Virus record (IMG/VR): IMGVR_UViG_3300043673_000021
Span: 1 to 64,000 of that record
Reading direction: 5' to 3' (one strand)
Origin: a virus
Length of the DNA stretch: 64,000 nucleotides
Under the pieces are notes generated by a model. The model had not been told where the DNA came from, ran no database searches, and saw only the letters and a program-made list of their open reading frames with translations. Shown here in pieces: positions 1 to 64,000 of this stretch (position 1 is its first letter; the number at the start of each line of letters is the position of its first letter). A program made the translations under genes and the position numbers.

Positions 1-77
1 CAGAGGCTTCCGCTTGCCGGACCGGTCTGACCGTACATCATTGCGACGCTCAAGAGCGTCAGTATTAGTTTGTTCAT
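1..77 (-). CDS. Signal-peptide-bearing protein, truncated by the window edge (MNKLILTLLSVAMMYGQTGPASGSL...)
   Basis: Read by hand: ATG at 77 preceded by GAGGA; the N-terminus closely resembles that of 1201..1662 (MNKLLLLALLGVATLYGQ). Confidence 0.7.
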   Translation of the reverse strand, partial: MNKLILTLLSVAMMYGQTGPASGSL

Positions 78-94
78 TCGATTTCCTCGTGGGG

Positions 95-1213
95 TTAGAA
101 GATCACCGCTGGGACACCGTTATTACTAGCGATTGCGGTCAGCGAAGACATTGCAGGCGGGCTGTTCTGGTTGGTGTAATTTTGGAGTATCCAGTCACCG
201 GACCTAGCGACACTGGATACTCGCGCTTCGTCGTTGACAGAATTAGCAAACTCTGAAAAACCGTCATCCATGACGAAGAAATTGAAACTGCCATCGATAA
301 AATACCCTCGCGCGGTTGGACCTGCTACCAGCGCCCCATTGACGTAAGTAAGTTGATTTGTTCCGTCATAGGTGAATGCCACGTGATACCAGGTACCCGT
401 GGATATCGTTATGCTGGGCACTACTCCCTGCCCTGCGCAGCCTACGAGAAATGACGTATTGTGAGTCCATATAGCGACACCCGAACAGGTCACGCTTATG
501 TTTCCCCAAGACATACTTCCTCTGAAATTGCTATCTAATACAGTTGGATTGATCCATATTTCTCCCGTCATTGGGTTGTTTGCACTTGGGAAAGTACTGC
601 CGTTTACCGCACGGGTTCGGCATGGGTTTGGAGAATTGAGGGTTATCGCTCCATCTACTTTACCGGCAGTAGAGATGCAAGGGTGGCCGGAAACATTGTC
701 ATCTGTCATGTTATGAGCGTTGGCACTGAAATCTTGAAGACCTAGAGTGGTTCCGTCTGGAAAATGGTAGGCCGCAACCGTATTCGAATCCCACTCTGAT
801 CCCTGCGCGCCGCCTTGGTATGTACTGACGGCGGAATTTCCTACGCAGACCGTCGGCACAATCGCCGCTCCAGTTGTCAGCGTCATCTTTGCCCAGCCTT
901 TGATTATTCCGGTGCTGGCTCCCTCGTAATACTCAATTCCCCAACTGAAACCCGTTATCGTCGTGCATGTTGAGTCGGAAGTGAGGGCGAAGTCGGCAGG
1001 GACAGTGACACCGACGTGCGTGACAGTATTCTGAATCGCGCCGCCGTTGCCCACTGTTTTAAGCAGCGCGTTCGTCGCAGTGAAGGCACCCGTCCAGTTG
1101 GTCAACGTGGTCGATCCAGAAGCTGCTGGGAAGGTTACGGCCCCCTTGTACGCCCATCCGCCAAATACGGGGCCAGCCAGAGCGAGGAGCAATAGCAGCT
1201 TCACTTCGCGCAT
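95..1213 (-). CDS. Secreted LamG/concanavalin A-like lectin-domain protein with DUF2341-like N-terminal region
   Basis: Hydrophobic leader LLLLLALAGPVFG; LamG motifs 'GTWYHVAFTYDGTNQLTYVNG' and 'DEARVSSVARSGDWI..NY.NQ'. Confidence 0.75.
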   Translation of the reverse strand: MREVKLLLLLALAGPVFGGWAYKGAVTFPAASGSTTLTNWTGAFTATNALLKTVGNGGAIQNTVTHVGVTVPADFALTSDSTCTTITGFSWGIEYYEGASTGIIKGWAKMTLTTGAAIVPTVCVGNSAVSTYQGGAQGSEWDSNTVAAYHFPDGTTLGLQDFSANAHNMTDDNVSGHPCISTAGKVDGAITLNSPNPCRTRAVNGSTFPSANNPMTGEIWINPTVLDSNFRGSMSWGNISVTCSGVAIWTHNTSFLVGCAGQGVVPSITISTGTWYHVAFTYDGTNQLTYVNGALVAGPTARGYFIDGSFNFFVMDDGFSEFANSVNDEARVSSVARSGDWILQNYTNQNSPPAMSSLTAIASNNGVPAVIF

Positions 1214-1662
1214 CCTAGAGTGAATTCAACATGTCCAGCCGTTCCGCCATAAGCGAACAAGTTAACGCCGAACGTGTCATAGGCCGCGATTGCGGTGCCC
1301 GAAAGGTCGCTTAGCGTCGTGCTGTGAACTCTGGTTCCAGTGCTCAGACCGAACCCCGAAGTGCTGAGGGTTTGCGTAACAGTTGGGAGCACCGTCCCAC
1401 CATCCGCGATGCGCCAGAGTTTTACCGTCGCGGTCGAATCCGAAGAGATTACCCAGTCCGTAATCGCGCAGGCGTAAGGAACAGTTACGTACACGGTTGT
1501 CCCAGCAACAGCATTAGCCCCAACAAACATAACCGCGAAACCACCAGATCGCATACTGACACCGGATGATGGCGTGGATGTCTGCACGACGGTACTAGGT
1601 GCAGCACTCTGGCCGTACAGAGTCGCGACGCCCAAGAGCGCCAACAGCAAAAGTTTGTTCAT
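1201..1662 (-). CDS. Secreted beta-rich hypothetical protein
   Basis: Signal peptide MNKLLLLALLGVATLYG; T/S/G/V-rich mature part with two Cys; AAGGA RBS. Confidence 0.75.
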   Translation of the reverse strand: MNKLLLLALLGVATLYGQSAAPSTVVQTSTPSSGVSMRSGGFAVMFVGANAVAGTTVYVTVPYACAITDWVISSDSTATVKLWRIADGGTVLPTVTQTLSTSGFGLSTGTRVHSTTLSDLSGTAIAAYDTFGVNLFAYGGTAGHVEFTLGCAK

Positions 1663-1671
1663 GGTTTTCCT

Positions 1672-2277
1672 TTACCCCTTGTGGCGGAGTGCGGCCATTG
1701 AGATCAATTCGTGAAGGAGAAAGGCAAACGCGCCGATTAGCGCACTGATGACGACGCCAACCTTCTGCATCACCGTCCATCCGCCCGACGCCTTATTCTT
1801 GAAAGCGTCGCGTTCTTGCTCAATGACTTGCACTGATTTCTCAACCGTATCCACGCGCTCGTCAAGGGAGTCAAAGCGGTTGTCGACATTCTCTGGGCTC
1901 AGTTCGTCGTTCCCGATCTTTTCCTTGTCCATCCGGTCTAGGTCGATCTTCTGTTGCGCCCTGTACTCGGCTAATTCGAGTCTGGAACTCGCCCTCCCAT
2001 CGGCTATCGAGACCGTCAACCGCGCCTCAATCGCTTGGATCTCCAGCCGTGAAGCCTTATCTCCCTCAACGCGATCGACCTTGCGCGAGAGGTCTTCCAT
2101 CTGGGTTCGCATGTGAACCATATCCTGACGCAACCCGATTACGGTTTCGTTTACGCCGTTGATGGCTTGCAGGATCTCTACCTTGTCGTCCATGGGCATG
2201 CGGTTTGATCTTGCTGGCATTTGAGTGAGCCCCCTTGGCTCTGGGAAATCTAAGGCAATCTCTGCTGCCATAAACAC
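1672..2277 (-). CDS. Coiled-coil protein with C-terminal transmembrane helix (lysis-associated, holin- or spanin-like)
   Basis: Heptad-rich region followed by VGVVISALIGAFAFLL; directly downstream of the endolysin. Confidence 0.55.
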   Translation of the reverse strand: MFMAAEIALDFPEPRGLTQMPARSNRMPMDDKVEILQAINGVNETVIGLRQDMVHMRTQMEDLSRKVDRVEGDKASRLEIQAIEARLTVSIADGRASSRLELAEYRAQQKIDLDRMDKEKIGNDELSPENVDNRFDSLDERVDTVEKSVQVIEQERDAFKNKASGGWTVMQKVGVVISALIGAFAFLLHELISMAALRHKG

Positions 2278-2296
2278 TCCTGTTTTGGTTAGGCTG

Positions 2297-2884
2297 TCAG
2301 GAAACGATTGCGTTCGGCAATGCGCCGTCGCACAGGTTACTCGCCTCAGTTATGGCGTGTTGAATATTCTGCTGGTGGGCGATGGAAAGCAGTAGATCCG
2401 CGTACCCGCCACCTGTCGCATACCCGGCTTGCGCGATCCCGCGCAGTAGACCGTCCGCGTCTTTCGTTGCCTGATATTGCTTCCATGCTTGGCGATAGCG
2501 GGAGTTCCCTAGTATGAAAGCGATGTAGGCCGCCACTGATTCATCGAAGCTCGCATACTGGGCAAACCAGCAGGACATGTGATATCTAGTGATGCCATTG
2601 CCCAGCGGATCACAGCGGGTCACTGTGTTCCGCTCATCGTCGCGCATGGAATGAAAGCCAGCAGAGGCCATATCTTCCGTCGTCGGGCAGAGTTTCGCGG
2701 GCCCCTGCTCGGGGGCGCGCTTGATTCCCCAATAATTGAAGTCGCCAGTGACCTTCTGTCCCCACGAGGACTCAATGGCGAATTGGCTCAGGAGCACGAC
2801 CGGCGGATAGCCAGTTAGCTTCTCTGCCTTCACGGCCGCGATGGCCATTCCCCTTAAGTGTTCGTCTGTTTCGTAGGTATACAT
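2297..2884 (-). CDS. Endolysin, GH73 glucosaminidase (FlgJ-like)
   Basis: 'SQFAIESSWG' (catalytic Glu), 'NYWGIK', 'FAQYASFDES' and 'AGYAT' motifs. Confidence 0.85.
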   Translation of the reverse strand: MYTYETDEHLRGMAIAAVKAEKLTGYPPVVLLSQFAIESSWGQKVTGDFNYWGIKRAPEQGPAKLCPTTEDMASAGFHSMRDDERNTVTRCDPLGNGITRYHMSCWFAQYASFDESVAAYIAFILGNSRYRQAWKQYQATKDADGLLRGIAQAGYATGGGYADLLLSIAHQQNIQHAITEASNLCDGALPNAIVS

Positions 2885-2895
2885 GGGCTCTCACC

Positions 2896-3042
2896 TCAGA
2901 TATTGCCCCTGAGAAGCATGATGATCAAGACAATCAGGAGGATGGTTCCGAGGCTTATCCCACCGGTTCCGTAGGATGTTCCCCACTGATGGAAACCTAC
3001 TCCGCCAAACAAAAGGATGAGAATGATGATTAGCAGTAACAT
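2896..3042 (-). CDS. Small two-TM membrane protein, DUF3309-like (48 aa, MLLLIIILILLFGGVGFHQWGTSYGTGGISLGTILLIVLIIMLLRGNI); holin candidate
   Basis: Translated by hand (below the ORF-track size cutoff); AAGGGG RBS; immediately upstream of the endolysin. Confidence 0.75.
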   Translation of the reverse strand: MLLLIIILILLFGGVGFHQWGTSYGTGGISLGTILLIVLIIMLLRGNI

Positions 3043-3071
3043 GTTAACCCCTTTATTTTTTAATATCTACT

Positions 3072-3380
3072 TCAGAAGTCCCAGTCTGGAATCTCGACCG
3101 TGGTCCCCTTGAGCGAGTGCCAGCAGTCCTGAAGAAACTGAATCTTGCCATCGGTCACAAAGGAGTGGCAGCGGAATTCAGGGAAGCTGGCATTGCAGAG
3201 AATCGAAGGAGTGAACGTTGGCGCATCCATCGATCCGTTCCAGCCCCATACATGATCGCCGCCCTGCCCTGTGTTCGGTGCCGCGACGGAGATTCCATGC
3301 GAGCATTCACAGCCGGGGCAGAAAAAACAATACTGCGCGGGAAGCTTGTCACCGTTCATGCGGTGGAGCTTAATCCCCAT
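3072..3380 (-). CDS. DUF6527-like Cys/His metal-binding protein
   Basis: CPGC..H...W.WNG...PTFTPSI...CHSFVTDGKIQFL.DC.H pattern. Confidence 0.7.
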   Translation of the reverse strand: MGIKLHRMNGDKLPAQYCFFCPGCECSHGISVAAPNTGQGGDHVWGWNGSMDAPTFTPSILCNASFPEFRCHSFVTDGKIQFLQDCWHSLKGTTVEIPDWDF

Positions 3381-3382
3381 AT

Positions 3383-3652
3383 TCAGCGGATACCCTCTCC
3401 AAGAACAGGCTCACCGTTCTTGATATGCACCACGCGACCGTGTTCGATGCGGAAGAAAAACGTCCATTCTTGGCATGCGCGACACTCCGTCCAATAGCCC
3501 GAATCCGGGAAGGAGTTAGCGTAAGCGTTGTTGAATACCTGCACCGTTGCGCACTTCTCGCAAAACGCCAACGTAACTGGAGCTCCATGGATAGTACTAG
3601 GGGAGACTGAAGTCAGTTTGGGACGCGCACCAGTTGGAATTTCAATAATCAT
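3383..3652 (-). CDS. Zn-ribbon protein
   Basis: CEKC...CRAC; GGAGG RBS upstream. Confidence 0.6.
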   Translation of the reverse strand: MIIEIPTGARPKLTSVSPSTIHGAPVTLAFCEKCATVQVFNNAYANSFPDSGYWTECRACQEWTFFFRIEHGRVVHIKNGEPVLGEGIR

Positions 3653-3733
3653 ACTTTCCCTTTCCTCCAGACGCGACCGCCGGCAACCCCTTTTTGAATT
3701 TGGTTTAGGGCGGTCGGGTCCGAAGTCCCGCTG

Positions 3734-4009
3734 TTAGGCAGAAGCTGTGCTGCGAATGTGAGTAAGCGCGTCGGTGAGCCGTTGGCCGATTCCGCTCTCG
3801 ACCTTTCCGCCGAACATCCCGTGCCCGTGGACGGTCAATTCGCCACCGGCGTAGGAGAAATCGGCGCTCCAGTTGATGGGATGCGTGCCCTTGATATTGC
3901 CGTTCGTGGGCCCGATGTTGGATAGGGCGATCCCTTCGCTCGGGTTGAGGGTTTGGAGTGCGGTTTCGATCTGCTGGAACTCTGCAGGCGTCATTGGTAC
4001 TTGGATCAT
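3734..4009 (-). CDS. Hypothetical protein
   Basis: ATGA overlap with the upstream gene. Confidence 0.6.
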   Translation of the reverse strand: MIQVPMTPAEFQQIETALQTLNPSEGIALSNIGPTNGNIKGTHPINWSADFSYAGGELTVHGHGMFGGKVESGIGQRLTDALTHIRSTASA

Positions 4010-4200
4010 GGGATTTTGCGTCTCACTTTCTTTGAATGGTGAAATGGTCTTGCTACTGTCCGCCCGGTCGCACGCAGGCCGCGGATGATCAGCTTTGGGT
4101 GATCCGCTATTCCAACGACCACCGCGACGACACCCGCGAGAGAGGGCGGAGGGACGGCGGATAGCGGGAGAGCTAAGAGGAGGGCGAGGGCAAGCTTCAT
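4006..4200 (-). CDS. Small membrane or signal-peptide protein with a basic tail
   Basis: MKLALALLLALPLSA...; ATG at 4200 overlaps the upstream stop. Confidence 0.55.
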   Translation of the reverse strand: MKLALALLLALPLSAVPPPSLAGVVAVVVGIADHPKLIIRGLRATGRTVARPFHHSKKVRRKIP

Positions 4201-4490
4201 TCCGGCGGCCAAGCTTCCATCGTTGAGCCCAGACGCCTAGCCTCAGTTCGCCAGCGCTCCATCTCGACAGTCATATCTTCGCGTTGCTTTACGAGCCACT
4301 CAAGGGCTTGCTCTACACTGGCAGCGCCTTCACCTGCGGCTTGGCGTGCCACCTCCAGCAACTGCCGAGCCCAAGCCCGGGTTTCGATTTCAGCCGCGGC
4401 GCTAATTTCTCCGGTGTCCGGCGACACCGACACAAGGCCGGATTCACCATGACCGACCATTCGCGGAAAGTGAGAGATTTCATCTTTCAT
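4197..4490 (-). CDS. Hypothetical protein (MKDEISHF...)
   Basis: Probable start at 4490 coupled (ATGA) to the stop of 4487..4810; the longer track ORF overlaps the neighbouring gene. Confidence 0.55.
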   Translation of the reverse strand: MKDEISHFPRMVGHGESGLVSVSPDTGEISAAAEIETRAWARQLLEVARQAAGEGAASVEQALEWLVKQREDMTVEMERWRTEARRLGSTMEAWPPE

Positions 4491-4810
4491 GACTGCTTTT
4501 CCTCTGTTGTCTGAACGGTTTCCTTGACGAGTGCCGGCGGATTCTGCTGCAGGCTGGTGGTTTCCTTGGTGGTAACGGTGATGATCGCCGGGAGTGGGTG
4601 CTGTTTCAGGTAGGCGAAGAAAGGCGTCAATCCGCTGGCGACAAACGTGATTACCATCGCTATAAATAACGGGCGAGGATTGCTGAGGTTGAACTTCTCC
4701 GGATCGATCACAGAAACTGTAGCTCCAGTTGACAGCGCGGTGGACCCGCCGCCGATAAAGGCAGAGCCGAGCCCGTACAGCCATAGCCTCCACTCGTAGC
4801 GGGTCTTCAT
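4487..4810 (-). CDS. Putative holin (two TM segments)
   Basis: Two hydrophobic stretches and a charged C-terminus; lies in the lysis region. Confidence 0.5.
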   Translation of the reverse strand: MKTRYEWRLWLYGLGSAFIGGGSTALSTGATVSVIDPEKFNLSNPRPLFIAMVITFVASGLTPFFAYLKQHPLPAIITVTTKETTSLQQNPPALVKETVQTTEEKQS

Positions 4811-4818
4811 GGTGTAGG

Positions 4819-5181
4819 TTATGCCTTAGGTGCGGCGACCACCGCTGCGTTCGCCGGGCTGACCGCAGCTTTAACCGCCGGGATGATCGTCTTGATATCC
4901 GCGATCAACGAGGCGTCGAGGGTGATACTGAGTCCTCCGGAGTTCGCGGCAGAACCCGCATCTTCGATGGCCTTGATGACGGCTCCCAGCACTGCTTCGC
5001 TGGCTCGTTCGATATTGGCCAACTGCGGGCTAACAAGGCCGCTAATGGCCTCAATGGTGGGCGCGCTGGCCTCCACTTTCTGGAGCGCCGGGAGGATCTT
5101 GCTTTCGAGAAACGATCCGGATTTTTTTAGGTCGCTGATGGCGGTCGCGTAAACGTGTTCGAGGGTGAGGAGTAGGCTCAT
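4819..5181 (-). CDS. Ala-rich amphipathic hypothetical protein
   Basis: Coupled ORF with AAGGA RBS. Confidence 0.6.
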   Translation of the reverse strand: MSLLLTLEHVYATAISDLKKSGSFLESKILPALQKVEASAPTIEAISGLVSPQLANIERASEAVLGAVIKAIEDAGSAANSGGLSITLDASLIADIKTIIPAVKAAVSPANAAVVAAPKA

Positions 5182-5552
5182 TTGTTTTTTCCTTTGTTGT
5201 TAGAGGTTTTTGACGTCGTTTCCTTGGCCTGTAGTTGCTCGACAATCGGGTCTGCCCAAATGTGATCAACGGTAGTTAATTTAGGCCAAGAGTTGAGAAG
5301 TTCTTGCAGGGCGTTCGCGTCGGCGGATTCGAGTTCAACTGATCGCTCGCCGAAGTCGATAGTCGGGGCCATGTAGGTCCGCAATGTTTCGCTGACTTGC
5401 TGGACTTTAATCTGTGGGCTCTCCGCATCATCGAACCTCACGAGGTTTAGAACACGGAGAAAAGGTGCGGTGCGGCCGAGTGGACCCTCCTGCACAGATA
5501 GCAAATCGCTGAGTTTCAGGCGCTGGGTGAAGTTTAGTTCGATGGATATCAT
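5178..5552 (-). CDS. Hypothetical protein, possible tail-fibre assembly chaperone
   Basis: Position two genes downstream of the tail spike; size. Confidence 0.45.
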   Translation of the reverse strand: MISIELNFTQRLKLSDLLSVQEGPLGRTAPFLRVLNLVRFDDAESPQIKVQQVSETLRTYMAPTIDFGERSVELESADANALQELLNSWPKLTTVDHIWADPIVEQLQAKETTSKTSNNKGKNK

Positions 5553-5558
5553 GGCGTT

Positions 5559-6383
5559 TTAGTGATCCCAATAAGTTCGGTAGTCGTTGCCGCTGGCGTC
5601 AACCTCTGGCAGCGTGGTGCATAAAATCTGCATCTCCACATTTGTGTTGATCGCCGCTCCACCCGTGACAGGGCCAGCATTCAGCAGTAACGCATTGGTA
5701 GGATTGCCAGTGCTAGATATAGAACTGCTGCTGTAAATTGGCACTGGTTTTAGGGATGGCGATGTAGGATTGTAAACAGAACTGCCGCTGTACCATGGCA
5801 GGTAATTTGGTGGTTCGTAGTCTATTGTTCCGGGAGATCCTAGCAGCCTGTACTGATCGAATACGTTGGGTATTCCGGTAGGGTTTCCCCTGATGAATCC
5901 AATGTTTGTCAGTGACACCGATCCGGTCACGGGCACGTGAGTGATCAGCAAGTACTTCGTGTAGACGCTGTATATAATCCGCACCGTGGCATTGATCGCG
6001 TGGTTATTGAACAGGATGGCGTTAAAATGCGTGCTGTCTGTTACCGTTGCCTTGACTACCTCTTGCAAGGCCGGATTCTCCGCATCGATAAGTAGGAAGG
6101 TCGCGCCAAATGTAATGAGGTTATTCAAAAACTGAGTAGTCGGAACAAGAACATCTTGCGGCGAGCTCCCGCCGGTCACTGTAGCCAAGATTGGCATCGC
6201 AATGCCCGCTCCTCCTGGGTCAAGCGTCAGGGCAGCAGGTTCAATCCTCTGCACCCTTACAGAGCCGAATGCGCAAGGTCCCATGTTAACGGTGTTTATA
6301 ATAAGCGGTGAAGATGTTTCTCCAGTAAACGATGAGCTTGCGAGACCCCCAACACAACTTCGTATTGATAAAGTTTCTGCCAT
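5559..6383 (-). CDS. Putative minor tail or virion protein
   Basis: Beta-rich T/S/G composition; follows the tail spike. Confidence 0.55.
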   Translation of the reverse strand: MAETLSIRSCVGGLASSSFTGETSSPLIINTVNMGPCAFGSVRVQRIEPAALTLDPGGAGIAMPILATVTGGSSPQDVLVPTTQFLNNLITFGATFLLIDAENPALQEVVKATVTDSTHFNAILFNNHAINATVRIIYSVYTKYLLITHVPVTGSVSLTNIGFIRGNPTGIPNVFDQYRLLGSPGTIDYEPPNYLPWYSGSSVYNPTSPSLKPVPIYSSSSISSTGNPTNALLLNAGPVTGGAAINTNVEMQILCTTLPEVDASGNDYRTYWDH

Positions 6384-6395
6384 GTTTGTACCTTC

Positions 6396-9300
6396 CTAAG
6401 TTACTATTCCGCCAATCGCATTTAATGCTGTCGTGTTAGGCCCACCGAACGTAGTGGCTACAAAGAATGTCTGTGTTCTTCCAGGTGCTCCACCGTGGAT
6501 GTTATAGCCAGTTGCCTCAATGCCGGCAGTGAAAACCGCACCTGTTGATTGGATCTGCCCATTCACTTCAAGCGCTCGTGAAATAGGAACACCACCAATA
6601 CCAACAAGACCGCTTGCAGTTACGTATATTCTAGTAAGGTTGTTGGATCTAATTCCGAATGTATGCGCTGTGGCCGAGCCCATGAAGGCCATGTTATTGA
6701 AGTTATCGCATCCTGAATACGCGGTCATACTTCCAGCACTGTTTATTGCAACATAGTAAGCGTTGCCACCAGAGCCACTGGCAGAGTTACCGTGGATCTC
6801 AACCTTACTTCCAAGATCTAACAGTGGCGGAGCGGTGGGGTTAGCAATAAATACGCAGCCGCCAAACTCTCCACCACCATTAACCGCCACTGCATTGAAG
6901 GCGAAAGATGTAAGTTGTAGAGTATTGGCAAACACACCGCCGTTTGTGAAGATGGCGTTAAAGGCTGAAGATGAGGCATTGATCGACACAGCAGCGACGC
7001 CGCCAAACGGCAAACTAACTGCGTTGGATGCCAAGCTGTTAGATACAAATCCGTCGCCTGATTGTACAAACCCCTGTGCGCATGAGATGCTTGGCTGTCC
7101 AACGGAGCCGTTAACAGATATGAATCCCTGTTTCGTGAAGTAAATACCGCCAGGATTGTGAAAAGTATCGGCACTGAAGAACAGAGCACCTTCATTTGGG
7201 TTGCCAGATCCGATAGAAAATATTCTCGCAATGTGAGGATGGCCGGTCGATGACGTTGATGTGAAATCCAAGAACTGCGATCCACCGCCGACCACAGACG
7301 GTACAAGTCCTAATTTTATGCCGACTAGCGCAGAGAAGTCATCACAGTTTATTCCGTAGTCATAATAACCTGGATTACCTGATGTGGCGGCGATACGAAC
7401 ACCTGCGTTAGCATAACCCGGTGTTTCTGTGTACGGCGAGTTCGGCATGATCCATTTTGTCCCTGACCACCCTATGTTTCCAGGTTGCTGGAACGGCTGA
7501 CCAAATGCTGAATCTGTCAGCCATGCGATGTTGACATTGATACCCGCAAACGTTGTGAGGTGATGGGAGATATTAACGTCCATCTCAATACCGTTGCAAG
7601 TGCCAGCCACTCTGGTGGATGGGTTTTCGTTGATGTAATCACGAACAAGAAGGTTTGCGCCCCAGACTGCTGCGCCGGTAACCGCTGCAACAGCAAAGCC
7701 ACTTAGGGCCACTGAGCCAACGAAGCTACTACTTGCGGGTGCGTTATTAACCACCATCGCAACGAGCGCATCAGACTCCCAACTGGTAACACTAGATGGG
7801 GTTATCATGCCGAAGGTTCCGCCCGCTTCACGCACAGTAAAGGGGCCACCCGATGGATGGAAGAAATATTCCAGTGTCTGGGTGTTCGTGACCGTAGGCC
7901 CAACCAGTCCTACGACAGCAGACTGATCATGCACGCCGTCAAACGCACCGGCACAGAGCGACTGGAATGGCTGGAGCTTCGAAGAGCCACCGGTATAGGA
8001 GGATGAGCCAAGAGTCAGTTGCGGCGACACGCTTATGGGGCCAAGGTAATGCCCTGTGGAATCAATGATTACGCCGACTCCGTCAATCGAATAGGAGTGT
8101 CCGGTAAAGTTTCGCGAACTGTCGATGATGCCAGAACCGAGGATCGAATATGCCACGGAAGTCGTGGTCCCGTCGCCCGTTACGGCGAACAAGTCTGAGC
8201 CCGCGACGTTTAGCGTGAGTACGCGGGTTAGTGGGTTGGAATTTGCGACCTTTACCAGCAACCCATTCGCATTCGTGGCATTGTCAGTATTTTCCACGCC
8301 CCACATATAGCCAAGGGCGCTGTTCCGCCAGGTAATCCCCGAGCCGTGCGTTGTGCCAACCGGGGTCCCTTGGGCATCCAGGATGTTGGCTGCGCTATTG
8401 GTGAGCAGGTCCCATGACGTGCTGGGATTTCCCACGGTAACCGACCGACCGAATAGATTGGCCGAACTGTCGATCACGAGGGAGGGAGTGGCCCCGGAGA
8501 TAACAAGTGATGTTCCCGTAAATCCCCGGGCATTGCTGATAACCCCGTTGCTCCCGACCGAATAGGCTTGGGCGGTCGCAATCCCATCTGCGGTTACCGC
8601 GAATAGATCCGATCCGCCGGCATTTAGCGTCAGGAGCCTTGTCAGTGGATTTGTATTCGCTACTTTAACGATCAGGCCATTGGAGTTGGTGACGTTATTG
8701 GTGTTCTCGACTCCCCACATGTAGCCCGTCGCCGAGTTGCGCCACGTGACACCAAAGCCATGGGTAGTTCCGATCGGAGATCCTTGCGAGTCGATAACAT
8801 TTACCGCGCTGTTGCTGAGGAGATCCCACGGCGTGGATGTGGCAATACCGACCGCCCTAAAGATACCGTTACCCGCGTTGTCGATGATGAGATTCTGTGG
8901 AGCCCCTCCAGTGACCGCACCGTAGAGGGTGACCGAATTCCCGGTGAAGTTGCGGACGTTGTCGATCGCGCCGTTGCCAGAGATGGTGAGGGACGGAATC
9001 AGGGTTGTTCTATCGGTAAATTGCGCGACTAACGTACCCTGCTGCAACCCGCGATCGGTCCATGTGATACCGCCGTCCGTCGTTGTTCCTCCCGTGTGGT
9101 TGAACGTCGGCAGTGAGCCGCCCGAATTACCCGACGCCTCGGTGACGGTCTGAATGTGGCTCGCGCCGTCGAGAATCGACTGCCCAACCTGCCAAGCGAA
9201 GCTTCCCACCCAAGAGCCAAGTGGGACGTTTTTATATAAATTGGCGCTAGCGTCAGTGCCGCCCACTAGCGTGTGCTCAGTCTGGAGGACATGCTCGCAT

Positions 9301-11318
9301 ACGGTCGGAGCTTGCGGCGAGACGCTCGAGACCCGCACCGCGCCCGTGGTTGAACTGCTGGTGAGCGACTTGGCAAACTGGAAGACAAGTCCCGGAGGCG
9401 ACCCCGCAGCGGAAATGGGCGTGTTGTTGTAGACGAAGTTAACGTCAGTAGAGAGGAACGCCGAATACTGCGGGTCCTCGACCACCATCGGCGCGCCACT
9501 GCCGGGTGTCCAGAATCCCGTGTTTACACTAATGTCATTCCCGTAGCAACGCTGATAAGCCGATGCGTAAGAGAAAGCCATGGAACCGCTGGTTGGCCCG
9601 GTGTAAGGTGTCGCCAATGTTGCCGAAGTGGAAGTGTTGAATGTTACGAGATACGCGACGCCATTGAGAGTAATAACGGAGCCAGAAACCCACATCGGGA
9701 ACACCGTTCCGCCGACGTAGTTTACACTCACGCTGCCATTGACAACGGATGCAACCCCGTTAGCTTGAAACAGAGGTCCAAATATAATCGGGGGCAGCAC
9801 TGCATTCGCAGGGTGGTTAATTATATTGCCCTGAGCCTTGCAGTTTCTCCCGGCGTAAAGCCTGATTGCCCCCGCTCCGAAACCGTTGAACTGGTTCCCG
9901 GTAACCGTTACATTAGTCCCCGCGAGTGCGATGATATTCGTGTTCCCGAGATTGAAGCCGTAGGCGACATTAGAACCACCGCTGAACGGCCCGCAACTCG
10001 ATACCTGCGCATGCGGGTCGCTCGAACCCCATGCAGAGGTAGCAATGTTCCCGGCGACCGTAGTGGATGCCATGCCGTCAGCGTCGATCGCCTCACCATT
10101 CAGGCAGTCGAGATTATTGCCGCTGATGTCTCCGTTTATGCACAGGCCCGTGTGGTCAATGGCGACTGCGGGGACCGTACCCCACATCGGAGTACCTACA
10201 GCGCCGTCCGTCAGCGACAGGTATCCACCGCGCGAGAACTTATTGCCCTGAACCTTATAGCCGTTGACGACTCCCATTTCGACGCCGTCGAGCGCGAAGT
10301 CCTGCAAGAAGTTGCCAACGAAGCTGATATTGGAGTTAAGTAGCGAAACCCCGCCGCCATGACCCCAAAAGCAGTGGCCCGACATCCTCAGGAACCGGTT
10401 ATTGCCATCTATGGCAAGATCCGATACCGCGAACGAACTACCGTCACTCTCGTAATGGATGCCCGAAGTCCAGCCGCCGTAGATGAATGACCCGCTGACG
10501 CCGAATGTATGCGGGCGATTGTCGTGGAGATGGCACCCTTCGATGTGGTAGCCAGACATACTGCCAGCCGTGGCGTCCAAGAGAATGGAGTAGCCACCTG
10601 TGTGCTTGATCCTCAGACGTCCGATGTAGCCATTGCTTGATGCGAGGATGGACACCGTGCCGCCGCTTACCCAAGCGCCAGGGTTGCTAGCAAGAGGGAA
10701 GGTGATTGTGGTGCTGGTGATCGAGGCAACCTGCACCAGTGCGACGTTATAGCCTGACGGCGTGACGCCGCCGATCGTGACCGAGGAGCCTACCTGGACT
10801 ACGTGCGCGCCGATCGTTAGCGTAGCGAAACCGGTTGCCCATGAGCCCGCGGAGACCGTGTATGTTGCCCCGCCGCCGCCCTGAATGCGGATGCTGGTGC
10901 CATCGGCAAGACTCGCCTGAATCGGACTGGTAATGCTGGCGTAGTCGATGCCAACAGGTGAGGTGACCCCGCCGTCGATAGAGAAGTTTTCCAGACCCCA
11001 ATCCCTTGCGCCGGCGGCGACGTGGATTCGGCCAAGGCCCGTCGACGGAGTGCCGATATAAGTCACCCCGGATTTAGGTCCATCGCCGACAATAGTCACA
11101 CCCGATGGAACAAAGAGGTGATTGAACGCAAGATTTCGCCCATGCGGGATGTAGATGTACTTCGAGAGGCCGGCGACGGAGTTGAGCGCGTTCTGCGCTT
11201 TGGTCGTGTCGTCGGTAGTGCCATCGCACGCGCAGCCGAAATCGTTATAGAAGTCGACGCGCGTGCCCAGCTTTACCGGGACTGTTCCCGGTGTACCTGA
11301 TGGAAATGGAGATGGCAT
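6396..11318 (-). CDS. Tail spike/fibre with N-terminal pectate-lyase-like right-handed beta-helix (putative depolymerase)
   Basis: 'DFGCACDGTTDDT..Q.A' start motif, many '(I/V)xGN' beta-helix rungs, internal repeats, 1640 aa, follows the tip protein. Confidence 0.8.
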   Translation of the reverse strand: MPSPFPSGTPGTVPVKLGTRVDFYNDFGCACDGTTDDTTKAQNALNSVAGLSKYIYIPHGRNLAFNHLFVPSGVTIVGDGPKSGVTYIGTPSTGLGRIHVAAGARDWGLENFSIDGGVTSPVGIDYASITSPIQASLADGTSIRIQGGGGATYTVSAGSWATGFATLTIGAHVVQVGSSVTIGGVTPSGYNVALVQVASITSTTITFPLASNPGAWVSGGTVSILASSNGYIGRLRIKHTGGYSILLDATAGSMSGYHIEGCHLHDNRPHTFGVSGSFIYGGWTSGIHYESDGSSFAVSDLAIDGNNRFLRMSGHCFWGHGGGVSLLNSNISFVGNFLQDFALDGVEMGVVNGYKVQGNKFSRGGYLSLTDGAVGTPMWGTVPAVAIDHTGLCINGDISGNNLDCLNGEAIDADGMASTTVAGNIATSAWGSSDPHAQVSSCGPFSGGSNVAYGFNLGNTNIIALAGTNVTVTGNQFNGFGAGAIRLYAGRNCKAQGNIINHPANAVLPPIIFGPLFQANGVASVVNGSVSVNYVGGTVFPMWVSGSVITLNGVAYLVTFNTSTSATLATPYTGPTSGSMAFSYASAYQRCYGNDISVNTGFWTPGSGAPMVVEDPQYSAFLSTDVNFVYNNTPISAAGSPPGLVFQFAKSLTSSSTTGAVRVSSVSPQAPTVCEHVLQTEHTLVGGTDASANLYKNVPLGSWVGSFAWQVGQSILDGASHIQTVTEASGNSGGSLPTFNHTGGTTTDGGITWTDRGLQQGTLVAQFTDRTTLIPSLTISGNGAIDNVRNFTGNSVTLYGAVTGGAPQNLIIDNAGNGIFRAVGIATSTPWDLLSNSAVNVIDSQGSPIGTTHGFGVTWRNSATGYMWGVENTNNVTNSNGLIVKVANTNPLTRLLTLNAGGSDLFAVTADGIATAQAYSVGSNGVISNARGFTGTSLVISGATPSLVIDSSANLFGRSVTVGNPSTSWDLLTNSAANILDAQGTPVGTTHGSGITWRNSALGYMWGVENTDNATNANGLLVKVANSNPLTRVLTLNVAGSDLFAVTGDGTTTSVAYSILGSGIIDSSRNFTGHSYSIDGVGVIIDSTGHYLGPISVSPQLTLGSSSYTGGSSKLQPFQSLCAGAFDGVHDQSAVVGLVGPTVTNTQTLEYFFHPSGGPFTVREAGGTFGMITPSSVTSWESDALVAMVVNNAPASSSFVGSVALSGFAVAAVTGAAVWGANLLVRDYINENPSTRVAGTCNGIEMDVNISHHLTTFAGINVNIAWLTDSAFGQPFQQPGNIGWSGTKWIMPNSPYTETPGYANAGVRIAATSGNPGYYDYGINCDDFSALVGIKLGLVPSVVGGGSQFLDFTSTSSTGHPHIARIFSIGSGNPNEGALFFSADTFHNPGGIYFTKQGFISVNGSVGQPSISCAQGFVQSGDGFVSNSLASNAVSLPFGGVAAVSINASSSAFNAIFTNGGVFANTLQLTSFAFNAVAVNGGGEFGGCVFIANPTAPPLLDLGSKVEIHGNSASGSGGNAYYVAINSAGSMTAYSGCDNFNNMAFMGSATAHTFGIRSNNLTRIYVTASGLVGIGGVPISRALEVNGQIQSTGAVFTAGIEATGYNIHGGAPGRTQTFFVATTFGGPNTTALNAIGGIVT
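8100..8850 (-). repeat. Tandem duplicated module (period about 140 aa) within the tail spike
   Basis: 'WDLLSNSAVNVIDSQGSPIGTTHGFGVTWRNSATGYMWGVENT...' versus 'WDLLTNSAANILDAQGTPVGTTHGSGITWRNSALGYMWGVENT...'. Confidence 0.85.
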
Positions 11319-14300
11319 TTAGAATTCGGCTTGGTAGCTGCCGGAACCGCCGCCCGTACCGGGGTCACCAGCGAAATAAAACAGGCGGCATGGAGAGTAG
11401 TCAGGCAGGGAAGTATTGATTCCCGTGTCGTCAGACGAGAGAACTAAGACTGCGTAGAATCCCGGCAAATTTTGAATGCCGACCACGAAGTTGCTGACCG
11501 AACTGGAGCGATAAGCGGAAACATCCGCGGAATTCATCTCCTGCGGATTTCCAAATGATGGGTCTTCTACCCAGAAGTACTTCGGCGTGCCGCGGTTGAA
11601 TGGCGATTGAGTTGTAAAGGTGGTCGCGTCGTGCGTGACGATGAATGAGGTTTGATTTGTGCCATCGGCATAGAAGACGCGAAGCACGTGCCCGTCAAAT
11701 TCATCTGGCGTCATGCTTAGCAGGGAATCGCCGATCGTGCCTCCCGTGTAAACATCCGGCTGCAGGAGAACGACCACGACGTCGCCATTAAGGAACTGAG
11801 GCGAAGGCCCCGCCCAACTGCTAGGCGTCGTAGTCGGTAGTGTCACGGTGATGCTGTTCGTCGTGTTGTCTGTGATCGTGTAGTCTTGGACAGGAACTGG
11901 ATTGGCAACCCCCTGCTGAACCCATGAAAGAACTCGGTTCATAAGGGCGTGGGCAGTGAACGTCGGACCGACCACGGTCACGGTTACGGTGTGCCCGGCA
12001 GACGTCACGCCAGACACCGTCGCATTGAAGGAGCCGGGGAGATTTACAGCCTTCGTGACCCCAACCGCATGGTCAAATACCTTGTCCGGCATGCCATACG
12101 AAAGACCCGTCGGGGTGACTAGAGACTTGAGGGTGATCGTCAGAACGCCACCTGTTACCAACAGATCCGCCACTGTGCCGGTGCCGATTCCAGCCCGGTA
12201 GAGAGACCTCAGATTCTGCTGGGAATTCCCGAAGTAGATGACGAAGGAGTCCGACGCAGCGTCAAAGGATTCACACACAAGCGGTATGGAGTTCGTGTTC
12301 GTGGTGGCGGGTATGTCTACCTCGACGAGGTTCGAGAGGTCCGTAGAGTCGCTGTCCACGTCCCACGCCGCGATGGCAAAAAATAGAGTCTGCCCACCTG
12401 CTATCAAGCCGCCTGTTGTTGACGGCGTCACCGTGGGGTTGAGCACGACGCCGGCAATTAGTTCGCTGAAGCTCGAAGGAGGAAGGACGGGGTCAATCTC
12501 AATTCCAGGATTGACCGAACCGTCCGTGGCTGTAATACTGCTCGGCACAATGTTGACCACGGCCACAGACTGGATCGGGTCGGCGTAGGTCGGAACCACA
12601 TTGCCGCCATTGAGGCCAAACGGTGCCCGACTTGCGTTGCCGGTCACGTAGAACGGGTAGGCAGAGACGTCAGCGAGATCTTCTTCGAGCATGCCAGCCT
12701 TATTAAACGAGGTGAATTTAAACCAAAGGGTTGTGCCGATGTCGCCCGGTTGAAATGGAACCTGTGCCTCCGCGCCCGTGATCGCGGCGAACCGCGCAGC
12801 AGAGAGATGCGGGTTGATCGTTGTCCCATAAACGCCGCGCCGGATGTAGGTCGTCAGGTGATACTGGAAGCCGTTTCCACCACCTGCCAGCGTGGAGGTG
12901 CTGTACGCCATTAACTCCTGGTCAACCGCGATCAGGGAGACGAACAGGTCCGCGTCCGTTTGCGCGTAGTTCGGCAGTTCCGAGAGACTCTCGGTAACAT
13001 CAACAGAAAGCGTGCTAGTGTCAGGGTCTGGATGTGAGCCAAATGCAGCCGACAGGAAGCCGGTCGGCGATGCTCCCAGAACCTGCGTCGCGGGAGTGTA
13101 GGTGGTTCCTCCGTCACGGCTGATCCAGACGTTTGCCCCGCCCCAGTTCGCACCACCGGAGAGCGGGATTAGGATCGTGAACCCGGCGTCTTGGGTCAGT
13201 TCCTTGGGAGCTTCAATGAACAACGGCGGATTCACGCTGCCCGATGCCGAGAAGTATCCGGGCCCGTAGCCGCCGCGCGTCTGCTTGGGGTAGATCGTGG
13301 CCGTAGCTGTTCCCCACGGGAAGTTCTCCGCTGTGATCTCCAGTTCGTAGGTGTCGTCTTCCGCGATGTCCGTGATGCGCAGTGGAGCTTCGGCGAACCC
13401 TTGATACCCACTGGTCAGGGTGACCATGTCCATGGGCTCGAGCAGGATGTAGTACCAAGGCAGCTTGAATTTGTCGGTCTCGCGCTTCCAGAGGGAGTTC
13501 TTTAGCGCGATATTGGCCATCTGCGCAGCAACAGTTTGATCCGTGATGCCAGTAAGCGACTGGACGCCCGGTCGCCGGACACCGAATCGATTAATGGCCC
13601 ACTGCGCCTTTGCGGGCCACGTCTCTGCGTTGTAGGCGTTGAGTCGGTCTTCCCACTGAACCTCAATGAAGTTGTCCGCATCCATCTGCGGTTTGCGGCT
13701 CACTTGAATTGGATCGTCAGCGCCCGCATTACCGGGCTTGGAACTGGTCAGCACGTCGCTGTCGTCCAGGTCGTATACCGGTGATGTTTGCGGGGTAAAT
13801 GTTACGCCATTTCCAACCGCAGTCGTGTCTCCATATGGACGAAACTTTAGAACGGCGTCACTCCATACCGGAGCGCTGTTGGCCAGCGTAAAGAACTCCT
13901 TCAGCCAGTCAGCCGCCTTCTTCTGCGAGTCCATTACCGGGCTGATCAAGATGGAGTTGGCCAAGCACCAGTTGGATGCTTGAGTCTGATCGCCGATAAA
14001 CTGGATGCCAAAGTCAGAGCCTTGCTCGGGGTCAACCAGGACGCCATTGATTACGTTCACGGGGGTGGCCCCGATGATCGGATTGCCATTGACGGTGGTC
14101 TGCTGGCACAGCGGGAAAATCATCTCTACGCTGAGATTGCCGAGCGTGCCGGAGTTCCCCAGATCGAACTGAGTTGCGGCGACATAGGACGTTCCGCTGT
14201 ACCCGAGAGCGTTGGCCGCCGGCAACCCAGACCAAGGGTCCTGCCCGAACGCGCCGTTGTGAAACTCAAGACTTAACGACCCGATCGGCGAGCCAGATAC

Positions 14301-14948
14301 AGCCTGCCCTGGGGTGATGTAGTAGTTGTAAACAACTACTACCTGCTGTCCGATGAGGGATGCGCTTAACGCGATCGACCCGTCAGTATTGACCTTGAAT
14401 TGCCCGGCAGTGGGGCTGCCGCTGGTGATGCGCGCCAATGCGAACGGCTGACTCCCTGTGCGCGTCATGCTGCCGGGTGACCCGTAATCGTTGTGGGTGA
14501 CGCTGTATGGAGTTAGCAGACCAACGCCAAACACGTGCATCAATAAGGCCGCCTGCGTTGGCGTCACAACCCCGCCGCCCGCGCCATCGCTGATAACCGT
14601 GGGGATTTCAGCCGGCGTCGAAGTGGCATATTCTAGTGCGTTCATCCAGACACGGCCAATTCCTTGGCAGGTCTGGACGTTTCCGTTGATATCGACCGTG
14701 TAACCGCTGCAGAGCGCGACAATCAGGTCCGTCCGGTAGTCATAGCTGCTGGCCGATCCCGTCTTATTGGAGGTCTTCGCGCTCTTGCCGCCAGTAGCTC
14801 GTGAGGTGAAGTTCCCGCTCCACAGCAAACGTCCGGAAACCCGATTCATGCCGAAACCGAACGGGACCACCGTTCCATTCAGGGCAGATTGCACCCTGAT
14901 GGAAAGCAGCCGAAGATCATTCCCGGCGTTTGAATTGTTCGAAAGCAT
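11319..14948 (-). CDS. Central tail tip / host-specificity protein (gpJ/GTA megatron-like)
   Basis: 'VPFGFGMNRVSGRLLW', 'LLEPMDMVTL...LRITDIAE' and 'IRRGVYGT' motifs; follows NlpC/P60. Confidence 0.8.
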   Translation of the reverse strand: MLSNNSNAGNDLRLLSIRVQSALNGTVVPFGFGMNRVSGRLLWSGNFTSRATGGKSAKTSNKTGSASSYDYRTDLIVALCSGYTVDINGNVQTCQGIGRVWMNALEYATSTPAEIPTVISDGAGGGVVTPTQAALLMHVFGVGLLTPYSVTHNDYGSPGSMTRTGSQPFALARITSGSPTAGQFKVNTDGSIALSASLIGQQVVVVYNYYITPGQAVSGSPIGSLSLEFHNGAFGQDPWSGLPAANALGYSGTSYVAATQFDLGNSGTLGNLSVEMIFPLCQQTTVNGNPIIGATPVNVINGVLVDPEQGSDFGIQFIGDQTQASNWCLANSILISPVMDSQKKAADWLKEFFTLANSAPVWSDAVLKFRPYGDTTAVGNGVTFTPQTSPVYDLDDSDVLTSSKPGNAGADDPIQVSRKPQMDADNFIEVQWEDRLNAYNAETWPAKAQWAINRFGVRRPGVQSLTGITDQTVAAQMANIALKNSLWKRETDKFKLPWYYILLEPMDMVTLTSGYQGFAEAPLRITDIAEDDTYELEITAENFPWGTATATIYPKQTRGGYGPGYFSASGSVNPPLFIEAPKELTQDAGFTILIPLSGGANWGGANVWISRDGGTTYTPATQVLGASPTGFLSAAFGSHPDPDTSTLSVDVTESLSELPNYAQTDADLFVSLIAVDQELMAYSTSTLAGGGNGFQYHLTTYIRRGVYGTTINPHLSAARFAAITGAEAQVPFQPGDIGTTLWFKFTSFNKAGMLEEDLADVSAYPFYVTGNASRAPFGLNGGNVVPTYADPIQSVAVVNIVPSSITATDGSVNPGIEIDPVLPPSSFSELIAGVVLNPTVTPSTTGGLIAGGQTLFFAIAAWDVDSDSTDLSNLVEVDIPATTNTNSIPLVCESFDAASDSFVIYFGNSQQNLRSLYRAGIGTGTVADLLVTGGVLTITLKSLVTPTGLSYGMPDKVFDHAVGVTKAVNLPGSFNATVSGVTSAGHTVTVTVVGPTFTAHALMNRVLSWVQQGVANPVPVQDYTITDNTTNSITVTLPTTTPSSWAGPSPQFLNGDVVVVLLQPDVYTGGTIGDSLLSMTPDEFDGHVLRVFYADGTNQTSFIVTHDATTFTTQSPFNRGTPKYFWVEDPSFGNPQEMNSADVSAYRSSSVSNFVVGIQNLPGFYAVLVLSSDDTGINTSLPDYSPCRLFYFAGDPGTGGGSGSYQAEF

Positions 14949-15391
14949 CAGGCCCGATACGGGTCGAAGAAGATCGGCGGAAAACTACGAGACTTGCTGA
15001 TCATGCCCTTACTGGCGTCGCCGTAACAGACGCCGTGGGCTTCCGTGCAGTGGATGATGCGCGTTGGCCATTCAACAACGATCGCTCCGTGCCAATACAC
15101 GCGGCCAACGTGAAAGAGTGCGATATCCCCGGGCGCGGGGGATTCAACCAGCGCACATCGCTTCTCGAGTTCCGCGCGGTAGATTTCCTCATTGCGATTC
15201 TTGAAGAACTGCCGGGGGAACGTGAACCGCTGCTTTGGCCATCCGCAGTTTCCGAACACACCCATCACGAAGTTCCCGCAGTCGCACCCGAGTCCCTTCT
15301 CTTGCTGCGAGAACCTGAAAGGCGTCCCGATCCAAGAGACCGCCTCGCGTATCACGTCGGCGCGTCGCGTGGCTTCTTCTGGAATCGACAT
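14948..15391 (-). CDS. NlpC/P60 tail-tip peptidase
   Basis: 'AVSWIGTPF...GCDCGNFV...PGDIALF...HGAI...IIHC'. Confidence 0.9.
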   Translation of the reverse strand: MSIPEEATRRADVIREAVSWIGTPFRFSQQEKGLGCDCGNFVMGVFGNCGWPKQRFTFPRQFFKNRNEEIYRAELEKRCALVESPAPGDIALFHVGRVYWHGAIVVEWPTRIIHCTEAHGVCYGDASKGMISKSRSFPPIFFDPYRA

Positions 15392-15685
15392 CTATTTGCC
15401 CTTGGGCTTGAGGGGTGGCGCGAGCGGCTTAGCTAGAACCGGCTGCTTCTGCTGAACAGGCGGCTCCGGTTGTGATGGGGAAATAAGCGCGGTGACTTCT
15501 GGGATCACGGGGGCGGGCGATGGCGGTGGCGCAACGACTTCCCGTTTGAAATAGGCATCTCCCCTTGGATCGGTAAAGTAGTGCTCCCAGCCATCACGTC
15601 CAAGCTCATCCAGTTGCGCTTGCCGATCAACGCGCCTTGCCTCAATCTCGGTAATTCTGTATTCGAATTTCATTCTAAGTTCCAA
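15392..15685 (-). CDS. DUF4177-like small protein
   Basis: 'FEYRI...LDELGRDGWE...YFKR'. Confidence 0.6.
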   Translation of the reverse strand: MELRMKFEYRITEIEARRVDRQAQLDELGRDGWEHYFTDPRGDAYFKREVVAPPPSPAPVIPEVTALISPSQPEPPVQQKQPVLAKPLAPPLKPKGK

Positions 15686-17168
15686 CGAAGGCTTTCTCTG
15701 GAGTTGGCACCCACGGGTAGCCGCCGAAGTGAATCAGGTTGCTGCCGCCAGCCGGAGGAGAACCGGAGGCGGGGCTTGCAAATTTGTTATCGCAAGTGGT
15801 AGTAGCTAGATCGCACCCGGGAACGGCATAGAAGGTGTCCCCAGTGCCGGGCACTACTGGCAGGGGGATCTCCATGGTGAGTGCGCTGCCAGTGTTCCCT
15901 GCAATCGGGAACCGACGTCCACTTAACGTGCCGCTCGTGAACTGGATATAGCCCATGGCGTAGAATCCGGGGGAATTGGTCACTGGGGCGAAAACGCCAG
16001 TCGTCATCCCGGTCTGCCCTTCGACAAAGGCCGTCCCAATGGGAATCGGGGATGTGTTCTGACGCATGAGCGCGCCAGTATCGACGGCCACGTACAGATT
16101 CCACCCGAGAGCGCCAGAAGCAGACGGCGGCGAGTTCACGGTGAGCACCCAGTTCGGATGGCCACTTGCGATCGCCTCAGCCTGTGGCCCAGACGGGGTT
16201 TCGCCGAGCGCGTACATGTACGTCTGCCTAATAAAGTAGGTCGCTTCCGGAATGTTCACGTTCACGCCAGAAGTGTTGAACGAGAAAGTTGGCGTGTTGG
16301 TTGGCGCAGCGATGACTGCTGGCGGTGTCAGGTTGGTATTGACCACGAAGGCCGTTGAGCCGGACTGAACCGCGCCCGTGTAGTGGTAATTCGCCTCAAT
16401 AAGTCCACACCCGGCGTCAAATAGGGTATGGCTACACGAGGGGCCGATGATCTTCTGGGGCACCACATTGTCCAGTTTTATCAGCCCACTCTTCACGGTC
16501 ACTTTGCAAGTGACCCGATTAATTGTCGTGTCGAACCAATAGCCAGCAAATATCGTTACGGTACCGATCGGGAAGATCGCATTGACTGTCGCGCCGGACC
16601 TCCCGCCGGGAGAGATAGTGCAGTGCGTTGAGTCGGCAAAGGCGGTGATGGTGACAAGGCGTCCATCAACAATGGCGGTCGACCCCACGATGGGATGAGT
16701 ACCCGAGGCGACGGGCCACTCTTCGACGGCGAACGGCGGCCCGCTGGCCAAGGTGACGCCGTTACCGTTCGAATTGAGGGTTACCGTGCACGGTGCCATC
16801 ATGAAGCGCTCGGCTAACACCCAAGCCTGATCCATGTCGCCACGGCGCACGGCGGCGAGAAAGGGCGAGCCGTTGAGCATCATTGACGGCGTTGCCGCGA
16901 GCATGAGTTCGAGGGTATCGACATCCAACCGGTTCGAGCAGCGCCAGTTCTGCCGCTGAGCGAACGGTGTGTTCTGCGTCGAGATGATTCCGCCCGCGCT
17001 GAAAAGTGCGCCACGCCAAGAAATGTTCTGGTCGAGCGAGGTAATTGTGATCGCGCTACCAAATACTGGCGTTAGCGTGAACAAGTCACACAGTACAGCG
17101 TTCGGCTGGTACGTTCCGGCGATGACGCCGTTCGTGTAACTAACAACGCTTGGAGCCGCGTTTCTCAT
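15675..17168 (-). CDS. Baseplate hub protein (DUF2163 / BR0599 family)
   Basis: 'CSHTLFDAGCG...PGCD...TC..KF...N..HFGGYPWVP' Cys pattern. Confidence 0.85.
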   Translation of the reverse strand: MRNAAPSVVSYTNGVIAGTYQPNAVLCDLFTLTPVFGSAITITSLDQNISWRGALFSAGGIISTQNTPFAQRQNWRCSNRLDVDTLELMLAATPSMMLNGSPFLAAVRRGDMDQAWVLAERFMMAPCTVTLNSNGNGVTLASGPPFAVEEWPVASGTHPIVGSTAIVDGRLVTITAFADSTHCTISPGGRSGATVNAIFPIGTVTIFAGYWFDTTINRVTCKVTVKSGLIKLDNVVPQKIIGPSCSHTLFDAGCGLIEANYHYTGAVQSGSTAFVVNTNLTPPAVIAAPTNTPTFSFNTSGVNVNIPEATYFIRQTYMYALGETPSGPQAEAIASGHPNWVLTVNSPPSASGALGWNLYVAVDTGALMRQNTSPIPIGTAFVEGQTGMTTGVFAPVTNSPGFYAMGYIQFTSGTLSGRRFPIAGNTGSALTMEIPLPVVPGTGDTFYAVPGCDLATTTCDNKFASPASGSPPAGGSNLIHFGGYPWVPTPEKAFVGT

Positions 17169-17827
17169 TGGAGGATTGAAACAATTACGAGCGGGCTATT
17201 GGTTGCCCACACCGTCGACCACTGCTCGACGAACTCCTGAACATCTGTGTCAAAACGAGTTTTCCAAAAAAAGCTGAACGTTGCCGTGATGGCAACGCCA
17301 AGGCCGGGGGCAGATGTGAACGTGAGTATTCCAGTGTCCGCGTTCATTGTCCACGCACCGCCTGACTGCAAAACTCCGTTCAGGAATACCTGCGGCTGGA
17401 CCCATCCGAAATTGGGGGTGACCAATCCCAGATTGTTGAGAATGTATACCGGTTCCGTAACCGTGCCGAGCGTCCGCACAAGCTGGAAAGTTGTCTTGCT
17501 GCCGTCACCATTGGCGATGAACTGCGCGGTAACCGTATAGTCAGGCGTGAAGAGGTCCGCAAACGCGAACGGTGCCCATGCGCCAGAAAGAGAACTTGCA
17601 AAACTCATCAGGTCCTGAAGCTCGAGGTTCCGCGGGCTACTTCCCTGGACATCATTGCGAAGCGCTTCAAATTCCAAGGGCCACGCATATCTCGGGTATA
17701 GCCAGTTGGCCACGCGCGCCTCGTTGCCGTTGACCATCGCCTGAATGACGGTGCTGGACATGCGGCGGCGAACCGTTGCGATTTTCAGACCCGGGAAGGA
17801 AGAGCCGGGGAAGATTGGTAGGGACAT
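17165..17827 (-). CDS. Distal tail protein (DUF2460 family)
   Basis: 'GNEARVANW', 'GDGSKTTFQLVR', 'GILTFTSAP.G..ITATF.F...RFD'. Confidence 0.85.
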   Translation of the reverse strand: MSLPIFPGSSFPGLKIATVRRRMSSTVIQAMVNGNEARVANWLYPRYAWPLEFEALRNDVQGSSPRNLELQDLMSFASSLSGAWAPFAFADLFTPDYTVTAQFIANGDGSKTTFQLVRTLGTVTEPVYILNNLGLVTPNFGWVQPQVFLNGVLQSGGAWTMNADTGILTFTSAPGLGVAITATFSFFWKTRFDTDVQEFVEQWSTVWATNSPLVIVSILQ

Positions 17828-18463
17828 CTATTGTGCGGCTCTCGCCTTGTACAGACCAGCGAATAGCATCTCCTCTGGCACACCAACCTGAAGTCGGGTA
17901 AATACCGTCCTTGACTTAAGCCCGTGCTCTTCGCAAAGTTCGCGCAATAGACGCCTCTCGCCGTGATAGTTAATCCACGTGCAGGTTCGCATATTTCTGT
18001 TCTGTTGTTTTCTTTCGGCCCAACGAACGTTACCGGGTTCGTAGTTGCCGTCGTTGTTCGGATAACGGTCGAGTGAGTGGCTGGGCGATGGTCGCCTTCC
18101 GACATACGACAGAAATTCCGAGAAGTCAGATCGCCACGCCGGGAAGACTTCAATACCTCTACCGCCGTAATTTTTCCATTCCTTGCGACTGGGCTTGGAA
18201 CATCGATCGAGCATATTTCGCCATGCTTGGTATTCTGCGGTGCGCCGTGATTCACCATGGGACGTCATTCTCTTTCTGACGTTTTCCAGAGATAGACAAC
18301 CGCAAGATTTTGTTTTCCCTTTTCGCAGTGAGTTAAGGTTTACGTCGGTTATCTTCCCGCAATCACACTTGCAATTAAATCTTCGATGTGTCCCGGAAGT
18401 TGGGGGAACCTCACGTATAATCGATAGTCTTCCGTATCGATCGTCGGGTTGTATAATTAGCAT
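17828..18463 (-). CDS. Free-standing HNH homing-type endonuclease
   Basis: 'CKCDCG...KSCGCL...YGGRGI...SLDRYPNNDGNYEPGNVRWA'. Confidence 0.85.
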   Translation of the reverse strand: MLIIQPDDRYGRLSIIREVPPTSGTHRRFNCKCDCGKITDVNLNSLRKGKTKSCGCLSLENVRKRMTSHGESRRTAEYQAWRNMLDRCSKPSRKEWKNYGGRGIEVFPAWRSDFSEFLSYVGRRPSPSHSLDRYPNNDGNYEPGNVRWAERKQQNRNMRTCTWINYHGERRLLRELCEEHGLKSRTVFTRLQVGVPEEMLFAGLYKARAAQ

Positions 18464-18468
18464 CTAAC

Positions 18469-21400
18469 CTAAAACCTTGTGTGTTGATCCCGGGCGAATC
18501 GCCGCAGGCTGGCGTAGGACTCGCGGCCAATATCGCTCGCCGAAGCGCCGCTCTTCACGTTGTTGGTGACTCCGCCGTAGTTGTGGGTAACATTACTGGG
18601 GCGGTGCTGCCCTGGATTTGCGCCACCGCTGGCGATCATTTGTTGAATTCCAAGACTGATCGGGCGCGGAAGTATCATTTCTTCCGGATGAGCAAGCACC
18701 AACGAATTCGCGTTTGGCAGGATAGCGCCACGCTCTGCCGATAGAGCCGCGAACCCCATGCCCTCCGCGTAATAAACAGCGGCCATCGCTGGAGCAACGG
18801 GAGGGTCGATTGCGCTGTAGAAAGCAAATGCTCCGGCGGCAGCCAGCCCGGCATCTGAAGTTGCCATCACGACATTCGCGGCAGTGTGGACCGCTGTTGC
18901 CGCGGTCGTCGCAGCCGTGGTATCGGTGACTTGCTGAGTATGGAAGATCTTAGACACAAGCCCCATCAGAATGTGCTCTTCTACCCACTTCTCGCCCATG
19001 CCAATGACGTAGTTAATTGCCTGCTGCGCAAGGTTCTGGTACATCTGGACCATGCCAGCCCCGAAGGACTTACCATGGAGCAACATGTCGCCGAAGCTCT
19101 TTTCAAAACCTTGGCTGATGGTGGAAAACGCCTGCTGCCAAGGTTGAACGATGGCCTTGCTGAGGGCGTTCTGGTCAGTCTTCAACTTGAGGTCGTTCGC
19201 CTGAATGACGGCGGTCAGTTTGTTCGACTCCGCCATCGCCTTCTCGTAATCCTGAGCGTCGCCGGTCAGTGAAGCCTTGTCGGCAGCGGTATTGAACTTC
19301 TCAGTCTGCTCCTGCTGCTGGACCTTTCCCTTTTGCTGGTCGAAGCCTATTTGCTGGCGAGCATCCCCGACGCGCTCTTGCGGGGTGGTCGGGAATAGCC
19401 GAGTTTCCTGCTGCCCCTTGGCCCCGAGTTCCTGTAAGTTGATCGCGTGAATGGATGCGGCGGCATCGGCTGCTGACTTCAGGTTGGCGAGTTCGACATT
19501 GACCTTGCGCAGTTGATCGGCGAGATCCTTGCCCGCCTTCTCCCATTCCTTGAACGCATAAGCTTCGGCCTTAGAGCCAGAGTCCGCACTCAGCGCCGCT
19601 TGCGCCCAGAATTCCTTCTGCTCCGCGAGCGAGATCTTGCCGTTATCGTTAATCGCCTCAAACTGGCGTTGGAGAGCCGTTTTGGTGGCTTCTTCAGCCT
19701 CTGCCCACGCCTCACGAGTGACGGCTGGAATCTTCTTCATCACCTCTTCGTAGGCGATACCGGCGGCGAGAGATCCACCGACCACGTCATTCGCTAGCTT
19801 GTCGGCCTGCCCCGTGAGGAAAGACAGTTCACCGCGCTTTCCGCCCGAAGTTTGCGCATCCTCGCTTCCGGCGTTGATGGCCTCCATGATGCGCTTGGCA
19901 CCATCGCGCGCCTCTTTTTCGCGGAGGCTGTATTCCTGGCGGTCGAGAGCCTGATATTCGTGACCAAGGGTGCGCTTGATCTCGCGGACTCGATCGGCGT
20001 AATCCGCCTCGACCTTGAGCCTACCCTCCCAGAAAGATATCTCTTCCTGAATCGTTAGTTGATGGTTGGCCTGTAGGTCGGCGAATGCTTCCTGGTCGGC
20101 CTTACGGAGGACGTCTTCGGCCTTCTTGTTCGCGTTCGGATCTCCAACTTTCGGGAATGGCTTGTCTCCACCTTCTGGTTTCGCTTGCGGCTTTGGTTTC
20201 CAGAGAGCATCGAGAAACTTTTGGTTATCGGCTACATCGGACGCGACCGTTTTCTTGTATTCTGCCCATTCGATCTTCGCGAATGCCATCCCGGCCTTGA
20301 TGTCAGCCGCGGCTTTTCCCCACTTATTGTTAGCCGCATCCTGCATCGCATTTCCGAGACTCTCTACAACGTCTCCCGCTGCCAGCCAGCCCGCGATCAT
20401 GGAATCGGTGACGACCTTGATATCCAGCGCGAATCCGCTCATAACGGATGCGGCGACTTTGAATGCGCCGGTGACATAGGGCAGCACATCCACACCGACT
20501 GTGGTAAATGCCGCCCCAAGCTCGTGCTCGACGCGCGTCAACTCTCGCGCAGGGTCGATGCCAGCCGCTTGGGCAGCGGCGAGATCCGTACTGTCGACCA
20601 TCGCCTTCCGAAGGGCGTCCGATCCCTCAGAAAGCGGACCCTCTATGTTTTTGATCCCCATCCCGACCAATCGGGACGCAGTCTCAAGGGCCTCGAACTT
20701 GTCGCTTGTGTTGTGGATGACGTCCGAGATTCTCAGCAGTGCTTCGATCGGATCGGTCATGCCCCCGATTCCGAAACGTCGGATCTCGTCTGCGGCTACT
20801 TTGCTCCCACGCTGCGCCTGCTCCATAGCCCTGCCGAGGCGCAATAAGATCTGGGGAACCTGATCCCCGTTGCCGCCGAGCAGGTTCATCGCATCTTCGA
20901 GTTGCGCTATCTTCTCGGCGGCGATACCGGACGCGTCGGCGAATGCGCCCAGGTCTACCTCTGCTTGCCGGAACTTGTCGAGTTCGTCAAGCCCGCGTCG
21001 CACCAGCGCCAGTAGGGCGTAGATTCGGAATATCGGGATGGAGGCACTCGCGGACGCTGCGCCGAGTTGCTGGATCGGAGGCACCGCGGCGTTAGCGGCA
21101 GCACCCGCGGCGGCGGCCCCGGCCATGATTCCACCCATGGCGGTGGGTACCGTAGCGGCAGCGGCAGCCATTGCCGCGCCCATCTGGGTAGCGGACATTG
21201 CAGCCTGCGCGGTCGATGCCGCCATGTTGCTGGCGTAAGAAGCGCCGATAGCCTGAGCCTGCCCGAGTTGGCCCGTTGCGGCGGCGGCTTGTTTGACCGA
21301 AATGCCGTATGCGGCCAACTGAATTTCAAGCGCCTCGATGGTGGCACGCAGGGATTGCGCCTGCCCGTCCGTCGCGGCATAGACCGAGGAAATCTGCCCG

Positions 21401-21609
21401 AGGTTCGACTGCGCCGCTGCCCGTGTGTCGTCGCCGGCCTTGTCCAAATCCTTATGGGCTTGCTTCAGGCGAGCGAGCGAGGCCGCCGACTCCACGGAGG
21501 TCGAGTTGTAGTTGGAACGCGCCTCCGCGAGTGCGGAAATGAGCGCATCGAGCCCCCCGGGAATCTGGGAGGCATCGATTATCGCGCCGATTCTTATTTC
21601 GTTGGCCAT
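18469..21609 (-). CDS. Tape measure protein
   Basis: 1046 aa, Ala-rich and helical; follows the tail chaperones; C-terminal 'AHPEEMILP' motif. Confidence 0.9.
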   Translation of the reverse strand: MANEIRIGAIIDASQIPGGLDALISALAEARSNYNSTSVESAASLARLKQAHKDLDKAGDDTRAAAQSNLGQISSVYAATDGQAQSLRATIEALEIQLAAYGISVKQAAAATGQLGQAQAIGASYASNMAASTAQAAMSATQMGAAMAAAAATVPTAMGGIMAGAAAAGAAANAAVPPIQQLGAASASASIPIFRIYALLALVRRGLDELDKFRQAEVDLGAFADASGIAAEKIAQLEDAMNLLGGNGDQVPQILLRLGRAMEQAQRGSKVAADEIRRFGIGGMTDPIEALLRISDVIHNTSDKFEALETASRLVGMGIKNIEGPLSEGSDALRKAMVDSTDLAAAQAAGIDPARELTRVEHELGAAFTTVGVDVLPYVTGAFKVAASVMSGFALDIKVVTDSMIAGWLAAGDVVESLGNAMQDAANNKWGKAAADIKAGMAFAKIEWAEYKKTVASDVADNQKFLDALWKPKPQAKPEGGDKPFPKVGDPNANKKAEDVLRKADQEAFADLQANHQLTIQEEISFWEGRLKVEADYADRVREIKRTLGHEYQALDRQEYSLREKEARDGAKRIMEAINAGSEDAQTSGGKRGELSFLTGQADKLANDVVGGSLAAGIAYEEVMKKIPAVTREAWAEAEEATKTALQRQFEAINDNGKISLAEQKEFWAQAALSADSGSKAEAYAFKEWEKAGKDLADQLRKVNVELANLKSAADAAASIHAINLQELGAKGQQETRLFPTTPQERVGDARQQIGFDQQKGKVQQQEQTEKFNTAADKASLTGDAQDYEKAMAESNKLTAVIQANDLKLKTDQNALSKAIVQPWQQAFSTISQGFEKSFGDMLLHGKSFGAGMVQMYQNLAQQAINYVIGMGEKWVEEHILMGLVSKIFHTQQVTDTTAATTAATAVHTAANVVMATSDAGLAAAGAFAFYSAIDPPVAPAMAAVYYAEGMGFAALSAERGAILPNANSLVLAHPEEMILPRPISLGIQQMIASGGANPGQHRPSNVTHNYGGVTNNVKSGASASDIGRESYASLRRFARDQHTRF

Positions 21610-22387
21610 TAGTTCGCTTTACCGTTGGCGATCTGGGATTCTGCGCGGAGTTTTTCCGCCTTTAGGAACATCACGTAGGCGGGCGGTAGTCTGGAGGGGT
21701 CCATCATCGGGATGGGAATCCCGGACTTCATGGATTCATTGGCGATTTGGTTGTCGATCGACTCGCGATTACGACTCCGACGGCGAGGTCTTGGGGTGTC
21801 GTCATATTCGTAGTCGCTATCTTCTCGGGCCTTGAGTATCCCGAGCCCGCATGCAATCGCCCATGCGCCTTCGGCTGCGCTCGTAGATTCAGTGGACCAA
21901 TAAGCGAGAAGCCTCTGGGAGGTTCCAAAGGCGAGGAGATCGACCGAGTGAAGATCGGACGCCCCGCCGCTGACTAAGCGGAAGCGGAGTTGGTTCCAAT
22001 TGATGGGCTCTCCGGTTCCGCTTTCGCTTCCCCCGGCGGAGCCTGGAACAAATCATTCAACTTGAGAACGGCGGTGTGTATCTCGGAAAATCGCTGAGCA
22101 CCGTTTTTGAACGTGAATGAGGCGTCAAGATCCGCCTCATTGTAGGGCTCCGTATCGCTGCCGAGTTGGTTTTCCTTAGTGGGCCAATTGACCGCGTTGT
22201 TAATGCTCCACAGGATGGTCTTCAGCGCAACCTTGCCCAGCTTCTCTTTCAGTTCGATACTGGGAGGTTTCTCGGGGTGTGCTTGGACGGCACCTACCGT
22301 ATCCTCGATGATCTGCCGGGCCTGGACGCGGTTCAATTCGCCAAGGGTCCACTCCTTAGCGCCCGCGTTGAATTTTACGGTATCCAT
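21609..22387 (-). CDS. Tail assembly chaperone GT (programmed -1 frameshift product)
   Basis: Slippery GGGGGAA at 22034-22028; the -1 frame stays open (GSESGTGEPINWNQLRFRL...QIANGKAN) to a TAA at 21611-21609 that overlaps the TMP ATG. Confidence 0.85.
21974..22387 (-). CDS. Tail assembly chaperone G
   Basis: Lies between the tail tube and TMP; ends shortly after 'PPGE'. Confidence 0.85.
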   Translation of the reverse strand: MDTVKFNAGAKEWTLGELNRVQARQIIEDTVGAVQAHPEKPPSIELKEKLGKVALKTILWSINNAVNWPTKENQLGSDTEPYNEADLDASFTFKNGAQRFSEIHTAVLKLNDLFQAPPGEAKAEPESPSIGTNSASA

Positions 22388-22392
22388 GCTGG

Positions 22393-23157
22393 TTAGTTCG
22401 TGAGAACGGCCTGGAATTTCTGGGCGACGATACCAGTGGTCGGATCGGCATAGAAGGCGAAATCGAGTTCCGGCTTCAAGTAGTCATCGCGCTTCATCGC
22501 GTTCTTGATACCAGTGAATCGGCAGGCTGGCAGATAAATTCCGCTGGCAACACCACTAGCCACCTGATAGGACTCGGAGATGTACAGCGATACGACAGGG
22601 CCGTATCCCATGATCTGGTTATGAATGGTAAGCGTCTGGCCAATCACAGTGCCGGGGGTGTACTGGTAATACAGGTTGACGTTGCCAGCCAGCGTGACGT
22701 CTGCCGCATTAAAGGTGTAGACTCCAGTCGATGCTACTACGCTATATTGACCCTGCGCCGGGCTGGCAGAAACTCTCGTAAGGTTGATGCCGCCGAATAC
22801 AACGCCAAGATCAACAAAACCCGTCGTGTGCGCTGCGGTTACCGTCGCCGAGATAGCCTGCGTGTCGCCTCCCGCGAGATTCGGAACGGCCTGAATTCCC
22901 GCGATGAGAGAATCAGCCCAAATCATGTTGTTTTCGGAAAGCAGCTTGGTTGAACCGATCGTGAACTTTCCGGAGCACTTGAGGTTTCCCGGTGCGGTGT
23001 CGACCGGTGCCCGATACTGCCCGTAAAGTTCTTTGACTTCACCGGACATGTCAACGCTGGCATCCTGGATGATCGGAATGATGGTCGGCGTTGGGTTGGT
23101 CGGAAGATTTCCACCAACGGGAACGACAAAACAGTTGCCTATGGCAAATTGTATCAC
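22393..23157 (-). CDS. Major tail (tube) protein
   Basis: 'IQDASVDMSGEVKELYGQY..P' motif; position; GTG start with AAGGAG RBS. Confidence 0.85.
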   Translation of the reverse strand: MIQFAIGNCFVVPVGGNLPTNPTPTIIPIIQDASVDMSGEVKELYGQYRAPVDTAPGNLKCSGKFTIGSTKLLSENNMIWADSLIAGIQAVPNLAGGDTQAISATVTAAHTTGFVDLGVVFGGINLTRVSASPAQGQYSVVASTGVYTFNAADVTLAGNVNLYYQYTPGTVIGQTLTIHNQIMGYGPVVSLYISESYQVASGVASGIYLPACRFTGIKNAMKRDDYLKPELDFAFYADPTTGIVAQKFQAVLTN

Positions 23158-23286
23158 AAATGTATACTCCTTTGAATTTGAGGTGGGCAGTCAAGCGGAT
23201 TTATACCGCTAACTGTTTGAAACTATTAGATCTTAATAACTTTTGGTGTTATATTGAAAGAGATAAAGTGCTTGGAAGCATGTCGC

Positions 23287-23778
23287 CTAGCGCCCGGTGC
23301 GAACGAATATTGGAACGTGGAAGACTACCGATTGGTCGATGATGGCCGCGTTAATTGGGCTCTCGCCGTCGACCCAAACGTCAGTGCATGTGCCGTTCGG
23401 ATAACCCGTGTAAATCAGCGTCTGTGGCCAACCTGGATCTTTTGCGACGCCCAGCGGGGTGAGTTTATAGATGGCGTTGTCAATCCCGTCGAGCACGTCA
23501 TCGATCAGATGCTGGACCGGATTAGCCTCGTCGTACGTGGGCTGGTCACGCATGTATACCGAGAGCTTGTACTTGCGAGTCCGGATCGGAAGATTCGCGT
23601 TCTGCTGCGAACGCGTGTGGCTCTCAGCTGGAATCCACAATACCGCCGCTGGCATGTCAAACCGCTGCGTATCCTGAAAGACTCGCGCGCTGTTGAATGT
23701 GGACTTCCACGCGTAGGCCTGCTTCATCAGCGCGTACAGCGCGTCAAACTCCGCACTACGGGGAATCCCAAGGGCCAT
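23287..23778 (-). CDS. Tail terminator / tail completion protein
   Basis: Position just before the tube gene; start re-assigned to MALGIP. Confidence 0.6.
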   Translation of the reverse strand: MALGIPRSAEFDALYALMKQAYAWKSTFNSARVFQDTQRFDMPAAVLWIPAESHTRSQQNANLPIRTRKYKLSVYMRDQPTYDEANPVQHLIDDVLDGIDNAIYKLTPLGVAKDPGWPQTLIYTGYPNGTCTDVWVDGESPINAAIIDQSVVFHVPIFVRTGR

Positions 23779-23785
23779 TATGTTT

Positions 23786-24379
23786 TTAAGCCGCCATCGC
23801 GTCGGAAACGACCAGATCAACCACATTCTGCACAGCAGCAGGCAGATCGCCTATCCACGCCTGCCACGCTTCGCTCATGAACGGCCGCTCGCTGAAACCC
23901 GGGTGGTCCACGTGTGCGAAGAAAGCTTCCTGCCCGTACGCTCCGGGCCCAAGCTCCTGTGCAGTCGCATGCGAGACGCCGCCTGATGAATGAATCGCCA
24001 CATGCGAGGCCCAGTTGAAATGCAGGGCGCTTGCGTTTCGCGCGACAATCTCGTGTGGCGCAGTGCCGCCGGTTCCGCCAATGCTCGGATCTTCGAAAAA
24101 CCAAGCGTACGGAGCCGCGCTATCGTCGCCGCCTGCTCGAACGTAGCCTTCGATGTAATTGCCAACGACCGTCGCAAGCTCGGTCTGAACGCTGCTCGCC
24201 AGTTGATGAGTCCGCGACCAAAGGACCTCGCCCTCGAGGTTGGCCAGCACCATCTCCTGAAGAATGGCAAGTTGCCGATTCATCTCCTCTGTCAGAGCGC
24301 TAAGGAATTGCGGGAACATACCCGCAATCTTGGCGTTGGCTGAATCAAAGTCTTCTTCAAGGAAACGGAGGTAGAACAT
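23786..24379 (-). CDS. HK97 gp10-like tail completion protein
   Basis: 'LASSV...APYA.F.E...GT..H.I....HPG...RPFM'. Confidence 0.7.
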   Translation of the reverse strand: MFYLRFLEEDFDSANAKIAGMFPQFLSALTEEMNRQLAILQEMVLANLEGEVLWSRTHQLASSVQTELATVVGNYIEGYVRAGGDDSAAPYAWFFEDPSIGGTGGTAPHEIVARNASALHFNWASHVAIHSSGGVSHATAQELGPGAYGQEAFFAHVDHPGFSERPFMSEAWQAWIGDLPAAVQNVVDLVVSDAMAA

Positions 24380-25039
24380 TTAGACTGAAGCGCTGCTGTA
24401 GTTGTAGACAGTCCGCGCGCATTCTGGCGGCAGCTCCCAATCGCGAAACTTGATAGTCGCCGCGCCGCCAAGGGACTTCGAAGCTTGGTCGAGATAGAGA
24501 GTATGCCGACGCCAGTTCTGTGTGACAACAACCGTGGCGCACCATTCAATATCAGGAGGCGTGCCAGTATAGCCGGCGGTGTACTGAACGTTAACATTCA
24601 TCCTCCCGCGCGGGAAGCCGTATGTTCCCATGAATCCAGGGGATCTTCCGAACTGCCCACAACCCGCACTGCGGATGACGATAGATTTCTGGTCCTGGTC
24701 GATAACCCAACCGACCGCAGAAACTCCAGTTGACTGAGGGATCGTCGCAGTTCCAGCGGTGATGATCGATACCGAGACAATAGGCCGATGTTTTAGAAAC
24801 AATTGGTCATTGCCGTTGCCGTTGTACCACTCGTTATAGGTAACTGGCTCGACGAACGGGGACTGTGCTGGCGCTTCACTTCCCAACTGGCCAGTCATTC
24901 GAAGGAATTCCAAACTAAATCCAGTGATGGCTAGCTGGATATTGGCATCGTCGGAAGTGTTGCTGGATGCCAAGCCATTCGCGGATGCGAGCGCCTTGAC
25001 ACTGGCAACCGTGGTTAAATCGAGAGGACTTGCGGGCAT
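24380..25039 (-). CDS. Head-tail connector/adaptor
   Basis: 'LTTVASVK...NVNVQYTAGY..TPPDI' pattern. Confidence 0.75.
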   Translation of the reverse strand: MPASPLDLTTVASVKALASANGLASSNTSDDANIQLAITGFSLEFLRMTGQLGSEAPAQSPFVEPVTYNEWYNGNGNDQLFLKHRPIVSVSIITAGTATIPQSTGVSAVGWVIDQDQKSIVIRSAGCGQFGRSPGFMGTYGFPRGRMNVNVQYTAGYTGTPPDIEWCATVVVTQNWRRHTLYLDQASKSLGGAATIKFRDWELPPECARTVYNYSSASV

Positions 25040-25136
25040 TTTCTGATTGAAGTTGCGGGCCTGCCCCTTCTTGGCAGACCCGCGCTTTGGGTAAGTCCGG
25101 AGGTCCGAACAGGCTCAAAGATTGTTAACGAATTGT

Positions 25137-25376
25137 TTACTTGGTCGGGAACTGCGAGCCGCACTGGCCACAGCGAGTGATTGTCGGATCGCCTAGTCTG
25201 GTCACTGAAAAACTATTGCAGATAGGGCAGCTCGGTGCGGGCTCACCGCCCTCAAGGCGCGCCTTGATTTTGTCAGACGAAACGCCGTGCGGGTTATCGG
25301 TTACCTCTACCGTGACGTCGTGCGTCCCAGGAAAAGCAACCTTAAACGTCGTCTGTGTTCCGCGCCAAAATGAGCG
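25137..25376 (-). CDS. Start-less 79-codon Zn-ribbon ORF in frame with the major capsid gene (candidate readthrough extension)
   Basis: Directly after the capsid TAG: RSFWRGTQTTFKVAFPGTHDVTVEVTD...CPIC...CGQC...K-TAA; no ATG/GTG/TTG before the first CxxC. Confidence 0.55.
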   Translation of the reverse strand, partial: RSFWRGTQTTFKVAFPGTHDVTVEVTDNPHGVSSDKIKARLEGGEPAPSCPICNSFSVTRLGDPTITRCGQCGSQFPTK

Positions 25377-27242
25377 CTAGTTTCCGACGAAAGGACCGAT
25401 ACCAGTAATGACAGCCGAGAGCCACGGGAAATAATGAGCCAGGGTCTCTTGAACGTAGGTTCCCCAAGGGAACGCTCTCTGCGTCATCGGCCATTCGATG
25501 CCGTAGTACTCGCGCTGGATGTCGAGTCCACGACTGAAAGGCGCGCGGGAGGTCGGATAGGGAATTTCCTCGAAATCGGCGTAGATAGTGCCGAGCGGCA
25601 TCATGGGATGAATGCTGATCGGTATCACGGTTCCTCCAGTCGGATTGGCGACAGCGTAGCGGCTCTGATAGTTGGCGACAATAAAGCCGCCGAGCATGTT
25701 TCCCTGTTGGTCGCGATTGACCATAAACTGGAACCCACTGAATGCCCCGCCAGTGCCAGCGCCGCTCCATCGGATCGCCTGATCAAGAGCGTTTGCGGCG
25801 TCTGCTGAGCACCACAGTCTTGTAGGCGACGTCTGGAAGTTCTGGAAGAAATAGAGAAGCATGTTCTCGATTTCGAGAACGCGCCCGTTTTTCTCAGACG
25901 TCAGGGAACCACCGTAGAGGTCAACGTAATAGCCGCTCTTGGCAGCGTAAGTCAGAAGTCCGTCGAAATCCGTGGTGTTGTACGAATTGTCGGTACTCAG
26001 ACCGGCGGAGTTTCCGGCATAGGCCCCTGTTGAGGTTCCGCTAACGTAGCAAAACGGAACGGTCGTAATGCCGGCCAGTGTCGCGGCTGCAAGGCTTCCA
26101 GTATTGCTGGATTCGACATCGACAAACCACGCGTAGCCGTAGCAGTTCTTGATCGGAAGGCTTCCAGCGGGAACTTGAAACTTGATCGTCAGATTTCCGG
26201 AAGTCGCCTGTACGGGCGTGCTGATCGGGCTGATTTTTCCTACGCCGCCATTGACGGTAATGGTCTGCGCGGTGCCAGGCGCATTATATGTGTACGATGG
26301 CACCAATCCGCCGCCGATGGTCGGGGGGATTCCGGTATAGCCGTATTGCGGGTTCGCGGGATTTCCCATCGCAGTCAGGGGGACCACTGCAACCGAAACA
26401 AAGTTGCTCGTCGTCAACGCGGTCGTGTACGGAAGGTCGGCGAAACCGACCGTAGAGAGGTTTCCCGCCACTCCGACAGTGTGCGTCGCAGCGACCGCGC
26501 CCGTGGGTGTCGGGGTGGCGGTTGCTCCGCCAGATCCATTGAACTGAGTACCGAGTTTGCCGGTTCCAATGCCGCCGTTTCCGGTCAGGATCATCGCCTC
26601 TTCGCCGAGAAACACAACATTCAGGCCACGGATATGCTCGTCGCCTAAGTTGTCAGTGAATCCTTCACCAGCCCACTGCGCCGTAAAACTTACGAGGCGC
26701 TCATGGCCGAGTTCGGCATACTTCGCAAAGTAGTCGTTCTCGTCCGGAGTACCGATTTGCGCGCGCTGCCCCTCAATCGCTCCGACATAGGAATAGCCGG
26801 GATTCTTGGTCGTTTTCCACTGTGCCATGACGCCAACGCCAAGATTCACCTTGCCGTTGCGTGACATGCTATTGCGAAGCGGAGTGTTCACCGGATAGGC
26901 GAGCACCGCGGGTCCGCGCAGATCAATGTAGTTGTAGCCCAGCGAACTGGTTACGCCGGCCTTTGCAACAGGGATTTTGGTGTCCTGTTTGAATGGCTCC
27001 GCTGCCAGTTCTCCGGCCATCTTCTTTGCCATCTGGTTTCGCCAGCCGACGCGGTCGAAGAACTTGCTGATTGCGGCTTCGCTCGGGTCAATTGGCGGGC
27101 GGAAATATCCCTTGTTGGCTTCAAGGGCCGTGGCCTCGTTGTTTTCGAGGGATTTCTTGAATGAATTTTTTGTCCAATCCGCCGTCTGTGTCCGGAGGGC
27201 CAGATAGGACGGGTTGGGGAGAAATTTACTTGGGCTGATCAT
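25377..27242 (-). CDS. Major capsid protein with a central beta-rich insertion
   Basis: Position after protease and scaffold; 'YPVNTPLRN', 'EEAMILTGN', 'I.IHPMMP.GTI', 'WP...R...GTY..E.L.HYFP....I' motifs. Confidence 0.8.
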   Translation of the reverse strand: MISPSKFLPNPSYLALRTQTADWTKNSFKKSLENNEATALEANKGYFRPPIDPSEAAISKFFDRVGWRNQMAKKMAGELAAEPFKQDTKIPVAKAGVTSSLGYNYIDLRGPAVLAYPVNTPLRNSMSRNGKVNLGVGVMAQWKTTKNPGYSYVGAIEGQRAQIGTPDENDYFAKYAELGHERLVSFTAQWAGEGFTDNLGDEHIRGLNVVFLGEEAMILTGNGGIGTGKLGTQFNGSGGATATPTPTGAVAATHTVGVAGNLSTVGFADLPYTTALTTSNFVSVAVVPLTAMGNPANPQYGYTGIPPTIGGGLVPSYTYNAPGTAQTITVNGGVGKISPISTPVQATSGNLTIKFQVPAGSLPIKNCYGYAWFVDVESSNTGSLAAATLAGITTVPFCYVSGTSTGAYAGNSAGLSTDNSYNTTDFDGLLTYAAKSGYYVDLYGGSLTSEKNGRVLEIENMLLYFFQNFQTSPTRLWCSADAANALDQAIRWSGAGTGGAFSGFQFMVNRDQQGNMLGGFIVANYQSRYAVANPTGGTVIPISIHPMMPLGTIYADFEEIPYPTSRAPFSRGLDIQREYYGIEWPMTQRAFPWGTYVQETLAHYFPWLSAVITGIGPFVGN

Positions 27243-27351
27243 AAGTGGGCCTTACTCCTTTTCTTTGTTGTTTTTTGCGCTACGGGGAAATTGTGGTACT
27301 GGGTAACCAAGAGAAGGGGCAAGGTTAGCCGCTACGTTAAAACTTGGGTGT

Positions 27352-28095
27352 TTAGAGTCCGAGGTCGTCGCTTGAGCTTGCAGCGACGGGCGTGTTGCCG
27401 TTGCGGTCAATCAGATGGACCGGGACAGCCGTGACTGCTGTCGTTTTAAGCCCGACGCCAAGCAGAGCCTGGAATTCCTCTGCCACAAGCGCATCGTACT
27501 GCTTCTTTGCCGAAGTCTTGGCCGCGGCCTTTAGTGCCTCCGGAATATTACCTTCGGGCGGTTCGGTAGCAGTCGGCGGTGCCACAGTCTTCGTGGCTGG
27601 CTCAGTCGGGGCTGGATCGGACTTCGGAGCCGGGTCGGCTGCCTGCGCCGCCTTGGCCGGATCTGCGGCGGGAGCCGGATCTATTGGCGTGGCCAGGGGA
27701 ACCGCCGTGGTCTTTACTGGATCAGTGGCAACCGGTGTCGGTACAGTAGCAGCCTTCTCCTCTTCGACCGCTGTCGCGTGGTGCTCGGCCATCTTCGTGC
27801 AGTGCTCGCACATCGCGGCATGAGCCTTCGCGGCCTTCTCGTGTTCGGCAGCATGTCCCTTATGGGTCTTAGCCCCCGCCTTAAAGAATGAATGCGCCGC
27901 CTTGTGGACACTATGCGGGTCCTCAGTCACACCCTTGTGCGCCTCCGCCATCTGCTCGTGCTCATCCGCTTGGTCTGCGTGATGCTCGGCCTTCGCGGTG
28001 TGATGCGCGGCCATCTTCTCGTGATGGTCGGCTTGTTTCTTGAAATGGCTCGCCTGTGTGGCTCGGCCAGCCTTAATGACGTCAAATGCTTTCAT
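27352..28095 (-). CDS. Putative scaffold protein with His-rich helical N-terminus and Pro/Ala linker
   Basis: Lies between protease and capsid; low-complexity H/A/E/K then P/A/T segments. Confidence 0.6.
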   Translation of the reverse strand: MKAFDVIKAGRATQASHFKKQADHHEKMAAHHTAKAEHHADQADEHEQMAEAHKGVTEDPHSVHKAAHSFFKAGAKTHKGHAAEHEKAAKAHAAMCEHCTKMAEHHATAVEEEKAATVPTPVATDPVKTTAVPLATPIDPAPAADPAKAAQAADPAPKSDPAPTEPATKTVAPPTATEPPEGNIPEALKAAAKTSAKKQYDALVAEEFQALLGVGLKTTAVTAVPVHLIDRNGNTPVAASSSDDLGL

Positions 28096-28126
28096 GTCTG
28101 GTTTCCTTTCCGTTTATATTTGCCGA

Positions 28127-29833
28127 TTATGCGGCGACGAATTCATGTAACTCGGAAGTCTCTTCCTCTGCCATGGCGAGAAAGGTCTCGATCAGGTCTG
28201 CGAGGTTCTGGCGGAGATCTTCGGGCAGGGATGACTCATCGCCCTCGAATTCCGTCTCGTAGCGCGCGTTCCAAAGCAGGCTCGCAACATCTCCGATGAT
28301 GTTCGCAAACCATCCCACTTCGAACATCCCCTTGCGGGCACGCACAGCGGCGGCCTTGGCCGGAGCCATCTTAGCCTGTATCATTTTCGAAATGAGGGCG
28401 AGAGGAACGGACGATCGGGTTGCGGATTTAGCGGGGCTGTTGATTTCGATACCGTGGGCCTTGCAGAGGCGCAGGAGTTTCTTCCGCGCGGTCGTCTTTT
28501 GGTCTTGGCTTATTCCATCGACGCGGTCAAGCCCCAAGAGCGCAACCTGAAGATGGCGCGTGGTTTTTGCCTCGGAAGCGAATTTACACGGCAGCGCCCA
28601 TGTTGTGGGCTGGTCTTTGTCGCCGACCAGTAGAAAACAATTTGCAGTCAATTCTTCGCCGGCTTTGCGTACAGTTTTGGCAGCGGTCTTTGTGGCTTCC
28701 TGATTTTTCATAGTTTGCGCCGCCTTAGACGCTGGTTCTCGCAGTTGGACATGCGTTGCTTCTCCTTCTTTTGATCGGATGGAAATCACCTTTACGGTGT
28801 AGGTCTTGCCGACCATTAATTCGCTCCCGACGTATTTGGTAGCCGAGCCTGCGGCGACATAGGCGAGAGTGCAATGTGGCGTGTAGTTGAAATCTGAATC
28901 CTTCCACTCGCCGTGGTCTTTAATCTCACTATTGATCCGAACAAGTTCATCCGAGTGGGCTCGGACAATCAGGGGCGAGGCTCCGTCACTATGCACGGTG
29001 GGTTCGAACGACTCTACCTTGCCGAATGTGATTGTGAACTGGGCTTGGCCAGCCAAGTACTCCGCAATCGCCTTTGTGTCGTCGACCGTTATTCCATACC
29101 GAACCGTGACATGCGAGTGTTCCCCCCGACCGCCGGCAGCATGATTAAGGTCGGCATAATCCACTGAGTCACGCAGCAACTTGATAGCGGTGCCGATCTC
29201 CCCTTCGGGCTCAATTTCAATCTGCGCTGTTCCGTACGAGTGCTTCTCGGCGGATGGTTCTAGGGAAGTATTTTTGAACTTCCGCATCTCCAAGGAACCA
29301 TTGGCTTTGACATACAGGAAATGCGCAGCCGGGAGGCAGGGCATATCCACGTAGCTGTTCTCGACCAGATTGATTGCGTAGAACGGGGCTACCGTCTTTT
29401 GGCAAGCGGGGCAAATATTCCCTTTGGACTTGGGGATGTCAGCGTCGCATTGTGGGCACCAACGCTTGGCGTAAGACCCTGCCTGTGATGTCCCGGTTAC
29501 AAACCCGTCCCGGATGAGGTCCCACTTTTCGGGAATCGGCTGCGTCCGTATTCGAATCTCTTTTTTATCGTCATTGAACTCCAGTCCGACGACCTTACCG
29601 GCAATCTCAAGACTGTGCTGCCAACGCATATTACCGAGACTCTCGGACTGGCCGGCGGCGCGCGTCGATTCCAGTGCTTCATTCGACCAAGCGACATAGA
29701 GCGGTTTCTGTGTTTCGTAGTGACAGACCTCGCCGTCGCGATCTTCGCGCTGGCATGTAGCGATGGAAAGGGTTTCGTGCTTCCCTTCGTCGAGGCTGGC
29801 GAAGGTCGCACTCTTATGAATAAGCTCAGACAT
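28127..29833 (-). CDS. Prohead protease fused to a Zn ribbon, a 2H phosphoesterase (Acb1-like) and a DUF6582-like domain
   Basis: N-terminal 'MRWQH...GK...GTS.AG...ENSYVD.P' protease-like motifs; two HxT motifs (HVTVRYG, PHCTLAY). Confidence 0.75.
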   Translation of the reverse strand: MSELIHKSATFASLDEGKHETLSIATCQREDRDGEVCHYETQKPLYVAWSNEALESTRAAGQSESLGNMRWQHSLEIAGKVVGLEFNDDKKEIRIRTQPIPEKWDLIRDGFVTGTSQAGSYAKRWCPQCDADIPKSKGNICPACQKTVAPFYAINLVENSYVDMPCLPAAHFLYVKANGSLEMRKFKNTSLEPSAEKHSYGTAQIEIEPEGEIGTAIKLLRDSVDYADLNHAAGGRGEHSHVTVRYGITVDDTKAIAEYLAGQAQFTITFGKVESFEPTVHSDGASPLIVRAHSDELVRINSEIKDHGEWKDSDFNYTPHCTLAYVAAGSATKYVGSELMVGKTYTVKVISIRSKEGEATHVQLREPASKAAQTMKNQEATKTAAKTVRKAGEELTANCFLLVGDKDQPTTWALPCKFASEAKTTRHLQVALLGLDRVDGISQDQKTTARKKLLRLCKAHGIEINSPAKSATRSSVPLALISKMIQAKMAPAKAAAVRARKGMFEVGWFANIIGDVASLLWNARYETEFEGDESSLPEDLRQNLADLIETFLAMAEEETSELHEFVAA

Positions 29834-32207
29834 GTGCAGCACCATTAACCCTTCCGCTCAACGGCGTCACGCTGCCATGCATCAGAACCTTGAACGCAAG
29901 CGAGTCAGCCAACTTTGCGAGGAAGATGGCGATCTTCTGCTTTATTGAATGCTCTTCCGGAGACGCTGCCGATAACGGATTTACGGTAGCCGACTTTCTG
30001 GCCTTGGACGTTACCAATACGGGCGACAGGAGGCACATTTCTCCGATGTGGGACGGGTAGTCAGGAAGATCTTCGAAACTGTACGGAGAATCCCGCGCGA
30101 TTTGTGGGCAGTCGCATGGAACTTCCTCGGGACGCTCTGGGTTTAATTCCCACTTGACCGCGCTCACCAAGCCGCTTTCTTGCCATGCCTTAATCGCGGA
30201 ATTTGAGCGCACGGTCAGGGTTTCATGCTGCGCGATGCGCTCCGCGCGCGCCATCGAAAACCATGGTGATTGGCGGATTTCATCCGCTAATTCATTGGAG
30301 TCAATCCCCCGATCTTCAGCATCTGCGAGAATGCGCCCGATCGCTGTCGCAGTAGATTCACTGATGGCCTGCTTTGGAGTGGTCAACGGAAAGTAATCAT
30401 CGCCAACCCTGCGTAAGCCAACTAACTCGCCGGCCCGCTGGGCCGCCCACGTCCTGGCAACCTCAAGCGCCGCTTCTACGGTGCGATCATCGGTCATGCC
30501 AAGTCCCGTCATGGCTTGGCGTACGGCGTCAACCGCGACTGATTCGAACTCAGGCTGTAGCGTCGAAGCAATTTCAGTCCAGTCGATGAGCAGAAGCACC
30601 TTGAGAAGGTCATCCTTCTTATGTCTCTTGGTTGTGACCACGATGCGATCCCGGCTCTCATCGAGCATCTGGTGGCACGCCGCTCGCACAATTCGCACAA
30701 CGTTTCGCGTGATGTCTTCGGGGCCGTCACCGGTCTTGTCGACTCGGTAGGACTTGTCGGTTGGGATGTTGGTCCGAGCATTGGCCCCGATCTCGTTAAA
30801 TGAAGGCCCATGAAGCGTGATCGGCATAAAGCCATTCGCCGCAAACTGTCCGGGGATTTTCATCTCCGGTAGGTCGATCGGGTCCCATCCGTGATCGTCG
30901 CGGATTTCTTCACGCGGGCGAATGCCGGCGTTCACGTACGCGACGTCAATTCCCTGCTGCTTTACCGGATCTGTTTCCCGGAGTGAGTTAAAGCGAAACT
31001 CGTAGTCCGTGTAGCCCATATTGACCTGCAGAATCCAGTTTGCATAGCCTTCAAGCCACTGCTGGTGAGGAAGAAGGCCTTCCTCTTCAGCGGATTCCTG
31101 CCCAGTTTCCGCACTCGCGCGGTTCATCTGCTTCTGCAGGCGGTGGGCGGAGGCACCATAGGCGAATGCAATCTTGCGGATGTGCATGTCGTCGAATGGG
31201 TCGGACAAAAGCGGCTCTTTGGGGAAGAGAACCTGATCGGGTTTGCCGTCCTTATTGAAGCCCTGCATCATGCGCCACTGTCGACGGGCCTCGAGGTTTC
31301 CGGCAAGTTCTGACGTCATCCAGTCCATCGCCTCCCGGATCTTGTCGGACGGGGTATCAAAAGGAACGATCTGAAGAACACCAGGGATGCTTCCTTTGTC
31401 GTAGTAGGCCTTCACGAACAATTGACGCGCGATGCCGATCTCGATTTCAATCGCCGTGCCCTCAGTAGGCGAACACCCATAGAGGTAACTGGCAATCGAG
31501 TCGGGCCTGATTACGATATTTCGAGGTCTGTAGACGAGCTCATCCGTGGTCATATTCACACGGGGCATGCCGTTCCACAGTTGGCAGTAAGCCGGCGACG
31601 GCGGGGCCGGTGTCCACCCGTTGTCGTCGATATAGCGAGTGATATCGTCGCCGGGGAGATAACGTAGTTCCTGAACCGCTCCACCTTTTCGCCTACGCCT
31701 CAGAAGCGTTGCCGGAGCGTCGATGCAGAGCATGTCGTCAAGCAGGCGAGCCGACCAATCGGACCAAAACTCCTCCCCGTTGGGTTTTTCGAAGAACCGC
31801 GAGAGTTTGGTAATATTCTCGTCGTCCTTCTCCCGCTTTCGAAGCGCAGCATTCAACTCTCCCGGAACTGGCTTGAGGTGAATCGCCCAATTCATCGTTT
31901 GACTGATCTGCCCTTTAATGCTGTCGATGCAGGAACGGGACAGCGTGTAAGAGGAGAGCTTTCTAAGTGCCGCCGCGGTGTAGAACGCATCCGCACGGGG
32001 GGTGATGGTCTGGTTCCACCCGTGAAAGTATGGAACGCCGAGAGGAGAGGAATTTTCATTCCCCATCGGCCGCATCGGCTGCGCGGCTGATGGAAAATTG
32101 CGGCTCGGGTCGACGCCTGCGATCGTGTCCGGTGGACGATCATACAGGCGTGCTCCCGCCTGAGTGAGCATCGCCGCAATACCGCTTAAACTTCTGACGC
32201 CTGCCAT
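29826..32207 (-). CDS. Portal protein with C-terminal MuF/gp30-like head-morphogenesis domain
   Basis: Portal motifs 'YLYGCSP.E', 'IAFAYG', 'NRASAE'; C-terminal 'RAERIAQHET...W...C..C...PSH...C'; start re-assigned to MAGVRSL (32207). Confidence 0.85.
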   Translation of the reverse strand: MAGVRSLSGIAAMLTQAGARLYDRPPDTIAGVDPSRNFPSAAQPMRPMGNENSSPLGVPYFHGWNQTITPRADAFYTAAALRKLSSYTLSRSCIDSIKGQISQTMNWAIHLKPVPGELNAALRKREKDDENITKLSRFFEKPNGEEFWSDWSARLLDDMLCIDAPATLLRRRRKGGAVQELRYLPGDDITRYIDDNGWTPAPPSPAYCQLWNGMPRVNMTTDELVYRPRNIVIRPDSIASYLYGCSPTEGTAIEIEIGIARQLFVKAYYDKGSIPGVLQIVPFDTPSDKIREAMDWMTSELAGNLEARRQWRMMQGFNKDGKPDQVLFPKEPLLSDPFDDMHIRKIAFAYGASAHRLQKQMNRASAETGQESAEEEGLLPHQQWLEGYANWILQVNMGYTDYEFRFNSLRETDPVKQQGIDVAYVNAGIRPREEIRDDHGWDPIDLPEMKIPGQFAANGFMPITLHGPSFNEIGANARTNIPTDKSYRVDKTGDGPEDITRNVVRIVRAACHQMLDESRDRIVVTTKRHKKDDLLKVLLLIDWTEIASTLQPEFESVAVDAVRQAMTGLGMTDDRTVEAALEVARTWAAQRAGELVGLRRVGDDYFPLTTPKQAISESTATAIGRILADAEDRGIDSNELADEIRQSPWFSMARAERIAQHETLTVRSNSAIKAWQESGLVSAVKWELNPERPEEVPCDCPQIARDSPYSFEDLPDYPSHIGEMCLLSPVLVTSKARKSATVNPLSAASPEEHSIKQKIAIFLAKLADSLAFKVLMHGSVTPLSGRVNGAAHV

Positions 32208-32209
32208 TT

Positions 32210-32626
32210 TCAGTTGAACTTGACGATGAGGTATCCGGTCACGCCCGAAGCACTTGCTGACCAGGTAATTCCATTTGGCATCCACCGACAGGTGGAGTCA
32301 CTTGCGGCATTGAATATCTGTGTCGCAGAAGCTGCGCTTGTCCCGATTGCGGCGACACTCAACCATGTAACTGGCGTCGCCTGTCGATCTTGGATAGTGA
32401 CCGTCTGCCCGGTTCCCGAGAGGTCCAAGTAGCAAACGTACAGATCCCCTTTTACGGTGGTTCCGTTGGGATATAGGACACTGACACCTGTCGGACTCGT
32501 CGGGACGGCTATCGGAAGAGTTTGGTAAACGTACGTGAAGTTTGTCGGCCTTCGGAACGTTGCCGTCTGCGAGAAAGACGTCAATGAGGCGAAGAGGCAC
32601 AGGGCTAGAAGGATTACTCTTGACAC
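32210..32626 (-). CDS. Signal-peptide-bearing beta-sandwich protein between TerL and portal
   Basis: MSRVILLALCLFASLTSFS-Q leader; mature part beta-rich with two Cys. Confidence 0.7.
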   Translation of the reverse strand: MSRVILLALCLFASLTSFSQTATFRRPTNFTYVYQTLPIAVPTSPTGVSVLYPNGTTVKGDLYVCYLDLSGTGQTVTIQDRQATPVTWLSVAAIGTSAASATQIFNAASDSTCRWMPNGITWSASASGVTGYLIVKFN

Positions 32627-32853
32627 GCTAAGACCTCCTCGGTCGCTGCGTTCTTCTCGGTGGCGCAGGCAAGGCAGAGCATTTTATTGGTCGCGATTCG
32701 GCGTCCGCATTCACGACCTTTGATACCCGGGCACTCCCACTGACCCATAGCGCGGATAGCTTTGCGGATCTGCTTATTACGCATATCTTCACGCTTACGG
32801 TCGATCGCTGGATCGTGGACAAGGATGTTCATGGTTTCTACTTGGCAGGCCAC
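32614..32853 (-). CDS. Small Zn-finger protein
   Basis: C...C...CLAC; coupled to its neighbours. Confidence 0.55.
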   Translation of the reverse strand: MACQVETMNILVHDPAIDRKREDMRNKQIRKAIRAMGQWECPGIKGRECGRRIATNKMLCLACATEKNAATEEVLACQE

Positions 32854-33089
32854 TTTGGGGCCGAAATAACCTCAACGAACCATTGAAACCGGCAGGTATC
32901 ACAGGAGAGCTTGATCATCGCTGCGGATTTCCCTTCGATCTGCGTACGTTCAAATTCTGCCGCGCGCGCAACGATCGGACGGTGCCCACATACCGGGCAT
33001 CGCGACCGCAAGTTGACCTCGAGAACCGGGGCTGGCAGGAAGAGCCGCGCGATGCTTCGCCCTGCAATGAAAATCCACCGCCAAATCAT
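32838..33089 (-). CDS. Zn-ribbon protein
   Basis: CPVC...CDTC; ATGA overlap with the TerL stop. Confidence 0.6.
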   Translation of the reverse strand: MIWRWIFIAGRSIARLFLPAPVLEVNLRSRCPVCGHRPIVARAAEFERTQIEGKSAAMIKLSCDTCRFQWFVEVISAPKWPAK

Positions 33090-34570
33090 TCTTTTGCGAA
33101 GTGCTCAACGCGGTTCTTGCCCTTGTATAAGGTGTCTGCTGCGCCAAACTGCGCGCCGCACGATCCGCAACGCTTGCCGACATGCGCGCCCATGTTCTGG
33201 ATGCATGTGCCGCCACACTGCGGGCAGCGCTCGGTCTGATCACCAATTGCTGGTTTCGCGACTGCTGGGGTAACGATACCTTGCTTATTCAATGTGACAT
33301 CCCCTGAATCCATCCGCGCTTGAGTTTGTTTCAGCCATTCGATTAAACCGAGACTCCCACCTCGATTCTTGGCGAGGTAGTACCATGCGATCGCGAGCGG
33401 GATGACTGTGTCATCGTGGCCGCTGCCGGCGGCGGCATATCGAACCAATCCACCGGGAAGCTGATGAGACTCGAATGACTGGAGCTCGCCAATCAGTACC
33501 GGATTGTCTGGAATCTTGATCTGACGGCGCTCGAAGGCTAGTGCCAGAGACTCGACGGCTGCCTGCTTCGAGGCGTTACTGGTCACAAAGGCATCCACCG
33601 CGACGCCATCTGATCGAAGTTGATCAATGAGCGGCTGGCCCATGTTGTTCGACTCGGCGAGAGTTTTGATTGGGTTGTGTCGGCCAATAAAGGTCTTGAG
33701 TTTCCCCATCTGGTGGGGGTAGGTCAAACCGCGGAACCTCTCCATCTCGACAAGTTCCCCGCCGGTATCGACGGCAGAAAAAACGGTAAAGTCTCCCCTT
33801 CCAGAGGTGCCGGCCCAATCGACCGCTATAACCTTGTCACCAGTGCTCTGAACGATGTTATTGTTGACCGCGTCGCCCACATTGACGAAAACTGCGCCTT
33901 CATAGCTGAGGAAGTCCCCGCCGTATTCTTGGTTGAACGCGAGTTCAGAAAGCCCATCGCGAATCTCTTCGATTTCTTCGGCGGCTAGATAGGGATTCGT
34001 CCAGGAAGGCATCTTCCACGACTTCCAGTTTCCTTTTTCGGGGTCCTGCCCCCACTGGTAGAGCGTATAGAAGTCGTTACCGATACCGCGCGGAGTTGAA
34101 AAAAACCAAACGTCGCCCCGATAGAACGCGATCAGCGCGCGAAGGGAACGCTCCCACGTTTCCTTGAGATTCTTAATGAGGGCGGCCTCGTCCACAACCA
34201 GCCGCTTATATTTGCGACCACGGGGCCCGTCTGGATCTTCGAGCGACCAGAATTCAATCTTTCCGCCACCAGGGAAGCATAACTGCTTCTGTTGCTCATC
34301 CTTCGATCCACCCTTCCGATTCCAAAGCGGCTCAGTGGTGGACTTGACTTCCTCGAAACTCTCATCGAGGCTCTTGTAGCTAGGCGACATCCACGCAGTT
34401 GGATACCCAGCCAGCGCTGGGCGTATGACCAACTCTTTTCCCATGGTCGTCTTGCCCCACTGACGGCCACAATCGACAACCGAGAAGCGAACCGCCTCGG
34501 ATAGAACCTGGATCTGAGCGGCATGCAACCGCGGCAGGTCAATCCGAACGGTAGCCTTGCCGTCAACCAT
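33086..34570 (-). CDS. terL: Terminase large subunit
   Basis: Walker A 'GRQWGKT', Walker B 'VVDEAA', 'STPRG', nuclease 'AVDWA...D' and 'HDDTV'. Confidence 0.95.
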   Translation of the reverse strand: MVDGKATVRIDLPRLHAAQIQVLSEAVRFSVVDCGRQWGKTTMGKELVIRPALAGYPTAWMSPSYKSLDESFEEVKSTTEPLWNRKGGSKDEQQKQLCFPGGGKIEFWSLEDPDGPRGRKYKRLVVDEAALIKNLKETWERSLRALIAFYRGDVWFFSTPRGIGNDFYTLYQWGQDPEKGNWKSWKMPSWTNPYLAAEEIEEIRDGLSELAFNQEYGGDFLSYEGAVFVNVGDAVNNNIVQSTGDKVIAVDWAGTSGRGDFTVFSAVDTGGELVEMERFRGLTYPHQMGKLKTFIGRHNPIKTLAESNNMGQPLIDQLRSDGVAVDAFVTSNASKQAAVESLALAFERRQIKIPDNPVLIGELQSFESHQLPGGLVRYAAAGSGHDDTVIPLAIAWYYLAKNRGGSLGLIEWLKQTQARMDSGDVTLNKQGIVTPAVAKPAIGDQTERCPQCGGTCIQNMGAHVGKRCGSCGAQFGAADTLYKGKNRVEHFAKE

Positions 34571-35243
34571 TGTCTTCTGGTTCTTCGAGCGCCGGCGGGA
34601 CGTCGACCGTTACAGGTTGGGGCTCGTTTACGGATGGTGGCCTGACGTCGATATAGTTCACTTCGACTTTAATCGTGCCGACCTGCTCTTTGTTCTTGTC
34701 CCGGTCGCCAACCTCTACCGCAACCGATTCGCGCAGGGCTGCCTTCGTCTCCACCAGATCGCGATTGAAAACGAACTCGGCCTCGCCCTTCGCCTTGAGC
34801 CGCTTGGCAAGCAAGCCCGTGGTAGCGCCGACGACCGGTCGGCCATCGACATGGAAGAGTGGATTATTGGGATCTCTCGCGGCCTTGACGAGTTCGGACT
34901 CAAGTTTCTCGATGCGGTCGTGGTCGCGTTGCGCCTTTTCGGCACGAACCGTCTTATTTGCCAGCGGAAGGTACATGATCGCCGCCTGCATATCCCGGCG
35001 CGCTTCGGCAACCTTACGCCCGAAAACCGGTTTCTTCAGCCACCCGTTCACAGTTGACTGCGTGACGCCGTGCTTCTTGCAGATCTGCTTAATGGTGAGG
35101 CGACCATCTCCTATCGCAACCGCAACGGCCTGAATCGTCGCCTGTGGATGCTTATCCCCGAGTGCCTTCTGCTCTCTGATAAGCTTCCGGTTCATTTCGT
35201 AAGCCCAGTGACGGCCACGGGTCGATATGTCAACATCGCTCAT
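34563..35243 (-). CDS. terS: Terminase small subunit (HTH)
   Basis: HTH 'TIKQICKKHGVTQSTVNGWLKKPVF'; immediately upstream of TerL; start re-assigned to MSDVDIS. Confidence 0.75.
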   Translation of the reverse strand: MSDVDISTRGRHWAYEMNRKLIREQKALGDKHPQATIQAVAVAIGDGRLTIKQICKKHGVTQSTVNGWLKKPVFGRKVAEARRDMQAAIMYLPLANKTVRAEKAQRDHDRIEKLESELVKAARDPNNPLFHVDGRPVVGATTGLLAKRLKAKGEAEFVFNRDLVETKAALRESVAVEVGDRDKNKEQVGTIKVEVNYIDVRPPSVNEPQPVTVDVPPALEEPEDNG

Positions 35244-35575
35244 GCTGCTTCTTCTCTGACCATCAAAATATCGGGACCCTGCTTCACGGGGCGGCACGGG
35301 CACATCAGAACGCTACGGGCGCAATTGGGGCAGACCCCGCGAATCGTTATCGATCGGTTGAAGAGAGGGTTTTTCAGTTCTTCTTCGTGCCGGGCGGCCT
35401 CGTAGAACTTACCCTGCCGAACGCCGCCGTGCCGGTTGATCGCAATGCCAGGCCCAAGGTAGCGAGGGTCGTTAGCACGCGGTCGGTTGTCGATTCGCGG
35501 ACGAAGGCTTTTCGGCTTGGTGGTAAGACGGCCGGTTAGGTCGTCTTCGAGTGAGCCATATTTGCGAACGCTCAT
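35240..35575 (-). CDS. Hypothetical Zn-binding protein
   Basis: CPNC...CPC; coupled to terS. Confidence 0.55.
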   Translation of the reverse strand: MSVRKYGSLEDDLTGRLTTKPKSLRPRIDNRPRANDPRYLGPGIAINRHGGVRQGKFYEAARHEEELKNPLFNRSITIRGVCPNCARSVLMCPCRPVKQGPDILMVREEAA

Positions 35576-35599
35576 GTCAGTACGAGAACAGCAACGCGA

Positions 35600-35824
35600 C
35601 TATTTTGGCAACAAAGCAAAAAGTTCCTTCTTGGTCACGATTCCCTCGCGTAACGCGAGCGCTACCCAGAGTGCCCGAGAACTGATCCCAGATTTACCTC
35701 GAATGTGGCTCATGTAGCCCCGTACCGTATTGAAGGAAATACCAAGCTTGAAAGCAATTTCTTTGTCCTCGGCACCGAGCGCCACCTCCCGCACTATCTG
35801 TCTTTCGCGCGGGGTGAGGTGCAT
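35600..35824 (-). CDS. Stand-alone LuxR/GerE-type HTH regulator
   Basis: 'LTPRERQIV..VALG..DKEIA.KLGIS..TV..Y...I..K'. Confidence 0.9.
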   Translation of the reverse strand: MHLTPRERQIVREVALGAEDKEIAFKLGISFNTVRGYMSHIRGKSGISSRALWVALALREGIVTKKELFALLPK

Positions 35825-35832
35825 CGTAGGAA

Positions 35833-36108
35833 CTAGAGAACCGAGCGGAGTTCCTCAACAATCGCAATGAACTCTTGCGGGGTCTTCGCGACGATCAGTT
35901 TCTTGTCGAGCAGGTGCTTGGCTGCGGCGAAGGCCTTCTCGGTCGGACTCGACACAGTTGGCGGCCAGTAGGTGTAGCCGTTGACTTGGTAGCCGCCGGA
36001 AAAGGGAATGATGTAATTGCCAATATTGCCGCCCGTTATAGTCTCGGAATATGGAGACAACGTAACGCCGTCACTGGTGGTAAATGATTGATCCAATGGC
36101 CCGTTCAT
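35833..36108 (-). CDS. Hypothetical protein
   Basis: Coupled ORF with RBS. Confidence 0.55.
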   Translation of the reverse strand: MNGPLDQSFTTSDGVTLSPYSETITGGNIGNYIIPFSGGYQVNGYTYWPPTVSSPTEKAFAAAKHLLDKKLIVAKTPQEFIAIVEELRSVL

Positions 36109-36317
36109 AGATTTCTCCTACTCTCGTAATCGGCGAACGTCCGGATGCCGCGATGCAACGCCGAATCGCCGAGAACCTGCCGGATCGCCTCGAACTCCGC
36201 CACCTCACGAGGCTTGCCAGCGTCCATCTCCAGAATTGCGGCACGCTCGCGGAGAAGATAGCATTCCTCAGTTAACTCGGCGGCAGTTGCTGACGAAGTA
36301 GCCATAGTTCTTTGCAT
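36105..36317 (-). CDS. Hypothetical protein ('ERAAILE.D.G..R..AE' family)
   Basis: Motif I recognise from small phage ORFs. Confidence 0.55.
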   Translation of the reverse strand: MQRTMATSSATAAELTEECYLLRERAAILEMDAGKPREVAEFEAIRQVLGDSALHRGIRTFADYESRRNL

Positions 36318-36459
36318 TCGTCGTCGGTCAGGTGGTCAGCAAAGGAGAAGACCAGCGCGGAAGGTTGATGCTCTGGTAAGCGCTCCGGCTCAGCTTCATC
36401 AAAGTCTTCCCGCCATGCCATCCACTTCGCGGACTCCGCAAGATGCCGGGCACCGGCGC

Positions 36460-36873
36460 TCACGTTTCCACTGGCCTTTTGGGGCCTCGCCTGCGCCGTT
36501 TGAACCCAAGGCGTTTCGCAATGCGACCGATGTGATCGTTATGGTATGTGACCTCGAAATTGCGCGTGATCCATTCGCCGACTTCCCTGTAGTTCCAGTG
36601 CGGGTTCGCGGAAATGATTCGCTCCACTTCGGCTAGCTTGTCGGCGGAGAGTCGCGGTGGACGGCCCGTCGCGATGCGTCGGCGGAGACCCTTCTCGCCG
36701 CAGGTCTTTAGCGCCCGACACCAGCGGCTGGCAGTTGTGCGGGACACGCCGTACATGCGGGCAATATCAAACTGCCGCACACCAGTCCTGATCTGGTAAG
36801 CGGCGGCCAATCGGCGCGATTCGAGTTCCGCGCGAGTTAACGGCACAAATGAACACCGTCCCGGGAGAGCCAA
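36460..36873 (-). CDS. IS630-transposase-type HTH/winged-helix protein lacking a DDE domain
   Basis: 'IARMYGVSRTTASRW...G..GL......GRPPRL...W....V..WI...F.V.Y....I.R...RLGF'. Confidence 0.75.
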   Translation of the reverse strand: MALPGRCSFVPLTRAELESRRLAAAYQIRTGVRQFDIARMYGVSRTTASRWCRALKTCGEKGLRRRIATGRPPRLSADKLAEVERIISANPHWNYREVGEWITRNFEVTYHNDHIGRIAKRLGFKRRRRGPKRPVET

Positions 36874-36912
36874 GCCATTACGCAGGCGAGGATAAAAAAC
36901 CAGCGCATTGCC

Positions 36913-37341
36913 TTACGAGAAAACGACAGGCGGCCCGTAGTTCGAGCGGAGCCAGTCAATGCTTGGCTGCATAACCGCGCCGTCGTGATCGCCAGACTGG
37001 CGAAGCCGAAGGCCGCGGGCATAAACTCGGCGGGCGAGACTCAACTGGCGAGGGCGAAGATACTTCAGTTTCTGCTTGGGACCGCCGACGACGCCTTCGT
37101 AATCGCCTCGCTGCGCAAGGCAGATTGCCTCTACCGGGTGGATGGCGCGCTCATCGCCGGGATATTCCCTGACACGAACGTGGTCTCCGAATCGGGCAAG
37201 CACAGAAATGAGTTCTTCGCCTGAAATTGTCACAGTATGTTTTAAGGAGGGCACCGCGGAGGGAGTTGTAGGTGATGACGGAAACCCCGCTAAGGCTTTC
37301 GGCGCACATGCTAAGCATGCCAGCGCAGGTATCGACAGCAA
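36913..37341 (-). CDS. Hypothetical protein (true start probably internal)
   Basis: First ORF downstream of the leftward promoter. Confidence 0.45.
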   Translation of the reverse strand: MLSIPALACLACAPKALAGFPSSPTTPSAVPSLKHTVTISGEELISVLARFGDHVRVREYPGDERAIHPVEAICLAQRGDYEGVVGGPKQKLKYLRPRQLSLARRVYARGLRLRQSGDHDGAVMQPSIDWLRSNYGPPVVFS

Positions 37342-37370
37342 CTACACCACTACTAACAGTTATCAATATC

Positions 37371-37399
37371 ACGTTAGCCCCAATCGGTGGGCTTGTCAA
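37371..37399 (-). promoter_or_regulatory. Leftward sigma70-type promoter facing the packaging/structural operon
   Basis: TTGACA (37399-37394), 17-bp spacer, TAACGT (37376-37371). Confidence 0.6.
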
Positions 37400-37547
37400 C
37401 TGGAATGTGGTTAAAATACCGCAGTGTAGTCAAGTTGACCCATTTCGGCGCTAGAAATGCAACGTTTACGGCAATTCCGACGCTGTATAGCATTTACAAG
37501 TGTGGCTAAATTGACACAGTTGGCCACTAAACTGCCCAGTGAACGGC

Positions 37548-37703
37548 ATGATACACCTAATCTTGCTCGTCTTTGCGGTTGTGTTGGCCGTCGTCGCTGG
37601 TTTCGTCAACCCCGCTGAGCCTTGGCGCGGAAGACTTTTGTGTTTTGCTGTGGCTTGCCTCGCGGCGGCTCAACTGGTTTTGGCGGGGCCACTCGGACGG
37701 TGA
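37548..37703 (+). CDS. Small two-TM membrane protein (51 aa, MIHLILLVFAVVLAVVAGFVNPAEPWRGRLLCFAVACLAAAQLVLAGPLGR)
   Basis: Translated by hand; isolated plus-strand ORF downstream of an AT-rich promoter-like region. Confidence 0.65.
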   Translation: MIHLILLVFAVVLAVVAGFVNPAEPWRGRLLCFAVACLAAAQLVLAGPLGR

Positions 37704-38071
37704 ACTGTACGACCGTCTTTTACTATCAGGGCGTCCCGATCGTACAGACAGTTCTTTCCGATGTCTTCCACTACGAACAATAGTGCATCGGCGAGTTGCC
37801 GGGCTTCACTGCTCGAAATGTTGTAGGTACGATGCGATCCGTCACTTTCCGTGACTGCCAGATCAACGAATCCGTCCAGCGTCCCGGCAATCTTGAATTG
37901 GAAACCTGACGCCAGAATCTCTTTCAGTGCCGCGCGGTAGGTTGACCTGAATTCCAATACTTTTCCCTGCATTATGACCTCGACAACCAGAAGTTGGTGA
38001 ACTGCGAACCCGCCGCGACCAGCACGCTGAAGTACGGTCGCCAGGGGCACGTCGACATTGTGCACGGGCAA
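37670..38071 (-). CDS. Hypothetical protein (likely start MQGKVLEF)
   Basis: ORF track; GAGG precedes the internal ATG. Confidence 0.5.
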   Translation of the reverse strand: MPVHNVDVPLATVLQRAGRGGFAVHQLLVVEVIMQGKVLEFRSTYRAALKEILASGFQFKIAGTLDGFVDLAVTESDGSHRTYNISSSEARQLADALLFVVEDIGKNCLYDRDALIVKDGRTVHRPSGPAKTS

Positions 38072-38123
38072 GAACAGAGATCGGCGACGGCGTACTCGGG
38101 GGCTCGGAAGTTGCGGCGTAACA

Positions 38124-38492
38124 TCATTTTGAGACGACCGCCAAGATCCCCACCGGCTCCGGGGATGAAGGATCTCCGTACAGGAGTCTGTTGATTATTT
38201 CTTCTTCCAGCACCAGCTGCTGAGTCTCAGAAAGTTCAGGAGCGGGGGTTAGTTCGGTTACTTGATTAGTGACTTCGTCGACGCGGTATTCCTTGAGGAA
38301 ATCAACCTCGGTCCAAGACTGCGGGTCGAGGCGCGACATCTTGTGCCAGACTGCGGTCCCGCACGCCGGGCAGAGTTCGCGGAAGAACCCCGGGCGCTCC
38401 GGCATTGCGATTGCGAGCGGCGCGTTACAGCAGGGGTAGTCGCCGAAGATCATATTGGTTGGGAGTTTAGCGAAGTCGACGCAGATTGGCAA
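38124..38492 (-). CDS. Zn-binding hypothetical protein
   Basis: PCC...CPACG. Confidence 0.55.
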   Translation of the reverse strand: MPICVDFAKLPTNMIFGDYPCCNAPLAIAMPERPGFFRELCPACGTAVWHKMSRLDPQSWTEVDFLKEYRVDEVTNQVTELTPAPELSETQQLVLEEEIINRLLYGDPSSPEPVGILAVVSK

Positions 38493-38498
38493 TAACAG

Positions 38499-39035
38499 TC
38501 ATGCGGGTACCTGTCGAATGATCTCGGCGATTCGCCTCACGATGTCCGGCACGTCGAACTTCCCATCAGTTCTCAACTTGGCGGAAGCGGCGGCATGAAC
38601 GATGACCTTCGACAGCGACGGGTCACCTGCGTTGTTTCGGAGATGTGCGGATAGCGCCTTCGGGTTTTGCCCGACAAGCTGGGTTAGCGTCAGGAGCCGA
38701 TAGGACAGGCTTGTCCATTCGCGCGGCTCCGGCTGTAGTTCCGACAGTACGGCGCTAACACCCATATTCAGCGGGCTATCTGTGAACTCGTAAGTCTGCC
38801 CGTCCATTTCAAAAGATCCAAGCTTTTCTTTCTTCACGCCAACCATGCGCCCACTCGCGCCAGCCATGAACACCGCCACCGCGTATGAGAACCGGTCTGG
38901 ATCGACCGGCTTGATTGCCCGCAACATCGGCGACAACTTTCGGATTGCGTTACGATTTCTCTTAGCCACTCGGTCTCCTTCAAAGATCGACTTGGGACGG
39001 CGCGGTGCTGATACACCACGTCGTCCTGTGGCCAA
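38499..39035 (-). CDS. Hypothetical protein
   Basis: 178-aa ORF in the track. Confidence 0.55.
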   Translation of the reverse strand: MATGRRGVSAPRRPKSIFEGDRVAKRNRNAIRKLSPMLRAIKPVDPDRFSYAVAVFMAGASGRMVGVKKEKLGSFEMDGQTYEFTDSPLNMGVSAVLSELQPEPREWTSLSYRLLTLTQLVGQNPKALSAHLRNNAGDPSLSKVIVHAAASAKLRTDGKFDVPDIVRRIAEIIRQVPA

Positions 39036-39322
39036 AGTACCACACTTTACATCACAAAGCCAATTGGCACGACAACTGCTTAAGCGAGTATGTCAATAGG
39101 CACATACCACAAAATATAGATGACTCGGACTTCGATATACAATATATTGCGGTATAAGTAACGCGACTTCCGTTAGGTATCGACCACCGAAAACTATTTT
39201 GCCTTTACGTTAACGCTACAATAGATTTTACGGTTTATAATATCAGTGTCATCGCGGTCTCTTCTTTTTCCGCAGGCCGACGTGGTAAATTAACCACACG
39301 AAATCCGGGAGATCTGAAGTTT

Positions 39323-39505
39323 GTGATTCTCGATCAACCATACTGCTCGATTTGCCTTCGGACGATAACCCTCACGCCAGTGAAACAGTCCGGCGACCTC
39401 TGCAAGGATTGCCAGCGAGAGCGGCGCAGGTACCTCGCATCTGAGCGCGCCAAGAACGCCAGTCTCCAGACGAACGGCGCTCGCGTTTACCATCGGAACT
39501 CCTGA
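39323..39505 (+). CDS. Small Zn-finger protein upstream of the recombinase
   Basis: CSIC...CKDC; GGGAG RBS. Confidence 0.5.
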   Translation: MILDQPYCSICLRTITLTPVKQSGDLCKDCQRERRRYLASERAKNASLQTNGARVYHRNS

Positions 39506-39734
39506 TCCTCAGCCTGTGGCCAAATCGCCACACATTCCGCCACGGATTCGTTATACATTTGCCAACTGGCACTTTTCGGGTTGAATGATAATTTCTCGTG
39601 AGAGCGCAGGCGCAGGTTTCCCGGTGAGACTTTCGGTTGAATCGAGGGTGGGGGCGTCTTGTTACCGTTAAGCCCATGTAAATCAGTGGTTTAACGTTGT
39701 GTTGTAGTACCTCGGTCGTGGTACCGTTCGAAGT

Positions 39735-40478
39735 ATGAGACGACTACCGATCAAGACACAGACATCAGGCGCTCTGCACGTTGGCTATGCACGCGTCTCC
39801 ACTCACCAGCAGGCCAGCGAGGGTCTATCCTTGGATGCCCAGCGCTCACGGCTTGAGTCCGCAGCTACCCTGCGAGGTGTAACGCTTGAAATCTTTTCAG
39901 ATGAGGAATCGGGCAAGGACACGAACAGACCTCATTTCCTCTCTCTCCTCACCAAGGTGAAAGCTGGACAGATAGCCTCCGTGACGGTCTGTAAGCTCGA
40001 CAGGTTGACGCGTAGCGTACGTGATCTTCTGGACCTCATGACGCTATTCGAAGCGCACGGTGTGGCATTTATCAGCCTTGCGGAAACCATTGACACCACT
40101 ACCGCTATGGGCCGATTCTTTACCGTCGTACTGGGTGCGATTGCTGAGCTTGAGCGCGGCCTGATCAGTGATCGGACTACCGCAGTGTTGCGCCACAAGC
40201 GGGCATCAGGACTGGCTTGGAATCATGCACCGTACGGCTTCGACAAGTCTGACGGCCGTCTGATGCTGAACGAGTCCGAACTCGCCGTGGCTCACCGCAT
40301 CCTGCAGGCTCGAGTTGATGGTCAATCGTTCGGCGCGATCGCTAAGCAGTTGAATGCAGAGAGTGTGCCGGCGAAAATGGGCGGCCCCTGGTACCCGTCG
40401 ACCGTGTCCTTTGTGTGCGGCAATCGTGATCTGTATGTTAGTGTGTCAAATTTACCACAGCCTAGTGTGGCTGTTTGA
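39735..40478 (+). CDS. Serine recombinase (resolvase catalytic domain plus recombinase DNA-binding domain)
   Basis: 'GYARVST..Q', 'SGK...RP', 'KLDRLTRS', 'AELER..I..RT', 'PYGF', 'IA..LN......GG.W..STV'. Confidence 0.92.
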   Translation: MRRLPIKTQTSGALHVGYARVSTHQQASEGLSLDAQRSRLESAATLRGVTLEIFSDEESGKDTNRPHFLSLLTKVKAGQIASVTVCKLDRLTRSVRDLLDLMTLFEAHGVAFISLAETIDTTTAMGRFFTVVLGAIAELERGLISDRTTAVLRHKRASGLAWNHAPYGFDKSDGRLMLNESELAVAHRILQARVDGQSFGAIAKQLNAESVPAKMGGPWYPSTVSFVCGNRDLYVSVSNLPQPSVAV

Positions 40479-40490
40479 CAACGGTCCTAA

Positions 40491-40530
40491 GCTGTAGCCA
40501 TGTGCTTGAGGCTGTAGCCATGTGCTTGAG
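40491..40530. repeat. Perfect 2 x 20-bp tandem repeat (gctgtagccatgtgcttgag)
   Basis: Read directly; starts 12 bp after the recombinase stop. Confidence 0.9.
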
Positions 40531-40576
40531 CGTAAAAATAGAGAAGTCTACTGATTCTATAGGATTAATGGGTTAA

Positions 40577-40605
40577 TTGACAACATCACCATGCTGTCGT
40601 AGGTT
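40577..40605 (+). promoter_or_regulatory. Sigma70-type promoter P1
   Basis: TTGACA-17 bp-TAGGTT; the ATG of 40612 follows 6 nt later, suggesting a leaderless mRNA. Confidence 0.7.
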
Positions 40606-40611
40606 GGAACC

Positions 40612-40806
40612 ATGAAGAAAACAATTGACCTGAGCGCAGTTCCCGATGAAGATCTGAAGCGAGAATGGGCGCGCCGAAATAGCTTCAAGCGCAAGACTAA
40701 GGCCGGCGGTCGTCCTGTCATCAAGGAGCGCTGCCCCTGCGGAATCATGACCTTAAGGCGCGCTGAATCCCGTAAGCATGTGTGCGAGAAAATAAATGCA
40801 AAATAA
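40612..40806 (+). CDS. Small basic protein, possible regulator
   Basis: 'GGRP...CPCG......A....H.C'; lies between two promoters. Confidence 0.6.
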   Translation: MKKTIDLSAVPDEDLKREWARRNSFKRKTKAGGRPVIKERCPCGIMTLRRAESRKHVCEKINAK

Positions 40807-40809
40807 CTG

Positions 40810-40838
40810 TTGACATAAACACCATGTTGTTTTAGACT
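40810..40838 (+). promoter_or_regulatory. Sigma70-type promoter P2
   Basis: TTGACA-17 bp-TAGACT followed by a TAAGGAG RBS. Confidence 0.75.
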
Positions 40839-40861
40839 TATGAATGTAAGGAGCAAGCGAG

Positions 40862-41083
40862 ATGAGCACAGCAAAGAGTTTCGAAGTTAGAGACATCAAG
40901 TTTTCCGCAGTGGATCGCGCGGTAACATTGGCGATTTACGACACCCTGCGATTCATCAGCCGTATCGCGCGCCGATATGCTGACAGGCTTTCACGCACGG
41001 TCGATATCGATGCATTGCGCGGCGTGACTGACTTATCCGATGCGGATGACTTCAGCACCTCCGTTGATTACTTGGTCAGCTAA
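40862..41083 (+). CDS. Hypothetical protein
   Basis: Strong RBS downstream of P2. Confidence 0.6.
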   Translation: MSTAKSFEVRDIKFSAVDRAVTLAIYDTLRFISRIARRYADRLSRTVDIDALRGVTDLSDADDFSTSVDYLVS

Positions 41084-41181
41084 GCCAAGTTATCGTAGCT
41101 CGGACGTTTCCCGAGTAGCCCAGCTTAGCAAGTGGCATCGACCACAAGCGAGCACGGACAAAAAAGAGAGAGAAAATCGAC

Positions 41182-42225
41182 ATGCATAACATCAATACTT
41201 ACATCGGACGCCAAGCAGCATGGCATAAACTCGGAACGGTAACAGGTTCCTTTCAGACATGGGAACAGATTCAGGCCCACGGTGGACTGAATTTCGTGCC
41301 CTTCAAGGAACAGCTTTTCAGCCAAGATGGAAAGCTCGTAGATGCGTGGGGCGTTTTTCGTCCTGATACCGGAGACTTCCTCGGAGCGGTCGGTAAGGAC
41401 TACACGGTGATCGACCATGCCCAAGGTTTCACGATGATTGATGCTTTGCTCGAAGCGCAAAACGGAGCGCATTACGAAACCGCTGGCGTCTTAGGACTTG
41501 GCGAGGTCGTATGGGGGTTGGCAAATCTGAACACGAGTATCAACGTGGGAACCTCGGGAGACAAGATCGAAATGTTTCTCTTGTTTTCCACTGCACATAA
41601 CGGCAGCTTCAGCCACTCTTACCGCATGACCGGAACGCGCGTGGTGTGTCAGAACACGTTGAATGTTGCCCTGAAATCTAAGACGTCAGCGCAATTTCGC
41701 GTCCGGCATACTATCAACGCTCAAAAGCGCTTGGACAATGCGCACGAAGCACTAGCTTTGATCGGAGAAGAGACTAAAAGCGTTGAGGAAAAACTGAACC
41801 TGTTAGCCAAGCGCCGTATGACGAAGGACACCATGACGACGGTCCTTGATCGGCTGTTCCCTGGCCAGAAGGACGAAGCCAAAATGTCAACGCGTCGCGA
41901 GAATATCCTGTCGGATGTCCTTCGCTGCTACGAGTCAAACGACCGTAACCAATTTCCCGAGCAGCGCGGTACCGCATACAACCTCTTGAACGCCATCACG
42001 GAGTACACGGACCACAAGCGCTCAACGCGGAAGGATGACAAAGGCGAGTCCGCTATGTTCGGTTCTGGCGATCGGCTCAAGTCGCAGGCAATGGAAGTTC
42101 TGTTAGAGACGGCGGCCGGATTGCCAGTTGTGGAGACTCGGACGGTTTACGTTCCGAAGTACACGGCACCCGCCGCGGTTTGCACTGTTTCTCTTTTGGA
42201 TGCGATTCTCTCGGAGGCGAACTAG
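41182..42225 (+). CDS. DUF932 family protein
   Basis: 'AWHKLG...LG.VG..Y..I....F...YETAG.L..G...H.GS......T..RVVCQNTL...GTAY.L.NAITEY.DH'. Confidence 0.85.
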   Translation: MHNINTYIGRQAAWHKLGTVTGSFQTWEQIQAHGGLNFVPFKEQLFSQDGKLVDAWGVFRPDTGDFLGAVGKDYTVIDHAQGFTMIDALLEAQNGAHYETAGVLGLGEVVWGLANLNTSINVGTSGDKIEMFLLFSTAHNGSFSHSYRMTGTRVVCQNTLNVALKSKTSAQFRVRHTINAQKRLDNAHEALALIGEETKSVEEKLNLLAKRRMTKDTMTTVLDRLFPGQKDEAKMSTRRENILSDVLRCYESNDRNQFPEQRGTAYNLLNAITEYTDHKRSTRKDDKGESAMFGSGDRLKSQAMEVLLETAAGLPVVETRTVYVPKYTAPAAVCTVSLLDAILSEAN

Positions 42226-42227
42226 CT

Positions 42228-42326
42228 ATGAGGACTAACCCGCGTTGGTACGCGCCCGTGGGCTACATCCTTATCGGGCTTTTGATCGGGCTTAACGTCG
42301 CAGCGATCATATCAACACTCACCTGA
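42228..42326 (+). CDS. 32-aa single-TM peptide (MRTNPRWYAPVGYILIGLLIGLNVAAIISTLT)
   Basis: GGAGG RBS; translated by hand. Confidence 0.55.
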   Translation: MRTNPRWYAPVGYILIGLLIGLNVAAIISTLT

Positions 42327-42405
42327 CCGCTGAGCCGCAAGCGCTGAAGGTTTCGCGGGCGAGTACCGCGATTCCTTGAGCATTTGAGGTTTAGAGGAGA
42401 TTACA

Positions 42406-43742
42406 ATGCTGCGAATTGAACGACTCACCCACAAAGTGACAGGCGAACCACTGGCGGGTTTCTTTGTCCGTAACGCGATCGGTAAAGCGGTAGCGGTTGG
42501 CGCTTTCTCATCCGATGGCGGGTTTGTGACGCCAACACTCAAGCGCTACTGCCGTGATGTTGATCTCTGCCGGAAGATTGGCGAGTTAACCGGCATCCCA
42601 ATCAAATGGAATCTAACGTTCTGGTGTCGTCACTTCACCAGCCACAACCGGCAGGATTTAATGCGCAGAGTTAGGCGGGAAAGGAAATGCAAATGAATAT
42701 CAGCGAACGTTTACTAGCGGCTGGCTACACCCACAAGCGCACACCGAACGCGATGAACACTGGAAAGCACTTTGTCACCTGCGTCGCGACGGGCGAAGTA
42801 ATCGGCGAATGGACCGCGTTTCAATCGCTCGATTTCCTTAACCGCATCACGGTAGAGAACTTCTTTGGTAAGCAGGTGCGCGTTAGCTACCTGACTATCA
42901 ACCAAGGAAATGGTGACCCGGACGAACAAGAGGACGGCGAGCTAGAGGGCGTTTTCAGTGGCGAATCAGACATCTACGGGAGAACGATTCGGTACCACTT
43001 AAAAACCTCTGAAGGCGATCCCTATTTCATTTTTGCAGATGAAATCACAGAGATTGAGGAATTGGCAGGCGTAAGGCTTAGAAAAGGAAACCAATGAACA
43101 CTACAATCACCATTATCGGCAAATCCGAGATGAAGGGACGCAACGGTTACTCGTCACTAGGGCAGGCGCAGTACGTAATGCTGCCTAACGTGGGAGATCA
43201 GCCAGAACTGCATTACATCGATTTTTTCTCGAAACGCGGAAGCGACGAACCGCCGGCCCGTCTCGTCCTGTCGCGCGAAGATGCGATAGCGTTTAAAGAA
43301 TGGGTCGCGCAGTTGCCAATCGGAGAGCAAACCACATGCCTGCCGTAGCCCACCAATACGAAGCTACAATCCGCCGCGCGGCAATCGAAGCCGCTCAAGC
43401 GTCCATGGATGCGCACGGTTATCTGGTATCGCCCGAGATGGCGTACGACTTCATCCGCGAGCAGGTGTACGCTGAAACCGAACCATGGACGGCGGACATG
43501 CTGCCCGAGGGGATGCCGGACCTGTTCCGCGAGGTCTACACATCATGAGAGCGCCCGTACTCACGATGCCACTGGCCCGCGCAGCAGCGTCCGATGCCGG
43601 TAACCGCTCCATGCGCGTGGGTGGCCGTACGGCATGGAGCGAGGACGACTACAGCGCAGCCTGCGAGGAATTCAACCGGCTGTGGCCAGAAACGCCCCAC
43701 GGGGACGAAATTCCAATTCCTGGCAAACCTGATATTGCCTGA
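42406..43742 (+). CDS. Cluster of five coupled hypothetical ORFs (42406-42696, 42687-43097, 43094-43348, 43336-43548, 43545-43742)
   Basis: Overlapping start/stop codons and RBSs. Confidence 0.55.
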
Positions 43743-43891
43743 ATCCACTTTTGCCTGAAGGGCGAGGTATCTGGCTCACTTTTACAGCCCGTCGATGGCC
43801 TCTCGGGTGAGCCAACCCGCGGTAGCAACACTTGCCGCGGTAACGGCGGGCGGGAAGTATTCCGTCCGTCGAATATTTCAAGGAAGGTATT

Positions 43892-44260
43892 ATGAACAAA
43901 GCCCCCATCTGGACTCTGGAACGAGACGGCGAAACACCCCAACAGCGGGAGGGTGAAACCAAAATCGTCTCGACGAAAACCGGCTACGCGGTAGAAATCA
44001 GCTTCGGCCCGGCCAAGATCCGAGTTCAGTTCGCGACCAAGCAAGAAGCTCTCGCGCTCTTCGGGATGGCGGACACCCCGGCAGTCATGGTGCTGTCGCA
44101 GGTTGAATCAGATACCGTATCCGCGCTGCGCAACCTCGGCACCGATGGCGACCAGGCTACCGCTGCCGTGCGCGATTGCTACAAGGCTGGCGCTGGCACT
44201 TTCGATGTGCTGTTTCGCGCAGCATTGGCCAAAGTGCATGACGGTCGGAGGGTCCAGTAA
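43892..44260 (+). CDS. Protein with a C-terminal RuvA domain III-like helical bundle
   Basis: 'SDTVSALRNLG......AAV........FDVLFRAAL'. Confidence 0.6.
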   Translation: MNKAPIWTLERDGETPQQREGETKIVSTKTGYAVEISFGPAKIRVQFATKQEALALFGMADTPAVMVLSQVESDTVSALRNLGTDGDQATAAVRDCYKAGAGTFDVLFRAALAKVHDGRRVQ

Positions 44261-44323
44261 GGCCCAAATCAAGCAAAGGCTACCGAAGTGCTGATAATAT
44301 TGATGTTAGGAGGGGACCCAACG

Positions 44324-44521
44324 ATGCGCACCGAAATAAACGACGAACGCCGCAAGGTGATGGGCCAGCGCTACACTCCCTGGGCTGGCGGTTTCACCTG
44401 CCGCATTTGCGATGCTCCGCTGCTCGATTGCGATAGCTTCTGCGCGTGCCCTAAGCACTGGGATCGCGTCGTGGAGATCGTGCGACCGGTTGGGCGGGAA
44501 CTGGAACTGGCGACGGCTTAA
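44324..44521 (+). CDS. Small Cys-rich protein
   Basis: CRIC...C.CPKH; GGAGG RBS. Confidence 0.5.
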   Translation: MRTEINDERRKVMGQRYTPWAGGFTCRICDAPLLDCDSFCACPKHWDRVVEIVRPVGRELELATA

Positions 44522-45289
44522 AGCTCAACTTCGCCGCCGTCCGGCCTCTCCCCCGGCGGCTTCCAATAGTCCTTTCCGCGAACCGCATCCAGAAGCACGT
44601 CGCGAATCAAATTGGCGATATTGAAGAACGATTCGCCTTCCGAGTGCAGGCCCTCCATATTCGGCAGGCCTTTGAGCTTTGCAGCCTCGACGTTAGCCGC
44701 AAGCCCCCACTCTCGGACAAGTTCGCAGCATCTCTCGGTGACGCGTTCCTCGGTCTCCGTCTGAACCGCGAGCAATTCATCCGCGATTGAATCTATCACC
44801 CCAGCGGCTTTGTGTGCCCGGCTCAGCGCATCTTCTCGCGTCAGTCTCATATCTCATCCTTAACTTTAACTTTCGAACTCCCCGTTGAAAGCGCGCCCGA
44901 TGATGTCCATGACTTCCTCGCAGGTCAGAAGCACAACCGTGTCAGCTTTAGCGATCATCTCAAACGCGTGGCGAATTCGCGAATCAACCCGTGGCTGCTT
45001 CGTTGGATACGGCTCCAGCCCCATTGCGCTTACGGTATTCGTTGATGTGCTCGAACGTTGGCACCGCGTAGGCGAAAGGGTCATCCCGCGGCTTGGTCGT
45101 CATGCCTTCATCCCTTCCGCTCCATCCGCTTGCCGCTGGGCATGGCAGCCTCGCCATCGCTTCGGAGGGCACCCGGACGATGTGCGAGAAGAATTCGCCA
45201 ATCTGACGGCACCTGGGCCGCGCGGAAGCCCGCGAAGGGGGGCGCTGCAAGTTGGGCGAGTTCGCCGGCGGTTAGGTCGCTGAAGCGGA

Positions 45290-46267
45290 TCACGCGGTGA
45301 CCTTCCCTGATAACCCGCTGCGGATAATGCTCACCAGCACGCGCTCTGCTCCTTCTCGGTTCGGGCCGTCCGGCAACGTCGACGCATCACGCGCCGCGCG
45401 CGCCTGAGCCCAAAGGTCATCCGCCAGAAGCTTCACGTCCTCCAGTTTCCACTTGCCGGTTTTGATCTCCAGTAGTTCAGCGGCATCCTGCCGGTAAACG
45501 TGCATTTCTCCGGTCTTCATGAACTCTACGCACATCCGGAGTAAACGAATCAAATGGGCAGCGTTCTTCGTGTCATACGAGTGGCGGAGTACAAGTTGTT
45601 TGCGCTTCTCGCCCATGTAGCCGATGTTCTCGCCCTTCTTTTGGAAGTTGCGGAGCCGGGCGAGTAGTTTATCCGGTGCCCAATTGACAGCATCACGAAG
45701 TTCGCCGGTATCGCGATCGGGCGCCGGGAAAACCTCGCCTTTATGGTTCGGGTGGATGCCGCGAAACTTCATTTCGGCAGTGACAGCCAAATACTCGCGC
45801 AACTCCTCCGGGTCGCGGCTCTCCATCTTTTCCATTTGCTGGTGTGCGTAACCGGCGAAGGCGTTATAGACGTGCTTGCCGACGAAAAACTGGCGATTAG
45901 CAAAAAGAAGATCCGCGATCGGCTCGACAATCAGGCGGTGCCGGGGCTCAAGCCAGAGCATCGACATGATATTGGGGTTGCCTTGCAGGAGAAGCGAAAC
46001 CGCTTTCCGCGCTTCGTACAACACCACGTCGTACTGGCCAGCCTTGAACTCTTTCGTGCCGCGGCTGCCCCATTCGCCGAGCCCGAAGTAGTCCGTCTCG
46101 GAGCCCACGCAGAAACCCATCAGGTCGATATCGTCAATGCTATCGATGTTTTCCGGCGGAACATACATGCCGTGGGCAATTGACCCGCGATATCCAAGGT
46201 AAAAGCACTCTGGCGGCACCGTGAAAGTCACGCCCGTCTTGTCGGTCATTATCAGCTTTTCCGTCAT
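45290..46267 (-). CDS. DNA polymerase beta-superfamily nucleotidyltransferase (RlaP/YcgL, T4 NrdC.11-like)
   Basis: 'GSIAHG...SIDDIDLMG', 'GNPN....L', 'F.GYA..Q', 'YDTKNAAHLIRLL...ELLEIK.G'; start re-assigned to MTEKLIM. Confidence 0.85.
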   Translation of the reverse strand: MTEKLIMTDKTGVTFTVPPECFYLGYRGSIAHGMYVPPENIDSIDDIDLMGFCVGSETDYFGLGEWGSRGTKEFKAGQYDVVLYEARKAVSLLLQGNPNIMSMLWLEPRHRLIVEPIADLLFANRQFFVGKHVYNAFAGYAHQQMEKMESRDPEELREYLAVTAEMKFRGIHPNHKGEVFPAPDRDTGELRDAVNWAPDKLLARLRNFQKKGENIGYMGEKRKQLVLRHSYDTKNAAHLIRLLRMCVEFMKTGEMHVYRQDAAELLEIKTGKWKLEDVKLLADDLWAQARAARDASTLPDGPNREGAERVLVSIIRSGLSGKVTA

Positions 46268-46494
46268 ATCCTCACCTTGCTGCCTGCCTGTTCCCGCAAC
46301 TTGGTCGCTTCCCGCCACTCGTCCAGCGTATCCAGCATTGGGTTGAGGTAGGTGCCGAAGAAATAGCCCCAATACGCCACATGCCCGGCTTCGACCTTCA
46401 TCACATGGCGCGTCCACTTTTTCGGCTTGATGTGCGGTGCCATGTCAACGCAGTCGCCGGGTTGCGGGTCGATTCTTGGGTCGCGGTCGGTCAC
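46264..46494 (-). CDS. Small SH3-like hypothetical protein ('P.PGD...LDEWR')
   Basis: Paralogous to 59586..59825. Confidence 0.55.
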   Translation of the reverse strand: MTDRDPRIDPQPGDCVDMAPHIKPKKWTRHVMKVEAGHVAYWGYFFGTYLNPMLDTLDEWREATKLREQAGSKVRI

Positions 46495-46910
46495 GCTTCC
46501 ACCATCCTGCATACCCGCGCCGTTGCTGCTTTCAGCGCATCGCCTTCCGTCCGCTCAAGTTGCGGGTATAACTTACCTGCCATCTGCCGAGCGTCCGCAA
46601 GCATTGACTGGTCTGGCATCTCACCGGTGTCCAACTGCTGAACCGCCCGATTCACCAGCGCGTGGATCTTCACAATGGCAACCCAGCAGTCGTCAAGATC
46701 GGCCTTGACACTCTGTTCTCCGCGCTCGAAGGCGTCCGATAGTTCGTCGGCAATCCGCTGGGCATCCTCGGAATCGCCGTAACTCTGCCCCATAACCGCC
46801 GTGCTGTCTGAGGCACGGAGCACATCCCAAGTCCTGTCGTGGCCACATTTGGGACAACCGTTGTCAGCCACTTCAATGAAATATTCCGCCTGCTTTTCTT
46901 CTGTTTTCAT
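46491..46910 (-). CDS. Zn-ribbon hypothetical protein
   Basis: CPKCG; GGAGG RBS. Confidence 0.55.
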   Translation of the reverse strand: MKTEEKQAEYFIEVADNGCPKCGHDRTWDVLRASDSTAVMGQSYGDSEDAQRIADELSDAFERGEQSVKADLDDCWVAIVKIHALVNRAVQQLDTGEMPDQSMLADARQMAGKLYPQLERTEGDALKAATARVCRMVEA

Positions 46911-47572
46911 ATCTTCACCTCCCTCAATCTCTTAACAATCGGCTCCCATCCCGCGATCCAAGCCCGCAGATTACCAAACGGTTGGCCGACAAACCGCTTG
47001 ACGATTGGGGCCGCTTGCACAATCACGCCGCGCTCGTCCAGTTCAACCTCGCAGGTGGACTTCGTACAGGAGACCCAAACCCTCATGGTCCTTCCGGATC
47101 ATCGACATGGGGAGTTTCAGTAAGTAAGTCTTCCGCGTTACTTGTCATCCCTGATACGACACATTGCTCGACTAACTTTTCGCATTCAGTGAGAGCGTTT
47201 AATAGCCTATCGGCAATGCGAACCCGCTCACGAATGGAGTTCGCTTTTTCTAGACTGCCACCGAACGCCTCAATCACCTGAATCTGCTCGGTTAACTTGC
47301 GCTGAACGCTCACGCGCCCACCTCTGGCTTCCGCCACCGCGAAAACACCAGCCCGCGTTCGCGCTCCAGCACGTGCTCAATCACCGCGATCCCCTGCTCT
47401 TTGGCGCTGGGCCAAGATCCGTCATGGATCGCGCTGTAGTAGTTGTTGTCCTCTTCAGCGGAACACAGGTCGTTGCGAAGTTCGGCGATCAGCGCCTTGA
47501 GTTCGTCGACGTTACCGCGCTCGACAATGGCATTGTGCCCGCGGTTCTTCTTGCACCAGTCGCATTGGCAGG

Positions 47573-47812
47573 TCACGCGCTCACCTCGCTTTCCATGTAC
47601 GCTCTACCCGCCGCCACGCACTCCGCGCAAAGATCGATCGTCGAGCAACGATAAAGGCTGTCTGTTATCAACCCCTTCCGTTTTGTGCAGTGTCGGCACA
47701 GAGGCTTGTCGCAGGTGCGCTTTGGTTCCCCCACAACGGACAGGATTCCATCACAGAGGCAAATAGCCGCTTGAGCCTTGCAGGCACCGCAGACTCCGTA
47801 AACTTCGATCAC
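47573..47812 (-). CDS. Zn-finger protein (CxxC-LCD-TCD family, copy 1)
   Basis: CGAC..CLCD...TCDKPLC..C...DLC..C; GTG start coupled to the upstream stop. Confidence 0.6.
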   Translation of the reverse strand: MIEVYGVCGACKAQAAICLCDGILSVVGEPKRTCDKPLCRHCTKRKGLITDSLYRCSTIDLCAECVAAGRAYMESEVSA

Positions 47813-48010
47813 GCCCCCACCTGCACTTTCGCCGCGCGCTCGGCACGGAGGGCACGCCGCCTTTGATCGCCCAGCCGCGCCTTCTCCCGCTCCTGCGCTT
47901 CCCAGTGAGCAACGCAAACCGTGTGCAGCGGGTGGCTTTTCTCGAACGGCCGCCCGCAGGGTACGCCGGCGACGAGCCATTCACAGTGACCGGTGCCATA
48001 GGTTTTCCAG

Positions 48011-48433
48011 TTAAACTTGCTCGGCATTTGTCCCTCCTGGCGGGTCTAGTTCATCCGCGCGCTGCCGAAGGAACCGCGCCTCCTCTTTGCGCCTCAGAGC
48101 CTCATGCGGGTCGAGTTCGCGCGAGTATTCCGTAAGATCGGTAAATCCCATCCCGACCAACAGGGCGATCACTTGATCCTGGCTCGGGTTGGTTTCCCCA
48201 AGCGCGGCCAATGGCTCCATTCCGAGGCCAAAGAAAACGCGCCAAGAGTCTTGGAAAACTTCTATCCGTGCAGTAGGCTCCTTGCCTACAACTTCCCAGC
48301 GAATTGCGAACTCTCCATCCGTTCCACCGTCTGGATAGTAGAGCCCGATCATGATCTGCGTCTGCGTATCCGGGCGCTTGTACCACGCCCGGTTGCTAAC
48401 GTTGAAGCCTTTAGTTGGCGCGTTGTTCGGCAT
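48011..48433 (-). CDS. Hypothetical protein flanked by 19-bp direct repeats
   Basis: 'AWY...IMIG.Y.PDGGT.GEF..RW'; start MPNNAP. Confidence 0.6.
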   Translation of the reverse strand: MPNNAPTKGFNVSNRAWYKRPDTQTQIMIGLYYPDGGTDGEFAIRWEVVGKEPTARIEVFQDSWRVFFGLGMEPLAALGETNPSQDQVIALLVGMGFTDLTEYSRELDPHEALRRKEEARFLRQRADELDPPGGTNAEQV

Positions 48434-49097
48434 TTGTCCCTCCTGAAAGTTCACGCTGCCCGGCCTTCTGACGGCTCACTTCTATCGCTGCGTCGATATC
48501 CGCCTGCGTGATTCGTTGGCCGGGCGGCAACACTGGGATATCGCGAACCTTGTGAATGCCGACCGCGTTCAGACTCTTGGCGCGCGCCAAGTCGAGAACG
48601 GTATCCTCGAGCGAATCAGCCACAGATACCTCTCGCCCGGGTGGCAGGGCTTTCATCTCGGGTGCCGCCAGAAGCTTCTCAGATGGAATACCATCGGGGA
48701 AATCCTCGGTGCTGCCGATCAGTTCGAACCCGTCCAACGGGCGGTACTTCGAGCAGTAAACCGCTCGCATGTCGCGCACACTGGGCCACTTCGAGTACAA
48801 CCGTGCCATCCGCTGCGCAAGCCAGAGAGCCTGCTCGGAATCGTGGCACATGGAGCGGATTTCCTCCGCAATCAAAAGTCGAGCGCCGCCTTCTTTCGGG
48901 AAGAATGGCAATGATGCGAGCATTTCTACCGCAACCGCTGCCGCTTCGTTGCTGATCCTCGGCTGTTCCGAGTGGCCATCGATCCTCGCTTGATCAATCC
49001 CCGTCAATCGCTTTCCGGAATTGCAAGTGCAGCGCCGGAGACCATCTGACGTTTGCATCCACAAGCCCGCGAAGGGCAAGCACTTTTCACAGCCCAT
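48411..49097 (-). CDS. Putative helicase loader/inhibitor-like replication protein
   Basis: Directly downstream of the initiator; N-terminal CxxC...CxC and 'WPSV..MR' motif. Confidence 0.5.
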   Translation of the reverse strand: MGCEKCLPFAGLWMQTSDGLRRCTCNSGKRLTGIDQARIDGHSEQPRISNEAAAVAVEMLASLPFFPKEGGARLLIAEEIRSMCHDSEQALWLAQRMARLYSKWPSVRDMRAVYCSKYRPLDGFELIGSTEDFPDGIPSEKLLAAPEMKALPPGREVSVADSLEDTVLDLARAKSLNAVGIHKVRDIPVLPPGQRITQADIDAAIEVSRQKAGQRELSGGTNAEQRAN

Positions 49098-50025
49098 CAG
49101 TTGTCCTACCTTTCATCCTGTCGATAATTTGAAGTCCCGCGAGTAGTTCTGCCCGACGTCTTTCCTCTGGTGGTTCGCGGCATTGCCCTGGTAAAAGCAG
49201 TTGCGGGATTTCTTCCTCATCAGCAAATCGCTCCTTGTTCAGCCAAGTGCTCATGTATGGGCGTTTGTCTTTGTCGCGGAGAAGCATTGAGTGCTTCTGT
49301 TTCCGAACGGCCACCATGATCGCGGTTAGTTTGGCAACACTCGCCGCTTTTTTCCGAAAAGCCTTGACCGCCGCAGCGCGGTCGTCGGACCTCCAGCGCT
49401 CTTCCCAGAAATCAGAGAATCCAGGAGGGTCGGCATCTCGGACTGGCTTTGACCGCTTGGTTGCTTGCGGCTCCTGTGGGGCGAGTTCGAGTTTCGGCTC
49501 CGGTTCGGTGCTGGGAGGAATTACCTCAGAAGTTGGCTGAGGTAGCTCGGATGGGGATATGTTTTTAAACCTCTCCAATACAACTTCTTCTCCTATACTA
49601 TGAAGAAATCCTTTGAAAATACTTACTAAGTCCTTCGCAAATTCTTTGTTTCCAGTTCTATAGGCCACTTTCCAGGCCATGACGTCCTCATCTTTTGGGG
49701 CTGGACTTTCTTGGTCTTTGCGGGTCTTAAAGGTGGGCAAGCGGCTAGATGAGGTATCCCAAGCACCCCATAATTGCCGCCCCACTGGCCACACGTACAG
49801 TAAGTTGGCACCGATGTATTCGGCGATCCAGGAGAACACCTGCTCGCGCGCTGGGCAAGGATGAAAGTTACTGAAACACTTCGCGGCGATCCGCAAGTAA
49901 TTGATCTCGAACCGAGCATAGCCGTTGGCGGCCATGTAGATCCACGGCCACGCCAATTTTGCCTCAGTCGAGCAGCAGGCTAGCCGGTCGCCGTTGTACA
50001 TGCCATCTGGGTCAATCAGCGGCAT
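49087..50025 (-). CDS. Putative replication initiator (replisome organiser)
   Basis: C-terminal 'F..FW....R......A.KAF......PY.STWLN.ERF.DE' motif; low-complexity linker. Confidence 0.7.
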   Translation of the reverse strand: MPLIDPDGMYNGDRLACCSTEAKLAWPWIYMAANGYARFEINYLRIAAKCFSNFHPCPAREQVFSWIAEYIGANLLYVWPVGRQLWGAWDTSSSRLPTFKTRKDQESPAPKDEDVMAWKVAYRTGNKEFAKDLVSIFKGFLHSIGEEVVLERFKNISPSELPQPTSEVIPPSTEPEPKLELAPQEPQATKRSKPVRDADPPGFSDFWEERWRSDDRAAAVKAFRKKAASVAKLTAIMVAVRKQKHSMLLRDKDKRPYMSTWLNKERFADEEEIPQLLLPGQCREPPEERRRAELLAGLQIIDRMKGRTTDGL

Positions 50026-50494
50026 AGGAAACCCCTGGCTCGGCCCCAAATGAAGCTTGCATTTGTTCGAAAACCTCACTGGCTAACTGGCCATAATCAA
50101 AGGCGCGTGGCGTTGTGGCGAATCCGTTGGCTAATTCTCCCTCTGAGAATATCGGCATCTTGCGAAAACGCGGCAGCATCCAGCGAGGTAGTTCGTCAGG
50201 TGTTGTATCGCCATCGCTGTGCTGCTCGTCAAATTCACGCTCAAGATTATCTTGGTAGTCCTGGCTATAGAATTCCGAGAGATGAACTGATCGGGCCGAC
50301 TTCCCGCGATTGCAATCAAAGCACGCGGTGATTAGGTTGTTGGGGTCAAGCTCAGCGCCGCCATTCGCAATCGAATGAACGTGGTCAATTTCCAGCCGGA
50401 CTTCCTCTGACCCGCTACCGCAGTAACGGCACCGAAACCCATCGCGGCGCAAGATCTCGAACCGGAGGCGCTTTGAGATACCGGCGCGTTTCAT
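50012..50494 (-). CDS. HNH endonuclease
   Basis: 'RFEILRRDGFRCRYCG...LEIDH....GG....NL.TAC.DCN.GKS'. Confidence 0.9.
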   Translation of the reverse strand: MKRAGISKRLRFEILRRDGFRCRYCGSGSEEVRLEIDHVHSIANGGAELDPNNLITACFDCNRGKSARSVHLSEFYSQDYQDNLEREFDEQHSDGDTTPDELPRWMLPRFRKMPIFSEGELANGFATTPRAFDYGQLASEVFEQMQASFGAEPGVSYAAD

Positions 50495-50949
50495 CAGCCC
50501 TGGTCCTCCGACTTACGGACGACTACTTTTGCCAATTCCTCGCGGACTTTGGCCCTACGGCGCGCTGCGGCTTCTTCGGTCAGAAGATCCTTGCATCCCT
50601 CAGTCCATGTACCCATCTCTCGATGAATAAGGCAGTGATCTATTGGGTTGACTCCCGGTTCCGGGATGTCAAATATCACTCCGACTATAAAGGAATGGGG
50701 GTCGCACATCGGGGCATCGCACGTAAAATCCTCTAGTGCTTCGAAGTCGCGGACCAACGCCTTGGGCCTTTCTACTCCCACAGCGCCGACCATTACGGGT
50801 CCAGGAGCATCCTGGAGGATCGCGCGAAGCCCTATCCGGTAATCGCACAGCCACCGACCGGGAACCCCGCATATGGCGCAAGGTTCTGAGAAGGGTAGAA
50901 TCGGTTGCTCCGTATCTGGCGAAGATGAAGTAAAATGTGGTTTAGGCAT
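50494..50949 (-). CDS. Zn-finger protein (CxxC-LCD-TCD family, copy 2)
   Basis: CAIC...LCDY...TCDAPMC..H...DHC..H. Confidence 0.6.
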   Translation of the reverse strand: MPKPHFTSSSPDTEQPILPFSEPCAICGVPGRWLCDYRIGLRAILQDAPGPVMVGAVGVERPKALVRDFEALEDFTCDAPMCDPHSFIVGVIFDIPEPGVNPIDHCLIHREMGTWTEGCKDLLTEEAAARRRAKVREELAKVVVRKSEDQG

Positions 50950-51629
50950 CCTGAACCCTCCATAGGTTCTTGCTGCTAGGGTCTCGTTGAAGTACCACCT
51001 TCCACGGGACCCGCTTATCTCTATTCTCCCACCCGCCCACTAACTCCGCAACAATTCCGACTAACTTTGTCGCGCGCATTTTAAGCACCGTGATGTTACC
51101 TGACTTACTTGGCATTAGGCTCGCTGTCATCAGAAGCATCCGCTCGTATTGTATTTGCGCTCATCGCGTCCCGCCTTCCTCGCCTTGTCGCGCCGCACCT
51201 TAACGCACTCCGCCATGTCTGCCGCACTCGCGCCGGTCGCTTGGCAGGTAGTGCAGGCGTTGAATTCTCGGTTGCATACGAAGGACGGTTTGCCGAAGTC
51301 GTCTAAGCCCACGCACTTATCGCTGTGCATGTGGCTTAGAGTCAAGAACGGAAACGCGCTTGGGTAGTCATGAATCTGCGCCATCTTAGCCTCCCTTTTC
51401 CTTCTAAATACCCTGCTTCACATCTGGGATCCTCAGCCTCATCCTCTTTCGAAACTTCTTGAACCTAGGGAGTGACGCGCAGGATTCGCAGAGGTGCCAT
51501 ACTTCACGGCTTCCAACACACAGAACAGCCTCGGACGAACAGCCCGTATAATCCCGGTATCCACCCAGCGCGTTACGGTCAGGAATGCCTTGCGCTGGAC
51601 GATCCCTAGTGGGGTCCCAAAAACACAAC

Positions 51630-52037
51630 TCAGTCATGGTTAACGCCCCTCAATATCTCCAGCAGAACATCCGCATGGCAGGCCTCCGATAGCGAACAGA
51701 AGCACGCGAGATTGTGGCCCCCGAGTTCGCCATGGATGAGTTCGAGCGGGTGCGCGCCAAGTCGCTTACGAAAGTTATGGTGCGCATCGTAGGCTGTTAG
51801 CCTAAGCGACAGTCCTTGCACGCAGTCTCCATTCCAGATACCCTCCACGCTATTGCGGAACAACCTCAGCGCCAGTTCGCGCCCGAAGATTGCCACGCTG
51901 TACGGGTTGCCCCAGCGCCCGGGTCGCGCGACGCTGATGCACGGTAGCCCGTTGACGGCCATGCTCGCAGCCTGCATGTTGAATCCGGCGGTTCGCTTTC
52001 GCTGGATGCGCACGGGGGTAGGTTGGCTCATTGCCAT
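51630..52037 (-). CDS. DUF4326 family protein
   Basis: 'P.RIQRKRT.G...V.RP..WGNP...L.G.NLACFC.....CHADVLL'. Confidence 0.85.
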   Translation of the reverse strand: MAMSQPTPVRIQRKRTAGFNMQAASMAVNGLPCISVARPGRWGNPYSVAIFGRELALRLFRNSVEGIWNGDCVQGLSLRLTAYDAHHNFRKRLGAHPLELIHGELGGHNLACFCSLSEACHADVLLEILRGVNHD

Positions 52038-52693
52038 ACTCCACTATCCGAGCGTGCGTGTCTGTCGGTCGAAGTCCATGTGTCAGGCTTCATGTCCCGA
52101 TGCTCGGCCACCCACTTAGTCATGTAGGCGCATAACTCGGAGTGCCAGAGTTTCAGATCTTGCGAGTAATCAGCGGCCTTCCAATGTCCGGCTTTGGTGT
52201 CGGCATTCTTGGCCATATTCAGGTACTCGCGAATCTCGCCAGTCGCACAGACGGCGGGCAAGTAAAGCCATCGTGGCGTCAGAGGAAACGAAAGCTTATC
52301 CGCAACGCACAGTCGAGAGAATGGCAGGCCTAGAGCCTTGGCGTAATAGCGGGAATGAAGTAAAGAGAACTGTCCCCACTTGCCGTACGCCTCACCATCA
52401 ACCCAAACGTAATCCTTAGTATTTTTACGGAGTGGACCATCCTGCCAGATGATAGTGGGTTCCTCGTCAAATAGCGTGGTCATTATTTGGCCGCCTAACT
52501 TCGGATGTTCCTCGCCTTCCGGCCCGTCCATGTTGGTTTTACCGAAATATCCAAGATCGTGAACGAAGAACGAGACCCAAAGAATAGGGCTCCAAGGAAA
52601 GCCGAATAACTTCCACCATGCAAGGGCAACAAACCACGGATGCAGAAAGAAACAATGCGCTCCATATAAAACACTCTTAGTTCCGACTCTCAC
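52028..52693 (-). CDS. HD-like metal-dependent phosphohydrolase candidate
   Basis: H...'VHDLGY'...'EEHP'...'LHSR'...'ADKL' motif order. Confidence 0.55.
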   Translation of the reverse strand: MRVGTKSVLYGAHCFFLHPWFVALAWWKLFGFPWSPILWVSFFVHDLGYFGKTNMDGPEGEEHPKLGGQIMTTLFDEEPTIIWQDGPLRKNTKDYVWVDGEAYGKWGQFSLLHSRYYAKALGLPFSRLCVADKLSFPLTPRWLYLPAVCATGEIREYLNMAKNADTKAGHWKAADYSQDLKLWHSELCAYMTKWVAEHRDMKPDTWTSTDRHARSDSGVWQ

Positions 52694-53136
52694 GCTATCT
52701 CCTCAACTTTCCAATGCTCCATGCAATAGTCCACATCCTCGCCAACGCTCCGATGGTGCGCATCGCAGCAAGGCTGGTCGCAGGTTCCCTTGACCGCCAG
52801 CCGCGCATTGCCCTCCACGCCGATTCGTAGCGGCTGGGCCTCGATGCCGTTCCAGATCCAGGTCACCACCACCCACTCGTCCCGGCGCTCGACCGATATC
52901 AGCGTCCGCGCCTCCCTGCCGCTGGAGAACGGGAAGATACGGTCGTCGGCCTTCAGGCTCTTGGCCGGCACCTGCTTCTGACGTTCGACGGGCCAGTCGC
53001 AGAGCTTGGTCGAGCGCGCGGTGCAGAAGGCACATTGCTTGGGCGCGGGGGTTCCGCAGATGATCGCGGTAGCGCCTAGCATGTTGAGAACTCGGCAGGG
53101 CATTAGGTGGTCTCCATAAACGCCGTCTCGGCGCAA
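52690..53136 (-). CDS. Zn-finger protein (CxxC-LCD-TCD family, copy 3)
   Basis: CAFC...LCDW...TCDQPCC..H...DYC..H. Confidence 0.6.
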   Translation of the reverse strand: MRRDGVYGDHLMPCRVLNMLGATAIICGTPAPKQCAFCTARSTKLCDWPVERQKQVPAKSLKADDRIFPFSSGREARTLISVERRDEWVVVTWIWNGIEAQPLRIGVEGNARLAVKGTCDQPCCDAHHRSVGEDVDYCMEHWKVEEIA

Positions 53137-53540
53137 TCAACACCGAACATTTGGAGCGCCGTATCAAGGCACCCGCCAACACTCGCCAGAATGAACTCGT
53201 CCCCGCGAATGATCGCAGCCGCCAGCCTGTGATTACCATCCTGCACAATCCAATCGACATGGCATCGGAGTGAGGGGATTCCAATGTCCACTTCAATGGC
53301 GTCATTCCATCCATGGACCACAAAGTAAGCGATACGTCGCAAGTGCGCCTCATATGATCTCAGCGGACGGAAAATCGGAATTCCGGCTTCATCGGCGCGT
53401 ACAGCAGGAGTGTCTCTAAATTGTCTGGCAACTACGGCCAGTCGAACAGTTTCAGGATCGATGCGCCCGCATCCCCATGGGTCGCCAAGAAATGGGTTGC
53501 AATACTGGCGAAGGATGGCGACTGGCAATTGTACGGGCAT
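53103..53540 (-). CDS. ParB/Srx-like domain protein
   Basis: 'IVQDGNHRLAAA'. Confidence 0.7.
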   Translation of the reverse strand: MPVQLPVAILRQYCNPFLGDPWGCGRIDPETVRLAVVARQFRDTPAVRADEAGIPIFRPLRSYEAHLRRIAYFVVHGWNDAIEVDIGIPSLRCHVDWIVQDGNHRLAAAIIRGDEFILASVGGCLDTALQMFGVDCAETAFMETT

Positions 53541-54211
53541 TAGTTATCACCTTCCGTCGCCGGGTCATCCGGATCAGCAACCCCCAGCGATCCTTGCTCA
53601 ACGGCCTCGTTCATCATGGAGTCGAGAAAGCGCGTCAGTGGCGTGCTGCCGTCTTCGCCCTCATCGTTCATCGCGCGGCAGACATCCTTGGCGAACTCAA
53701 GCGGATCGGCGATTGTAGCCTCTCGCTTGAAATCGTTAGCCGCTTCATCGAACGGGTTGTTGCCTTCGCCGTGCTCGAACGCAAAGGCTAGCGTCTCTAC
53801 GCCGATGGAGATCACCAGCCGACCGTCTTCTACTTCCGCGCGCAGCGGCATACCGTCGCGACCGTCATTTGGTTTCTCTTCGACGTCGGGGTCGCAGGAT
53901 TTCGCTACACATCCTCTACAGAGTCCCGGATCAGAGAGATGATCAGCGCCAGCGATCACGCCGATGACGCCGCCACATGCAGTGCAGGACCGGTACCTGT
54001 CGTCCGTCCGCACAATCGTCCAAACCTGCCACGCCTTGTCCCACGTAAAACCCATGCCTTCCAACTGCTCCCGCATCGCCGTCATCGGCATGTTGGCAAA
54101 CTGTATAGCCATAACTCGCGGCTCCTTCGGGTGATTCAGCCATGAGTACCAGCGCACCAAATACTGGTTGCTGAGGCTGAGCACGATTGACTGGAACTGG
54201 TCTAGGGTCAT
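53540..54211 (-). CDS. Hypothetical protein
   Basis: ORF track; GGAGG RBS. Confidence 0.55.
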   Translation of the reverse strand: MTLDQFQSIVLSLSNQYLVRWYSWLNHPKEPRVMAIQFANMPMTAMREQLEGMGFTWDKAWQVWTIVRTDDRYRSCTACGGVIGVIAGADHLSDPGLCRGCVAKSCDPDVEEKPNDGRDGMPLRAEVEDGRLVISIGVETLAFAFEHGEGNNPFDEAANDFKREATIADPLEFAKDVCRAMNDEGEDGSTPLTRFLDSMMNEAVEQGSLGVADPDDPATEGDN

Positions 54212-55299
54212 GCGCATACCTCCGACCAATCGAACTCCGTAACATACGGATTGCGCGCAGTCCCGCGCAAACTCGATTGCGGCAAAGTAAGCACGGCCTC
54301 ATTCAGCCAGCCGATGTACTCGCGCACTGGTCGCCCATCCCACGTGCCAGTCCATCCATGGCGGTCAACCACCCCAACTACAGCGTCAGTTGCAGTAGCC
54401 GACTTGACGCGCACGAAGTCACCGCTGGCGGTGTATGCGTAGTCGCCGGGCGGGTAGCAGCCGGGGTAAATCTGCCGGCGCGCCAGCCATTCGAGGACGG
54501 CGGGATCATTGGCCATCGGCGGCAGCGGTGGACGGTCATGCCATCTCGGGAAGCTATCGCGCTCATTGCGGATCGCGTGAAGACTCACCGGCCAAGTCGG
54601 CTCGACGAAGGCCCACGTATCGGTTTGCTCGCAGGCTTCGCAGAGCCCCGCCTTCCAGCGCAAGCCAATCTGCATTCTGTAGAGGTCCCACGAGTAACGG
54701 CAGTTAATTGATCCGCATATCCAGCAGCCGGGAAGCTCGCCGAGGTGCAGGCTGTATTCGGTGGAACTTCCGAAGCGTGGCTCCGGCACGGGGATGATCG
54801 CTTCAACCTGATTGATCAGGCGGATGAACTCTAGTCGCTCAAGCGGTGCGCCGGGTTGCTCGGGCTCCCAGTCGGTACCGCCCGGCTGGACTGCTTCGAA
54901 ATCCTCCGGGGTGAAGACGCCAAGATCCCAGCGCGGCCGGGGAGTATGGAAGCGATACTGTCCCGCGATAGTCGATTCGACGAACCGCAGAATGACCTTA
55001 CCAGTGGCTCCGCATCGGCGGCAGTCCTGATAGTCAACGTGGTCTTCGTCGTTCCAATCTACCCATTTGTATTCGCCAGTTCCCTTGCAGGCCTTACACG
55101 AACGCTCGACACCGATAATGCGCTGAGTCGCCATGCCCAGTTTCATCGCTGCGCCAATGGCCATCTTTTTCCATGCGTATATCCGACTCGGCATCTCGTG
55201 CATGTCGAGTTGGTCCTTATACTCGAGACGCGCCCACGCATTGAGTCTTGCCAGCGGCGGCATGATCGACAGGAGTTTCTCTTGGTCTGTCATTAGCAT
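54208..55299 (-). CDS. Hypothetical protein with DnaJ-type CxxCxGxG motifs
   Basis: CKACKGTG, CRRCGATG. Confidence 0.6.
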   Translation of the reverse strand: MLMTDQEKLLSIMPPLARLNAWARLEYKDQLDMHEMPSRIYAWKKMAIGAAMKLGMATQRIIGVERSCKACKGTGEYKWVDWNDEDHVDYQDCRRCGATGKVILRFVESTIAGQYRFHTPRPRWDLGVFTPEDFEAVQPGGTDWEPEQPGAPLERLEFIRLINQVEAIIPVPEPRFGSSTEYSLHLGELPGCWICGSINCRYSWDLYRMQIGLRWKAGLCEACEQTDTWAFVEPTWPVSLHAIRNERDSFPRWHDRPPLPPMANDPAVLEWLARRQIYPGCYPPGDYAYTASGDFVRVKSATATDAVVGVVDRHGWTGTWDGRPVREYIGWLNEAVLTLPQSSLRGTARNPYVTEFDWSEVCA

Positions 55300-55991
55300 T
55301 CCACCGCCATCGATTGTTCGTCGCTAAGGCTTGGATCAAACACGCGGGTGCGCCCCTTGCGCGGGTTCTTGGGAGGATCTCCCTTTCGCACGGGGTACCA
55401 GCCGTAGTCGCCCTCGTACATCTCAAGATGCGGCGCATGGACGTCGATCGCCGATTGGACGAACTCCAGAGTGTGGTTAGTTGCGAAGGCTGTACCTTGA
55501 TAAGCACGGCCCTTGCGCTTCTGCCGGTGATACCAGTTAGGGTTACAGACGGTCACTCGAGACGGCCCTTCGAGTGTCGAGGTGCTAACGATTGGCCCGA
55601 TCTGGGCAGATACCGCGGAAGCCCCGCTACTCCACGGTCCTGTTAATGTAAGCACCCGACCATTGAGGACGCAACAGACGTCCCGGTTAGTTCTGGAGCC
55701 GAAGTCGCGCTCATGGCGTGCGCAGTCTTTCCATTGCGATGCGTCCCAATCGTCGGCCATGTGGAGTTCGAACTTGGCGAATCCGAAGCCATTGTGGTCG
55801 TTTCGGTTGTGGTATAGATATCGGACCTCGCCATCCTTTACGGCATAGAATAGGTTGCCGTTTTGGTTCCACCTAAACTCTGATGAAGGAGTAAGCACGC
55901 GGTCACGCTTGAGGACGAATTGCAGTTGTGGATTGTTGCCGAACTGCTCCATCCATTCCACTTCAACTCGGCAGATGTCTTGTGTCTTCAT
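55293..55991 (-). CDS. Hypothetical protein
   Basis: 232-aa coupled ORF. Confidence 0.6.
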   Translation of the reverse strand: MKTQDICRVEVEWMEQFGNNPQLQFVLKRDRVLTPSSEFRWNQNGNLFYAVKDGEVRYLYHNRNDHNGFGFAKFELHMADDWDASQWKDCARHERDFGSRTNRDVCCVLNGRVLTLTGPWSSGASAVSAQIGPIVSTSTLEGPSRVTVCNPNWYHRQKRKGRAYQGTAFATNHTLEFVQSAIDVHAPHLEMYEGDYGWYPVRKGDPPKNPRKGRTRVFDPSLSDEQSMAVEC

Positions 55992-58900
55992 TTGTTCCTT
56001 GCCTCCGCCTGTGCCTTCCGTAACTTCGCCGGGTGACTGAACCTGCTTCGCTCTTCCGGTTGCGCCAGTATCTCCGCGATACGTTCGCGGCTCAGGAGTG
56101 CTCTCGGCGTGTCAACCGCTCGCTTGCACAATTCATTGAGTTCTTGCCAGTCCGAGATGTCATACCCCACCGCGCGGGACTGCGGAACCTCTGCCGCCTG
56201 AATGTACGCGCTCGTGCCACCGGGGGTGGTTTGTTTGTTGCGGGTGATCATGCCTTCCGTCCTTCCTGCCGCTCTTGCGCCTCGGATATCGCGCGCCGGA
56301 TCTTCCCAAGGTTCTCCGTGTAAGGAGCGCGGTCCTTGTCCAGTCGAACCTTCGACCATTCGCCCGTCACGAATCCTTGGATCACATCCCAATCGCCGGA
56401 CTCCAGCGTTACCGTCACCGGCGTCGCCATTCGATCAAGCGTTGGCTTGCTCACTTGGCCTCCATCATTCGTTCGAGCGCGGCAATCTCCGCATCAGTGA
56501 CGATCTGCCATTGCTCGGGGTATTTGTCCAGAAGTCTCAGCGCCGTATCCCAGTAGACGAACTTAGATTGGTCGTATTCGTTACCCGTGATGAACGGGAT
56601 GTCGATAATCTCGAACTTCCGACCGCCAGGGAGCCCGACGTGGGTTCCGGGGGCTGTCAGCGCCTCATCTCTCGTTCCGGCGATACAGACTAGCCAGGAT
56701 TTGCTCATATGTCGTTCACCGCTTGTATTCCTGGATGTATGTCCCGCAAACGCCGCACGACACATACCAAGGATTACCTTGCGTTCGGAATGTGTTACCT
56801 TGCGTTCGGAATGTGTAGGTTACGCCCTCGCCACATTTGGGACAGGGCAATAGGCCCGAACTTACATCCGATGACTTACGCGCGCCAAAGGAAAGCCAGT
56901 CCAGCAAACAAGGGTCTTCTTTGTCCTTGCCAAAATGAAACCCAGCCAGAGCGAAGTGTGTCCTGATGCCACGCTCTGGCTTACCTCCTCTGTCATACCA
57001 GTAGGCTATGTCCGCGCACGTTTCCGCAGTTTGACGTACCACGGTTTTTGTCCACTGTTCCACGTCGGCAGAATCACTGACCTTTAGCCGATCGATCTCC
57101 TCGATCAGTTCAAGTACGGCTTTACCGAATCCCTCGGCAATACAGTCCTGCCCTAATAGCTTGAGTTGCGCTATGCGTTCTTTTGTCATTGCGGACCCCT
57201 TCGCATCCTATTGATCGCGGCGACGGCCTTCATGTTCACGCCCTTATCGCTGGGCACGCATTCGGAAAGCTCGACCTTTGCAACCGCGAATCTTCTATTC
57301 GGCTTGCCAAGCGCCATCGCCTGAATAAGGTATGCGGCCTTGTTCGCGCCCTCCGCACTATCGTGGGAGCCGTCGATCAGCGTCGGGTTATCGTACTGAT
57401 CAAGTTCAGCGAGCCAGTATTGAGGCGTTCTCATGAGAAATGCGCCCCCTCTCCTTCATCGAAAGCGAATACGCAGTGACCACCGCGATAGATCGACGGG
57501 TTTTGCTTGGTGATGATACGGATCGCCCTCTCTCTTGTTTGGCAACTGCCATCGGTTGTGCCAATCTCGGCGAGTAGTTGTTCGCGTGCAGCGGCGACGG
57601 ACTCAGCGTGTGCCGCCGCAAGGAAGGTGTGATGATCGCCCCATGTATAGAGGTTCATTTCTCCTCCAAGTTCCGCGCGGCAAATAGCCACTCCGGAGCA
57701 CCACTGAATTGATGCATACCTTCGCGTAACCACCATTCGACGGAGCGAGCGAGGATCGCGCGGAGTTTGGCTATCTCGGCATCACGCTCGGCCAATGCGC
57801 GTTTACCTTCGTGCAGGCAATCCTCATAGTTAGCCAACCGCCATTGAAGGACGTTTAGGTTATCGGATGTCCCGCACTGTTCGCCAGTTAACGCGATGAG
57901 TCTAACCTGAATATCAGACAAGTTATTCTGCGCTTCATTCCAGTGATGTCGCGCCAATTCTAAAGGCGTCATAGATAACTGTCCTCATTTTTGCCGTCCT
58001 TATTGCACACCCGACACGGCGTTGGCGGGTCTCCGTGAATGCACTCATCTTGACCGTGACAAAGATCATCGATACATGTGACCATCCAGCCTCTGCCGCC
58101 GCAATTCCAGCAACCGCGACTCTCGAAATCCTCCCACTCTTCGCGGGTCGGCTGCTCATCGTCTAGGGGGTTTAATTCAAAGCCCATTCGTGCCCTCCTT
58201 CGGAATCACCATCGAAATCGACTCCCGCATCCTCAACTTCACAACCTCCGCCGTCAGCCGTTGAAGTTGGAGACTGCGCACCTGCTCAAAGCTGCCCAGC
58301 ATGCTGAGGATGTCGTGCTGGAGGGTTGCGTTCGCCGCGCGTAGGTCGGTGACATCGCCCTCAAGAACATCAGCCGCGTATTCGAGGGAGCGCTGATAGA
58401 GCATGTGGGCGAGTGCGTAGAGTGTGGCGTCGTTCATGGCGATGCGGGCTAGGCCTTCGTTTTGATCTTTGATATTCATGGCTTGAGCACCTCTACCTTC
58501 ACCCACTCACCCGGCGCGAAGCATTGTGACAGTCTCGATTCATCGCCAGTGAAGAAGTAGAGCTTTGATCTGTCGCTGAAACAAAGCGCTCCCGCTCGTG
58601 TGATCTGATAGTTTTCCAGCGCTTTCGCGCGAGCCTTACTGCCATCTTTGAGGGTTACTTCGTATATCTGGAATTTCTCATTCACCCGCGAATGCCATGA
58701 AGAAAACATTCCGCAGAGGCAGAACAAAACAAGCCCGGCAGTCGGCATCACGACCATTAACCAAACCTCGCGGCTCATCGTTTCCACCTCGAACTCAGCT
58801 TCGGGTCGAACCTCGGCTTCACCTCGGGCAGGTCGGTCTTACCGGGCTCAACCCTTAGCCAGCACTGGCCATAGTCTGCTGTCCTGCCGTTAGCCCATCT

Positions 58901-59017
58901 AACGAACGCGGTATGTGCACAGACAGAAAGAACCGTGCCAATCTGCTTTTGGTTAAAGATGTCTACTCCTTTGTCAATCGCGTCTTCATTTAGGCGCACC
59001 TGTGATCCGCGCGTCAT
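55988..59017 (-). CDS. Run of roughly a dozen small coupled hypothetical ORFs (early accessory genes)
   Basis: ATGA/GTGA overlaps and GGAG RBSs throughout. Confidence 0.5.
56774..56815. repeat. Perfect 2 x 21-bp tandem repeat inside ORF 56716..57189 (TFRTQGN x2)
   Basis: ttaccttgcgttcggaatgtg occurs twice. Confidence 0.9.
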
Positions 59018-59586
59018 GCGACTGTTTCCTCCCTCTCAAACATTGACCCCTCCCGAATACTCGCTACCTTTTCCGGCCATGTAACCGGCATGCCTGTGGC
59101 GGTCTGGTTAATTGCTTCCCATCGGCGCTTGTCTTGTTTGTAAATCGCCTGTTCTCTACGAAGCAAATCATCCTGCTTGCCCCAATTGGCGGCATTGTGG
59201 CCCTTGACCGTTGCCGCGAGTGCCCACCCCGCTCCTCGTAAACTTGCGCCGGACTCTTCAGTGAGCGTGTAAGTTAGAATCTTCCGGCCGCCCATCTCGA
59301 ACCAGATACGACGGCAAGCTCCATAGAGAAGGGAATTGCAATTCCGTGGCGCTTCGGGTAGAACACAGGCGCGGAGAACTTCAGCCGTAAAGCCATCCAT
59401 TAACGTCGCTGAAAGAGGATTGCCGACGATGGCAACACCTACTATCTGCGGACCGAGCGCAACAGCGATTGCAAACTTTCCACCGTCTCGCGACGTGCGC
59501 AGGTTATGACGATGGAAGATCTCCACGAAGTCATTTGCCTTGCGCAACGTGCACGGAACGACGCGAAGTTTGTCCGCTGGAACCAT
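59014..59586 (-). CDS. XF1762-family protein (GNAT/Mom-like fold by inference)
   Basis: 'AN.FV..FHRH...GVAIVG.P....DG.TAEV.R.C......N..S.LYGA......MG..KI.TYTL..ESGASLRGAGW'. Confidence 0.75.
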   Translation of the reverse strand: MVPADKLRVVPCTLRKANDFVEIFHRHNLRTSRDGGKFAIAVALGPQIVGVAIVGNPLSATLMDGFTAEVLRACVLPEAPRNCNSLLYGACRRIWFEMGGRKILTYTLTEESGASLRGAGWALAATVKGHNAANWGKQDDLLRREQAIYKQDKRRWEAINQTATGMPVTWPEKVASIREGSMFEREETVA

Positions 59587-59825
59587 CAGCGGGTCGCCTC
59601 CCCAAACAAACTCGCCTGCCCAACCGGCGCTACCTCGCCGCCCAACTCGCGCCGCCATTCGTCCAGTGACACCGTCGTGTGGCCGAAGTCCGTACCGTTG
59701 ATCGAGGTGCGATAGCGGACGGACTGCGCATCGACGGCAACCACGGTTCGCTGGTAGACTCCGGGCTTCGGGCGCAGTTCGAGGATGTCGCCGGGGGATG
59801 GATTGCTGGCTATGGAACGGGTCAT
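59586..59825 (-). CDS. Small SH3-like hypothetical protein
   Basis: Paralogous to 46264..46494. Confidence 0.55.
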   Translation of the reverse strand: MTRSIASNPSPGDILELRPKPGVYQRTVVAVDAQSVRYRTSINGTDFGHTTVSLDEWRRELGGEVAPVGQASLFGEATR

Positions 59826-62374
59826 GCTGCTGGCTCCTCTTCGGTAGCAATCAGGTCAAATAGCGTCGGCATACTCACCTTCTGTTCGGCGGCTTTGCAG
59901 TAAGCCACGCCATCTTTCCAGTACTGCGGGCTAAGTTCGATTCCGTAACCGCGGCGGCCTTTGAGAATCGCTCGGTAGGGAACGGAGCCAATGCCCGCGA
60001 AGGGGTCCAACACTAAGTCTCCAGGGTTGGAGTATCGGCCAATCAGCCGGTCGATGATATCTAGCTGCAGAGGGCAGACATGGAACTCCTGCCGCTTTCT
60101 AGACTGCTCCATATTGAGCGTCCGTGCCCGCATCACGTCATCCCACATCCATGGCGATTTGACGACAGGCGGCAGAAGCATGAAACTCGCAGGCAAGAGG
60201 CCCTTGTCCTCGAGGGATTGAGCGACGCCGACATGCTGCTCGTAGTCGTATACGTGCGATGCAGAGTACGATTTCCAGAGCTTAGCCAGCGACTCAGAAG
60301 TCATCTCCTGGATTTCTTCCGGAGAGAGGAACCGGTCACCACGGCTACGCCAGAAGCTTGAGGCATCGAACTGCCAGCGTGACCTAGTGTAGTCGTCCTT
60401 CGACTTCACTACTGGAATATCGGCGTAGGCGTTCTTTGTGTCGGTCGGCAGCTTGCGGAATAGCAGAACGTATTCCGGAGAGCCGACGCCCATCTTGGTT
60501 CCGTCCTTGGAGTTCTCGGTCCATCCAAGGCGATAGGTTTGCCCGTTTTCGCGCACCACATCGGTGTCGATCGATATGCGCCCGCAATAACGGAAGCCGT
60601 GCTTCTTGAAGGCGGCGACGCACTTATCGCTGAATTCGTTGACGGTATACATACCGTCGCCACTGACCGACCCGTAAACCAAGCGGTCTTTCGCGTGAAC
60701 GCAACACATCCGGCCCGGCTGCAGGATCCGGAGAAGTTCAGGCGTCAGGAATTCCATCTGCGTGAAGAACCCCTCATCGCCGTCGTTATGGCCGAAGTCG
60801 TTGTACAGTTCCGTGTATTCGTAATGGTCGGAAAACGGCACCGAAGTTACGATTAGATCAACCGAGTTATCAGGCAAATCAAAGCATTCGAAAACGTTGT
60901 CGCGATTGACCGCAGTGAAGAGGTCGCCAGTCTCCGCGCGCCGCTCAAGACTAATCTGTCGGCACATCTCCTCTACCGCGCCGCCGGGGTTTAGCCCGAA
61001 CTCAGCTAGGACGCCTGCCATCTTGGCGCGGAGAACAATGTCTTGTTCCCACTTCCGCATTAGGTCATCGTGGATACTGTCTTCAGACTCCGTGTAGATG
61101 AGGTGGATCTCAACTTCGTGAGTCTGGAGGAAGCGTTGTATTCTCGCGATGGCTTGATAGAAATCGTTGAACTTCCAGCCGATTCCTAAGAAGATTGCCG
61201 AATAGCAATGCCTTTGTAGGTTGCACCCACTTCCAGACAATCGGGGTTTCGTGCCGAAGATCCGAATCCTGCCTTCAGAGAAATCCTTCACTCGTTTCTC
61301 GCGGATTTCAAGATCTTGCGATCCCCAGATGCTTACGATTTCCGGTATGGCCTTGTCTAGCGCCTCGCGCTCGGCTTCGAGGTCATGCCATACCAGCCAA
61401 TTACGATCTGGCCCGCCGTCTTCGATGATCTTCCGCGCGACGGCAACACGATCCTGCAGGCTGTCTCTTTTCTCCCTGCACGCATCCGGCAGACTCAACG
61501 CCGCATCGCGGATCAGCTTCCCTTGTCCCCATGAATCGTAACCCGCCGTCGAATGGTCGACAGGTATACGGTGTCGAATGATCTTGAGCGGCTGGAGATC
61601 ATATCCCGCGTCGCTATGGCCAAGCTCCGATGGCTTGTTAAGGAATACGGCCCAAGTGTTCAGCCATAGGTAGAACTCGCGCGCCTTGTGCGGATGAAGC
61701 TGTAGGTTCCCGGCTTCCTCAGAGTCGCGTTTGAAAAACCTCGTGAGCGCTTGGCCGCTATCCATTACTCCCAGAAAAGCCGCGTAGTGAATCAGTTCCT
61801 TGAAACGATTAGGCGACGGCGTTGCAGTGGCAACGAACTTGAACTGTACCTTGTCAAATAGAGTTAGGAATGTCTGATAGGTTTTGGAGCCGAACGATCT
61901 GAGGATCGAAGCTTCGTCCAAGGAAACGACCGTGAATAGGTTGGGGTCAAGCTGCCCGTCACGGACCCGCTCGTAATTCGTCAGGAAATAGCGATGGCCT
62001 TGCGCGTAGAATTCGGCCCATTCCTGATCGGTGCGAACGTAGACGTAATCGATGCCGAAGAACTCCCGCGCGTCACGGACGAATTCAGCTTTGACCCCGA
62101 GAGGGCAAACGATCAGTCCGGAGCCACCAGGGTTAGCCCCCAGAATGACATGCTGAATCTGGATCTGGATCAGACTCTTGCCGAGTCCGAAAGCCGCGAA
62201 GATCGCCCGGTTACCGCCCCGGATCGCCCACGCTGCGATATCGCGCTGGTGGGGGAATAGCCGTGGGTTCAGTTCGAAGTCACCCACTAATCCTCGGTCG
62301 ACGGCCGTCACGGCCTTAGATCGGAGGAACTTCAGGTACAGCGCTAGGCGTTCGTTTGTTGCTTCTGTCGTCAC
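59822..62374 (-). CDS. SNF2-like helicase fused to a beta-class N4/N6 DNA methyltransferase
   Basis: 'GLGKS', 'LDEAS', 'TATPSPN', 'G.NLQ'; MTase motifs 'TSVPF', 'HVCPLQ', 'DPFAGIGS'. Confidence 0.88.
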   Translation of the reverse strand: MTTEATNERLALYLKFLRSKAVTAVDRGLVGDFELNPRLFPHQRDIAAWAIRGGNRAIFAAFGLGKSLIQIQIQHVILGANPGGSGLIVCPLGVKAEFVRDAREFFGIDYVYVRTDQEWAEFYAQGHRYFLTNYERVRDGQLDPNLFTVVSLDEASILRSFGSKTYQTFLTLFDKVQFKFVATATPSPNRFKELIHYAAFLGVMDSGQALTRFFKRDSEEAGNLQLHPHKAREFYLWLNTWAVFLNKPSELGHSDAGYDLQPLKIIRHRIPVDHSTAGYDSWGQGKLIRDAALSLPDACREKRDSLQDRVAVARKIIEDGGPDRNWLVWHDLEAEREALDKAIPEIVSIWGSQDLEIREKRVKDFSEGRIRIFGTKPRLSGSGCNLQRHCYSAIFLGIGWKFNDFYQAIARIQRFLQTHEVEIHLIYTESEDSIHDDLMRKWEQDIVLRAKMAGVLAEFGLNPGGAVEEMCRQISLERRAETGDLFTAVNRDNVFECFDLPDNSVDLIVTSVPFSDHYEYTELYNDFGHNDGDEGFFTQMEFLTPELLRILQPGRMCCVHAKDRLVYGSVSGDGMYTVNEFSDKCVAAFKKHGFRYCGRISIDTDVVRENGQTYRLGWTENSKDGTKMGVGSPEYVLLFRKLPTDTKNAYADIPVVKSKDDYTRSRWQFDASSFWRSRGDRFLSPEEIQEMTSESLAKLWKSYSASHVYDYEQHVGVAQSLEDKGLLPASFMLLPPVVKSPWMWDDVMRARTLNMEQSRKRQEFHVCPLQLDIIDRLIGRYSNPGDLVLDPFAGIGSVPYRAILKGRRGYGIELSPQYWKDGVAYCKAAEQKVSMPTLFDLIATEEEPAA

Positions 62375-62597
62375 TACTTAATCCCCCTGATCGCGCGGTA
62401 CCGCTCAAACCAAACATCGGCCTTGGCGTGGTTACTCGACTCGGCCTCCGCCAACTGGAGGCAGACCTTGCCGACCCACATGATGAGAAACTCCCAGCCC
62501 CACTCGGCGATCACCTTGCGGATTGCGGCTGCTGCGAAGTCGCCCGCGCATGCGCTTTGGTACTTACCGTTCTCGCCGCGGACCTTGATTTGGACGG

Positions 62598-62894
62598 TCA
62601 TTTGTCTCTCCTCCATGCCTTAACGAACGATGGGACGTCCTGCACGTTCTCAATCAAACTCCATTGCCCGCGCCACATCTTCTGAAACTTCATTTCGTCC
62701 GGCGTAAGCTTTCGCTTGCATGGATCTTGATTAGGGTTCTTGACCTCAACGAGATAGTTGCTGAGGTCGCAACCGATCAAAAGATCCGGACATCCTTTGC
62801 CCATTGCGGCCAGTGATAGCACTGTGCATCCCAACGCCTCGAAGGCCGTCACGATATCTGGATGGTTGTCGTCTACTCGCGCTGCTCGTCGCAT
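62598..62894 (-). CDS. VRR-NUC / PD-(D/E)xK nuclease
   Basis: 'RVD.NH..IV..F...G...G.PDLL.......VEVK'. Confidence 0.8.
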   Translation of the reverse strand: MRRAARVDDNHPDIVTAFEALGCTVLSLAAMGKGCPDLLIGCDLSNYLVEVKNPNQDPCKRKLTPDEMKFQKMWRGQWSLIENVQDVPSFVKAWRRDK

Positions 62895-62971
62895 TCAAGA
62901 TCCTCAGGTTTACAGCTCCAAAACTATTAAACAAGAGCCGAGTTGTCCCGGCCCTGTCCTTGCCTTCCGTC

Positions 62972-63883
62972 TTAGATGGACCCCAAGAGAACATCCAGCC
63001 CGAGATTCTCGCCGATGGCCGATGCCGCCAACTTGAACGCATCCGAGAGCAATTCTGCGGGACGATACAGCTTGTAGATGAAGCGCAACTTTCCGCCATT
63101 CACGCGAAACCGAAGGCGAGCCTCAATTGACACCGGCTTCTCGCCGAAGAACACCGGAATGAGGATCGTGAACGCATCCGGTATCTCCATGTCGCCAGCT
63201 TGCCCAACGCCAGCCGTGACGACCTCCTGGTAAGCGAACTTAACAGCGCCACTCTTCGGCGTTACCTTGGAGGCAAAGTTCATTTCAACGGTTGCGGTCA
63301 GGTCACGCGCAACCTCCAGCATTGTGGCTGGCGAGGGGGTAGAAATGTCCCTGAAATTATCCTCGATAAATTCGGCAAACTCTGCTTGCTGAATCTCCTT
63401 CTCGTTCTTTGCCATCCAGAGGTTCCACTGTTCTGATGTGCGCAAGATAAGCGTAGCCTGATGGTCAAGAAACTCTGCGCCCGCTACCGTGTAGGTCGCC
63501 TCAGAGGTGACCCAAGTAGCCCCTGCGGTTTCCGGTTCTGCAGCGGGGAGTGCCTTCGGCGCGTCGTTTGCGCAGTGGTAGTCCAGCACGGCGCGAAAAC
63601 TCATTGCCTTCGGATCGGCGAAGACTCGGGTCCGGCTGTCCTGGTACAACTTGATGTACTTGCAGAAGCTGTCCGCATCCGTCAGCCCCACTGCCGCTTT
63701 GATGTGCTCCGGCTTGCGCTTCGGGAGCCCGTAGGGATACTTCTCATTCAGCAACGAAACCATCCTGGAATCGTTGGGCACAATCGCGAACGGGATCTCC
63801 GTAGCGTCAGTGATGGGCTTTCCCAGCTTTTGGCCGAGGGATACCGCCTCAGTCAAAAAAGCCGCGTTCTTATCGTCTGCCAT
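62972..63883 (-). CDS. DUF2303 (YfdQ-like) protein
   Basis: 'SF..Y.......VF......A.LDYH...W.....Q.EFAEFIEDN...IP.F.G......ARLRFR'. Confidence 0.85.
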   Translation of the reverse strand: MADDKNAAFLTEAVSLGQKLGKPITDATEIPFAIVPNDSRMVSLLNEKYPYGLPKRKPEHIKAAVGLTDADSFCKYIKLYQDSRTRVFADPKAMSFRAVLDYHCANDAPKALPAAEPETAGATWVTSEATYTVAGAEFLDHQATLILRTSEQWNLWMAKNEKEIQQAEFAEFIEDNFRDISTPSPATMLEVARDLTATVEMNFASKVTPKSGAVKFAYQEVVTAGVGQAGDMEIPDAFTILIPVFFGEKPVSIEARLRFRVNGGKLRFIYKLYRPAELLSDAFKLAASAIGENLGLDVLLGSI

Positions 63884-64000
63884 TAGTTTCTTTCTCCTTC
63901 TCGAAATCGAGTTGCTCTTGATTGGGGTCGTCGCGCGTCAGATGGTTGTCTTCCGACACGAAGAAAATGCTGGAACCCTGCGACGGTTGCGGCTCCTTGA
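63870..64000 (-). CDS. C-terminal part of the DUF2303 partner (YfdP-like), truncated by the window edge
   Basis: 'SIFFVSEDNHLTRDDPNQEQL' read by hand. Confidence 0.65.
   Translation of the reverse strand, partial: KEPQPSQGSSIFFVSEDNHLTRDDPNQEQLDFEKEKETNGRR

Follow-up and report, generated by a model that had tools for sequence, protein, structure and literature searches.

The two complete genes at the start of the window, the 64,000-nucleotide stretch analyzed here, encode on the minus strand a 153-residue protein and a two-domain lectin (LamG-1), each with an N-terminal leader of the Sec signal-peptide form. The window comes from a 97.6-kb virus record, and positions 1-1662 are the start of that record. 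As read from its homologs, the 153-residue protein is best explained as a free copy of a phage tail-fiber tip domain, and judged from gene order the two genes form one conserved, translationally coupled unit. Given the leaders, cysteines and gene neighbors, real export of these fiber-derived, putatively glycan-binding modules is highly probable. The explanation that we prefer as a whole, a coupled, exported cassette whose products act as soluble binders, is held tentatively, at somewhat less than an even chance.

The gene of the 153-residue protein (1201..1662) is followed by that of the lectin (95..1213) and by the first 25 codons of a third gene (1..77, minus strand; translation MNKLILTLLSVAMMYGQ...), which is truncated by the record start, confirming the run of three consecutive signal-peptide genes described in an earlier note on this DNA. 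The block directly follows an endolysin cassette, as that note had also placed it. This cassette, likewise on the minus strand, comprises a 48-residue two-helix membrane protein of the DUF3309 family (2896..3042; PF11752, E = 2.8e-5), which is a holin candidate, an endolysin of the N-acetylglucosaminidase family (2297..2884; Glucosaminidase PF01832, E = 4.4e-18; phrog_3513 'endolysin', E = 1.6e-22), and a 201-residue coiled-coil protein with a C-terminal membrane helix (1672..2277). The last, matched weakly in PHROGs (phrog_1193 'hemolysin', E = 0.0016), is a candidate lysis-associated, XhlA/'hemolysin'-like product. Its stop codon lies 10 nt ahead of the 153-residue gene, which in turn overlaps the lectin gene by 4 nt; this tight packing against the lysis genes makes late co-expression of the block with them likely. 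Close relatives of the endolysin were absent among the viral contigs searched, and a search for tRNA genes, both across the window and around the block, found none.

Contrary to the earlier view that these genes end the late operon, the block picks up again at the opposite end. The record closes with a 155-nt sequence that matches, at 154 of 155 nt, a stretch in the C-terminal coding part of the lectin (127..281, minus strand); similarity drops sharply left of 127, and the two copies have different genes after them. A second copy of the lectin gene thus exists, and the assembly broke within the repeat. The far end holds the 3' end of this second copy together with three further signal-bearing genes, which brings the block to at least seven genes. 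Exact 30-35-nt patterns from positions 1-77, searched for a leftward extension of the record, had no match in viral or metagenome contigs. A host flank of a prophage was rejected as the source of these genes, given their close coupling to the lysis genes and the presence of block genes at both record ends.

The phage, a soil phage probably of Acidobacteriota, looks temperate: its record codes for a tyrosine integrase domain (66414-66917) and a serine recombinase (39735..40478). Both the apparent lifestyle and the gene position agree with a reading of the block as lysogenic-conversion (moron-type) cargo, expressed from the prophage so that its secreted lectins alter the surface or the exopolysaccharide handling of the lysogen, for instance through adhesion, matrix building or phage exclusion. 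The neighborhood of the lysis module is a classical place for secreted cargo, as in lambda bor and the exoproteins of staphylococcal and streptococcal prophages. Bacterial counterparts of the genes sit in polysaccharide loci, and prophages of Porphyromonas gingivalis carry signal-peptide genes of the Q-rule type (PMC10367356). The close packing, however, leaves no space for a promoter of the block's own, even if promoters within upstream genes are possible, and promoter- or terminator-like consensus sites are no commoner than in shuffled sequence. Moreover, the G+C content of positions 1-2000 (53.5%, compared to 50-60% elsewhere) is no outlier, and the same block type recurs in many viral contigs. 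We regard moron-type cargo as unlikely.

Signal peptides were called by a crude Sec heuristic of our own. The Sec/SPI form consists of a basic n-region, an h-region that is hydrophobic, uncharged and 7-15 residues long, and a c-region in which positions -3 and -1 are small. By this heuristic, all three N-termini have the Sec/SPI form, namely the leader of the 153-residue protein (MNKLLLLALLGVATLYG, followed by Q), that of the lectin (M(REV)KLLLLLALAGPVFG, followed by G) and that of the third gene (MNKLILTLLSVAMMYG, followed by Q). In each, basic residues precede a hydrophobic core that is uncharged and 10-12 residues long, and the c-region is made of small residues; the homologs keep this form with differing sequences. 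In the whole record, 10 of 136 open reading frames were flagged, including all five complete genes of the block (hypergeometric P = 7e-7). The two 'MNKL' leaders, noted before as near-identical, are alike at 12 of 18 residues, and the first 57 nt of the 1..77 gene and of the 153-residue gene (1606-1662) share ~78% nucleotide identity, indicating that the two genes are paralogs. The motif [AGSTC]Q is present in 79 of 99 leaders and in 38 of 55 from an Acidobacteriota genome, compared to a background of 14-17%; by this measure the leaders share the preference for Gln at +1 seen in that genome. Two other assignments were rejected. Spanins do not fit, because the leaders of the 153- and 372-residue proteins lack a Cys at +1 (no lipobox) and, past the leader, both proteins fold as jelly rolls. 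A T9SS sorting domain does not fit either, since neither the 153-residue protein nor ten longer relatives have any Pfam match, Por_Secre_tail and CHU_C included, and the tip domain also occurs in signal-less phage proteins.

The 153-residue protein consists of the signal peptide (1612-1662), a 17-residue Ser/Thr/Pro linker and a 115-residue jelly roll (~1207-1557), the 'fiber-tip' domain, which holds a conserved Cys65/Cys151 pair and is well modeled by AlphaFold2 (pLDDT 86). Residues 36-152 match the extreme C-terminus of 1031 relatives of 150-1800 residues, always at the C-terminal end, and the proteins that carry this C-terminal domain, in more than 1000 protein clusters, are fiber-like. Fold matches in BFVD are the C-termini of collagen-repeat, Mtd_N and tail fiber proteins of uncultured Caudovirales, and CBM-type jelly rolls are matched as well. 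The nearest ESM Atlas clusters are 85-95% viral; a tip-domain profile found no sequence relative in the PDB. The protein has only the linker before its tip domain, and the lack of a shaft, anchor or attachment region argues against its being a fiber on its own. A narrower tip-domain alignment recovered 21 loci in metagenome contigs and no related loci in viral contigs. A common bacterial secreted family was rejected as its origin, the tip domain being present in 1 of 301 Acidobacteriota genomes and absent from the MAG that holds L072. The 154-residue signal protein of L022, considered as a further relative, has no detectable relation to it.

The lectin has 372 residues from the ATG at 1213 or 369 from the GTG at 1204. 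The latter is most likely the start, overlapping the upstream TGA as GTGA; this junction is kept in five other loci. After the signal peptide (~1160-1213) come a DUF2341-like N-domain (~719-1156) and a LamG jelly roll (~152-790). The LamG fold named in the earlier note holds: the lectin matches Laminin_G_3 (PF13385) with E = 4.9e-13 and 49.9 bits (cut-off 27.6), PDB profile hits agree, and the AlphaFold2 model is of good quality (pLDDT 82, pTM 0.84). For the N-domain, the lectin itself has no Pfam match at E <= 0.1, and several full-length members among its 57 homologs carry a precomputed DUF2341 (PF10102) assignment. Signal-less relatives begin with an ...ITIDHTK... motif, and the lectin begins at its first domain, with no N-terminal attachment region or shaft.

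Structural comparison revealed that residues 142-354 of the lectin share their fold with the arabinan-binding domain 4 of AbnA (PDB 5HON), with a VIA-align Z of 23.8 and an RMSD of 2.4 Å over 195 residues. The distal domains of the Pan3 and CBA120 TSP2 tailspikes adopt the same fold (Z = 17.2 and 13.8), as does the sialidase CBM40, likewise a carbohydrate-binding LamG/ConA-like module. Sequence identity to these carbohydrate-binding modules is only 10-19%, and the likeness is one of overall fold. Clostridial neurotoxin binding domains were matched too, in their lectin-like subdomain, but this reflects the same generic jelly roll and nothing more.

The tip-domain gene precedes the lectin gene with an [A/G]TGA start/stop overlap in this genome and in five further loci (L077, L078, L079, L081 and L087), and the two genes are also adjacent in L032, L070 and L051. 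The pair is found in phages with and without signals, and also in bacterial polysaccharide-synthesis loci. The sequences most similar to our tip domain (51-62% identity) lie in these bacterial loci, where a tip-domain relative, a lectin and a 1300-residue, 28-Cys protein, all signal-bearing, lie beside genes for AsnB, GT4, Wzy_C, GT2, acyltransferase-3 and UDP-glucose dehydrogenase. A profile of the 1300-residue proteins found no match in the present phage. GT4 and GT2 genes adjoin the signal-bearing block in the phage locus L018. In other phages, signal-less homologs of both proteins occupy ordinary tail-fiber positions. A search of related phages, suggested at the outset, revealed the same kind of block in many viral contigs. 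By tblastn, neither protein had a match in 50,697 GenBank phage records, and PHROGs barely covers either family.

Several features suggest that the leaders are functional. In the lectin family, they end precisely at the residue where signal-less homologs start (M-A-[FY]-x-Y...). A Cys83/Cys123 pair is present in 31 of 48 signal-bearing lectins, in at least five separate clades, and in none of 51 signal-less ones, a coupling that argues for real export. The tip-domain pair occurs in 96 of 100 signal-bearing and 28 of 38 signal-less members, and neighboring genes share the signal state (14/26 compared to 3/91). These counts of signals, cysteines and neighbors ignore phylogeny, and the database homologs among them (P ids) are counted from protein entries alone. 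The earlier suggestion that the proteins may fold in the periplasm, possibly with disulfides, is borne out in one part: the leaders behave like export signals in their position at the domain start, cysteine pairs, neighbors and +1 Gln. Periplasmic folding itself is what we infer from these properties. It could be argued that there is no export at all, the hydrophobic N-termini being uncleaved anchors or chance products and the proteins cytoplasmic tail-fiber parts or fiber chaperones; the calls do come from a home-made heuristic, and the -3 residue of the 153-residue leader is Leu (LYG before Q), not the commonest choice. Nevertheless, the form of the leader, not its sequence, is kept over dozens of homologs and ends exactly where the domain begins, and its coupling to cysteine pairs and to the signal state of neighbors, as well as its host-like +1 Gln, makes this reading very improbable.

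Starting from exported proteins, we propose that the two complete genes are one cassette, probably a tandem duplicate, in which a tip domain and its DUF2341-like/LamG lectin partner have each acquired a Sec signal peptide of host type. Transcribed together with the lysis genes, the cassette would open the block of at least seven genes, the products of which would be exported, cysteine-paired proteins of fiber, lectin or spike type. They would cross the inner membrane, shed their leaders, form disulfides in the periplasm and be freed at lysis. Once freed, they would act as soluble binders of host surface polysaccharide or receptor, not as parts of the particle, and might mask or occupy the receptor and the exopolysaccharide of the lysing cell and of its remains, which would spare progeny from being lost and block superinfection; alternatively, they might aid release from the matrix. 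That the proteins are free and not virion-bound is possible, to our mind a little less than an even proposition. The phage keeps its own signal-less tail tip (Phage-tail_3, 1209 residues) and a 1640-residue fiber or spike, and the tip-domain and lectin genes lie outside the tail module, past the lysis cassette and ~3-5 kb away from the last tail-type gene. The signal state also flips at least seven times on the lectin family tree, a quick FastTree in which many deep branches are weak; such lability fits a job done after release, for which the compartment before lysis matters little. Against free binders, proteins in the periplasm have no access to receptors on the outer surface until the cell lyses, and receptor binders released along with the progeny could hinder infection of new cells.

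In the textbook view, every part of a tailed phage is built in the cytoplasm. A competing reading departs from this, in which the proteins are virion appendages matured in the periplasm, an exported, disulfide-bonded host-recognition module that docks at lysis on particles built in the cytoplasm. Both families are fiber-derived, with signal-less members in tail modules or fused to the ends of large fiber-like proteins, the signal state is common to the whole block, and the paired cysteines point to selection for stability outside the cell. In L070, L098-L100 and L106, signal-bearing genes directly follow a J-like tail-tip gene, which fits exported virion parts equally well. On the other hand, the 153-residue protein has nothing to attach by, the phage retains signal-less tail-tip and fiber genes, ~3 kb of small genes plus the lysis cassette separate the block from the tail genes, and homologous pairs work in bacterial chromosomes without any virion. 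A literature search gave no description of such a route for a tailed phage. Virion appendages are accordingly rated as improbable, and the same doubtful standing applies to the specific form in which tip domain and lectin make an adhesin complex that binds a particle fiber. Still less likely is the general case that soil phages of a broad range complete their assembly outside the cell, with Sec-routed, disulfide-bonded recognition proteins joining particles after lysis and the present pair serving as a fiber-docking adhesin.

Compared to the known pairs of a fiber tip and a downstream adhesin or chaperone, such as T4 gp37/gp38, lambda Stf/Tfa and Mu S/U, the arrangement is similar in that a tip-ending gene is followed by that of a smaller partner, and the modules are swapped between phages. 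It differs in that the 'fiber' is a tip domain alone, that both proteins have Sec signals and cysteine pairs, and that the partner is a DUF2341-like and LamG lectin without similarity to gp38 or Tfa; the pairing here is known from the genes alone. Secreted or lipoprotein accessory genes near tail or lysis genes are also familiar from lambda (Lom, Bor), T5 (Llp) and phi80/N15 (Cor), and Llp and Cor block the receptor of their own phage. Like the block, these are phage-encoded Sec substrates located by late genes, and they act on the cell envelope. However, none of these small outer-membrane proteins and lipoproteins is related to fibers, whereas the block is fiber-module-derived, comprises at least seven genes and has no lipobox.

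Signal-peptide genes that obey the Bacteroidetes Q-rule (PMC5837995) and have unknown function were described in Porphyromonas gingivalis prophages (Matrishin et al. 2023, PMC10367356). They likewise have Sec/SPI leaders with Gln at +1, read as a fit to host secretion, but belong to a different host phylum and were not linked with fiber or lectin domains, gene pairing or cysteine coupling. The MAT fibers of Bdellovibrio resemble phage tail fibers, bear signal peptides, vary in their C-terminal binding tips and are exported by the bacterium (Caulton et al. 2024, PMC10769870). These are chromosomal genes of the predator with trimeric β-helix shafts and often an S74 chaperone, and no sequence relation to the block was found; their nearer analog is the bacterial triad L080-L087, not the phage genes. 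Because Q-rule phage genes are in print and secreted cargo past the lysis genes is classical, calling the module undescribed, as the earlier note did, is too strong.

Altogether, two families of the fiber toolkit appear to switch repeatedly between cytoplasmic and exported forms, the exported form having its own disulfide signature and bringing its neighbors along. If the products are free binders of receptor or exopolysaccharide, phages would have turned duplicates of the domains by which they recognize hosts into soluble tools, much as viral envelope proteins interfere with receptors; if the products are instead added to particles once the cell has lysed, ideas of how a large group of soil phages assembles would need revision. 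The link to bacterial polysaccharide loci offers a handle on what soil phages of Acidobacteriota recognize, and many 'lectin/glucanase' genes scored as metabolic helpers in soil viromes may belong to modules of this kind.

In composition, the two complete proteins are rich in Thr, Ser and Gly, as stated before (37% and 32%, compared to 23% genome-wide), and contain two and six Cys, respectively.

The genes under study all lie on the minus strand of the window, the first 64 kb of the 97,625-bp IMG/VR virus record. In transcription order, the terminase, portal and capsid genes come first, followed by the tape measure (18469..21609), a tail tip of the GTA/phiJL001 type (DUF2460, a hub with Gp84_N and BR0599 domains, and a 1209-aa Phage-tail_3 protein) and a fibre or spike protein of 1640 aa that has no signal. 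After some small genes come a DUF3309 membrane protein (2896..3042), a glucosaminidase endolysin (2297..2884) and a coiled-coil protein with a C-terminal membrane helix (1672..2277), and downstream lie three leader-bearing genes, for the 153-aa protein (1201..1662), the 372-aa protein (95..1213) and a truncated ORF (MNKLIL..., 1..77). A DUF6527 protein with a Cys-rich, zinc-ribbon-like N-terminus (3072-3380; phrog_3362, E = 4e-32) is placed between the small late genes and the holin candidate. The block proteins would be made late, at the same time as the lysis proteins: the spacing of the genes, with a gap of 10 nt and then an overlap of 4 nt, has no space for a promoter, and promoter- and terminator-like consensus sites occur no more often than expected by chance. 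A temperate lifestyle is probable, as judged from a serine recombinase (39735..40478) and a tyrosine-integrase domain at record 66414-66917 on the plus strand, beyond the window (PF00589, E = 1e-15); the latter belongs to an open frame of 408 aa, and our naive ORF calling favoured a longer ORF on the minus strand across from it. In such a phage the block might instead serve lysogenic conversion, a reading to which we give a low probability.

As the earlier note had proposed, the three consecutive ORFs each start with a signal peptide, with canonical n-, h- and c-regions. Our own Sec heuristic flagged 10 of the 136 ORFs of the record, including all five complete genes of the block (P = 7e-7). 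The two MNKL leaders, described as near-identical, are paralogous, with matches at 12 of 18 residues and at ~78% of the first 57 nucleotides. Thr, Ser and Gly are abundant in the mature 153-aa and 372-aa proteins (37% and 32%, respectively, versus 23% genome-wide), which contain two and six cysteines, in agreement with the composition noted earlier. A further leader-bearing protein of 182 aa (MKLTAALVVLASAS...CQSQ; record 84003-84551, plus strand, outside the window) is encoded at a distance from the block, in a region of plus-strand genes.

The block is larger than a run ending the late operon, as first described, with three more leader-bearing genes at the far end of the record. The final 155 nt of the record (97471-97625) repeat window positions 127-281 with 154/155 identities, which reveals a second lectin gene: the repeat lies inside paralogous lectin genes at both record ends, and the similarity stops abruptly at position 126/127. 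The window copy is followed by the MNKLIL... ORF, and the far copy by different genes, encoding leader-bearing proteins of 820 aa, 362 aa (a third LamG protein; PF13385, E = 1.8e-12) and 1525 aa; a strong terminator-like hairpin, called by consensus match only, lies ~630 nt past the last of these. The simplest reading would be a tandem cassette of small tip gene and lectin in which the assembler broke, in which case the record is probably circular and almost closed, with ~1.3 kb missing, rather than 80% complete. Exact-pattern scans of viral and metagenome contigs did not recover the missing piece.

Whereas a word-indexed search with the 153-aa protein gave almost no matches, an exhaustive HMMER search returned 1031 relatives of 150-1800 aa, in nearly all of which residues 36-152 align to the extreme C-terminus. 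Apart from an occasional β-helix, no Pfam domains were found in the longer relatives, which match the PHROGs "virion structural protein", "tail protein" and "pectin lyase". The AlphaFold model (45 sequences, pLDDT 86) has an eight-stranded jelly roll after a disordered leader and linker. Its BFVD matches are C-terminal ends of uncultured Caudovirales proteins annotated as collagen repeats, Mtd N-terminal domains or "tail fiber", and the nearest ESM Atlas clusters are 85-95% viral, one being named "structural protein"; the PDB matches are generic jelly rolls only (cyanophage decoration protein, HFTV1 turret, CBM36 and CBM4). From the C-terminal alignments and the BFVD and ESM Atlas matches, the 153-aa protein is a fibre-tip-type domain that stands alone after a signal peptide. 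A stand-alone tip domain without signal (135 aa) is found in L090, a phage-like metagenome contig.

The 372-aa protein belongs to a family of ~360-aa proteins. Their N-terminal domain, which scores as DUF2341 in several members, is well conserved, as are a helix and a strand at the C-terminus; the LamG body varies. In its predicted model (pLDDT 82), residues 142-354 superpose on carbohydrate-binding LamG modules, namely AbnA domain 4 (Z = 23.8), sialidase CBM40 and pentraxins, which bears out the LamG fold proposed before, and also on the distal domains of the Pan3 and CBA120 tailspikes. Matches to the lectin-like subdomain of clostridial neurotoxin binding regions reflect this generic fold and carry no further implication.

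The lectin gene comes directly after the tip-domain gene in the present genome, in three viral loci (with leaders on both genes in L032 and L070, and on neither in L051) and in ~10 metagenome loci. The lectin start overlaps the upstream stop (GTGA or ATGA) here and in L077, L078, L079, L081 and L087, which implies translational coupling; given this conserved overlap, GTG 1204 is likely the true lectin start, with the product MKLLLLL.... The closest relatives of our tip domain share 51-70% identity. The top matches, L077 and L078 (68-70%), are contigs of <3 kb in which the block alone is visible, and L080-L087 (51-62%) are clearly chromosomal metagenome loci. Each of the latter carries a leader-bearing triad: a 350-aa protein ending in the tip domain, a lectin, and a 1280-1320-aa protein with 28-29 cysteines, no Pfam match and 62-85% identity within its family (L080:10852-14715, L082:11417-15385, L083:11629-15495, L084:4194-8147 and L087:4854-8696). 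This third gene always follows the pair, within bacterial polysaccharide-synthesis loci whose flanking genes encode asparagine synthase-type amidotransferase, GT4, Wzy_C, GT2, acyltransferase-3, UDP-glucose dehydrogenase, aspartate kinase and cytidylate kinase.

On the lectin tree, a quick, unrooted FastTree of 107 members, the bacterial lectins form one tight clade nested among viral sequences, and the tip domain occurs in just one of the 301 Acidobacteriota genomes searched, where it terminates a leader-bearing protein of 1369 aa whose neighbouring genes are not of phage type. On both grounds the family is carried chiefly by phages, and at least one lineage has become established in a surface-polysaccharide locus. 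A 62-kb viral contig has a series of glycosyltransferase-like genes (L018:1024-7492; GT4 and GT2 confirmed for two) that adjoins, and is divergent from, a four-gene signal-bearing block. This neighbour and the bacterial polysaccharide loci are the main reason to think that the ligand may be a surface polysaccharide.

The leader itself is labile. Among 59 lectin loci in the IMG/VR scan, ~30 begin directly at the domain (M-A-[FY]-x-Y..ITIDHTK), after fibre-like genes within tail modules, ~16 have a Sec-like leader of 16-25 residues exactly before the domain start, and in several the two lectin domains form the final part of a large fusion protein. Leader state changes 14 times on the tree by parsimony, at least seven changes being forced by well-supported branches; our lectin lies in an all-leader clade of 17 members. 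In this and the following leader tests, which use our own classifier and are uncorrected for shared ancestry, leaders are present on 14/26 neighbouring genes of leader-bearing lectins versus 3/91 neighbours of leaderless ones (P = 1e-8). Runs of large, Cys-rich, leader-bearing genes occur in L018, L019, L021-23, L042, L053 and L070. The cysteine pair at lectin positions 83 and 123 is present in 31/48 leader-bearing and 0/51 leaderless members (P = 9e-14, kinship ignored), spread over at least five separate clades. Among the tip-domain relatives listed, ~100 of 138 complete ones have a leader, and both cysteines of VP[FY]AC...L.C are found in 96/100 leader-bearing versus 28/38 leaderless proteins (Fisher P = 4e-4, kinship ignored). 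If export to an oxidising compartment is real, a disulfide-type pair confined to leader-bearing members, as in the lectins, is the expected pattern; we consider it highly improbable that there is no export. The block proteins would cross the inner membrane, after which the leaders would be cleaved and disulfides formed.

After release at lysis, the proteins might dock onto particles. Both families are fibre-derived, and in L070, L098-L100 and L106 the position following the J-like gene is taken by a leader-bearing gene, yet we consider docking unlikely. We lean, tentatively, towards a free, non-virion role for the proteins set free at lysis, because the 153-aa protein has neither shaft nor anchor, the phage retains tail-tip and fibre genes that lack leaders, the block is located past the lysis genes, bacteria that make no particle have homologous pairs at work, and frequent gain and loss of leaders fits a job done after release. 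In phages whose J-like tail-tip proteins are related, the next gene encodes a leader-bearing protein of ~545 aa in L098-L100 and L106, and a leaderless one of 360-466 aa in L101-L104 and L107, a further example of an export switch at the fibre slot.

Classical envelope-directed phage cargo includes Lom, Bor, Llp and Cor, and classical fibre/adhesin pairs include gp37/gp38 and Stf/Tfa. New here are the conserved, coupled tip and lectin pair, a tip domain that occurs free, a leader that proves labile on the tree, its coupling with a cysteine pair, and the bacterial counterpart in a polysaccharide locus. We found no description of Sec-exported tail-fibre modules in tailed phages in the literature; nearest in print are Q-rule signal genes of unknown function in P. 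gingivalis prophages (PMC10367356) and the fibre-like, signal-bearing MAT adhesins of Bdellovibrio (PMC10769870).

Several features suggest an Acidobacteriota host: the sole GTDB match for the lectin family is an Acidobacteriota MAG, one lectin homologue is labelled Bryobacteraceae by its source, the phage and the Acidobacteriota genome G260 have the same G+C content (56%), and the leaders share an [AGSTC]Q motif. A +1 Gln habit has been described for Bacteroidetes, in a study that did not analyse Acidobacteria (PMC5837995). [AGSTC]Q stands at the c-region in 79/99 leaders of the tip-domain family, against a background of 14%, and at the leader end in 38/55 leader-like proteins from 400 kb of G260 (L109-L128, G260:C1:120001-520000), against 17%; by this crude test of one genome, the rule seems to hold there too.
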